49,423 nucleotides of DNA from Paraspadella gotoi. Taxonomy: Eukaryota; Animalia; Chaetognatha. Positions within the stretch are counted from its first letter, which is position 1. Every line of letters starts with the position of its first letter. The DNA lies in contig CM119264.1 of NCBI GenBank assembly GCA_051294375.1, positions 29,292,686-29,342,108 on the forward strand, written 5' to 3'. Below the pieces are notes generated by a model. It made no database searches. It was not told the origin of the DNA and saw nothing but the letters and a program-made list of their open reading frames with translations. Below are positions 1-49,423 of this stretch, in pieces. Both the position numbers and the translations under genes were made by a program.

Positions 1-252
1 AAATATTATTTATCAAATACAATGTCGAATTACATTTTACCATTTCATCTTACATTTTGGGCAGTTACGGATTTTTATGTTTTTCCTCAAAATAATCTTG
101 TTTCAAAAAATGGTAACGTCGAATCGTCTTACGGCGCCTCAAGAACGGTTGTGAAGGTTTCAGTAACTAGGCAACTCAAATAAACATATATCGACGACGC
201 CGTAACCAGCGTTAGTACGACTATGCAGTGCAATACAGCTATTCAGTAAACA
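1..252. repeat. Copy of 3327-3578, ending at an N gap
   Basis: aaatattatttatcaaatacaatg...cagtaaaca matches 3327-3578 with no difference I could see; followed by a 25-N gap (253-277). Confidence 0.9.
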
Positions 253-289
253 NNNNNNNNNNNNNNNNNNNNNNNNNATGAAATTGGTT

Positions 290-802
290 CCATTGGGATT
301 CCTCCCAACAGGATTCCTCCCACGCGGGATTCCTCCCACGCGGGATTCCTCCCACACGGGTTTCCTCCCACACGGGATTCTCCCAAGGGATTCCTCCCAA
401 TGGAATTGCTCCCACACGTGATTCCTCCAAAGGAATTCCTCCCACACGGGATTCCTCCCAAAGGAATTCCTCCCACGCGGGATTCCTCCACACGGGGTTC
501 CTCCCCACAGAATTCCTCCCATGGAATTCCTCCCACGCGGGATTCCTCCCACACGGGATTCCTCCCACACGGGGTTCCTCCCACGCGGGTATCCTCCCAC
601 GCGGGATTCCTCCCACGGGCGGGTTCCTGCCACGCGGGATTCCTCCCACACGGGATTCCTCCACAGCGGGATTCCTCCCACCGGTATTCCTCACACACAG
701 GATTCTCCCACACAGGATCTCCCACGGCGGATTCCTCCCACGCGGGATTCCTCCCATGCGGATTCCTCCACACACAGAATTCCTCCACGCGGGATTCCTC
801 CC
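290..802 (+). repeat. Minisatellite A, ~16-bp unit (cgggattcctcccaca)
   Basis: Dozens of degenerate tandem copies of gggattcctcccacac/gc. Confidence 0.95.
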
Positions 803-960
803 AAATTATGCCTGTTGACCAAATTATGCCAGTTGACCAAATTATGCCAGTTGATAAAATTATGCCAGTTGACCAAATTATGCCGGTTGACAAATAATGT
901 TAATTGACCAAATTATGCAGCTGACAAAATTATGTTAGTTGAACCAAAATTATGCCAGAT
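801..960 (+). repeat. Minisatellite B, 18-bp unit (ccaaattatgccagttga)
   Basis: Tandem 18-mers; they give the DQIMPV repeats in the ORF track. Confidence 0.95.
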
Positions 961-1311
961 GGGAGGAATCCTGTGGAGAATCCCACATGGGAAGAATCCC
1001 ACTTGGGAGGAATCCGTGTGGGAGGAATCAAGCGTGGGAGGAATCCCGCGTGGGAGGAATTCTTTGGGGAGGAATCCTGTGTGGGAGGAATCCGTGTGGA
1101 GGAATTCTATGGGGAGGAATTCCAATGGGGAGGGAATCCCGTGTGGGAGGAATTCCTTGGGAGGAATTCCGGTGTGGGAGGAATCCCGGGAGAATCCCGT
1201 GTGGGAGACCGTGTGGGGAGGAATTCCGTGTGGGAGGAATCCCACGGGGAGGAATCCGCGTGGGAGTAATCCGCGTGTGGGAGGAATCCAGTTGGGAGGA
1301 ATCCCGTGTGG
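960..1311 (-). repeat. Minisatellite A, inverted array (tgggaggaatcccg)
   Basis: Reverse complement of the 290-802 unit. Confidence 0.95.
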
Positions 1312-1497
1312 CAGGGATGTGGAGCCGACCTAATTTTGTCTCGGCTCGGCTCCGGCTCCAGCTCCAGGCCAAATTTTTTTGTTTCGCGGCTCCAGCTCCG
1401 GCTCCGGCTCCAAAGCAAATTTTTTTTCGGCTCGTCCGGCTCCGGCTCCAGAAAATTTCAACTCGGCTCCGGCTCCGGCTCCACTCCGGCTCCATTA
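1312..1497. mobile_element. Probable non-autonomous DNA transposon remnant with (GGCTCC)n arrays
   Basis: Begins cagggatgtggagccg, contains ggctcc hexamer arrays and ends cggctcca (partial inverted match to the start); a related end is on the minus strand at ~16545-16564 (cagagatgtggaagcg). Confidence 0.4.
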
Positions 1498-2367
1498 CTA
1501 TATATATAATTATGTAGATTCGAACCCGAGATTAACGATCCAGCTGCGGATCCAAGCCATAGCTAACTGGAAATTAGGGCCACTCAGATTGATATATTTT
1601 CTTTATTTTGAAACTTCCTTGATTATCATGTAAAATCATTTTAAACTAGACAAATGAACAACCTAATTTTTCAAAGCAAATCAGCTGACTCAAAGAGAAA
1701 GCTACATTCTTTTAGTTCTGCTTGGAAAACATTTCACTTAATCACAATTTTAGGAACTCAACTGGAAACCCATTATCGTTACTAATTTATTACTTATTAA
1801 TTATTATGATGTTTGCCATTTTACTGTGTTATTCAATTTAATAATTAATTGATGGATTTATTTGCTGGTTTAGTCATATAGATATTTGTAATGCTTGATG
1901 ATAAACAATGGAATATCTATATGCTTTGATTATTTTATTAAGGTTGCTTTTATTCAATTAACCAAGCAGAGTTGGTTTAAAAACGCTTTAATTCAAAGCT
2001 TGTAAAACTTTGGCATATGCATTCTGAGTATCCAAGACGCTCGTGCAACTTCGTTGGATGACGCCGCCACCTCAAGTGAAATTCAGGCCGCGCATCTACA
2101 ATTAAAATTTAAGAAATTAAATATTCATAATATATTCTTATAAATTATATAATTTATATTTTTATTATAATTAATATTTATTTTATATTATAATATATAA
2201 TATATTTTATATTAAAAATATATTATTATAATTAAAATATATTTAAAAATATTAAAATAATAAGCTAAATATTTTTTTTATTTTTTGGTGACATCCTCAC
2301 TTTTTGTAATTTAATTGTAAATTATATTTAGCATTCTCATTATGGTGATTTTACTTAAAACTCAGAT

Positions 2368-3012
2368 TATGGTTAAGGTTAGGGTTGAGATAGTTAAGGT
2401 TAGATTAGGTTGAGTTGGTTTGGTTTAGGGTTAAGTTTGAGTTGGTCATAATTAGGGTTAGGGTTGAGTAATTTAGGGTTAGGCTTAAAGTTAAGTAGTT
2501 TAAGGTTATGGTTAGGATTAATGTCAATTTTAAGGTAAAATTTTAAACAAAAAGCCGGCATTAGGGTTAAGGAAGGTACTGGCAATGGATATTAGGGAAT
2601 AAAGTTGAGGTACGAATATATAAGGGAAGCCCGGTCCTGGTGTTAAGGTTAGGGTTAGGAGAGAGGCATGAAGTTGAATGGGAGGCCTGGGTTAGGGTAG
2701 GGGAGAGGCTTACTGTTGATGCATCAAAGGCGGATAGGGTTAGGGTTAAGGCACAGAGATATATGGGAAGCCCAGGCCCGAGTTAGGGTTTAGATTTGGG
2801 AGAAAAGCATGGAGTTGAACGAGAGCTCGGGTTAAGGGAAAACCCATGGTTGATGCATCAAAGGCAGTTAGGTTTGGGTTTAGCACAGAGATGTACATAA
2901 ACAGAGGCCCGGGTAAGGGTTAGGGTTAGGAAAGACACACTTAGCGAGTCGAAGGTGGTTAGGTTGAGGCATGGAAATGTATGGGAGGCCTAGACCTGGG
3001 TTAGGGTTGGGG
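2368..3012 (+). repeat. Degenerate TTAGGG-rich repeat with a ~130-bp higher-order unit
   Basis: Many ttaggg/ttaagg variants; gttgatgcatcaaaggc recurs at ~2716 and ~2848. Confidence 0.75.
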
Positions 3013-3020
3013 AAAGGCTC

Positions 3021-3236
3021 CAATCCATCCATCAAATCGGACAGACAGACAGACAGACAGACAGACGGACATCAATTTTCTTGCATAATTTATCATAATT
3101 CGATGTTCTGACATGATATAAGTGAATTTCCGACAAGATTTGGGGGGGCGGACCGACGGACCGACAAAGTGAATTTAAGAGCTAAAAATTGATGTCCGTC
3201 TGTCTGTCTGTCTGTCCGATTTGATGGATGGATTGG
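3021..3236. repeat. Inverted repeat containing (GACA)n, possibly Helentron/DINE-1-like
   Basis: caatccatccatcaaatcgg(acag)n acggacatcaatttt at 3021-3079 is the reverse complement of 3185-3236; the family assignment is only a resemblance. Confidence 0.6.
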
Positions 3237-4509
3237 AATGAAATTTTGTTTGTGCTTTGTGGGTAGGAAAGTGTAGTTTATTGTAGTACAAGTGATGTGA
3301 AGCGCGTGCGTGTTCAAACTCTGCAAAAATATTATTTATCAAATACAATGTCGAATTACATTTTACCATTTCATCTTACATTTTGGGCAGTTACGGATTT
3401 TTATGTTTTTCCTCAAAATAATCTTGTTTCAAAAAATGGTAACGTCGAATCGTCTTACGGCGCCTCAAGAACGGTTGTGAAGGTTTCAGTAACTAGGCAA
3501 CTCAAATAAACATATATCGACGACGCCGTAACCAGCGTTAGTACGACTATGCAGTGCAATACAGCTATTCAGTAAACATACGACTATTCTTTACACTCTC
3601 TCTTTTTCTCTTTCTCTCTTTGCTGCATTGTCAGTTGCTTTGATTTCCCAATCCGAGCTTCCTTTCATGCTATTACGCTTTTTGCTTTAGAGCAAAAATT
3701 TTAAGCGACAACCCGGACTAAACAATAAGAGCCTTCAATCGGAAAATTCGCCGAACAATATCTGCAGCAGCAATGCTTAGTAAAAATAGATTATATGCCC
3801 CTCTCTCTCTCTATCACTATCGCTTTCATGCTATATTGCTTTTTGCAAGAGCGCGGAAAATCAGAAAATCAGTTCCGAACAATATCTGCAGAGATAAAAG
3901 GAAATAAAAATAAGAACATCTGAGCCAAATCCGTTGTTAGAGTGTCAATTTTAATTAAAAAAAATAGAATTTTTTGTTAAAAAATGTCATATTTTCTGTA
4001 AAAATAAATCAAATTATTCGAACTTAATAACATTCAGAAATGAATAATAATTAATCATTTAACATTTATAACATTTATAACATATGGTGGAATGATTGAT
4101 TACTTCAGTTTTAAAATTTAGTTAGTAGAAGAGAAATTATAAGAAAATTAATAATATAAAAATGATAAAAGGGAATAGAAAATATAATAAAATGATTTGT
4201 CATAATGCTTAATACACATATATATGACAATTGTTACAGCTACACCTTAATCCGATGACTATAATCTCAATGGCCCCGAATTTTGCAAACCTTGATAAAG
4301 TAAAATTCAACAAATAATTTTGTTCAGAATTGAGAATATAAAATTGTTCTTATATTTTTTTGGCTCTCTTCCTGAAATATTAAGGTCAGGGATCAATATA
4401 TTCAAATTGTAAAGATTTATAAAGGAGAGCGCTTGAAAATTTCAAAAATGTATTCACTTCTTTTTTTTTAAGACCTTCCCATTTTTTCCAATTTTTTATT
4501 ACTATAAAA

Positions 4510-4682
4510 TATTAGAGAGAGCAAAGAATTTTGAATTTTAACAACGATTTATATGCTGATGAAGGCTTGAAGTAAGCAAGCCGAAACATGTCCAACTATT
4601 AATAAAAATCGTTGTTAAAATTCAAAATTCTTTGCTCTCTCTAATACCTATAAACAACGAAAAAGAAAGGATTATCGCATCA
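4510..4682 (+). mobile_element. Penelope-like (PLE) pLTR remnant, palindromic insertion 1
   Basis: Perfect 41-bp inverted arms (4510-4550 / 4606-4646) around a hammerhead core; AATAAA at 4601; candidate 12-bp TSD tactataaaata at 4500-4511 and 4683-4694. Confidence 0.7.
4554..4594 (+). ncRNA. Minimal type I hammerhead ribozyme motif
   Basis: CUGAUGA(4556-4562)-A-stem II GGCUUG/CAAGCC-GAAA-CAUG-UC; palindromic ACAUGU stem III; stem I is only 2 bp. Confidence 0.75.
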
Positions 4683-7600
4683 TACTATAAAATAAAAAAA
4701 ACAATCTGAAAAGTTGCAAACCATCAAATGAATTTTTATATGCATTTCTTTAAGGTCACGTAGTCTATTTCTATAAAGAGAAATATTAAAGTTGTTGCGA
4801 TGCTCTCAACTTTCTCAACTCATTGTCAGGGAATATTTTAACTATCTATATAAAATTTAAACACTTAAATGACTTTAATATTTTCTACTCAACTAATTTT
4901 TAAAATTTTTTTACCGGCGCTCGGAAAATTGTCACCATGTATTCTAGCAAGACTCGCCACAACTCATACAATACAGGCGATGTGACCTCTTAGAAAAAAG
5001 GATTACTGTGTTTCATCTTTTTCATGCATGAAAATTTAATTTTTTTATTTTTGAAATAGGGTTATATGGTTTATAATATTTCATTTACACAAAGTAAAAA
5101 GAGCAAATGAAATAAATTTGAACGGTTTTTTGCCTCTAAGTTCTCTAAGCTAAATGTGTGTAAAAGTTAAGTATTGAAAGATACTGAGATACTTCTGCAA
5201 GCACAAATTAACACACAAAAAATATTAAAACTTAAATGTAAGAATTGAGCTTTCTGTTTAAAACTTGTTTTTACATAAAAATTTAAGTGAAGGAAAGAAA
5301 AAATTTAAGTGTAGAAATCTAGCTTACAGTTAAATTTTTTTTCTTTTGCAAATATTTTTTTATATTTTTGCATGGACATTTTAAGTATGATTGTAAAAAT
5401 ATTCTAATTATTTTTAGTAGAAAACCCCTTGGAGAGGTATTAGCTAATTGAGATTACTGAAACTTTAGGTTTAATGATCCCTGGCCTTAAGCAAAGATGA
5501 TGAATTTTTCTTTGTTTCGTGGATTCCATTTGGTACTGAAATGATTAGAAACGTTATCTTATATACCTGTTTATTTACTGTTATTATTCTTTAAAAAAAC
5601 TAGCTAAAGTTTTTCCCATAATTAAACAAGTTTGAACAAACATTGTCGGATCTGCCCACGATCATTATTGGTATTTAATTAATATTGTAAATTTATTCAA
5701 GTTATTAATGTAATTAGGTAATTAATTAATTAATTTGATCCCAATGTTTGTTTTTAGGTCTTTTTGTTTACTGACCCACGACAAAAGCATTGACGACGAT
5801 GAGAATAATACCGATAATGATTGACTTGATTTATTGACTGATTAATTAATTATTTATTAACTGACTAATTAATTAATTATTTGATTAATTCGCTCAAAAC
5901 GACGGCTGCAGAAGGAGGATGAGGCGTCTGTAACTCCCGTTTCTAAACAGGCAAGAAGAGGCGCCCACCCATCTCGCCAGCAGGCGAGAGGAGGGAGTTC
6001 GGTAGGCATATCAGGTCAGAGAGATGCACTCGGTCTATTTCCATCTGGTTCACTCCCAGATCCGACCTTGTCACTGTCTGTCACAATAGCCTTTTAACCT
6101 ATGACACGCCAATGACCCGGTTTCATCACCAGCATCCCCCATTTGCTACCCCCGGGCAGCTCATTTTGAGCTCTTTTCTGTTTCTTCATTTCACTTTTCA
6201 CTACTTATCTATCCCTCAAAATAACAATCTAATTTCCTTTTTCACTTTTCATTTTTCACTTTCTTTAAATTCAAATTTGCACTTAACTATTTTAGTTTAT
6301 TTACATATATTACGTTTGTCTATTTATTCAATTTATCATTGTTGTACATTGCTTAATGTATTTATCTAATTGTTAACCTCTACATCTCTCTCTGACAAAT
6401 TTCATTTTCATTTCCTCACCACCTTCTCTCTCTCTGCTCAACTTACCCTGTCCTCAAAACTGACTACTGTCCTTTTTGAATTACTTGTTGGGAGCATTTC
6501 TCTCTCTCTCTCCCTCCCTCCCTCCATCCCTCTCTCACGGCCGAGAGGGTGGAATCTGCCGACATTGCAGAGCCGTCCTGGTATAACTCATAACTGCATT
6601 GAGGACATCCTTAGCAGCTGTCATGGCGTCGGCGAAATTTACTTTGAATTTTGTCTTTGTTGCAGCATTAACTGATGTCTCGTCTTCTGTTGGAACATCG
6701 GCGTTAACCATGAGTTTGTCTTCTGTTGCACAAGCGGCGTCGTTGCACTTGATAGCATTAGTCACTAATTTATTGAGAGTGGAGGCGTTTTTGTAGACAA
6801 TGGAATTAGTTGGCATGAACTGTTGTAAAAGCGATAGTGGAGGTTGAGACTTCTCTTGTATTTGACGGCCGCCAACCAGGAGGGGGTGCTTTCACAAGGG
6901 ACGCGAGTGATGCTGGTGCAGGTACAGCTCCTGGTATGAGAGGCACTGCCATCGTTGATTTTGCTGCATTTGTTGTCGATTTTTGCAAGATGATGTCGTA
7001 AAAGTTTTTCATTTCACTCTCAGAATTGAATGCAAAAACAAAGTTTATAGTCCTTGCGTCGTCGATGATTTTAATATCCGTCATTTGACTTTACGCTCGC
7101 ATTTTCCATTCTGAAGCCCATCGCTGATGAAATTAATGTATTTATTACCAGAGAAATACTACTCTTAGTAGACCGGTGAATATGGCTATGTTGTTTCCCA
7201 CTTTGGTCATGAGAATTCCGTCGACAAAATGCACATGTGCCATAAAAAGTTTGGTCATATTTTCTATTTTTAATTCGTTTCAGAAGGGTTTCCACTGATT
7301 CTCGTCGGGCTCACCAGTTATGTAGGGGTACATAATTATATTTCATTGACAGTAAACAGATACAACAAAGAGATGTGTACATGTAGAGATCGAATATTGT
7401 GGACTGTAACCAGAGAACGGGACACTGGCTAAGAAAGATAGAGAGAGTCAGTAGCCGGCATCCCTTGCGACCACTAAACATAGTGGCCAGCTGGAAACCG
7501 TAGTCGCCACAAATGTATTTTTCGAGTTGGAAGGACAAAACAGTAAGAAAGTTTTATTTGGACGTAAATTGATACAAAACATACTATCGCTTCTTTTCAT

Positions 7601-7833
7601 TTCAGTTTCAAATGATTGATTTTACAAAATTTAATTTAACAACTTTGAAGTCATTAGCGTTCAATTTTAGAAATGGTGATGTCTCATAATTTCAAATACA
7701 AATAAAAAATTTAAAGGAAGGGTACAACAACATTAGTTATCTTAAAGTTATCCATTTATTCAATTAATAAGAAGTAAATAAATAGGAGAAGCAGCTTAAT
7801 GGTTTTGACACAGTAAAACAAAGCAATATACAG

Positions 7834-8426
7834 TAAGGCGTAGTAAAATTCCTAAATTTAACTTTAATTAAAATTCTAAAAGTGAGGAACAAACAACTTT
7901 ATACTAATGAACATTTATGTAATAAAAAAATTTATAATAGATTTTACAATTTACGCAGTAGGCCATATTTAGAATAGTACTAAACCAATAAATGTTAAAA
8001 TTTCGAAACAGTTTTTATAAGACTTTTTTGCAGATTTGGATTTGTCATAAAAAGTTTATAAAATGAAATATAACTCTTTTTAAAAAATTCCTTCATTAAG
8101 TGGGTCAAAAATTAGAAAAAGCTATATTTTGAGCTGGAAATTAATTTTTTATATATTAAATACAGTTTTTTTAATTTTTAACCCACTTAATGAAAGAATT
8201 TTTAAAAATGATTTATATTTTCTTGTATTAACTTTTGACGAGGAATTCAAATCTGCAATCAAAATTTAAAAAAGCCTATTTTGAAATTAAGGTTAGTACT
8301 ATATATAAATATAGCCTACTGCGAAAATTAAAAAATATAAAATTAATTTTTTTTACAAATTAATGTTCACTGATGGTATGTTGTTCATAATTAACTTTTA
8401 GAATTTTCGTATGTAACTATGCCTTA
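7834..8426. mobile_element. hAT-family MITE, copy 1
   Basis: TIR taaggcgtagt / actatgcctta; 8-bp TSD atatacag at 7826-7833 and 8427-8434; long internal inverted segments. Confidence 0.85.
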
Positions 8427-8455
8427 ATATACAGTCCTGTGCAAAAAAAGCATAC

Positions 8456-8689
8456 TATGGTGGACTAAAACCCACTAACCGTTCATCAGCGGCCATTAGT
8501 GCCGGAGGCAAGTCATTCGCCTCTCAACCCAAAGGTCCGGGGTTCTAGCCCGGTGGTCGTCTGGCAGTTAAGAGGGACGGGGCGCTTAACCCGCCTGTAA
8601 CATGGTGTTACAGCCTGATCCGAAGCTCAGGGATTGCTTATATTGAACGGTTCTATCACTAACTCATAACAATAATTACTGTCTCTTCA
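8456..8689 (+). mobile_element. tRNA-derived SINE-like repeat, family 1, copy 1 (carries twister motif)
   Basis: Near-identical to 22829-23059 and 23247-23481; tRNA-like head with acceptor gcggcca/tggtcgt and T-arm ccggg-gttctag-cccgg (B box); ends ctcttcaatactcttcaa. Confidence 0.8.
8563..8638 (+). ncRNA. Putative twister ribozyme, P5-type permutation
   Basis: P5 ggcagtt/gattgct; aagagg-gacgg; U^AAC at 8587/8588; P3 ctgtaac/gttacag; P4 cctga-tccgaagc-tcagg; T1 pseudoknot CCG/CGG; T2 GC/GC. Confidence 0.7.
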
Positions 8690-9575
8690 ATACTCTTCAA
8701 AGTTAAGTGACACTCGTTTTACACACATATTACAAAAAGTAATGATTGATGAATTGAACTAAGTTCGGAGAAGTGGCTGTCCTTGAATTCTAACTGACTA
8801 GGCTAATTCTGCGCATTGAATACGAAATGAATTCGGGTATAAATGGCGCAGAAGAGACGATGGCGCCGGTCAAGACGCCCTGGAGATGACGACGACAAAG
8901 TCTCGGTAGATAACGTCGGCTAAGGCCGAAAGGACGACGATCTACAAAGCCCAGGACTTGACGAAATGTCAATGACGTGTCTGATGCTTGAGAGTTGTAG
9001 AGTCTGTAGTAGTAGTTGAAGTTAGAAGTCCTGGGCAAGGAATAACAAAACATTTAGTACAAACTCAGCAAATATATATAAGTTTAAAGTGTCTTTCTTA
9101 CTTGTTTCTGAAGCCAATAATAAAATAGAGATGTTTCTCTCATAGAAAAGTCCACCAAACCAGCGATCACACAAAAAATAAGTTTCCGAGATATCTAATA
9201 AAAGAGTTTCTAAATGCTCTGAAAAGAACTAAAAACCCAGTGACAACTTTGAGATCTGAAGATACCACGTGGCCAGAATTTCGATCAGAATCAAATCGAA
9301 ATCTATCGAAATCACGGGCACCAATCAGAATCAGCTGTACACTGCCTTCGGAAATCTGTACTTTAGTATAAACAAAAGAGAGATCCTAAAGATGTCGTTG
9401 CGATCGCTAGAACGGAGGCATTTTCGATGTCAGTAATAAAGAACAAAAGAGCATGGGGAGAAAAGGTAGAGAAGCTGGATTTCCTCGTAATATAAAAGAT
9501 AGTTATTTCGTAACAATTGATAAATGTAGATTTTAAAATGAGAAATCCATATGTGTGAGTTATAAGAAAATTGGT

Positions 9576-9781
9576 GAGACATTGTGTTTTATTTTCCTTT
9601 CTGTTTCGTTGTGATTTGATTTAGAACAAAGTTTGAAGAGAGATTTAACAACGATTTTAACGATTTTAACGATTTTAACAATTGAATTGGCGCTGAAGAA
9701 GACTCGTATGTGAGTCGAAACATGTCCGTTTCACTATGAAATAAAAATCGTTGTTAAATCTCTCTTCAAACTTTGTTCTAA
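9576..9781 (+). mobile_element. Penelope-like pLTR remnant, palindromic insertion 2
   Basis: 38-bp inverted arms (9621-9658 / 9744-9781); shares aataaaaatcgttgttaa and an acaacgaaa.agaaagga tail with insertion 1; candidate TSD taagaaaattggt at 9563-9575 and 9779-9791. Confidence 0.7.
9689..9730 (+). ncRNA. Minimal type I hammerhead ribozyme motif
   Basis: Stem I GGCG/CGUU; CUGAAGA(9693-9699)-A-GACUC/GAGUC-GAAA-CAUG-UC; predicted cleavage after C9726. Confidence 0.8.
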
Positions 9782-10300
9782 GAAAATTGGTAAAGGAATT
9801 CAAGAGCTATAGCTTCCAAAAGACAAGTGGTCAAAAACATTCGTCATTTGAGTCACTTCAAAAAACTATTTTTAAAGATTTGCCAAAAACCGAAGATACT
9901 TTTTAGCCTTAATTTATGGGCATTGTATTTATGTTTTTTTTTAAATTGTGAATATGAAATAAGGACTTTTGAAAGAGGTATCTATATGTGTATGTATAAG
10001 TATATGTGTATAAGAAAATTGGTTCAGTCATTCCAGAGCTACACAAAAGGTTAAAAACACTTTAATTTTCTTCTGCTCTGACATTCTGTTTGAGTACTTA
10101 ATAATTGTAACTGTAAAAAATTTAAAAATCATTTCTTCGTAATGGATAGCCATAGATTAACCAAATTTACACCAATAATGTTTGTGGGTGTCCTCTTTTT
10201 TTCACAGGACTGTATAGTTTTTGCAGTTGTTTTTGTGCAATCTATGTAAGCTGTAGTTCATTGACTTCATTCAAATAGTGATGTCGTCGGCGATTCACGC

Positions 10301-10702
10301 ATGAGTCGCACGATTCACGCAAGAGTACCAAGGTACCTTGCTTATCATAAGGGTAAAATTTGCACTGCTTTACTACAGTACCACATTAAAAAAATTAAAT
10401 TTATAATAATAACTGAGGCAGCTCCTTTTCTATCAGGATCCTTTAAACCGTGCATTTTATCAGAGGCAAATAAATTAGCTGAGTATAAGAAGATAATAGC
10501 TTTAAAGTGGATGATGATTGGGATTATCGTGGTCCAGTCTCTTGTCGCAATCACTTTGCAACTCTTTCTTGTCTTCAAGACCAAAGGAGGAATAAGAGTC
10601 TATTTCCTCATTGATTATCTCGCCCTCATCGCCTTGCTCATCACAGGTTACTTTGACACGATGAGCAATATTTATAGACACATTAAGGATTGTGACCGAA
10701 CT
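10301..10702 (+). CDS. Divergent 7-TM receptor-like protein, exon 1 (start codon uncertain)
   Basis: ORF with two hydrophobic helices (IIALKWMMIGIIVVQSLVAITLQLFLVF; VYFLIDYLALIALLITGYF), ending at a phase-0 donor act|GTAAGT. Confidence 0.6.
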
Positions 10703-10927
10703 GTAAGTTTATTAGTGAGGTTAATAGCTGTTATGAGTAAATCGTTATATATAAATTGTACATTAGGCCGGAACAGGTTGAAAACTGGAAGTTCTCTCAA
10801 ATAAATAATGGTTAAGTGACTGTTAGAGAATATGAAAATGAAAATAATTTTTAAAATTTAGCCTATTGATAAGCGCACGGAAGCATTTAAAGATTATTTT
10901 ATTACTATATAAAGTTTAAGGTGGCTG

Positions 10928-11098
10928 TGGTATTCCTCTAACACGGGATTCCTCCCAACTGGATTCCTCCCACACGGGATCCTCCCACGCGGGATTCCTC
11001 CCCATGGGATTCGTCCCACACGGGATTCCTCCCACACGGGATTCCTCCCCGCGGGATTCCTCCCACACAGAATTCCTCCCCAAGGAATTCCTCCCACG
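10928..11098 (+). repeat. Minisatellite A array (intronic)
   Basis: Same unit as 290-802. Confidence 0.9.
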
Positions 11099-11183
11099 TA
11101 GGAGTTCAAATTAGAAAACCAAAAGACACATTTATTTGAATTTTTCAAAGATTCTCTCTCTCTATCTCTCATTGATTGATTGA

Positions 11184-11562
11184 TTGACCAAATTATGCCA
11201 ATTGACAAAAATATGCCAATTGACCAAATTATGCCAGTTGACCAAATTCTGCAAGTTGACCAAATTATGCCTGTTGACCAAATTATGCCAGTTGACCAAA
11301 TTATGCCAGTTGATAAGATTATGCCAGTTGACCAAATTATGCCGGTGGACCAAATTATCTTAATTGACCAAATTATGTCAGTTGACCAAATTATGTCAGT
11401 TGAACAAATTATGTCAGTTAACCAATTTATGTCAGTTAAACAAATTAAGTCGGTTGACCAAATTATGTCAGTTGACCAAATTATGTCAGTAGACCAAATT
11501 ATGTCAGTTAACCAAATTATATCAGTTGACCAAATTATGCAAGTTGATTAAATTATGCAAGT
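11184..11562 (+). repeat. Minisatellite B array, 18-bp unit (intronic)
   Basis: About 20 tandem copies of gaccaaattatg(c/t)cagtt. Confidence 0.95.
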
Positions 11563-11776
11563 TATTACAACTTAATTATCGTAGGCAGATCTGACATTGT
11601 TTGCTGAATCTTGTTTTGAGAGAACTAGAATTTATAAAAAGTGTTCAATTTTGTCCCGCCTTATTGTACATATAGTTATATTAACTTTTTACAAGGCATT
11701 TAAATCTGAAAAAAAAGTCAAAAGATTATTTTTAAATTTTTAAAATTTATTACAATATTGTTTTTTTTTCTTCTAG

Positions 11777-12463
11777 TTCTATGAATTAAATAACCCATCA
11801 AATTCTCACCAAGGGTTTGGAGCTTATCATTACCACTCGATACACACTCAGTTGGCCATTGCTATTATTGATTATCGCAAGGTTGCTGTGAGTCTTGTTA
11901 TTTTGGACTTGACTCGTATGTTCTGTCAACCTTTACAATACAAGGATGACTGGCTGACAAGTCGAGCCATTGGCCGCCACATGCTAACTTTAGTATATCT
12001 TTTCATTTTTCATGTCTGCAACCTGATGGAAATTATTTTTGATGTTTTTGATGATCATTATAATTCTGATATACTTTTCTACAATCGGGTGGTGATGCTT
12101 TGCATTAATGCCACTCATGATCTTATTCTATGCATCTGGTCAATTACTAACCTAATTCGGATAAGAGCAAAATTGAAAGAAATCAGTTCCTCTGGATTGA
12201 AATCAAAGAAACAATTGGCTCAAATGAAGAAGTGTGAAAGATTCTGCTCATTATTAATTATTCTTCTGTTTTTGAACTCTACTATTGATAAAGTGATACA
12301 TATTTTCACTTTTATCAAAATTCTAAATCATTTCGAGGAGGCAGTGAGAAAATTTGTTTGGCGTATTTTTCATATCTTATTTGGTCCTTTTTTTATGTTT
12401 TTGGTTCTGTTTTTTTTTCCAAAAACAAGACCCTCATTTATGTGTAAAAAAAAACTGATTTAA
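11777..12463 (+). CDS. Divergent 7-TM receptor-like protein, exon 2
   Basis: Polypyrimidine tract + ttctAG acceptor, phase 0, open to TAA; five more hydrophobic helices; FCQPLQY after TM3 resembles the class A GPCR C.PL.Y motif; joined CDS is 362 aa. Confidence 0.65.
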   Translation, partial: FYELNNPSNSHQGFGAYHYHSIHTQLAIAIIDYRKVAVSLVILDLTRMFCQPLQYKDDWLTSRAIGRHMLTLVYLFIFHVCNLMEIIFDVFDDHYNSDILFYNRVVMLCINATHDLILCIWSITNLIRIRAKLKEISSSGLKSKKQLAQMKKCERFCSLLIILLFLNSTIDKVIHIFTFIKILNHFEEAVRKFVWRIFHILFGPFFMFLVLFFFPKTRPSFMCKKKLI

Positions 12464-12970
12464 ATTAAAAAAAACCCAGTTCCTAAATGAGTTTCGCGAT
12501 TTTAACATTCTTACAATTAAACTTAAATAAAGACATTTGTCGTTGACTATTGTCATTGGAATAGAAATTGCGCAAATAAAGTGTTTAAAATTATACTATC
12601 TATAAAGTTCATCCCGGTCCAATGACTAATAAAACTTACTCATAATCCCTTCAATTTTATTAGCTCATTCTATTTTATTCTTTTTTGCACATTTTAATTT
12701 CATTCTTTTTTGCACATTTTCATCTCATTAACGTTTTATTAATTTATTTTTTGACAAATAAATTAACAAAAGTTGATAATGAAAAAAATAAAACCAATAG
12801 GTTTTAAAAAAGTATTACTAATTTTAATTCACACAGCAAAATCATCTTTTGAATTTCCAATTATATACAGTTTGGAATCAATACTTATAAATTATAATTG
12901 CATTTAAATGGCAATATATTTTTTAATCTTTTACAATAATTATCGTAAAAGAGCTTAAATGAAAGCTAAG

Positions 12971-13356
12971 TGTTTGGAAACCCTCGTTATGAAGAAGAGT
13001 CGTTGATTAATTTTAATTAATTATATTAACTACTTACAATAAAAAACAATATTTACAATTGAGAAATGTATATGTTATTACAACGTACTAACAATAATAA
13101 AAATAGACGAAAAATACTTGAGGCAAAATTGATTGTAGACAAAACGAATAATAAAAGGTTAACCGTTAAGACGACGTTATTTTAGAGAGAGAGAAAAAAA
13201 CCAGATTTTTCAAAATATAAAGGATGGAGAGAGAGAGAGAGAGAGTTGACCGACGACGACGAGAACAAAGACGTTGAGGTTTCATATTGTTTGGTGAGTT
13301 GTATTTTTGCGACGAGGGTAAGTTAATTGAACGAGGTCAATTCAGGTCACCAGACA
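12971..13356 (-). repeat. 3' LTR (~386 bp)
   Basis: Starts TG directly after the PPT and ends CA; imperfect terminal inverted repeat tgtctggtgacc / tgtttggaaacc. Confidence 0.6.
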
Positions 13357-15732
13357 TCCCCCCCCAAGACCGTCGCCGGAAGGGGGCGCGTCTGATCTTG
13401 AACGGAGGAGGCTCATCTTCGGAATTTTCGTCGGGAGGGTGGAGGGAGTCCGGCAGTGGGACTCTCATCTCCGGAATTCGATGTCGCGCCTTTGAAGCTC
13501 TTGGAGGTTGGCGTCTTGTTGTAGTTTCTGTTGGCATTGGCGTTGCGACGCTTGGCTCTCGTGGAGACCACCAGTGGGTGGACAATCGATGGAGAAAGGG
13601 CTTCGGCTTGAGGTTGTGCTGTACTGGGTTGGACTCGTGAAGAAGTCGCATCGCGCTCTTCCAATGGCAGGTCGACCGATTGGGCTGGCAGTTGGTGGCG
13701 TGGGTAGGTTATCTTCATCGATGATGGCAGGTTTAAGGCGGTCGACAAATGACTTGGTCGCCTCTTCCGGGTATTGTGACGATGAAGGTCTTTTCTCTCG
13801 CGCTCTTTCACTTGGAAGGGCCCGTCGTATGGCGCCGTTAGGGGGGCGTGGCCATCTCGCCTGATAAAAACAAATTTTGAATTTTTTAAAGAATCAGGAA
13901 AGTTTACTTTTATGTTTGCATGATTTGAGCCTGGTTTTGGTCGGAGCAGTGAGACATCATGGCGGAGGTTTTGGAGCATCTCCTGACGAGCCAATTGGTC
14001 AACCTCAGGGTTGACCTCGTTTGTGGTTGAGATGAGGTCGCCCGGAATAGCGAGAGTCTCCCCGAAGGTAAGCTCAGCTGCGGAGGCGCCCAGTTCTTTC
14101 TCGTGGCGCCGCGCGGAGACCAAGAAGCGTCCATGGAAGCTGATGGAACCAGTTGGCGCCGGCGTCTTTGCATCGAGCTTTGATTGATGCTTTAAGGTGC
14201 GATGGAATCGTTCCACGAGGCCATTGGCTTGTGGATGATAGGCCGTTGTTTGTGCGAGGCGATATCCAACAAGTTCAGAGAGTTGATGCCACAACTCGGA
14301 GGTGAACTGAGCTCCACGGTCGGAAGTAACTGTCATAGGGACGCCAAGCGTGCGACCCAACCATGGAGGAAGTTGACGGCGACAATTGGCGGCGGAAATT
14401 TCTCTGAGTGGAATCGCTTCAGGCCATCGCGTAAAAACGGTTCGATGCATGTAAGTAGGTGTGGCCGGCTGATTCTGGAAGTGGGCCAACAAGATCAATA
14501 TGGACGTGTTGGAAACGTTTCTCCGGTGTCTCGAAGGCTTGAAGAGGGCACGGACGTGTTCCTGCACTTTAGTGCGTTGGCACATAATGCACGTGCGGCT
14601 CCATTCTGCAGCGTCGGATGATGCCGAAGGCCAAACAAATTTTTGCGTTATTAGTTTTGTGTGGCGCGAACACCTGGATGGGCGAGGCCGTGAATGACGT
14701 CAAAAACGTGGCGGCGCCATTTTTTTGGAACAATGGGCGCGCGCGACCACTGCTGATATCGCAGATGAGATCAGCTTCACCAATTTTGACAACTTTGAAC
14801 GAATTCCAGTAAGTGGATTTCGAGTAGTGTTTTTTCACATCAGCGTCATTTTGTTGGTCATTCGCCATTGCATCAAAGTCAATTCCATGAGGGCCAACCG
14901 CTGCAACGATGCTGTGAGGCTTTTCGCAAGCCCTTGCTGATGCTACAAGGCCGGGTTGACCAGGGAGTTGGGGAACATCGATGCGAGAGAGGGCATCAGG
15001 ACGACGTTGGCTTTCCCTTCAATGAATCTGATGTCCGTTGTAAATTCAGCGACGCCGGCGAGCTGATAGGCTTGACGCATAGTGTGAGGCTCACTTTTTT
15101 TAACAAGGCCTGGGATGAGGGAGTTATGATCACTGTAGAGAGTGAATTGACGTGCTTCAAGGTATGGCCGGAAGTGACGGATGGCGAGATGAGCGGCGAG
15201 TAATTTTTGGTCAAAAGGCGGCCATTTTGTTTGGTTTGGTTTTAAGGGTTTTGAGAAAAAACCAATTGGCTTCCACAGGTCATCCTCGAGCTGTTCTAGG
15301 ACGCCGCCGACGGCGAGGTTGGAGGCGTCAACGGTGAGAGCAAGGCGGGCGCCGTCAATGGATGGAGCTAACATAGTTGCATTGACTAGTGCTGTTTTTG
15401 TCTCCTCGAAAGCCTTTTGTTGTTTTTCATTCCATGTGAGACACTTTGGATTGCCGCGTAGACATTCATAGAGAGGGAGAGCTTGTGGGCGGCGCTTTTG
15501 ATGAAACGCCGGTAATAATTGAGCATCCCCAAAAATCGTTGGAGCTCCTTGATGCTGGTCGGTGTTGGGAAGTTGTTGATGGCCTCAACTTTGTCCGCTT
15601 GAGGGCGAATTCCTTCGGCGTCCACACGAATGCCGACAAAGTCGAGAGATGGGACGCCAAAGACGCATTTTGCGCGGTTGATAATGAGGCCATTTGCTGA
15701 GAGTTTGTTGAAGCATCGGCGAAGATCTTCAA
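12971..15732 (-). mobile_element. Ty3/Gypsy LTR retrotransposon (CsRn1-like), partial, copy 1
   Basis: Frameshifted pol: RT thumb (LQRFLGMLNYYRRFI), RNase H (LTVDAS...WKPIGFFSK...YSDH), integrase (SDRGAQFTS...TTAYHPQANGLVERFHRTLK), APYDGPF motif; PPT at ~13357-13366; truncated at the N gap. Confidence 0.9.
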
Positions 15733-16644
15733 ATCTCTCTCTCANNNNNNNNNNNNNNNNNNNNNNNNNATAAAGATACATTTTTGCAATGTACAACAAA
15801 GATAAAGGATTTAATTAAATAATTAATGATAGCAACCATGACAATGATAATACCGACGATGACAAATTGGTTGATTGCTTAATTTTTTGATTGATTGATT
15901 GAATATTTGATTAATTGATTGAATAATTAATTAACTGATCAGTTCTGGCATTGTTAGCTCAAACTTGTTTGTTTTTTTGTCTTTTCATTATGACAAAAGA
16001 AATGACTACCCTGATGATGATTATGATGACAACGAGGATAGCACCATCATGATTAATTGAATGATTGATTGTTCAAATAAAATAAATTCATATCAGGCCT
16101 GTTAATTTTTAAATCTTTTTGTCAGGTCACTGACCAGGACAAAAGCAACAATGACATTGGAGATACAAATGATAACACTGACATTGTTTAATTGATTGAT
16201 TAATTAATTGATTAATTAATTAATTGGTTCTTGGTTTTTTGTTTTTTTTCATTTAAACTCATTTCCACTCGAACGATTCTTACAATTTTACAAATCTTAC
16301 AATTTTTCATAGTAAAAATTTCTCTTGTTATTTGTTAACAAAAAAGATTGTTTAAAATTATTCTACAAATGAATTACATGTCTAAAGAGAGTATTTTTAA
16401 AATAATAACAAATGTAAAATTTCTAAAGGAAGGAAGCGATGTGCACTCGAAACCGAAAGCGATCCGGGCTAAAAAAGTAAGGATTGCACCCGAAAACGGG
16501 AGCGGGAGGGTCTTGAAGCGCCGGATTGGCAGCGGCGGAAAAATCGATCGCTTCCACATCTCTGCTTATAATTGCATTTAAATGGCAATATATTTTTTAA
16601 TCTTTTACAATAATTATCGTAAAAGAGCTTAAATGAAAGCTAAG

Positions 16645-19600
16645 TGTTTGGAAACCCTCGTTTATGAAGAAAGAGTCGTTGATTAATTTTAATTAAACTT
16701 ATCATTACACTACTTACAATACAAAATATACAATACTTTACACATTGAGAAATGTATATGTTATACAACGTACTTTAGACAATACAATAAAAATAGACGC
16801 AAAAATACTTGAGGCAAAATTGATTGTAAAACAAACGAATAAATAAGAAGGTTAACCGTTAAGACGACGTTAATTTAGAGAGAGAGAAAAAAACCAGATT
16901 TTTCAAATATAGAGGATAGAGAGAGAAGAGAGAGAGAGTTCCTTGAGCGACGCGAACGAATCAAAGACGTTGAGGTCTTCATATTGAGTTTGGTGAGTTG
17001 TATTTTTGCGACGAGCGCGTAAGTATAATTGCAACGAAGGTCAATTCAGGTCACCAGACATCCCCCCCCAAAGACCGTCGCCGGAAGGGGGCGCGTCTGA
17101 TCTTGAACGGAGAGGCTCAATCTTCGGAATTTTCGTGCTGCAGGAGGATGGGTAGAGGAGTCCGGCAGTGGGACTCTCATCTCCGGAATTCGATGTCGCG
17201 CCTTTGAAGCTCTTGGAGGTTGGGTGCTTGTTGTAGTTTCTGTGTGGCATTGGCGTTTCGACGCTTTGGCTCTCGTGGAGACCACCAGTGGGTGGACAAT
17301 CGATGGAGAAAGGGCTTCGGCTTGAGGTTGTGCTGTACTGGGTTGGACTCGTGAAGAAGTCGCATCGCGTCTTCCAATGGCAGGTCCGACCGATGGGCAT
17401 GCAGTTGGTGGCGTGGGTAGGTTATCTCATCGATGATGGCAGGTTTAAGCGGTCGACCAAAATGACTTGGTCGCCTCTTCCGGGTATGTTGACGATGAGT
17501 CTTTTCTCTGCGCTCTTTCACTTGGAAGGGCCCGTCGTATGGCGCCGTTAGGGGGGCGTGGCCATCTCGCCTGAAAAAACAAATTTTGAATTTTTTAAAA
17601 AATCAGGAAAGTTTACTTTTATGTTTGCATGATTTGAGCCTGGTTTTGGTCGGAAGCAGTGAGACATCATGCGGAGGTTTTGGAGCATCTCCTGACGAGC
17701 CAATAGGTCAACCTCAGGGTTGACCTCGTTTGTGTTGAGATGAGGTCGCCCGGAATAGCGAGAGTCTCCCGAAGGTAAGCTCAGCTGCGGAGGCGCCCAG
17801 TTCTTCTCGTGGCGCCGCGCGGAGACAAGAAGCGTCCATGGAAGCTGATGAGAACCAGTTGGCGCCGGCGTCTTTGCATCGAGCTTGATTGATGCTTTGA
17901 AGGTGCGATGGAATCGTTCCACGAGGCCATTGGCTTGTGTGATGATAGGCCGTTGTTTGTGCGAGGCGATATCCAACAAGTTCAGAGAGTTGATGCCACA
18001 ACTCGGAGGTGAACTGAGCTCCACCGGTCGGATAGACTGTCATAGGGACGCCAAAGCGTGCGACCCAACCATGGAGGAAGTTGACGGCGACATTGGCGGC
18101 GGAAATTCTCTGAGTGGAATCGCTTCAGGCCATCGCGTAAAACGGTCGCGATGCATGTAAGTAGGTGTGGCCGCTGATTCTGGAAGTGGCCAACAAGATC
18201 AATATGGACGTTTGGAAACGTTTCTCCGGTGTCTCGAAGGCTTGAAGAGGGGCACGGACGTGTCCTTGCACTTTAGTGCGTTGGCACATAATGCACGTGC
18301 GGCTCCATTCTGCAGCGTCGGATGATGCCGAAGGCCAAACAAATTTTGCGTTATTAGTTTTTTTGTGGCGCGAACACCTGGATGGGCGAGGCCGTGAATG
18401 ACGTCAAAAACGTGGCGGCGCCATTTTTTTGGAACAATTGGGCGCGCGCGGACCACTGCTGATATCGCAGATGAGATCAGCTTCACCAATTTTGACAACT
18501 TTGAAACGAATTCCAGTAAGTGGATTGTCGAGTAGTTTTTTCACATCAGCGTCATTTTGTTGGTCATTCGCCATTGCATCAAAGTCAATTCCATGAGGGC
18601 CAACCGCTGCAACGATGCTGTGAAGGCTTTTGCAAGCCCTTGCTGATGCTACAAGGCCGGGTTGACCAGGGAGTTGGGGAACATCGATGCGAGAGAGGGC
18701 ATCAGTGACGACGTTGGCTTTCCCTTCAATGAATCTGATGTCCGTTGTAAATCAGCGACGCCGGCGAGCTGATAGGCTTGACGCATAGTGTGAGGCTCAC
18801 TTTTTTTAACAAGGCCTGGGATGAGGAGTTATGATCACTGTAGAGAGTGAATTGACGTGCTTCAAGGTATGGCCGGAAGTGACGGATGGCGAGATGAGCG
18901 GCGAGTAATTTTTGGTCAAAAGGCGGCCATTTTGTTTGGTTTGGTTTTAAGGGTTTTGAGAAAAACCAATTGGCTTCCACAGGTCATCCTCGAGCTGTTC
19001 TAGGACGCCGCCGACGGCGAGGTTGAGGCGTCAACGGTGAGAGCAAGGCGGGCGCCGTCAATTGGATGGGCTAACATAGTGCATTGACTAGTGCTGTTTT
19101 TGTCTCCTCGAAAGCCTTTTGTTTTTTCATTCCATGTGAGACACTTTGGATTGCCGCGTAGACATTCATAGAGAGGGGAGAGCTTGTGGGCGGCGCTTTT
19201 GATGAAACGCCGGTAATAATTGAGCATCCCAAAAATCGTTGGAGCTCCTTGATGCTGGTCGGTGTTGGGAAGTTGTTGATGGCCTCAACTTTGTCCGCTT
19301 GAGGGCGAATTCCTTCGGCGTCCACACGATGGCCGACAAAGTCGAGAGGGACGCCAAGACGCATTTTGCGCGGTTGATAATGAGGCCATTTGCTGAGAGT
19401 TTGTTGAAGCATCGCGAAGATCTTCAAGATGTTGCTCTTCGTTGTCGCTGGCAACGAGGATGTCATCGAGGTACACGAAGACGTGCGGGACATCGCGGGA
19501 GGACACATCCCACTCTGGAAGTCCTGACTCGCGTTTTTGAGACCAAAAGGCGTGCGCGGGTACTCCCAAAGACCATGGGCGTGATTACCGCTGTCTTCTT

Positions 19601-19788
19601 GATGTCTTCTTTTGCAACTGGAATTGTGAGATAGCCTTTGCAGAGATCTATTTTTGAAAAAATCTTTTTTCCTGCGATGTCGGCATTGAAGTCCATCAAA
19701 TTCCTGATGAGGTAGCGATCATCCTTAGTGACGGCGTTGAGGCGACGATAATCGCCGCAGGGGCGGATGGAACCATCAGGTCACCAGA
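16645..19788 (-). mobile_element. Ty3/Gypsy element, copy 2 (indel-rich; RT-RH-IN-LTR, lacking gag and protease)
   Basis: Colinear with copy 1, plus the RT N-terminal part (PDGSIRPCGDYRRLN, FSKIDLCKGY, YLDDILVAS); LTR at ~16645-17060. Confidence 0.9.
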
Positions 19789-20394
19789 AGTGTTCAGATT
19801 ATCATTGTCCCAAATATCATTAACTTATATGATAAATTAAATTTACAGTGAGCCAGAAGACAGGTGTCAGCATCCCTCTGCGCGCAAGTCGATCAAAAAT
19901 AGACTTGACAGTTGACATTCATTTTGAATCCCCAGTATCGCTATAAATGTTGCCAGAAAGTTTTCTGCGTCCAATAAAGATGCGCCATGAAAAGACAAAT
20001 GTGGTGGTCACAACGAGAAGTAATATTATTTACTCATTTGCGATTTAGATGATATGCTCTTTTACATTCTCAAAATTAAAAAAAAAATGTGAGGTAAAAA
20101 TGGGCAATATGCTTATCAAATATCATGTCCGTGTCCCCAAGCAATGTTAAAATGCAATAAAATTCAAAAAAAGCTTATGGGAAAAACATGTGCTGAAGCC
20201 AATTGATATGAACTGAGGTGTCATAAAATGTCTTGGGTTAAGGTTAACAGTCCTCATTATAAAAGCCCATGCTCAAAATATGGTATACTGAATCATGCTG
20301 TGATGCAGCTACATTATTTTAGTAATGATTAAAAATTGTATTTGTCGTCATTAGACTTTTTATCCTTATTCTATTCAGTTGTATGTCTTTTTAA

Positions 20395-20720
20395 TAGCTT
20401 TTAGTATGGCGCTTTAAAGCAGACTGCCTCGCGCCTACAGGTCATATAACTGTAGAAGACGAAAAATAGTAATAATAAAAGTAAGAAGAATTGTGATGAT
20501 GTAAGAGAAAAGAAGTGAGTCGAGCTCTCTCCTAATCCACTTTTATCATCGCCCGGATCAACTTGCACTTACGGTCGCCTCGGCCCTTTTACTGTGTCCA
20601 GTCAATCTAAGGTCATTGCCAAAGCTAGGGCAAAGTGACTGTGTGGAAAAGACCGGCTCGGAGAAAGAGGAGAGAGGAAGGGTTTAGAGAGAGAGACCGG
20701 TGGTAAGTCGCCTCATAACC
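20395..20720 (-). mobile_element. Possible SINE/LINE 3' fragment with an L2-like tail
   Basis: GC-richer island ending (minus strand) tgtaggcgc...aagcgccatactaaa, which resembles L2-type stem-loop tails; single copy in the window. Confidence 0.25.
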
Positions 20721-20722
20721 TA

Positions 20723-21632
20723 CATGGTGACAATTTTACAAGCGCCGGTAGAAATATGCTCATTGCAAACCAGTGGTTATTTCATTAATTTTAAAAATGA
20801 GTTGGGTAGAAAATATTAAAACTATTTATGTGTTAAAATTTATATTGATCAGTTAAGATATGCCTTGACCAATGAGTGGAGAAAGTTGGCTTGTCAAATC
20901 GTGTTTCATTTTCCAACTCATTGTTTTTAAATTCAATTTTTTTGGGAACTTTTAGCACTTTTTTAAACAAAGTATTTATTAAAATATTAACAATATTAAT
21001 ATCCTCAGAAAGCCCTTAAAAATATAAAAATATAAAAAGTAAGCTGCCCAGCCTTGGTTCAATTAAAAGTATCAAAAGTGAAATATTTAAAATTTTAAAT
21101 TTTTTTTCAAAATATATGACCTGTTTAAATTATTATGAAAAAAAATATTATTATTTATATAAGTATCATGAGAGAGCCTGAGAAAAAAGATTTAAGATAG
21201 CCAATTACAATTTGATAAAAATCATAAATTTACTCTCCAGCTATTGATTTTTAAAAAGATGTCTCGTTTTTGAATATCCTAATTAAATTAAAGCTGGGCC
21301 AGTTAAATTTTATACTACAGTATTCGTAAGTATATAATTCTCTTCATATTTTTAAGGGCTTTCTGAGGATATTAATATTGTTAATATTTTAATAAATACT
21401 TTGTTGAAAAAAGTGTGAAAAGTTCCTAAAAAAAATTGAATTTAAAAACTGAGTTGGAAAATGAAACCCGATTTGACAAGCCAACTTTCTCCACTCATTG
21501 TCAAGACATATCTTAACTGATCAATATAAAATTTTAACACATAGATAGTTTTATATTATAAAATCAATGAAATAACCACTGGTTTGCAAATGACAGCGTA
21601 ATTCTACCGGCGCTTGTAAAATTGTCACCATG
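20723..21632. mobile_element. Tc1/mariner-type MITE with long TIRs
   Basis: TA-catggtgacaattttacaagcgccggtagaa ... ttctaccggcgcttgtaaaattgtcaccatg-TA; inverted arms of ~300 bp; a related end fragment lies at ~4800-4940. Confidence 0.85.
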
Positions 21633-21899
21633 TATGTTTAAAAAATTTTTAATAAACCATAGTTAAGTAGTAAACGAAACTTTTTAAAGACATTTTTACA
21701 AAATGGGACACACTTTTCCTGTAAAATTAACTAGTCTAAACTAATAATACCTAAATATAATTCACATAATGTAGAACTATCCAGTATATCTTAGTAGATG
21801 AGTTTATTTTCGTTGGATTCCAAAATACGAGAATGAATGTTCAAAACCTAGAATGGAAGGAAGAATTAATTTATAAATTTGTAGTCGGGCATTGCCTAG

Positions 21900-22119
21900 G
21901 TTCACCCCGCCTATAAGCATGACACCTTCAGTCCTGACCCGGTGGCTCATTGAGTAAAGCCATCAGCTCATGACCACTAGGTACCGGGTTCAATCCCAAA
22001 GCCGCCTTGGGGGTGTGGCAAACCCTCAAGCCTGGTTCCAAGCCCAGGACCCGTTCCATGGCTGCTAGAGTGGGTTATAGAAGTTACGGATAGTCATCTT
22101 CAGCCCACTTAGCGCCTTA
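21900..22119 (+). mobile_element. tRNA-derived SINE-like repeat, family 2
   Basis: A-box-like tggctcattgag (21943-21954), B box ggttcaatccc (21987-21997); partial copies at ~33506-33622 (+), ~34561-34788 (-) and ~36414-36455 (+). Confidence 0.7.
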
Positions 22120-22828
22120 TCCACAATATCTTTCAAACGGTTAAGTAGATATGCCTTTTTTGTGAAGGTAATTAAATTTTTATATGTTTTGATTCAAAAA
22201 CGTTTAATATTGGAGGCAGAAAAAAAGGGATAGAGAGTAGCATATTTTTATAAGGTCATAATGTTTGAACAGGTCCCCTAAATACTAATCAATACTAATC
22301 CTACTAATACTAACAAATACTAGCTAAGCATAAGCATGCAATGTCCTTAAGACAAATAGGATTAGTTTTTTTTTCGAGCCTGAACCAAAATACCAGACAT
22401 TGTCATTCTCAGTAGTGAGTAGTGATATTTGAGTTAAAATTAATAATGATTAGATATTAAAAGAGGGGAGAAATTAAGGAATTGTTTCCAAACTTTTTTT
22501 ATTTCAAAATTTGTTACAATTTTTTTCAGCCAAGTATTATATATAATTTTAGCTCAAAAATTACGAAATTTATCTTTAATTTGTTTTTGTTTCTGTTTAA
22601 TAATATTTCATTTGCCTTTAAATTTTGGATTAAAGAATTTTCTGAATATGACCTTATGCTTTAGTGACAAGTAATTAGGAAGATAAACAAGTTTGATCAA
22701 ACAATAGCGTATCTGCAAGCGTCATTTAGCGGTAATAGAGTAACTGCAAGCGATTAGAGAGTATCTGCAAGCGTCATTAGAGATGAAGAGACAGTAATAA
22801 TTGTTATGACTTAGTGAAACAACCGTTC

Positions 22829-23059
22829 TATGGTGGACTAAAATCCACCAACCGTTCATCAGCGGGCATTGTTGCGAGGCAAGTCATTCGCCTCCCAACC
22901 CGAAGGTCCGGGGTTCTAGCCCGGTGGCCGCCTAGCAGTTAAGAGGGACGGGCGCCTTAACCCGCCTGTAACTCGGTGTTACAGCCTGATCCGAAGCTCA
23001 GGGACTGCCTATATTGAATGGTTCTATACTAACTCATAACAATAATTACTGTCTCTTCA
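22829..23059 (+). mobile_element. SINE-like family 1, copy 2 (twister motif at 22934-23009)
   Basis: Matches 8456-8689; preceded by an inverted copy of its own 3' end (22785-22828). Confidence 0.8.
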
Positions 23060-23246
23060 TTGGTGAGACGACTTCCGAACACAACAGCAACAACAACACT
23101 TTCAGGCGACATGCCTCAACCTGGCGATGCACTTTCCGCCCACAACACATCAGGCGACATGCCTCAACTTGGTGATGAACTTTCACCAACAACAACAATT
23201 CACTGAAGAGACGCAACAGACTTCTCCCTATGGGAGGGGGGGATTG

Positions 23247-23481
23247 TATGGTGGACTAAAATCCACCAACCGTTCATCAGCGGCCATTGGTGCCGGAGGC
23301 AAGTCATTCGCCTCCCAACCCAAAGGTCCGGGGTTCTAGCCGCGTGGCCGCCTAGCAGTTAAGGAGGGACTGGGCGCTTAACCCGCCTGTAACTCGGTGT
23401 AACAGCCTGATCCGAAGCTCAGGGACTGCCTATATTGAATGGTTCTGTCACTAACTCATAACAATAATTACTGTCTCTTCA
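23247..23481 (+). mobile_element. SINE-like family 1, copy 3 (twister motif at 23354-23430)
   Basis: Matches 8456-8689; followed by an inverted internal fragment (~23486-23511). Confidence 0.8.
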
Positions 23482-24397
23482 GTTCCATATTAGCAGTCCC
23501 TGAGCTTCGGAGTATCTTCAAGCGTCATTTAGCGGTAATAGACTATCTGCAAGCGGTAATAGAGTATCTGCAAGCGTCATTTAGCGGTAAGCAGCGAATT
23601 AGATGATATCATATATGGTCAGATTAATTTTCTAATTTTTTAAATTTATTACAATTCACTACTTATAATTATTTATAATTATAGTTTTTTTAATTTGGTA
23701 GTTGTTTGAATTCAGATGATAATGCAGGTTATGGTCGTACGGACTGACGGACGGACAGAGAGAGAGAGACTGACGGATAAAGATCTTTTTTTTTTGAATA
23801 TTTTTTTCATAATTTAAGATGATATAAATTCTAAGATCGGATTTGGATTCGTTGCAGTAGGAGGAGGAAGAGAGATTAAAATTTGGTAGAAACTAAATAG
23901 CTTTTAACTTTTGATTTAAATACAATTCATGGTAGTGATTAGAATATTTATAAAATTTGTTTATCTTGTATTTGTTTTAATTTCCTCAGTATTACTTTCT
24001 GTAATTTAACTTCTCCTGAAATACTCAAAATGGCAAAGTCAAATGACAGGGTGTAAATGTAAAGTACAGATCTGCTTTTATGTACAGTATAACATTTCTA
24101 GCTTGCCAATTACTTTTTTTTTAAATAACAAAATTAAATGAGAATTATTTTAATATTTATTAGACACTAAAATGAGGCAAATTAGCCAAATATACCTTTC
24201 CAATAAACATCTTTCATACAAATAGAGAGAAAAAAAATACGGGCGTAACAAGAGGAGCATTACAATAAAGTTACAATGAGTCAACGTCGGAGGGAATTTT
24301 TTTTTACGTAATTAAAGTTTCATCCTCTTCGTTGTGAGTGAAAATGCGATGTCACGTGACTTTTTTGCGGTATCACAGTTTTTGAGTATGACAACTG

Positions 24398-24473
24398 TCA
24401 CGCATTTTGGTTGTCATCGTCGTCGTGGTCGTCGTCATCGTGATGGTCTTTCCAACTTCCAGTTGTGCAGCTC
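24398..24473 (-). CDS. FucTA: Core alpha-1,3-fucosyltransferase (GT10), last exon
   Basis: aaAG acceptor, phase 2; (K)SCTTGSWKDHHDDDD...NA*; matches the WW...CTT.SW C-terminus of insect FucTA as I recall it. Confidence 0.8.
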
Positions 24474-24757
24474 CTTTAATGAAATAAGGAAGACAGCGTT
24501 GACAAAAAAATAATCTTGCTATGAAATCGAAAATACATTTATTCCTTCAACTTCTAGGCTCATCACCACCAACTACTTAAATTTTATTTAAGCTAGTTTA
24601 GCCTTGAGACCTTCAACTACTCAATGGGTCACCCACGAATGTCAATTCGATGGAAGTTGACACCTCCTACCCATAGTTCCTGCATGACCCAATACCAACT
24701 CAGAACTTGGTCTAGCCTGCGTCCAATTTATCACCCACATCCCCAAGTATGCCTTAC

Positions 24758-24889
24758 TTGTGTGCGCCCCACCATTCGTGAATATTCTCGACCCATTGCT
24801 TAGGTCTATTCGCATCGTTGAGCAAGGCGCACAATCTGCACCAGAATTTGGTGTTGATGAAATCGCCGCGAGATTGCCACTCGAAATAC
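24758..24889 (-). CDS. FucTA: Core alpha-1,3-fucosyltransferase exon
   Basis: YFEWQSRGDFINTKFWCRLCALLNDANRPKQWVENIHEWWGAH; catcAG acceptor, GTAAGG donor. Confidence 0.92.
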
Positions 24890-25539
24890 CTGATGGAAGA
24901 AGAAGAAAATTTGTAGTCTCAGTTACAAGTTACGTAACGTCGCGTATCGTAGAACGGGAAACGCGTAGGGCAAGTGGCGGATTTCTGAGACACGTCAAAA
25001 GCGGAATAAGAAAAGTGACGAGTTGAGGTTTGCTGTTTTTTAGTTGTTCAAGTGTTTTTAATTGTTTTTATTCTTGTTGTTAAATGTTGCTGTCGTTGTT
25101 GTTAGATGCCTCGTCTTATTTAATTAATTGTGCATTATAAATTGACATCCTCTCATCTCACCTTATACAATATACATTGTGAATCCCTTCCATGGCCTTA
25201 CCTATTACCCATTACCCATTACCCATTACCCATCCTTACCCAATCGTCGCCTTACCAATTCTTATTCTTTTCCAGACTCATTACCCATCTAATTTCTTCC
25301 CAATCAAATTTTTCAAAGGCGCCCTATTTCTGTTTAAATTCAATTTTAAATCAGTTTTTTAGGTTTAAAAAGTAAGTTTAGTTTTCTAGGATTAAGGATA
25401 AAGTTTAGGATGAGCGTTATGGTAAAAGATTAATCATTTGATAAAAAGGTGAAATATTAAAGTTTATTTCAGATCAGGGATTAGAAAAAGAAACGAGGCG
25501 CTTTCGGAAATTAGTAATGCCCCTTCCCTTTAACCTCAC

Positions 25540-25695
25540 CCGTTATAGAGTTCCTCATTAGCGTCGAGCTGCTTCAGGAACTGCGCGAGTCTGAAGGGTG
25601 AGTCAAAGTCTTCCACGTGGATGAACGAGTTGGACGGAGCCACTCGTTCGTAGTCGCTCCGTCGGGCGCCCATCACGATGGGGACTACATCGTGG
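25540..25695 (-). CDS. FucTA: Core alpha-1,3-fucosyltransferase exon
   Basis: HDVVPIVMGARRSDYERVAPSNSFIHVEDFDSPFRLAQFLKQLDANEELYN; ctcAG acceptor, GTGAGG donor. Confidence 0.93.
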
Positions 25696-25735
25696 CTGAG
25701 GTGGAAAGAGATGGTTAAGTGAGAGATGGAGATAG

Positions 25736-25769
<34 letters not shown>

Positions 25770-26841
25770 TTCTCTCTCTCTCTCTACCTTCTATTCATAT
25801 TTTTAACTGTCATTAGTATAACAACAAGTAACATGAAATCAAATGTTAGTATTTGATTTTTTTTTGATTTTTTTTCCCCCCCCTTTTCATTTTTTCTTGT
25901 CTAAAAAAGACAAGAGTGTTCTGTACATAGATTAATAATAGAATTTTAATCTCAGATTATAATTTTAAATTTGGTCGTATAAGTGAGCCGAGTCTGAGCT
26001 ACTTGTCTTATAATGATGATATGAAAGCTTCGAAAATGATTTCACGAATCACGATGCTAAAATAATTCCGTAAAAAAAACTTTTTTCCAAAACCAATCAA
26101 GCAAGCAAGCAATCAAACAGACATGCAATCACCTCTTCCATTTTTGTTCCCCAAATGCCAAGCAAACGACATTCGACATTTCACCCCCTCCTCTCCATTC
26201 CCTTGCGCTTTTGTTTTCACGACATCCAACTTTGATTTCCCTTTTTTTTTCTCCGACGAACAATTTTTTTTCTTTGTCTTCCCCTCAAATATTCATTCGC
26301 GTCTTTCTATTCCAATTTCGAAGCCGGAGGGAAAACGGGCGGCGCTGCGGTCACTACCGCCGTCGCCGCCGCCGTCACTAACACCGCCGCCGCCGCCGCG
26401 CCGCCGCAGGAAATGGCCGAGAGAATAATGACATATCCGCTCAGATTTTGTCGCTTCGAGGCCTGTCAGAGAGACAGTAAGACAGTTGGCGCGAGACTCG
26501 CAATATCTTGGTATGATTGCCTGTTGGTTCTACACCCAATGGCCTTGTAGTTTTAACGCCAGATAACCTAACTTATTAAACGAATCGAAAAGATATGGTG
26601 ACACTGTGGCGAATACTAAATTCGTCTCCCGTATAGCTTGGTGAAACTCATTGGCTTGGACAGCGAAGTACTCGTTCACCAACCGTGACTTCCGCTCCGG
26701 GTTCAAACCCCTCACGGTCACGTTAAGTGTGGTGGTGTTGGCATTAACACTGTATGTCTAAAGCCCTGAGCGACACGTGTCGGAACAGCTACGGAACGCT
26801 AATGGATATCAAGTTTTCATTTGTGATGTACTCCGTTTTTA

Positions 26842-26951
<110 letters not shown>

Positions 26952-27509
26952 AAGCACGTCTTAGTTCTTCCATTTTTTCCCGACGCGACATCAAACGACG
27001 ACGTGACGTAATCTCGTCGTAATCGTGACGTAAACGACGTCACTCTTAACGCCAACTTTAAGCGTCACGTAACTAGAGTGAATGTCCTCGTTTCACCCCT
27101 AACGCCCTCTTCCGTTTAGCTTCGCTTAAATCCCCCATTTTTGTCTTCCGCTTTTTTTTTTCCCCCTTCGCCATTTTTTCCCCCACTTCAGTCGCGATGC
27201 CGTTTTTATGGCTAATCTATTTTTAGAATCAAGACCACAGTTTTGGCACGAGCTAAGACCACAAGCCTTACGACAACGAACCACATGCCTAGTCTTTTTA
27301 TTGTCTCGGCCATCGTCCACTCGTCCTTCGGGTCGGTCGGTCGGTCGTTGCTCCGTTGCTAAGGCGAAAGCGTTCCAAACATTCCGTCGCCAAGGAAACG
27401 CCAAACACATCAAAAATATTTCGCGATAGACGAGGGAAAGGGGAGGGGGGCGGAAGGGGGGGGGAACGAAACACCGGGGACGACGATGACAATGAGAAGA
27501 TGAGGGGAA

Positions 27510-27544
<35 letters not shown>

Positions 27545-28708
27545 AGAAGAACACGCAGACGACGACGACGATGAAGATGACGACGACGACGACGATGAAG
27601 ATGACGACGACAACGATGACAATAACGACGACGACAAAGAGAAAAATGACAAGTGCGACGAAAACGATTAGGACGACGAAGACGACTGCTATCAAAACAA
27701 TGATAACGATAAAAACACAATAAATAATAAATAAATAAACATAATAAATAACAAATTTGTTATGAATGAAATTTTCTTTTTTTCATTATGAGATAACTGC
27801 GTTAGAAGAGAAGAAATATTATCAGATATTACACGATATAAAACTTATACATACAAATTATTTCATATCATTTATACTCCCAATGCATGTTATAACTTTT
27901 AAAGAAATATCAAAGTCATATGTTTTAGTATGAATTTTAGAATGGTAACGAGTTGAGCGTTCAGTATCCAACATCCCTGGCCGAATGCATTCGAAAGGGT
28001 GACGAGGAAATTGAATCCGTGAATTTCGCTGACAATTCAGTCCACGTGAATTCAGTTCGAGTAGAGAATTCTCTCGTCCTTTAATGATGAACCTAATGCA
28101 GTGAATTCACAACGATAACGACAGAGGGACCCAAGGGTGATCATTACGATGACGACGACGATGAAGACGACGACGACGACGACGACGATGAGGATCGCAC
28201 CATCAATGTCTGGGCGTCCGGAGGGAGGAGAATGAGGAAGAGAGACGACGACGACAATGAGGACGACAACAACGACGACGACAACTTGGAAAGATAAGAT
28301 TATGTCGCTTAGAGAATTTCACGCTGTGTACCAGGACAAAATGATGAAAACGAAAGATAGGACGACGACGACGATGAAAACGACGACGACGACGGTGAAA
28401 ACGACGACGACGACGACGACGATGAAGACGACGACGACGATGAAAACGACGACGACGACGTCGACGACGATGAAAACGACGACGACGACGACGACAAGAC
28501 AGACGAATTCTTTTTTGTCAAAATGAGATTTTGCCGTCACCAATTTTTTTTCCTTTTTTTAGAAAGAATTTTTTTGCGTCGATGTGATTCGCGGTTTGAA
28601 ATATTTTTAGTCCTGAAGTCGACGTCTTGAAATTCACGAATGACATTTGACAAGATAATCCTGACATTTTGCTCATTTTTTTTCATTCGACTTTCCAAGA
28701 ATTGAGGA

Positions 28709-28779
<71 letters not shown>

Positions 28780-28998
28780 TTTATATTTATTTCTTTCTTT
28801 CCTTCTTTCTTTATTTCTTTCTCTTTTCTATTCTTTCGATTAATTTATCGGTTTAATTCTTCTCTTCTAATTTCGTGTTTTAATTTGAAATTTTATTAAT
28901 TTCCTTTTTTCTCTTTTTCTCCTCGAATTTGTTTTTCCGATTTTTTTTCTGTTTTTTTAAATTTTTTTTATTTTCGCTTCATCTTTCGACTTTAATCC

Positions 28999-29107
<109 letters not shown>

Positions 29108-30356
29108 AAACATAGCAAGATCATAAACAAACCAGCTGACCTCTTACAAGATCGTTCCGTACTTAAACTCTGCAAGCTTTCACTCAAGACTCTCTCACAG
29201 TATGCGTCTACAACATCTCACAGTCACGCATTCAAAATTGACTCCCTTTTCTCATTTTTCATTCGCTTGTCACTTGACCCCTGACCCAAAGTCACACGAT
29301 TCTCACCTCCGCCCCACCCAGCCCCGACTGTCGACGCAATCCTTCTCTTTTTCTATCAAATTCAATTCGCCGAAGAAAAATGACAAATTGCCAAGATTTA
29401 TTGCGCCACTCGGGTTATTAGAATTTCGCTTGACGGCCACTCGCCATTTTCTCGTCGGGGTGAACGAGCCAATAACTTCTAGTAAGATTTATTAGTCTTT
29501 TTTTTTTCCTATTTTATTTATTAATTTTATGAATGTCGTTTGCTCGCAAGGAAGTTTTTTGAATTATTTTTATTCATCGACTAGGATCGAATAACGTTTT
29601 ATTTTTATTTTTAAGTATTATTTTGGGGATGTGCATCGTTTCTAAACTACTTGGATATTTTTAAATGATTTGGTACGATCGATAGGAATTTAAATACTAC
29701 TATATGCAAAATTTTATAAAAATCGGATAATCCGTTCAAAAGTATATGGCAATAAAACAGTCGCGAAAATCGCGGCTTCAAATCGATCAACTTTCGCTTA
29801 AAATCGAACTCGTTTGATCCAATAAGGATTTGAACTACTGTATACTAAGCTTTAAACCGATAAATAGCGATTATGCGCGAACCGGGCCTCATAAAGAAAA
29901 TAGAATAAGCGAAGCCCGGAAAAAAGGAATCCTTACAAAATTAATCACAAAAATAACAGAATAAAAAAGGAAAAAGACAAAAGAGCAAAGAAGTAATAAA
30001 TTGAAAGTATTATTGACTGATCTCACCAGCAAAACTACTATTAACTAACTCAATTTAATATCGTTAATTCAAGATTAAGAATTCAACTATCGTCACTTCA
30101 CGATTAATTTTCATTTTTGAATCATTTTAATTTATGATAACAGATTTTAATATGATAGCAATAAAACTAAAATTAAAAGATAATGATTGATAATAGTAAG
30201 TAAATTGATGCAATGAATAAAATTAATTAAACTAATGATGATGACGATAGTTTAATATCTAAAACTTGTCATATTCTGAATCCGGCTTATTTTATTATGA
30301 ACAAGTTTGGGCAAACAATGTCGGATTTGACTAAGATAATTTAGCGGTAATCAGTT

Positions 30357-31005
30357 AAAAAGTATGCAAGTTGAAAAAAGATATGCAAGTTGAAAAAGAT
30401 ATGCAAGTTGAAAAAGATATGCAAATTAAAAAAGAATGCAAGTTGAAAAAGATATTGCAAGTTGAAAAAAGTATGCATACTTTGAAAAAGTAAGCATAAT
30501 TGGAAAAAAAGTATGCATACTTGGAAAAAAAGTATGCATACTTTGAAAAAAGTATGCATATTTTAAAAAAGTATGCATATTCAAAAATATGCATACTTTG
30601 AAAAAAGTATGCATATAAAGTATGCATACTTCAAAAAAGTATGCATACTTCAAAAAAGTATGCATACTTTGAAAAAAGTATGCATACTTTAAAAAAAGTA
30701 TGCATATTTAAAAAAAGTATGCATACTTCAAAAAAGTATGCATACTTTGAAAAAAGTATGCATACTTGAAAAAAGTATGCATATTTTAAAAAAGTATGCA
30801 TACTTCAAAAAAGTATGCATACTTCAAAAAGATGCATACTTTGAAAAAGTAGCAAACTTTGAAAAAGTATACAAACTTTGAAAAAGTATGGCAACTTTAA
30901 AAAAGTATGCATACTTTAAAAAAGTATGCATACTTTGAAAAAAGTATGCATACTTTAAAAAAAGTATGCATACTTTTTTTAAATATATGCATACTTTTTT
31001 CAAAG
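30357..31005. repeat. ~20-bp satellite with a palindromic unit (aaaaagtatgcatactttg)
   Basis: Tandem copies of the palindrome aaagtatgcatacttt. Confidence 0.95.
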
Positions 31006-31015
31006 TCACGTCACG

Positions 31016-31208
31016 TCAATGAATGACTACATCGATCAATGAATGATTATCATCCGATCAATGAAGGACATTCATCGCATCAATGAATGATTATCATCGC
31101 ATCAATGAATGACTATCATCGCATCCATCATTTGGTTATCATCGCATCAATCCTTCGGTTATCTTCGCATCAATTTTGGTTATCATCGCATCAATATTTG
31201 TTATCATT
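31016..31208 (+). repeat. ~22-bp minisatellite (atcgcatcaatgaatgattatc)
   Basis: About 8 degenerate tandem copies. Confidence 0.85.
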
Positions 31209-32197
31209 AAAAGAAGGCTCGATCCCTATTGCTTTTAAGATTTTATTGAACGGTTTTGTCACTATCACTAACAATAATTAATGTCTCTTCAAGAATAAGA
31301 TAAAGAGACTAACAAGGGACAAACGACGCCTAGAACCAATATCACAGGCGTGAAATTCAAAACATTTCATACAGACTGGCTTAAAACGTAAAAATACGGT
31401 AAAGCCATGTTGAAATATGGTATTTATCTGGCCCGGATCGCGCATGATCAATGCTTATTTTTAATTGATGTCCCCATTGGATAACCTACGTCAACCATTT
31501 TCAATACAGACCGGAACGCGCTTAAAAAAGCTTTTAGCGTGCAAAAACTTGATATTCCTTTCTATTTGCTCTAAATTTAATATAAACTCTCTAAATTTAC
31601 CCCGCGCTCTACCTGAAACAGATAGTAAAAACAATATAGTTTCTTTCGATGGTCTTAGAACAAAAAAAAATTGAAGGCTTGACTATGCAGTTTTCACCTA
31701 AAAAACCAGTTCATTTGATTGCTTTATCAAGCATTCAAGATTGCAAGAATTTAAACTTTTCTTTTTTTTTATCTATAGAGAAGACAATAAGCTATCCGAA
31801 CCGTACTGATATGTATGTGATTGTTCTATTTACAAAAGATCAAGCAGGGTTTTTGGGAAAAGGGAAAAAACGGTCTGACCAGTTCATTTAAATACCATTT
31901 TTGGGCATGATAAAATGGGTATTTCGATCGCGCTCTACCTCCGTTGGCTTCCAAAGCGCCAAGCTTTCGAAATCTACCCATATTGATATAATTTATATGG
32001 GCCTTGACTATGCAGTTTTGAATAGAAGTGAATATAAAGGAATCTTGATCGGAACTTCGATTCGAACGATGCGCAGCCCTAATTATTTAATATTTAAAAA
32101 AATGACGAAAAAAATTTAAGAATAGGCAAAAGAACAAATCAGGGCCGAGCAAGCATTAAAACAAACAAACGAAACAAGAGTAAAACAAAAAGGCAAA

Positions 32198-33226
32198 TTA
32201 AATCAACCAACTATTAAACAATCTAATCAAATCAACCAATGAAATCATCATAAGAATCAAACAAACAATCAAATGAATCAATCAAATGAACCAATCAAAA
32301 CAACCAACTTCAAATGAACCAATCAATCAACCAATCAAATCAAGTCAATCAAATCAACTAATCCAATTAGCCAATCAAATCAACCAAACAAATCAGCTAA
32401 CCAAACAGCCAATCAAATCAGCAAATCAAATCAACCAATCAAATAAACCAACTTCAAATGAACCAACTTCAAATGAACCAATCAAATCAGACAATCAAAT
32501 CATCCAATCAAATCAACCAATCAAATCTGCCAATCAAATCAACCAATCAAATTAACCAATAAACCAATCAGTCAATCAAATCATTCTAACAAATCAACTA
32601 ATCAAATTAGTCAATCAAATCAGCCAATCAAATCATCCAATTATATCAGCCAATCAAATCATCCAATAAAATCATCCAATCAATTCAACCAATCAAATCT
32701 GCCAATCAAATCAACCAATCAATTGAACCAACTTAAAATCAGTCAATCAAATGATCCTATCGAATCAACTAATCAAATTAGTCAATAAAATCAGCCAATC
32801 AAATCAACCAATCAGTTCAGCCAATCAAATCATCCAATAAAATCATCCAATCAATTCAGCTAATCAAATCAACCAATCAAATCAACCAATCAAATTAACC
32901 AATCAACCAATCAGTCAATCAAATCATTCTAACAAATCAACTAATCAAATTAGTCAATCAAATCAGCCATTCAAAACATCCAATCAATTCAGCCAATCAA
33001 ATCATCCAATCAATTCAGCCAATCAAATCAACCAATCAAATTAACTAATCAACCAATCAGTCAATCAAATCATCCTATCAAATCAACTAATCAAATTAGT
33101 AAATCAAATCAGCCAATCAAATCATCCAATCAAATCAGCCAATCAAATCATCCAATAAAATCATCCAATCAATTCAGCCCATAAATCAACCAATCGAATC
33201 AACCAATCAAATCAACCAATCAAATG
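32198..33226 (+). repeat. ~12-bp minisatellite (aatcaaatcaacc / aatcaaatcagcc)
   Basis: About 1 kb degenerate array abutting a FucTA splice donor. Confidence 0.9.
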
Positions 33227-33233
33227 ATCCAAC

Positions 33234-33400
33234 CTCAAGGCGTTAAAGAACTTCTCCGTGATGTAATCGACGCAGTTCGAGTTTTCAAAGGCGAGATAGT
33301 AACGATAATCTCTTCGCAACATCTCGAGGCACTCGTCGTGTTTCGATCGAGGGCAGCTGAGGTTCCCGCAGCCTCCGTAGACGTCGACCGGGTAGTAGAG
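33234..33400 (-). CDS. FucTA: Core alpha-1,3-fucosyltransferase exon (alpha-1,3 FucT motif)
   Basis: LYYPVDVYGGCG...YRYYLAFENSNCVDYITEKFFNAL; cccAG acceptor, GTTGGA donor. Confidence 0.95.
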
Positions 33401-33847
33401 CTGGGTAAGGTGGTAAAGAGAGCGAGAGTTAAGGGATGAGGAATAAGGGAAAGGTCGACGGAAGGATGGGAAGTCAATTGATTCTCGTCTTGGATCTATG
33501 TACAAAAACCGCCTTGGGGGCAAAACCCTTAAGCCTGGTTTCAAGGCCAGGAATCTTTCCATGGCTGCTAGAGGGGGTTAAAGAAGTTGCGGATAGCACT
33601 CTTCAGCCCCACTTAGAGCCTCCAACCCTCTCGCTAGCAGGTCTCAGAGAACTTTTAATCAAGACTCTGTTAGTCTAGTTAATTAAAACCCAGATTACTC
33701 GGCTTTCCTAATCATTTTTAACGTGCAATCTTTTCCTTCAATAAATAATACATAAAATTATATTTTCCAGTCATAAAATCTCCGACTTTGCATTTTTGGC
33801 CCGTCAAAAGCCTCACCATTCGCTTTGATAGTTCACAATGTGTCTAT

Positions 33848-34457
33848 TAAGGCGTAGTGAAAGTTACATACGAAAATTCTAAAAGTCAATTATGAACAAC
33901 ATACCATCAGTGAACATTAATTTGTAAAAAAAATTAATTTTATGTTTTTTAATTTTCGCAGTAGGCTATATTTATATATAATACTATCCTTATAATATCC
34001 TTAAAATTTCAAAATAGGCTTTTTTTAATTTTGATTACAGATTTGAATTCCTCGTCAAAAGTTGATACAAGAAAATATAATTCATTTTTAAAAATTCTTT
34101 CATTATGTGGGTTTAAAAATTTAAAAAACTATATTTAATATATAAAAGTTAATTTTCAGCTTAAAATATAGCTTTTTCTAATTTTTGACTCACTTAAGAA
34201 GGAATTTTTCAAAAGAGTTATATTTCTTTTTATTAACTTTTTATGACAAATCCAAATCTGCAAAAAAATCTTAGAAAAACTGTTTTTGAAATTTTAACAT
34301 TTATTGGTTTAGTACTAGTATAAAATATGGCCTACTGCGTAAATTGTAAAATTTATATATAATTTTTTTATACATAAATGTTCATAAGTATAATGTTGTT
34401 CGTTCCTCACTTTTAGAATTTTAGTTAAAGTTAAACTTAGGATTTTACCACGCCTTA
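33848..34457. mobile_element. hAT-family MITE, copy 2 (opposite orientation to copy 1)
   Basis: TIR taaggcgtagt / accacgcctta; perfect 8-bp TSD gtgtctat at 33840-33847 and 34458-34465. Confidence 0.88.
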
Positions 34458-34788
34458 GTGTCTATTCACAGGCGGGCGTTTTCTCTTTCCGATCACACAT
34501 TTCCCACCAGAATCACTCGACTCTTCGACCACAAATGACCCAAGAGCAAACCCATTTTATAAGGCAATAAGTGGGCTGAAGAGCGACAGCCAAAACTTCT
34601 TTAATTTCCTCTCGCAGACGTGGGTTTTCCAGGCCCAGGGGTGTTTACGGCCATCTTCACGCTTCCGCTGCTGGTAGGTACTGTTGGGAGTCGATCACGG
34701 TACCTAATGGTCATGAGCTGATTGTTTTATTATTATTAGCCACCGTGTCGGGACCTGAAGGTTACGTGCTTATAGAAGGGGTGAACAT

Positions 34789-35261
34789 TAAGGCGTAGTG
34801 AAGTTACATACGAAAATTCTAAAAGTCAATTGTGAACAACATACCATCAGTGAACATTAATTTGTAAAAAAATAAATTTTACGTTTTTTAATTTTCGCAT
34901 AGGCTATATTTATATATAGTACTATCCTTATAAAATCGAAAAATTTTAAAATAGGCTTTTCTTAATTTGATTGCCAGATTTGAATTCCTCGTCAAAAGTT
35001 GATAAAAAGAAAATATAATTCATTTTTAAAAATGTTTTCATTAAGTAGGTTAAAAATTTAAAAACTATACTATATTTAAAATATAAAAGTTAATTTTCAA
35101 CTTAAAATATAGCTTTTTCTAATTTTGACCCACTTAATGAAGGAATTTTTTCAAAAGAGTTATATTTCTTTTATCAACTTTTTATGAACGATCATCTTCT
35201 CTCTNNNNNNNNNNNNNNNNNNNNNNNNNAAAGTTAAATTTAGAAATTTTACTACGCCTTA
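34789..35261. mobile_element. hAT-family MITE, copy 3 (contains an N gap)
   Basis: Same TIRs; noisy inverted re-reads of MITE copies at ~35860-36414 and ~37950-38355. Confidence 0.75.
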
Positions 35262-36769
35262 ATATTCACCCCTCCTTTCTTCCCTCTTCCTCTTCCTCTT
35301 CCTCCCTCTTCCATCCTCTTACTCCCTCTTCCTCTTCCTATTCCTTTTTNNNNNNNNNNNNNNNNNNNNNNNNNAGGAAGAGAATAGGCAGAGGTAGTGG
35401 GAGGGAGAGTTAGGTAAGAGGGAAAGAAAAGAGGGGGAGAAAAAATGAATGGAGAGGGAAGAGGGGGAGACGAGGGAAGGAAGGGGAGAAGAGAAAAGGG
35501 AGGAAAGAGTTAGGAAGAGTGAAGAAGAGGAAGAAAGAGGAATGGAAGAGGAGGGGAAGAGGAAAAAGGGAGGAAGAGCGAATGGGAATAATAGAGATAA
35601 TAATGTATTAGGTAAGAAGTCGTCTGCAAAGCTTTTAAGAGATTGGTATGAATAAAGTGATAAAAGATTTAGAAATTTTAGGATTGGACAGGACGCACTG
35701 GTGAGGAAAAGTAGGAAGTTTACAAGAAGAGTGGAAGAACAGGAGGGGTCCATACTATTAATCTGTCGCTCGTTGTAACAACTTCTCTATACTATCACTT
35801 TTACCTCTACAATATTTCCATCCTCACAAATGTGATTGAGACATACAATTATTAATAAATAACTGAACATTTATGTAATAAACACAAATTTTATAATACA
35901 ATTTTACAATTTACGTCAGTAGACCATATTATATAGTACATAAACAATAAATTATTAAAATTTAAAACAGTTTTTTCTAAGATTTTTTTGCAGATTTGGA
36001 TCTCTTATAAAAAGTTGATAAAAAGAAATATATACTTTCTTTTTTGTAAAAATTCCTTCATTAAGTGGGTAAAAATTAGAAAAGCTATATTTTAAGTTGA
36101 AAATTAACTTTTTATATTTTAAATATATAGTTTTTTAAATTTTTAACCTACTTTTAATGACATTTTTAAAAATGAATTATATTTTCTTTTATCAACTTTT
36201 GACGAGGAATTCAAATCTGCAATCAAATTAAGAAAAGCTATTTTAAAATTTTTCGATTTATAAGGATAGTACTATATTATAATTATATGCCTATTGCGAA
36301 AATTAAAAAACGTTAAAATTTATTTTTTTTACAATATTTAATGTTCACTGATGGTATGTTGTTTTCACCAATTGACTTTTTAGAATTTTCGTATGTAACT
36401 TTCACTACGCCTTAATGTTCACCCCTTCTATATAGCACATAACCTTCAGGTCCCGTTATATTCGTTGGGTGTGTTTGTTGTCTTATATATATTTTTCCCC
36501 TTACCCTCTTCCTCCCTTTTTCCTCTTCCTCCCTCTCATTCAATTCCTCTTTGCTTCTTCTTCATCTCGTCTACTCTCCTAACTCTTTTCCTCCCTACGT
36601 GTCTCTTTTCTCTCATCTTCCTTCCTCGTCCTCCCTCTCGTTGTATCCTAGTTCACGTATTTTTCTTCCCCCTCTTCCTCCTTCCTCTTCCTAACTCTTC
36701 CTTCCCTACCTCTTGCCTACTCAACAGTTCTTCCTACCTTCCCTCTCTACTCCAGCGCGCGAAGTCGTT

Positions 36770-37880
36770 ATCCTGACACTGATGGCCCTTCCGTATTAAA
36801 CTCCACTTTCTGCGGGCTCTCGCTTCGGCATTCACATTCTCCTCCTCTCAAACCTGTATCAGTCGCTCTTCCACGTAGAGAGACACTGCCGTAAATTGTT
36901 CTTGGCGCCGCTAAATTGACTGCGAAAGTCTCAAAGCGACGCCTTTTCGTGGTGCCTTTGGCGCTCGGATGCTTACCCTTGGCGCAGGCGTCCGACGCCC
37001 AATGTGCGAATTGCGGCAGTTCCGGGTCAAGACATCGTGGGGTGCGCCGTGTAGTGCGGAGGCGGTCTGCATTTGGTGGAGGTGGGGTGGAGCTGGATTT
37101 GAGTCTGGGGCGCGGTGGCTCGGCGGCGGGTTCGGCACGGGACGGAGAGGGGTCGAGGGATGTGCGATTCGACTGGAGATGGGGAAATGGTTGGTGATTG
37201 ATCGCGGAGGTATTGGGTATATTGAGGTGGATTAATGTGTGTCTTGTTGCGGTCGTCGTCCGCGTCGTAGAGTCTGAACTTTGTCGCAGTAATGAGAGTG
37301 ACAACCTACAGAGTCGGAATTCGCTACCGATGGTGGGCGGTCCAGTTGAAGACGTGAACGCATATTTCGCAGAAATGTCTGTTTTTTTAGAACACGCAAC
37401 TCGGTGAAAGTAGTAGTGAGGGAACTGTAAGACAAAGCTGTGGTAAACATTACTATTAAGTGAGTGAACAGGACATCATCATACAAACTTCATTAATTAT
37501 CTAATATTTTTTACGCAGAAAAAATTGGGAATGAGATATAGCAACATTCTAAATTGGAGAAGCACACTTACTTTCTGGGTAGTGTAAATCGGAACTCATT
37601 CCAAGATTATTTGCATCATACCATTTACGTCTCCCGACTCAGCCTAGTGGTTGACGGACATTTGTTCATCAGGTCAAGCAAACAAACATCAAATTTTTGT
37701 ACATCTAATGGTATGCCAGTGTAGGAGTATGTATACTCCAGCGACTGAGTCTATCCGTTCGACGAACAGAGAAGCAGCGTACGCTCGAGCGGCGAATGAC
37801 ATTATTCGTATACTAGTGATGTTAAAAATAGACACGAATTCAACTGGAGCAATTTTCAATATAGGAAATATATTTCTAGG
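36770..37880 (-). pseudogene. Garbled duplicate of FucTA exons 39410-40118 (probably raw long-read sequence)
   Basis: Colinear with ~39390-40150 (for example ggtccagttgaagacgtga, gagtgaacaggacatcatcatacaaa) but full of small insertions. Confidence 0.7.
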
Positions 37881-38801
37881 TTTTTTTCTATATATTTTTG
37901 CCCCAGATTTGGTAAATTATGGTATCTATAAAAAAGTTAAGTAATAATATTATAACTCTTTTTGAAAATTCCTTCATTAAGTTGTTATGATATTATAGAA
38001 AAAGCGTATATTTTAGGCTGAAATATAAACTTTAATTTCTTTTTAGACATGTCTATTTATATTACACATTTTGAACCCACCATAATGAAAGAATGTTCTT
38101 AAACTCACTTTATACTACTGACTCATTCATTTAATTTCTTGTATCAACTTTTGACGAGGAATTCAAATCTGTATCAAAGATTAAAAAAGCCTATTTGAAT
38201 CTTCAAGTGATATTATAAGTCGATGTATTATATAAATATGCTACTGCAAAATTAACAAAACATAAAATTAATTTTTTTACCCAAATTAATGTTCATGATG
38301 TGCATGTTGTTCATAATGACTTTTAGAATTTTCGTATGTAACTTTCACTCGCTTAATAGACACATTGTGAACTACTAAAGCGAATGTGAGGCTTTTGACG
38401 GCAAAAAATGCTAAAGTCGGGAGACTTTTTATGACTGGAAAATATAATTTTTTGTATTTATGCTTATTATGAAGGAAAGATTTGCACGTTCAAAATGATC
38501 TCTAGAAAGCGTAGTAATCTGCGCGTTTTAATTTAACTAGACCTTCTCCTATACAGAGCTCTTTTCGATCTTTCAAAAAGTTCCTCTTCTCCTCTCATCT
38601 CTTCTCCTCTCTCTGAGTTCACCTCTCTTCTCCTGCTCTCAGACGAAGAGTGCGTTTGCGCTACGTGCCCTCTTCCTCCCTTTCTTCTACTAAGTTTGGG
38701 GCTTTCTCTCTTCTCTCTCTTTGATCGTTCCTCTCTCGTTTCTCGTGCTTTCTGCATCTTCTCTTCTACTCTCTCTCTCTTCCTCTCTACCTCTCTCTTC
38801 T

Positions 38802-38835
<34 letters not shown>

Positions 38836-39061
38836 TCTCTGAGTTTTTGTTGATCAACCTTCGACGTTTTCGCACGAGACTGGTAATCGAACGAGAGGAG
38901 ATGGCAACGCCGAGAAAATGTTGGAATGGCGAATGGCATCGGAGACTCAGTTAGCAAACGGTGGAACCGCCACTTGTATTCCATGGCGGTTGATGCAAAG
39001 CAGAATTACGGGAAAAGCAGAGGAAAAAGAAGAAGGGCGAAACGCCATAATATAACGGATG

Positions 39062-39335
39062 CAAAAACGCCACAGAAATCGGATGGCCAAAACGCCACAG
39101 GAAATCAGATGGCCAAAACGACACAAGAAATTGGATGATCAAAACGCCACAGGGAAATACGGATGGCCAAAACGCCACAAGAATCGGATGGCCAAATCCA
39201 CAGCGAAATCCAGATGGCCAAACCGCCACAGAAAATCCAATGGCAAAAACGCCACAAGAAATTGGAAGGATCAAAACGCCACAGGAAATTGGATGGCCAA
39301 AACGCCACAGGATATCAATGGCAAAACTCCACAGG
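39062..39335 (+). repeat. 26-bp minisatellite (aaaacgccacaggaaatcggatggcc), within a duplicate of 40440-40940
   Basis: Tandem 26-mers; 38838-39335 duplicates 40440-40940. Confidence 0.85.
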
Positions 39336-39409
39336 TTCCTCTTCCTCCCTCTTCCTCTTCCTCCCTCTTCCTATTCCTCTCTCTTCCTCTTCCTTTCTCC
39401 TCCTCAAAC

Positions 39410-39783
39410 CTTAAGCCTCTCCACGTAGAGACTCCTATTGTTCTTGGCGCCGCAATTGCTGACGAACCAAGCGACGCCTTTCGTCTTGGCGCCGGATCTA
39501 CGGCGCCGTCGACGAGGCGTTGCGGAGCCGGGTCGGCGGAGGTGCCGGAGGCGGAGGCGGTGATGGAGGTGGGAGGAGTGGTGGGAGTCGGGGCGGTGGC
39601 GGCGGCGGGGGCGGCGGAGAGGGCGGGAGGCGGACAGAGGATGTGATTGGCGAGTATTGTTATTGTTGTTGTTGTTGTTGTCGTCGTCGTCGTAGAGTCT
39701 GAACTTTCCGTAAGGAGTCACCAAAGTCGAATCCCACCGATAGGTGGCGGTCCAGTTGAAGACGTGACGCATTTCGCGAATGT
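39410..39783 (-). CDS. FucTA: Core alpha-1,3-fucosyltransferase exon
   Basis: FNWTATYRWDSTLVTPYG...KTKGVAWFVSNCGAKNNRSLYVERLK; phase 1 to phase 0. Confidence 0.9.
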
Positions 39784-39982
39784 CTGTTTTTTTAGAAAGA
39801 TGGGGTAAGGAGGGAACGTAAGGACAAAGGTGGAACTTACCTTTAAGGAGTGAACAGGACATCATCATACAAATTCATTAACTTATCTTTTACGCAGAAA
39901 ATTGGAATGAGATTACAACATCTAAATTGTTGAACTTACTTTTGGGTAGTGTAAATCGAACTTTCCAAGATTATTGACTTAC

Positions 39983-40118
39983 CTTTGACGCTGGAAGTGT
40001 GAAAGGGACTTTCCAAAGAGTACAGCACCCAAATTTGTCCATCAAGTCTCGAGGAGAAGTAATGAGGCGGAACGTAAACGTCGCGAAAGAGAACAGCGTC
40101 GGCGCGATGAGTATTCGT
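39983..40118 (-). CDS. FucTA: Core alpha-1,3-fucosyltransferase exon
   Basis: TNTHRADAVLFRD...GQIWVLYSLESPFHT; cacAG acceptor, GTAAGT donor. Confidence 0.9.
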
Positions 40119-40219
40119 CTGTGAATGAGAATCCGGAGCATTTCTAAGAAATGAAGTTGGTACGGTTAATATTAAAAAGTTATCCTTTTATATTCTGTGA
40201 TAAGCTATCCTCCTTCTCT

Positions 40220-40348
<129 letters not shown>

Positions 40349-40374
40349 CTCTCTTCTCTCTTTCTTCTCTCTCT

Positions 40375-40433
<59 letters not shown>

Positions 40434-40659
40434 TCTCTCCTCTGAGTTTTGTTTGATCAACCTTCGACGTTTTTCGCACGAGACTGGTAATCGAACCGAG
40501 AGGAGATGGCAACGCCGAGAAAATGTGTTGAATGGCGAATGCATCGGAGACTCAGTTAGCAACGGTGGAACCGCCACTTGTATTCCATGGCGGTTGATGC
40601 AAAAGCAGAATTACGGGAAAAGCAGAGGAAAAAGAAAGAAGGGCGAAACGCCATATATA

Positions 40660-41032
40660 ACGGATGGCAAAACGCCACAGGAAATCGGATGGCCAAAACG
40701 CCACAGGAAATCAGATGGCCAAAACGACACAAGAAATTGGATGATCAAAACGCCACAGGAAATCGGATGGCCAAAACGCCACAAGAAATCGGATGGCCAA
40801 AACTCCACAGGAAATCAGATGGCCAAAACGCCACAGAAAATCCAATGGCAAAAACGCCACAAGAAATTGGAGGATCAAAACGCCACAGGAAATTGGATGG
40901 CCAAAACGCCACAGGATATCAGATGGCAAAACTCCACAGGAAATCGGATGGCCAAAACGTCACAGGAAATATGATGGAAAAACGCAACAGGAATTCGGAT
41001 GGTCAAAATGCCACAGGAAATCGGATGGCAAA
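40660..41032 (+). repeat. 26-bp minisatellite (aaaacgccacaggaaatcggatggcc)
   Basis: About 14 tandem copies. Confidence 0.92.
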
Positions 41033-42655
41033 AAAAGTTGCGAATCGAAGCAAAATTGATTTCTCTTCCTCCTTTTTCGAAATTGAGTCTCTGACAAATA
41101 TGCGGGATCATGAAACACGAACGACGACGACGACGACGACGATAACGACGACGACGGAGGTTTGGATGACGATGACGACGATGATGACGACGACGATGAT
41201 GACGACGATGATGATGACGACGACGATGATGGCAGAAAATTGTATATTGGGCGATCGAAAAGTGATCAGAAAATTTCACCGAATGTCCTTATAAGGTTAT
41301 ATCTTACAAAATGATTAATCTTTCGCCGACGACGACGACGACGACGACCACGACGACCACGACGACGACGACTGAGACAACGAAGAGCTTAGCGACAACA
41401 ATAACAAAAACAACAACGACAACAACGACAATAACAACGTTGCAGACGAAAACAATGACAACAAAGTCGATGGCGCCGCAAAATGACGCGAAAAAAAAAC
41501 GAGGAAACGAAAAGAGAAAAAAAGTTCGAAGGTCGAAAGTCAAAGAGCAAAGTCCAGCAAAGACGACGACGATGATAATGACGACGATGATGATGACGAC
41601 GACTATGATAAAAGTGACGACGACGATGACAGCAACGAATGCTACGTTAAATATTAGGATGACATTGCAAATCCGCATCAAGACCATGGTCTTTGATGAC
41701 AACGAAGACAACGAGACAAAGGGTCGTCAATAACAATGACGACGTCGCAGAGGAGAACAACGACGACAACGACGACGACGACAACAATAACGACTCCCTC
41801 TACGCCATTTTCCCTGTTTCCTCTTTTTTTTCCTAATTTGCATAAAAAGAATTTTTTTTATGTGAATCGAGAGAAAAAAAGGAAGGAACATTTTTTTGCT
41901 GAGGTGACAAAGAAAAAAAAAGAAATTTAAAAAAAGTAGAAAGTTTATTATTACAAAAAAGATTAGACGTTCAACTGTTTCTTTCTCACTTTCTTCGCCT
42001 CTTTCTTTTCTATTTTTCTTAATCTCTTTCTTTCTGTCTTTCCTTTCTTTCCTTTCTTTCCTTTCTTTCCTTTCTTTCCTTTCTTACTTACTTTTCGCCT
42101 ATCTTTTATGTTTATCTTTCCCTTTGCCTCTTTTTCTCTTTCTTTCTTTTTCTGTTTCTTTCCCACTTTCTTTTTTTTTCCTTAATTACCTTCTTCATTA
42201 CTTTCTTTTCTTTTCCCCATCTTTCGTTCCCCGAATTAGCGCTAATCCACTTATAATCCACTTATAATCTACTTATAATCTCCTCTAAAACGCATTTAAC
42301 TTTTTTCTACGATCTGTTGTTGTCGTTGTTTTCGTTGCCACGGAGACGATAAACTCTTCATCAACTAATTGGCGAACTAATTAGAAAGTACAGGGTGATC
42401 TAAAGTCACTGACGATGAAATATTGTATTTGCTAATAAGCAAACCAATATTTTTATTCAACCATTAATATTTTATTTGACTGAATAATCTTATTTTGTAA
42501 AAATAAATAACTTCTTTTAGAAAAAGAGTGGTACAGATAATAAAGAACACACTTTTTTTTTTAACTTAGTACAAATGAATAAAGTTTAGGCTCAATTTTT
42601 ACGTCGATTTTTTTGTCCAGTTGATTTGAATCACCGTTTAGTCAAGATTTTCTTT

Positions 42656-42696
<41 letters not shown>

Positions 42697-42756
42697 CTCC
42701 TATCGAAAATGGCGCGTTCCCCAATCTCCGTTTTTCCTCCTCAAACGTAAACAAAC

Positions 42757-42920
42757 CTCGTCGTTGATGAGAATACAGTCTCTGACGTTGCACCTTTCCT
42801 CCTCGAATATCTTTGTGCCGAGAGCGACGTGGGGCCAATCGGAGAAGGAGTGGAGGTGAATGACTTGAAGTCCTTCGTAGGGGCGTTTGAATTTCACGGG
42901 TCGAAACGACACGCTGTTGT
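42757..42920 (-). CDS. FucTA: Core alpha-1,3-fucosyltransferase exon
   Basis: VIHLHSFSDWPHVALGTKIFEEERCNVRDCILINDE (GT10 C-x-V-x-x-C motif); phase-0 donor; acceptor at 42920 or 42913. Confidence 0.8.
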
Positions 42921-43649
42921 CTGTGATTGGGCGGAGGGGGGGCAGTGGAAGGGGTGAGAATTGGGGTCGGGAAGAAGATTTTTGATTCGTGGTGACTTTT
43001 TTGAAGGTGAATTTGGCAACAATTGTTTACGTTTTAAGTTTGTGATGTTTAGTTTAATTTAGAAAATGCGTTAGAATAAGTCAGAATAAGTCAGAATAAA
43101 AATTAATGGGGCAAAAGTTGCTTTGAAATTTATTACAAGAACTGAAGCGTGAAAAACGCTCTTAAATATGACAAAAAAATATATTGGTTATCGAAATTTT
43201 TTTTATGACAACAAAAAAAAGAAAAGAAAAAAAAGAAAAATCACGTTTTTTCCAAGCGTGAACCATGTAACGAAAACGATTTAAAATAATATTATTTTTA
43301 AAAATTAAATTATCAAAAAGAAAATTACATCGACATCTGCGAATTTTCCTCGAAAAAAAAAATTGGAGCGAAATCGAATATCGAATTTAATTTCGTTTTT
43401 TTATTAAATTTTCCTCGACGCTCGCGTGCGTCACAGTGAATTTCGTGATTGCGAGCGCCACAGTGAATTAGAAAGTGGAGAAAACTAAATAAGAATAATG
43501 AGATTACCTTAGCGATGAATTTAATATTCTTGCATGGAATTAAAACGAGGTTCAGGGAAATCACCGACTTTTATTATGATCAACTTTATCAATATTTTTG
43601 CTTCACAGGTTCCATAGTTAATTAACATGTTGCATTCAAACGTGTTTAT

Positions 43650-44197
43650 TAAAGCGTAGCAAAAATATTAAAATCAAATTGAATCAAAATTTGAATAGTA
43701 GATCATGAACAAGCTTTGTACCTGTGAACATTTTTAAATAAAAAAAAATTTGTTTTATTTTTTCCCATATTTATACTTAGTACTCACCATAGAAAATTCT
43801 AAAATTTTAAAATGTTTTTTTTCTTATTTGATAAAGTTGATAAAGGAAATATAACTCTTTTTAGAAATTATTTCATTAAGTGGGTCAAAATCTTAAAAAA
43901 ACAGTTAAAGTTAACCTATAATTTAATTTCAGTTTTTTTAATTTTTAGTTAACTTATTGAAGGAAGTTTTGATTAAGACTTATATTTTCTTTTATCAACT
44001 TTTTATGAGAAATTTGAATCTGCTTTCAAAACTGGAAAAAAAACTATTTTAAAATTTTGACATGTACTAAGTGTAAATATTGGCGTATGCGAAAATTTAG
44101 AAATTCAAAAAAAAAAACTTATGTATCAATGTTTTTTAGTATAAGACTGTTCATGAAAAATATTCGAATTTTGATCTGCAACTTTCACTACGCCTTA
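43650..44197. mobile_element. hAT-family MITE, older diverged copy
   Basis: taaagcgtagc ... actacgcctta; TSD gtgtttat / gtgtttaa (7 of 8 match). Confidence 0.75.
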
Positions 44198-44284
44198 GTG
44201 TTTAATTATCAATCACGTTTTATTCAATTCCTTTATATTAGTTAATATACTTCTTCCGTTAAGGTTTTATGCTTTAAAAGAGTG

Positions 44285-44315
<31 letters not shown>

Positions 44316-46137
44316 ATCTCCTCTCTCTCTCTCTCTCTCTTCTCTCTTCTCTCTCTCTCTCTCTCTCTTTCTCGTCGTTGGGAAAAAACAATCAAGAAAT
44401 TTTATTGTTTATCAGATTCTATTTTCCGGCATCCTGCTGTTATAGTTTTGATCCTCCTCTGCAGTGATACCGTTCATACCAGTCACACCATTCATACTGT
44501 ACGTTCTAGTGTGTTACTTTCTACTATGATATTTTCATCTCTTTTCATAACAGATGTTAACTGCTCTTTTTACTCCTCCTCCTCCTCCTTCTTCAAATTT
44601 ATATTTACTCAGTCGATCTGGCTATGAAATTGGTACAACCAATATAACAATTATCCATTCATTTAATAAATAAGCTATCTTGCCCCTAAATTTGGACAGA
44701 CTTTGGTAGTTTGGTGCCTCAATCACTCTCAGACATAGCGGGTCTATGAAAGCTTTCAATCAAGACTCTTTCAGTCTCGTTTATTCACTCACTAATAAAA
44801 ATAAAAATTGGTGACAAAATTTCTCTGTTAACATGTGGTTCTTATTTTTAGTGTTGTTGTTGTTGTTGTTGAGAGAAGATTTTAAAACTTGTGAGAGAAA
44901 AGTTTAATTAAGACGAAAGAAGCTCAGGTGGAATGTAGAGAATCTCACTCATAAAAAAGATTCACAGACTCATAATCGTCGTCGCTATTATCGTCGTCGT
45001 AGGTGTTGTCGTTTTCATCCTTGACACTTTCATTGTCTCTCCGGCCTTATTTTCCCAGAACGCTCCATTTCATCGTCAATTCGGAATTAAATTTGTTTTT
45101 ATGTTTAAAGATTTGGTTAAAGGTTTGGGTTAGGGATTAGAAGTAGAAAGAAAGAAACTTTAATTGTTCAAAACAATCCTGTAAAACTAATATTCGGGAC
45201 AGAGCAAAACGTTAAAAGGTAAGTTTAAAATAGAACTATTAAGAGCTTTTCTCTCGCTCCAAAATTTGATAACGGCAATGCAAAAGACCGATAAAATCCT
45301 TGAGCAAAATATCTCAGATATTATAAGGTCTTGAGAATAAGATAAACCGAAAATCGTGAGAAGGAAAGAAAAATAATAGGGATTGGGTTATGGGTTTTTT
45401 AACCAAATAGGGTTAAATATTAAGGTTAAATTTAACTTCTGGAACAGAAACAGGAACAGAAATGCGACGCTTTTGGAAAAGAGAGCCTGGAATTACTTTT
45501 ATCTTCGCGAGCAAGCTTGTCAAGTGAATTTAGTGTGGAGCAAGATTATTTAAAAAAAAAAGATATAATATTAATATAAGATATAATAATGATTTAGGGA
45601 TTAGTAAAAGTTCCAATTTTTGAAAATGGGTATTTCAGGAATATTCAAAATGCACACATGATGTTTCTCACTGTGTTGAAAGTTTGAAACGATCTGTTCA
45701 CGGTTCATTTGATATATGAATAAAATCCTTAGATCAGGTACTACGAGCCCATGACACCCATGAGGAAAAGTCAATGAAGCTCAGTATCCGTTCATAGCTA
45801 AAGTCGCGCAAAATATATTTTTTTTTAAAAATAGACAAGATTATATAGTTAAATATAAGAGGAAATGTTATCCGATGTCTTTAAATTACAAATTTGGATA
45901 TTTGAAATCTTACTAATCCTTTTAACCCGTCTCCTCTGCGTTAACTCACCTGTCCTTACTCTCCTCTTCACCATCCGCTGCCGTCACGTGACCCGACCCA
46001 ACTTTCATTTCCGGTCGGGCGCCGCCCACTCCTGACCTTTTGACCTTTTGACCTTTTGACCTCTGGTTCGATCCAGACGCCGCTCTTCCTTTTTTCTTAT
46101 CGATTTCTTCGTTTGAATATAAGTAGTTCATCCATCA

Positions 46138-46301
<164 letters not shown>

Positions 46302-46563
46302 AAAATCGCGAGAGTGACTCAATCAAGTGATTTCGTTAACGTGATAAATTTTGTCGCGCGTTGATAAAAACCAAAATTGCCTTCACTTTTATTTTCGCTG
46401 ATATTTTATAGTTGTTTAGTATTTATAGTTTAGTCATACGAAAGCATGCAATTCTTCGATTTCTATCTTTTAAAGCAACGTAACATCTAGTAGTAGTAGT
46501 CTTGTTACGATTCTCTCCCCACCAACCTTCCACCCTCTTCCCACCACTCCCTCTCCATCTCAC

Positions 46564-46744
46564 TTTTTTTCGGCCTTTTCTTAGAAATGAGATTCGTCGG
46601 GATGTAGTCGATTTGCTCCGCGATTCTGTCGCTGAAGTTCGAAGGATTCCAGACGAGATTAAACAGTTTTTCGTCGTCGTCGTCGTCGTCGTCGTCTTCT
46701 TCCCCATTGTCGTTGTTGTTCTCGTCGTCATGGCGACCGGCGAT
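46564..46744 (-). CDS. FucTA: Core alpha-1,3-fucosyltransferase stem-region exon
   Basis: tttttcAG acceptor; acidic run, then NFSDRIAEQIDYIP, resembling the DRI..QL.Y.P motif of FucTA; GTGAGA donor, phase 1, compatible with the 42920 acceptor. Confidence 0.7.
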
Positions 46745-47247
46745 CTGAAAAATAAAAGAGCAACGAACGGACGTGAGCGAATTTTCTGATGTTCAAAACG
46801 ACGACGACGACGACGATGACAAAAAAATTGCAACGTCATTTCTTGTTCAAAGTTATTTTATCAATTCAAAAATGACGACTTCAATACGACAATAACAAAA
46901 AAGGGGGCGCCACTCTAACTATGGTCGGGTAGGTCTGACTCGAACTGTCGGTAAGTAAAAGGTGCAGAAAAAGAAGGGAATATATACTGGTAAGCGTCTA
47001 AATCGGTGAGAGAAAAAAGCCAAAATATAACTGAACGGGAGATATCTAGTGAGAGGGAAAGAGAGAAAAGCCTCAACCCTGTAATCGACCCTGGATCTCC
47101 GGGAGGAGGGGGAGGAGAAATGATGAGGAAGTGGTGCCTGCTGGCGAAGGACGGACTATCGTCTCTTTCCGACATTAAACAACAACAACAGAAAACACAA
47201 ACACGATTTCAACTACAACAACAACAACAACCATAAAACGATAACCA

Positions 47248-47285
<38 letters not shown>

Positions 47286-48289
47286 CATCTCTCCGTCCCC
47301 TTAAAGCCTCTTTGATCTTTTCGGCCGAGAAAGAAAAAATAAATCTGGCGGAATTTCGTGGCTGCGGAATTAAAGTGTCGCTAGAAACGAGGGTCGAGCC
47401 GTCGGTGGAGATTTATCAGGCGACGCCTGCCGTCCGCCTTCCGTCCGCCTGCCGTCCGCTTGCCGTCCGCCTGACATACGCCTGCTCAATGTCTCGACGC
47501 AAACAACATTGACGCGACCACTGGCAAAAACGCAAAGTTGCGGAGCTGTTGGTCGAGCTTTCTGGCAGTTAGTCGGTGGTTCTGTGGTCCTTGATATTTT
47601 GGTCGTTCGTTCTTTCGTTCGTATTTTACGGTCATTTATTCGTTCGTTCATTCTTCATTCTTTCATCTTATTTTTTAATTAATTAATTAATTAATTGATT
47701 CATTTATTCATTAATTCATTTATTAATTCATTCATTCATTCATTCATTTAATTATTCATTCATTCATCCTTACAAATTCGTCGCTTACAAATTATAAAAT
47801 CTTTTTCTTTAATTTTTACAAATATTTTTTTCATTTCGATTCGTTAATATTAAAATAAGACGACAAAAGTCGAGTCTAAAAACAAAGGATGAGAAAATGA
47901 AAGCAAATGTCAAACATAAATTAATGTTCACTCACGGGAATAATTAAAAGAGCTGCCTTGGTTTCATATCTCGTCGTCATTGCGTCCGTAGTCGTCGTCG
48001 TCGTCGTCGTTGTCAACGCCGCCGCCGCCGCCGCAACGGTCGAGGTTTTATTGGCTAATTCATGTTTATTGATAATATTTATTGATGATATTAATCAATA
48101 TTTATATTTATCTAGTTAGTTATTAGATATGTTTATTTGTCAGTTTTCCAAATTTTTGAATTTGGTTTATATCATGATATTGTTTTTTATTTACAAAAAC
48201 TGTCATGAAATGTATAAAATTGGTACAAGCATCATAAATAAGTGATATAAAATGTTATTAAATTGATAAAAACTATATAAAGAATATTC

Positions 48290-48435
48290 CTTCATTTAAT
48301 AAATAAGCCATCTTGCCCCTTACATTGGACAGGCTTTGGTGGTTTAAGGCCTCCATCACTCTTACAAGATAATGACATAGCAGGTCCCTGCAAGCTTTCA
48401 ATCAAGACTCTCTCACAGTCTCGTTTATTCACTCC
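48290..48435. repeat. Unclassified dispersed repeat
   Basis: Similar to ~44658-44792; the aagctttcaatcaagactct core also occurs at ~29170-29200 and ~33650-33685. Confidence 0.65.
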
Positions 48436-49423
48436 CACAGTACCTGGCTTCCCTATCAATGAAGTGGTATTATGTTCCAAAGAATGTTTCAAAAGACCAC
48501 TACCTTAAGTATTAGATCGGGGAATACGATAATGTACTACGCCCNNNNNNNNNNNNNNNNNNNNNNNNNNNNNNNNNNNNNNNNNNNNNNNNNNNNNNNN
48601 NNNNNNNNNNNNNNNNNNNNNNNNNNNNNNNNNNNNNNNNNNNNNNNNNNNNNNNNNNNNNNNNNNNNNNNNNNNNNNNNNNNNNNNNNNNNNNNNNNNN
48701 NNNNNNNNNNNNNNNNNNNNNNNNNNNNNNNNNNNNNNNNNNNNNNNNNNNNNNNNNNNNNNNNNNNNNNNNNNNNNNGCGCCTGAAGTCAACATTTATT
48801 TTATGGTTAAACATTGAACAATTTTTAGAAACTAACAACTTTTCCTGCGGCAAAGGTTAACATTGGGTGAACATTAAAAAACTTAAAAAAAAAACATTCT
48901 TTTGTTTCAGAGAAGTTAATGATACCATTAAAGACATCACAAGAACAGTTAAAATAAAAAAAATATAAGTTTATTAACTTCATAATAAAACTGTACTCCA
49001 TTATAAAGTTAATAAACTTATATTAGTTAGAATATAACTACCAAACTACCGTATTTTTTTATAAAGTCAAGTTTATCATTACATATTTACAATTAACCGC
49101 TCCATGGCATTTTTAAATTCCATAAAACTATTTAAAACTAGTATCATGATTCATGGTCCTTTCAATTTAAAGATTTTTTCCTACAAAAAGAATAAATAAA
49201 ATAAAACAGTAGCCATTATTTAAAGTAAATACGTTGCATATAAATTAATCCATATTAACTTCCGATAATCTCAAAGGAAGAAAACTAGTAGAAACCAAAG
49301 TCCGGATTCTCCCGCGGTCAAATTGATCGATGGCGATCGATTGCCGCGTTTCCATGACGACGAGTGGCGTCATTCGTTGTCGCCCACGCGAATTGGATGG
49401 ACGCGACGCTGCTTAGTCACGTG

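Follow-up and report, generated by a model that had tools for sequence, protein, structure and literature searches.

The 234-bp repeat unit found at positions 8456–8689 of the window (the whole stretch of 49,423 nucleotides of Paraspadella gotoi DNA that was analysed) carries a motif that is almost certainly derived from a twister ribozyme of the P5-permuted type. The unit itself is very probably mobilised by a Penelope-like element (PLE), and it is likely to be a passenger of a Naiad-type Penelope-like retrotransposon. The explanation that accounts best for these features, held with a confidence somewhat short of even, is that of a Pol III-driven, twister-processed, retrozyme-like RNA circle copied by the Naiad reverse transcriptase (RT), with a ribozyme that would likely function as a swapped dimer. 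In its fullest form, which is put forward more tentatively, the unit would be a twister-based retrozyme that combines a Pol III RNA circle, a naturally dimeric, domain-swapped P5 twister, and copying by the Naiad RT, with the terminal-repeat twisters of Naiads taking the place of hammerheads.

Three full copies of the unit are present in the window (Table 1), with lengths of 231–235 bp and pairwise identities of 91.5–94.5%. The three near-identical copies of about 235 bp described in an earlier note on this DNA are thus confirmed, whereas two inverted partial copies and a tail-only copy had been overlooked there. The unit is non-coding and, as seen in contigs of public sequencing runs, high-copy. 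In run X2, 14,245 contigs match it, 932 of them fitting only in part, and the loose contig ends cluster sharply at both ends of the unit, with 137 at 8455–8456 and 240 at 8689–8692; the position of the 3' end of the tail was fixed from these ends. The copy number may lie between hundreds and thousands, with contig depth itself yielding no copy count. The empty paralogous site of copy 1 is present in one X2 contig. The depth of the tail is lower in runs X5 and X9, not in X2, a difference that was judged unreliable, and organism B, represented by only two low-depth tail contigs, was left out. Searches of viral contigs and of prokaryotic genome contigs returned no homologues of the unit, and none of the 15 loci obtained in a homologue search of metagenome contigs corresponds to the 234-bp unit. 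An unrelated P1-type twister was recognised by eye in two identical metagenome loci (L005 and L008, positions 701–732).

Copies 2 and 3 flank a captured spacer, for which the only Pfam match is a single weak one below the cut-off; the spacer includes an imperfect internal repeat, as well as a short inverted match to the tail end of the unit near 23205–23215. A loose end at 8641 raised the possibility of a second SINE sharing the tail, which was rejected, as the source is the tail-only copy at 31244 of the window itself.

Table 1. Coordinates of the repeat copies and of the structural elements of copy 1 in the window.
Feature	Position	Strand	Remarks
Copy 1, 234-bp unit	8456..8689	+	target duplication of 4–5 bp (ATAC or ATACT) on the flanks
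Inverted tail-only copy	22784..22828	-	head-to-head junction with copy 2
Copy 2	22829..23059	+	twister core intact, linker altered, A box damaged
Spacer, 187 nt	23060..23246		inside the composite insertion
Copy 3	23247..23481	+	T1 partner mutated, B box altered; ribozyme predicted dead
Inverted fragment, equivalent to 8619–8648	23482..23511	-	joined to the 3' end of copy 3
Tail-only copy, equivalent to 8641–8689	31244..31291	+	accounts for the loose end at 8641
5' hairpin opening with TGGTGGAC	8458..8477	+	pairing probability 0.99–1.0 in folds
Arm 1 of the 9-bp long-range stem	8477..8485	+	pairs with 8644–8652
tRNA-like region	8490..8560	+	A box 8497–8508, B box 8541–8551
P5-permuted twister motif	8563..8638	+	positions assigned by comparison with Table 1 of PMC8501958 and the consensus of Rfam RF02684
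P5	8564–69/8632–37	+	twister motif, copy 1
P2'	8573–75	+	twister motif, copy 1
General-base G; A	8576; 8577	+	twister motif, copy 1
T1 partner	8578–80	+	twister motif, copy 1
Palindromic linker	8581–86	+	replaces the P1 hairpin
Predicted cut	8587/8588	+	twister motif, copy 1
P2	8590–92	+	3 nt on the 5' strand
T2 GC	8593–94	+	twister motif, copy 1
P3	8595–8613	+	twister motif, copy 1
P4	8614–18/8627–31	+	5 bp
L4	8619–26	+	twister motif, copy 1
Arm 2 of the long-range stem	8644..8652	+	pairs with 8477–8485
3' tail, 37 nt, G-poor, ends in TCTCTTCA	8653..8689	+	mean unpaired probability 0.73–0.84

Copies 1 and 2 retain the general-base G, A+1, A+2, the A following the G, and the U..AAGC of L4, with T1 formed by CCG/CGG and T2 by GC/GC. 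A descriptor that requires L4, T1, T2, a four-pair P4, UAA, and two P2 pairs matches both of these copies in the P5 order, and no P1-type arrangement was found by descriptor in the window, so that the strand order proposed earlier is upheld. The descriptor gave no match when the window was dinucleotide-shuffled 300 times (29.5 Mb, counting both strands) or when the element was shuffled 100,000 times, and, with P4 relaxed to three pairs, it recovered 34 of the 53 control loci, all 34 being among the 38 phage loci. The statement that each copy has the motif holds for copies 1 and 2 and fails for copy 3, which keeps the catalytic and core nucleotides yet breaks T1. Its middle T1 partner is changed from G to U, one more G stands ahead of P2', and P3 contains an A.A mismatch; the first of these changes is what makes it fail the descriptor. 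In the rice twister, every single change of the corresponding residue, G48, abolishes activity.

The search with the Rfam twister models that had been recommended as a check was run and went the other way, with no match at E ≤ 10 at three scopes that included the whole window and the single copies; no hammerhead and no tRNA match was obtained at these scopes either. RF02684 does match phage control loci, and in all it matches eight of the 20 loci scanned (of 69 fetched). The models miss the motif of the unit because its P1 is reduced to a six-nucleotide palindrome and its P2 is short and mismatched. P2 comprises three nucleotides, with two Watson–Crick pairs and a C.A (or a bulge), and is not fully paired, a feature that had gone unflagged in the earlier reading, in which the twister parts themselves were correctly recognised. 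The P1 hairpin is absent, the six-nucleotide linker being able to pair only between molecules, and L4 is closed by A-U. Among the best 40 of 74 variants of the family, no base change restores P2, and no indel is listed, so the short P2 represents the family majority. The common variants lie in the P3 loop and at the edge of P5, with no compensatory variation among them, and the listed changes in the core are mostly of the CpG type, reaching at most about 7% of depth. A minus-strand hammerhead, suggested by two CUGANGA words, was rejected, since no stem II plus GAAA follows them.

Whether such a motif could cut was assessed from published activities and from predicted folds. Measurable self-cleavage is given slightly better than an even chance, and the modelled P2 provides real grounds for doubt. 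The compensatory changes in T1 and P4 pointed out in the earlier note are present, and both are tolerated in the rice twister: in the accessible part of the Osa-1-4 matrix (PMC5113685), an end-point assay that overstates slow mutants, the T1 change C27G/G47C has a relative activity of 0.86 and the P4-closing change G23A/C32U one of 0.85, with 0.84 for a C.A at the third pair of P2. P1 is dispensable for catalysis in twisters, and, according to a review, changes in the length of P2 may disturb the active site. The T1 variant of the unit is also found in phage P5 twisters, three of which have a three-nucleotide P2 and score above the Rfam gathering threshold; all 12 phage loci with a three-nucleotide P2 have three P2 pairs, as opposed to two in the unit. 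The occurrence of a 3-bp P2 in phage P5 twisters (L036, L039, L040, L044–L046, L048–L053, L116, L120, and L121) contrasts with the description of P2 as a length-sensitive stem of 4 bp.

In the predicted minimum free energy (MFE) fold of the monomer, the T1 partner is sequestered in a competing hairpin, and this fold lies 8.7 kcal/mol below the twister-compatible one. The linker of copies 1 and 3 is a self-complementary hexamer, a property shared by chance by about 5% of hexamers, and pairing between two such linkers would create a domain-swapped dimer, in which each active site would be assembled from the 5' half of one molecule and the 3' half of the other. Two-dimensional energies place the swapped dimer 11.7 kcal/mol below a pair of twister-compatible monomers. 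It is not the MFE structure for copy 1, and the MFE dimer of copy 2 has the swapped arrangement with P2 in a slipped register; in this register, which is 7 kcal/mol better in the two-dimensional model of the dimer (pseudoknots being outside the energy model), the catalytic G is paired. Hammerheads of the Penelope type with palindromic short stems are described as acting as dimers in the accessible part of PMC6765202. The ribozyme of the unit would likely act as a swapped dimer, and the earlier idea of a dimer mediated by the palindromic linker gains support from two published Naiad twisters, parsed by eye, that also have palindromic linkers.

The 5' hairpin opens with TGGTGGAC, which begins at the third base of the unit, and may serve as a recognition signal for the reverse transcriptase. 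The hairpin is followed by a 9-bp long-range stem that encloses both the tRNA-like region and the twister motif, with probabilities of its central pairs of 0.97–1.0 in linear folds and 0.92–1.0 in circular folds. The partial copies start or end within or beside the arm of this stem at 8644–8652 (equivalents of 8641, 8645, and 8648). The tRNA-like region, which may resemble tRNA-Gly(CCC), shows acceptor-like and T-like stems in folds, and a C>A variant at 8503, present in 12% of the X2 depth, gives the canonical A14; ARAGORN calls no tRNA genes in the window. The region begins 34 nt inside the unit and is therefore not located at its head, contrary to the tRNA-like head assumed previously. With the A box placed 41 nt from the 5' end, Pol III would be expected, from the geometry of its promoters, to skip the first 20–30 nt of a lone copy. 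No T4 terminator is present in the unit, which is uninformative, because 59% of shuffles also have none. The terminal 37 nucleotides are probably a Penelope-type tail. Three 3' junctions face outward, and at two of them a portion of the tail end recurs in the flank (8690–8702, and 22771–22783 on the minus strand), as TCTTCA at a distance of 4 nt and as TCTCT directly adjoining; at these few sites, the repeats could reflect pairing of the RNA with its target before priming.

The ends of the unit and the pattern of its insertions relate it to Penelope-like elements. The hallmarks of PLEs given in the accessible part of PMC8557442 include inverted 5'-truncated copies, partial tandems, and a tail of 30–40 bp. 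In the window, inverted truncated copies adjoin insertions at 22784–22828 and 23482–23511, both in one composite locus. The full copies end at 8689 and one fragment at the equivalent of 8648, with two tail-only pieces falling roughly between these points, a distribution based on three fragments only. In vitro, the PLE RT was found to initiate at two internal sites of the RNA, which delimit the tail, with a requirement for downstream RNA, and hammerhead cleavage was dispensable for insertion in the one PLE tested (PMC11167929, accessible part). None of the three full copies carries a poly(A) or microsatellite tail. A Helentron-type reading was rejected, given that 37 nt separate the inner inverted repeat from the end and that a target duplication flanks copy 1. 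No PLE protein domain was detected by Pfam among the 47 open reading frames of the window.

A closer connection is to the Naiads. TGGTGGA is found, by eye, within the displayed 5' part of 15 of the 54 Naiad consensus sequences in File S5 of PMC8557442; the 15 belong to related families and are not independent, and the motif is not seen in the displayed part of the other 39. It usually opens a short hairpin located 20–50 nt from the start of the element, and in several families, among the bivalve, coral, hemichordate, and other Naiads that have this hairpin, it is surrounded by one or two further enclosing stems. The accessible part of the same source describes the canonical hammerhead as absent from Naiads. 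Complete P5 twisters with a 4-bp P2 were recognised by eye in the 3' UTRs of Naiad_Mley and Naiad-1_Movir (File S5), in both of which a linker of 22 nt contains two 8-nt palindromes. This count of two is a lower bound, based on the last ~300 nt per consensus and on motif searches; the accessible part of PMC8557442 apparently makes no remark on them. In Naiad-1_Movir, CTGTCTCTTC, which also terminates the 234-bp unit, is found about 25 nt after the twister. Since the unit shares its end signals with Naiads, it likely borrows the Naiad enzyme, and, as far as can be read from the sequence, the ends and the insertion pattern point to a Penelope-like (Naiad) partner rather than to an RTE-type LINE.

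These observations can be combined into a mechanism, in which an RNA circle, produced with the help of the twister, would likely be the template from which the unit is copied. In a master locus with units arranged head to tail, Pol III would initiate near 8485 and read into the next unit. Two successive twisters would then form a domain-swapped dimer by pairing of their palindromic linkers, and their cleavage at 8587/8588 would free an RNA of one unit length, with a 5'-OH and a cyclic phosphate at its ends, which an RtcB-type ligase would close into a circle. The formation of RNA circles by a ribozyme and RtcB is established for hammerhead retrozymes, some of them with dimeric ribozymes, according to the parts of the literature available. 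In the circle, the tail would lie directly upstream of the TGGTGGAC hairpin, in an arrangement like that at the start of Naiad main bodies, and the Naiad RT would begin at 8689, or sometimes near 8648, make one turn, and stop at 8456. A template in which the tail precedes the hairpin in this way has to be circular or arranged in tandem. A single turn around a circle would give exactly 8456–8689, with dispersed monomers keeping the 34 nt upstream of their own promoter, whereas from a linear tandem one would expect either partial tandems or copies that begin at 8588 or at the transcription start. The circle model is favoured by the presence of the motif beyond chance, the PLE hallmarks, and the sharp, unit-length ends. 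A head-to-tail 8689–8456 junction was found neither in the window nor among the 15 of 52 joints listed, and short contigs may not span one.

The strongest competitor, possible although unlikely, is the same Naiad-dependent element with a twister that is a disabled or strongly attenuated relic of the Naiad terminal repeat. One base would have been lost from a 4-bp P2 and the linker would have shrunk, with uncut RNA being copied after end-to-end joining or from tandem loci. The four bases (GAGG) before the catalytic G look as if P2 had once had four pairs, like in both Naiad twisters, and the inactive slipped register is the one favoured in two dimensions. No loose ends are found at 8588 among those listed, with 573 and 231 weaker ones beyond them, and this lack of genomic ends at the cut site likewise speaks for a relic. 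According to the accessible part of PMC5786205, a live ribozyme behind the promoter would truncate a SINE. The insertion of a PLE in vitro without ribozyme cleavage favours this explanation as well. The family majority nevertheless keeps all catalytic and pseudoknot positions, a 3-bp P2 occurs naturally, and the interval from T1 to the cut site still holds exactly a clean six-nucleotide palindrome. A relic that no longer cuts also offers no obvious route by which the 34 nt ahead of the promoter could be restored.

An ordinary LINE-dependent tRNA SINE, with a body taken from the twister of an RTE 5' UTR, is improbable. The P3 of the unit is similar to that of Schistosoma RTE twisters, as far as given in PMC8501958, SINE bodies are often built from pieces of RTE 5' UTRs (PMC5786205, accessible part), and the short target duplication at copy 1 would be accounted for. 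The twisters of RTEs are, however, of the P1 type, an arrangement absent from the window; the lack of a poly(A) or microsatellite tail and the distance of the A box from the 5' end also disagree with this origin, which leaves the inverted tail copies and the Naiad hairpin motif unexplained.

It is quite improbable that the twister works as a monomer, with P1 open or reduced to a single pair as in mini-twisters, so that no dimer is needed and all else follows the circle model. The dispensability of P1 would permit it, six nucleotides could perhaps bridge the gap as a loop, and copy 2 keeps all core positions with an altered linker; against it stand the burial of the T1 partner in the preferred fold of the monomer and the recurrence of palindromic linkers in Naiad twisters. 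The original proposal of a Pol III SINE in which the twister cuts off its own tRNA head is very improbable and was not borne out: the predicted cut does lie 27 nt downstream of the tRNA-like region, but the inserted copies start at 8456, where the X2 ends cluster with none listed at 8588, and retain head and promoter, the unit begins 34 nt before the tRNA-like part, P5 and the 9-bp stem would hold the two halves together after a cut, and a headless copy would be left with no promoter.

Several other features were observed in the window. Frameshifted pieces of LTR retrotransposons (RNase H and integrase by Pfam), apparently two overlapping copies, occupy 13413–19780 on the minus strand, and exon-like pieces of glycosyltransferase family 10 (fucosyltransferase) are found on the same strand at 25539–25790, 33215–33577, and 39407–40187. 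Two hydrophobic frames of 179 and 228 residues with no Pfam match (10265–10804 and 11777–12463, plus strand) could represent exons of a membrane receptor. Another repeat family, AT-rich and with long inverted arms, is present at 7846–8418 and 33862–36247, with copy 1 located in or beside one of its members.

The P5 twisters in the two Naiad consensus sequences and in the unit suggest a swap of ribozymes relative to the hammerhead of other PLEs. A twister in which a palindrome substitutes for P1, as in the 76-nt motif of the unit, would represent an obligate-dimer twister, of which no description was found in the open-access literature. In that literature, twisters at RTE 5' ends were found, with nothing joining a twister to Naiads and no title matching dimeric twisters or tRNA-bearing PLE passengers. 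With 34 nt retained upstream of the promoter and an end adjoining a conserved hairpin, the unit is also a compact natural substrate, which bears on the question of where a telomerase-related RT binds, starts, and stops.

The unit was compared with several known systems. In the type-P5 twister (RF02684; PMC5408937, accessible part), the strand order P2'-GA-T1'-(P1 region)-UAA-P2-GC-P3-P4/L4 is the same, as are the catalytic G and A, T1, and T2, with the same T1 variant and a three-nucleotide P2 occurring in phage members. The unit differs in having a six-nucleotide palindrome for P1, one mismatch in P2, and A-U rather than G-C closing L4, and it sits in a eukaryotic repeat with no match to RF02684. 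The T-variants of the twister at the 5' end of the RTE Perere-3 (PMC8501958, accessible part) are likewise twisters of an animal retroelement, with a similar P3 and tolerance of a weak P1; they are of the P1 type, however, and their cut sets the 5' end of the element, whereas the cut of the unit is internal and its copies do not start there.

Where a SINE2 element has a tRNA promoter at its 5' end and a LINE-type 3' end with a poly(A) or microsatellite tail, the A and B boxes of the unit start 41 nt in, behind a 34-nt leader, and its three full copies end with no such tail. The SINE-like SM-alpha of Schistosoma also has a Pol III promoter followed by a ribozyme, which in that case is a hammerhead and not a twister; no Naiad hairpin is described in the accessible part of PMC6765202, in which single copies of SM-alpha cannot propagate and tandem copies are the source. 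Animal non-LTR retrozymes (PMC7229834; bioRxiv 10.64898/2026.07.22.740005, both in their accessible parts) share with the unit a non-coding length of 170–400 nt, a self-cleaving motif, and dispersed monomers, and for some of them dimeric ribozymes, as well as a dependence on PLEs, have been proposed or described. Retrozymes are characterized by a type I hammerhead in each unit and by tandem arrays, whereas the unit has a twister motif and a tRNA-like promoter, with no tandem array seen.

The Naiads (PMC8557442, accessible part) share with the unit the inverted truncated copies, the tail of about 40 nt, the hairpin motif TGGTGGA, and, by eye in two published consensus sequences, a P5-like twister with a palindromic linker. 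In turn, the unit has no open reading frame and carries an internal tRNA-like promoter, its twister has one short palindrome and a shorter P2, and in its monomer the hairpin lies at the 5' end and the tail at the 3' end.

Follow-up and report, generated by a model that had tools for sequence, protein, structure and literature searches.

What kind of mobile element is the ribozyme-bearing tandem near the middle of the window (the whole stretch of 49,423 nucleotides of Paraspadella gotoi contig CM119264.1 that was analysed), and whose enzymes would copy it? The original prediction read the tandem as a retrozyme-like unit with inverted fragments as its ends, possibly moved by a Penelope-type reverse transcriptase. 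That account contained no primer-binding site (PBS), no polypurine tract (PPT), no 4-bp target-site duplication (TSD), no tRNA-like head and no single split fragment, all of which are identified here. A PBS and a PPT, ends that are fixed, a solo LTR and the PPT/LTR junction in common with Ty3/Gypsy together point to LTR-retrotransposon integration, and the cassette is almost certainly a TRIM, i.e. a non-autonomous LTR retrotransposon. The retrozyme-like design itself held up, in the form of repeats with predicted ribozymes whose double cleavage would yield 421 nt of RNA.

Structure of the element and its target

The whole element covers 653 bp (22829-23481) and consists of two LTRs and an internal region; analysis of the window found no retrotransposon protein within it. 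Its direct repeats, 22829-23059 and 23247-23481, are 94.5% identical by blastn, and alignment agrees with the predicted pair of repeats around a 187-bp spacer, except that the start of the 3' repeat had to be corrected to 23247. The 5' LTR (plus strand, 231 bp as assembled) runs from TA to CA, the 3' LTR (plus strand) measures 235 bp as assembled with contigs diverging exactly at both of its ends, and the internal region between them (23060-23246, plus strand, 187 bp) contains a duplicated 35-nt unit and recurs in the family. Another copy, a solo LTR at 8456-8689 (plus strand), is flanked by the TSD ATAC at 8452-8455 and 8690-8693; it is called copy 1 here, the 5' and 3' LTRs of the cassette being copies 2 and 3. 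Its flanks alone can also be read as a 5-bp duplication, but the GTTC site of the cassette and the contig ends fix the length at 4 bp. All three copies align from a TATGG start to a CTTCA end. Canonical TG...CA termini are absent, the integrated ends being TA...CA with the TG placed between the PPT and the 3' LTR; TA starts are also present among published Helenus LTRs (PMC10886601).

Comparison of the flanks places the left TSD GTTC at 22825-22828 and the right one at 23482-23485 (both plus strand), and the chance of each 4-mer match, for two independent TSDs (GTTC and ATAC), is about 0.005 from base composition. The inverted pieces reported on both sides, which a similarity search matched at 22784-22831 and 23483-23511, do exist as sequence, but they are not terminal caps. 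When the element and one GTTC are removed, the two inverted halves (22784-22828 and 23486-23511, minus strand) rejoin without a gap into 71 nt, and 64 of these 71 positions agree with the 3' end of the copy 1 LTR read on the opposite strand. Because the empty site can be rebuilt in this way and is bounded by GTTC, the complete element sits within an older piece of its own LTR that runs on the opposite strand, and the caps are a split integration target rather than ends of the element. Sequence similarity revealed another truncated LTR piece, again from the 3' end and with no clear TSD, at 31241-31291 (plus strand); this piece and the split 71-nt fragment may both be captured partial cDNA.

Outside the element, the flanking satellite that had been described is indeed repeated sequence on both sides, but it amounts only to a duplicated 70-nt block of host repeat (22709-22778 and 23512-23581, plus strand; 91% identical), built of 21-31-nt units. 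Contigs of three sequencing runs (X1, X2 and X5) join 22704 to 23578, giving the flanking repeat without the cassette, and this join may stem from an allele that is empty or from a further copy of the host repeat.

Priming sites and relation to Ty3/Gypsy

A tRNA-Trp-like PBS is located at 23061-23072 (plus strand), with its TGG one base past the CA of the LTR, so that TGGTGAG.. starts one base beyond the 5' LTR; many contigs have an extra C there (CC variant). With the extra C, the site matches the tRNA-Trp PBS shown in Fig. S2 of PMC10886601 at 12 of 13 positions, and with the letters of the window itself at 10 of 13. The PPT at 23232-23243 (plus strand) consists of purines at all 12 positions and is followed by (T)TG and the 3' LTR.

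Two Ty3/Gypsy pol remnants, 95% identical to each other and rich in frameshifts, lie on the minus strand at about 12900-15744 and 16570-19788, with a scaffold gap between them. Both lack their 5' part and have an RNase H domain followed by an integrase domain, with Ty3 as the best solved match. The PPT and LTR start of one remnant (17052-17068, minus strand) match the PPT/LTR junction of the TRIM, which makes its family a candidate helper, and the other remnant has the same junction by sequence match (13348-13364, minus strand). Three places in the window carry the pattern G7-A-TG-TNTGGTG, namely the TRIM and the PPT/LTR starts of the two remnants; the match is only 17 nt long, and its shuffle control is no fair test, since the pattern was composed after the match had been seen. 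One remnant starts without TG, as the TRIM does. As a candidate 3' end of the Gypsy LTR, the TRIM-like ending TCTTCA was found at 16670 and 12995, yet no fitting TSD accompanies it. The second remnant has the first 13 bases of its LTR fused directly to the reverse transcriptase region at a CCTGA overlap.

Recurrence in public contigs

Part of the cassette is present in 10 of the 12 sequencing runs listed. Four runs from three studies (X1, X2, X5 and X9) were analysed, with 8609, 16197, 3154 and 1049 contigs aligned. Run X9, which was only presumed to be RNA, behaves like DNA. In the same order of runs, 124, 128, 99 and 25 contigs enter unrelated flank exactly before 23247, and 152, 149, 100 and 36 do so exactly behind 23481; the TRIM family is abundant and has sharp, fixed ends. 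Contig depth, which does not equal copy number, is of the same order in spacer bins as in LTR bins and far above that of unique flank, and the spacer therefore recurs in public contigs, the outcome that the original prediction had named as a check. Single contigs bridge the LTR-spacer junction (22994-23125 and 23030-23175) and the spacer-LTR junction (23143-23295). The left junction of the locus (22680-22854) has no differences in X1 and X2, whereas no contig of the four runs covers the right junction; all four leave 23512-23575 without cover, which is itself no proof.

Between the two Gypsy copies, 2906 columns contain 86 gap openings and 32 mismatches, and this preponderance of indels suggests an error-prone long-read assembly. 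The odd letters at 22953-55 of copy 2 and at 23371 of copy 3 are those of a minority of the contigs. The indels previously noticed near T1 of copy 3 are present, as an extra G at about 23363 and a T at 23371, where the contigs mostly have G; this T1 defect is probably a sequencing error, mis-sequencing being the likelier of the two explanations offered for it.

tRNA-like head of the LTR

Each LTR is laid out as a terminal hairpin followed by an 8-bp stem that encloses two domains, one tRNA-like and one twister-like. A Helitron/Helentron reading of the terminal hairpin was dropped in favour of the PBS, PPT and TSD evidence, and the same evidence was preferred to a minus-strand hammerhead, where CTGATGA stands without a matching GAAA stem.

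The tRNA-like head of the 5' LTR (22862-22931, plus strand) has a 7-bp acceptor-like stem, a degenerate box A and a box B core GGTTC at 22912, and its counterpart in the 3' LTR was located by sequence at 23280-23351 (plus strand). Spacing from box A to box B is 44 nt in copy 1; box A deviates from TRGCY/YGG and box B has one mismatch. ARAGORN predicted no tRNA gene, and Rfam, with E values up to 10 allowed, gave no tRNA hit on the window, on the cassette or on parts of copy 1 searched in isolation. The head would be at most a promoter relic, as has been proposed for Helenus; that of the 5' LTR is likely to serve as a Pol III promoter. No run of four T, the Pol III terminator, is present anywhere in the element.

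Predicted twister fold

Behind the head, the 5' LTR contains a P5-permuted twister fold (22935-23008, plus strand; segment order as in Table 1 of PMC8501958) with a predicted cut at 22958/22959, and the 3' LTR contains the fold at 23355-23429 (plus strand) with a predicted cut at 23379/23380 and T1 broken as assembled. Both cut positions agree with those predicted originally; their separation of 421 nt is computed, and cleavage itself is a prediction from the fold. The cleanest twister is that of copy 1 (8563-8638), with a predicted cut at 8587/8588. The segments follow the order P5, GA-CGG, a 6-nt linker, U^AA, P2, GC, P3, P4 with the loop UCCGAAGC, and P5. The twister residues U^AA, GC, U-CCG-AAGC and GA-CGG are in place, and stems P3, P4, P5, T1 and T2 are present. 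Table 1 of PMC8501958 was the basis of a descriptor, tuned to permit a short P2, that matches copies 1 and 2 but not copy 3, so that the twister predicted in both LTRs of the cassette is recovered in the 5' LTR and not in the 3' LTR as assembled. On shuffled sequence, the descriptor matched 1 of 20,000 versions of the LTR and, for the window, gave one match in 30 versions.

Several features set this fold apart from published twisters. P2 has three bases on its 5' side, which form two direct pairs and possibly a third through a bulge or mismatch, against four pairs in the published examples of PMC8501958. P4 has 5 bp and is closed by an A-U pair, where a G-C pair is 'essentially invariant' according to PMC5408937. 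An intramolecular P1 is impossible because the 6-nt linker cannot make a hairpin; P1 is dispensable in vitro (PMC5408937). The linker is self-complementary in copies 1 and 3; two copies of it can pair as a duplex of 6 bp (-8.5 kcal/mol), and the twister may need dimerisation, the self-complementary linker replacing P1 in this model. With pseudoknots ignored, the nested part of the twister fold reaches -16.9 kcal/mol and a competing fold -26.7 kcal/mol. Folding z-scores of the LTRs are modest, from -1.3 to -2.0.

Stem variants common in the contigs at 22928, 22931 and 22934 stay paired as G-U, and the best 40 of the 61 contig differences include no common variant at the twister core residues, with loop positions varying. 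The family may simply be young, in which case this conservation would not be due to selection. A twister was found by Rfam neither in the window and the cassette nor in parts of copy 1 taken by themselves (E up to 10), and hammerheads are absent by Rfam and by inspection, the twister fold sitting in their place. The microRNA hits of Rfam in the window are inverted repeats only. We consider the twister probably active.

Relatives were also sought in other collections. A pattern search returned one viral and 57 metagenome loci, and because none of these 58 was similar to the element by blastn at E 0.1 or had a twister layout, they are chance matches; the phage collection contained no match to the element. 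Among at least 120 viral loci of the pattern scan, the descriptor passed a single one (1/120), the phage locus L091:80-150 (IMGVR_UViG_3300005458_000001). The twister layout of this locus is of the P1 type and complete, P1, P2 and T1 being full, and on that layout the locus is a candidate twister. Its P4 is also closed by an A-U pair and it was also missed by Rfam, which gave no hit on 20 of the 120 viral loci. The Rfam twister models may overlook a whole subclass, of which the layout of L091 would be an example.

Discussion

Plant LTR retrozymes (PMC4918200) are the closest published design. Like the TRIM, they are non-coding, have a ribozyme in each LTR, leave solo LTRs and combine 4-bp TSDs with a Gypsy-like PPT box, their PPT/LTR boxes being held in common with Gypsy. 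Their PBS box is also shared with Ty3/Gypsy, a comparison that the Gypsy remnants of the window, without their 5' part, preclude for the TRIM. The plant elements as described there carry type III hammerheads and a Met PBS, whereas the TRIM has a twister fold and a Trp-like PBS, is smaller (653 bp, with a predicted 421-nt monomer) and has a putative tRNA-like internal promoter.

The Helenus/TRIMp3 elements of Kojima 2024 (PMC10886601) resemble the TRIM in their size below 1 kb, the tRNA-like stretch in the LTR, the PBS, the PPT and a dependence on Gypsy that is likely for the TRIM; their animal families have 4-bp TSDs as well, and the Trp-type PBS T-TGGTGA is common to the TRIM, Helenus-2_SyJa and Helenus-2_SyUm. 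The tRNA likeness of the TRIM is weaker, with its degenerate box A, no hit to a tRNA model and no T run after the head. The TRIM sequence was not found in the supplement of PMC10886601 by motif searches of six to ten letters. The main text of that paper describes no ribozyme for Helenus and names ribozymes only when citing retrozymes, whereas the TRIM has a twister fold in each LTR. Inspection by eye of Helenus-2_SyJa-LTR and Helenus-2_SyUm-LTR in its Data S1 revealed what looks like a type III hammerhead just behind the tRNA-like head, with a GUC site, stem I, CUGAUGA, stem II, GAAA and complementary loops; on these letters, the two would count as LTR retrozymes of insects that have a Pol III promoter. 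In many of the other Helenus LTRs of Data S1, a T run follows the head.

With type P5 twisters (PMC5408937, PMC8501958) the fold has in common U^AA, the GC of L2, U-NNN-AAGC in L4 and GA with a three-base T1 partner, and P3, P4, P5 and both pseudoknots are possible. It differs from the published descriptions in its 3-nt P2, the A-U pair closing P4, the linker in place of P1 and the failure of Rfam to detect it, and it is located in an LTR, whereas the Schistosoma twister lies at the 5' end of an RTE LINE (PMC8501958). Metazoan non-LTR retrozymes and Penelope pseudo-LTRs (PMC7229834, PMC7761336, bioRxiv 10.64898/2026.07.22.740005) also have ribozyme repeats a few hundred bases apart. Weak and possibly dimeric ribozymes occur in animal non-LTR retrozymes too, and the linker of the TRIM recalls their dimeric hammerheads. 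As these sources present them, however, the metazoan elements have type I hammerheads and are without LTR, PBS, PPT and 4-bp TSD, all four of which are present in the TRIM.

Taken as a whole, the model of a Gypsy-mobilised LTR retrozyme that produces a circle of about 421 nt is moderately likely. Pol III would start at the head of the 5' LTR and read through both LTRs, and since no run of four T is present the transcript would cross both ribozymes. Both twisters would then cleave at U^AA, probably aided by pairing of the self-complementary P1 linkers, and double cleavage would release a 421-nt RNA without terminal repeat that retains the PBS and the PPT. An RtcB-type ligase of the host would be expected to close this RNA, given a product without terminal redundancy. 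Priming by tRNA-Trp would allow a Gypsy reverse transcriptase to start at the PBS, and, if plant retrozymes are a guide, reverse transcription round the circle could restore the two LTRs together with the cut ribozymes. Priming from the PPT and the action of integrase would finally give the 4-bp TSD. The predicted fold of the circle is only moderately better than that of shuffled sequence, with a z-score of -2.1, 2 of 100 shuffles as good and 51% of bases paired. More tentatively, and with considerable doubt, the family could be an animal LTR retrozyme with its own Pol III promoter and a twister that works only as a dimer, the P1 linkers of both LTRs pairing within one transcript, in which case only full-length elements, and not solo LTRs, would release a circle.

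The cleavage chemistry could also be vestigial, with the element being a TRIM of the Helenus type that replicates through ordinary linear RNA and in which the twister is a dead passenger, captured along with a SINE head that brought RTE 5'-end sequence. The short P2, the missing P1, the A-U closing pair, the competing fold 10 kcal/mol lower and the silence of Rfam all agree with this, as do the proposal in PMC10886601 that such TRIMs originated by SINE insertion into an LTR and the similarity of P3 to that of the Schistosoma RTE twister (PMC8501958). We nevertheless consider it rather unlikely, because a linear RNA would have no Pol III terminator to end it, the core lacks common variants among the best 40 of 61 differences while loops vary, and the P5 permutation cannot be rebuilt in a simple 5'-end LINE ribozyme. 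An active twister might alternatively serve as a maker of 3' ends only, cutting in the 3' LTR alone and leaving a terminal repeat of about 100 nt, from tRNA head to cut site, on a linear RNA that undergoes normal strand transfer with no need of a circle. Partial cleavage is plausible for so weak a fold and the geometry leaves a usable R region, but the same ribozyme is found in both LTRs, the 5' one is transcribed first, and retrozyme RNAs cut at both sites are known to form circles (PMC7229834), so that this arrangement appears improbable.

Mobilisation by Penelope, in which the tandem would be a retrozyme with inverted terminal fragments, gains some plausibility from the direct repeats bearing ribozymes and from the two truncated 3'-end fragments (the split one at 22784-23511 and that at 31241-31291), which resemble 5'-truncated copies. 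The inverted pieces are, however, a single split target with a 4-bp TSD, and the metazoan non-LTR retrozymes described in PMC7229834 lack the LTR, PBS and PPT. The PBS, PPT, fixed ends, solo LTR and Gypsy-type PPT/LTR junction of the TRIM contradict this part of the original prediction, so that the Penelope reading is very improbable and largely refuted. Even less credible is a tandem created by error-prone assembly. The assembly is rich in indels (the 86 gap openings against 32 mismatches of the Gypsy copies), no contig crosses the whole cassette and 23512-23575 is uncovered; yet LTR-spacer and spacer-LTR junctions occur in independent contigs, the left junction is free of differences in X1 and X2, and a PBS, a PPT and a TSD would not arise by misassembly. 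The concern that the tandem might be an assembly artefact is thus answered by the junctions in public contigs.

If the Gypsy-mobilised retrozyme model is right, its interest lies in what it joins. The literature found, outside subscription papers, Repbase and bioRxiv supplements, contained neither an LTR retrozyme with a twister nor a described animal LTR retrozyme. In that literature, LTR retrozymes are known from plants, have type III hammerheads and show no obvious Pol III promoter, retrozymes of animals are without LTRs, and the known eukaryotic role of the twister is only at the 5' end of RTE LINEs. A 2026 preprint (bioRxiv 10.64898/2026.07.22.740005) divides retrozymes into plant LTR elements of type III and animal non-LTR elements of type I, and a review of 2020 goes no further than a hint of type III elements in insects. 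On well-supported anatomy and predicted chemistry, the TRIM family would unite LTR retrozymes and TRIMp3, with three modules that have been described separately, a TRIM, a tRNA-derived promoter and a predicted self-cleaving ribozyme, joined in one family. The making of circular retrotransposon templates would then be a second natural job for the twister. The model also offers a way for Pol III TRIMs that lack a terminator to set their RNA ends. The more tentative dimer reading, together with the apparent hammerheads of the wasp Helenus elements, would mark out a class of such TRIMs with a ribozyme in place of the terminator. A family this small, abundant and harmless could serve as a system for dimer-dependent twister cleavage.

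Additional features of the window

Two further features were noted away from the cassette. The same pair of minisatellites (15-16-nt and 18-nt units) appears in several arrangements at 295-1315 and 10932-11563 and is probably a dispersed repeat family. An exon-sized piece of a GT10 fucosyltransferase (PF00852, E 2e-18) lies on the minus strand at 33215-33418.
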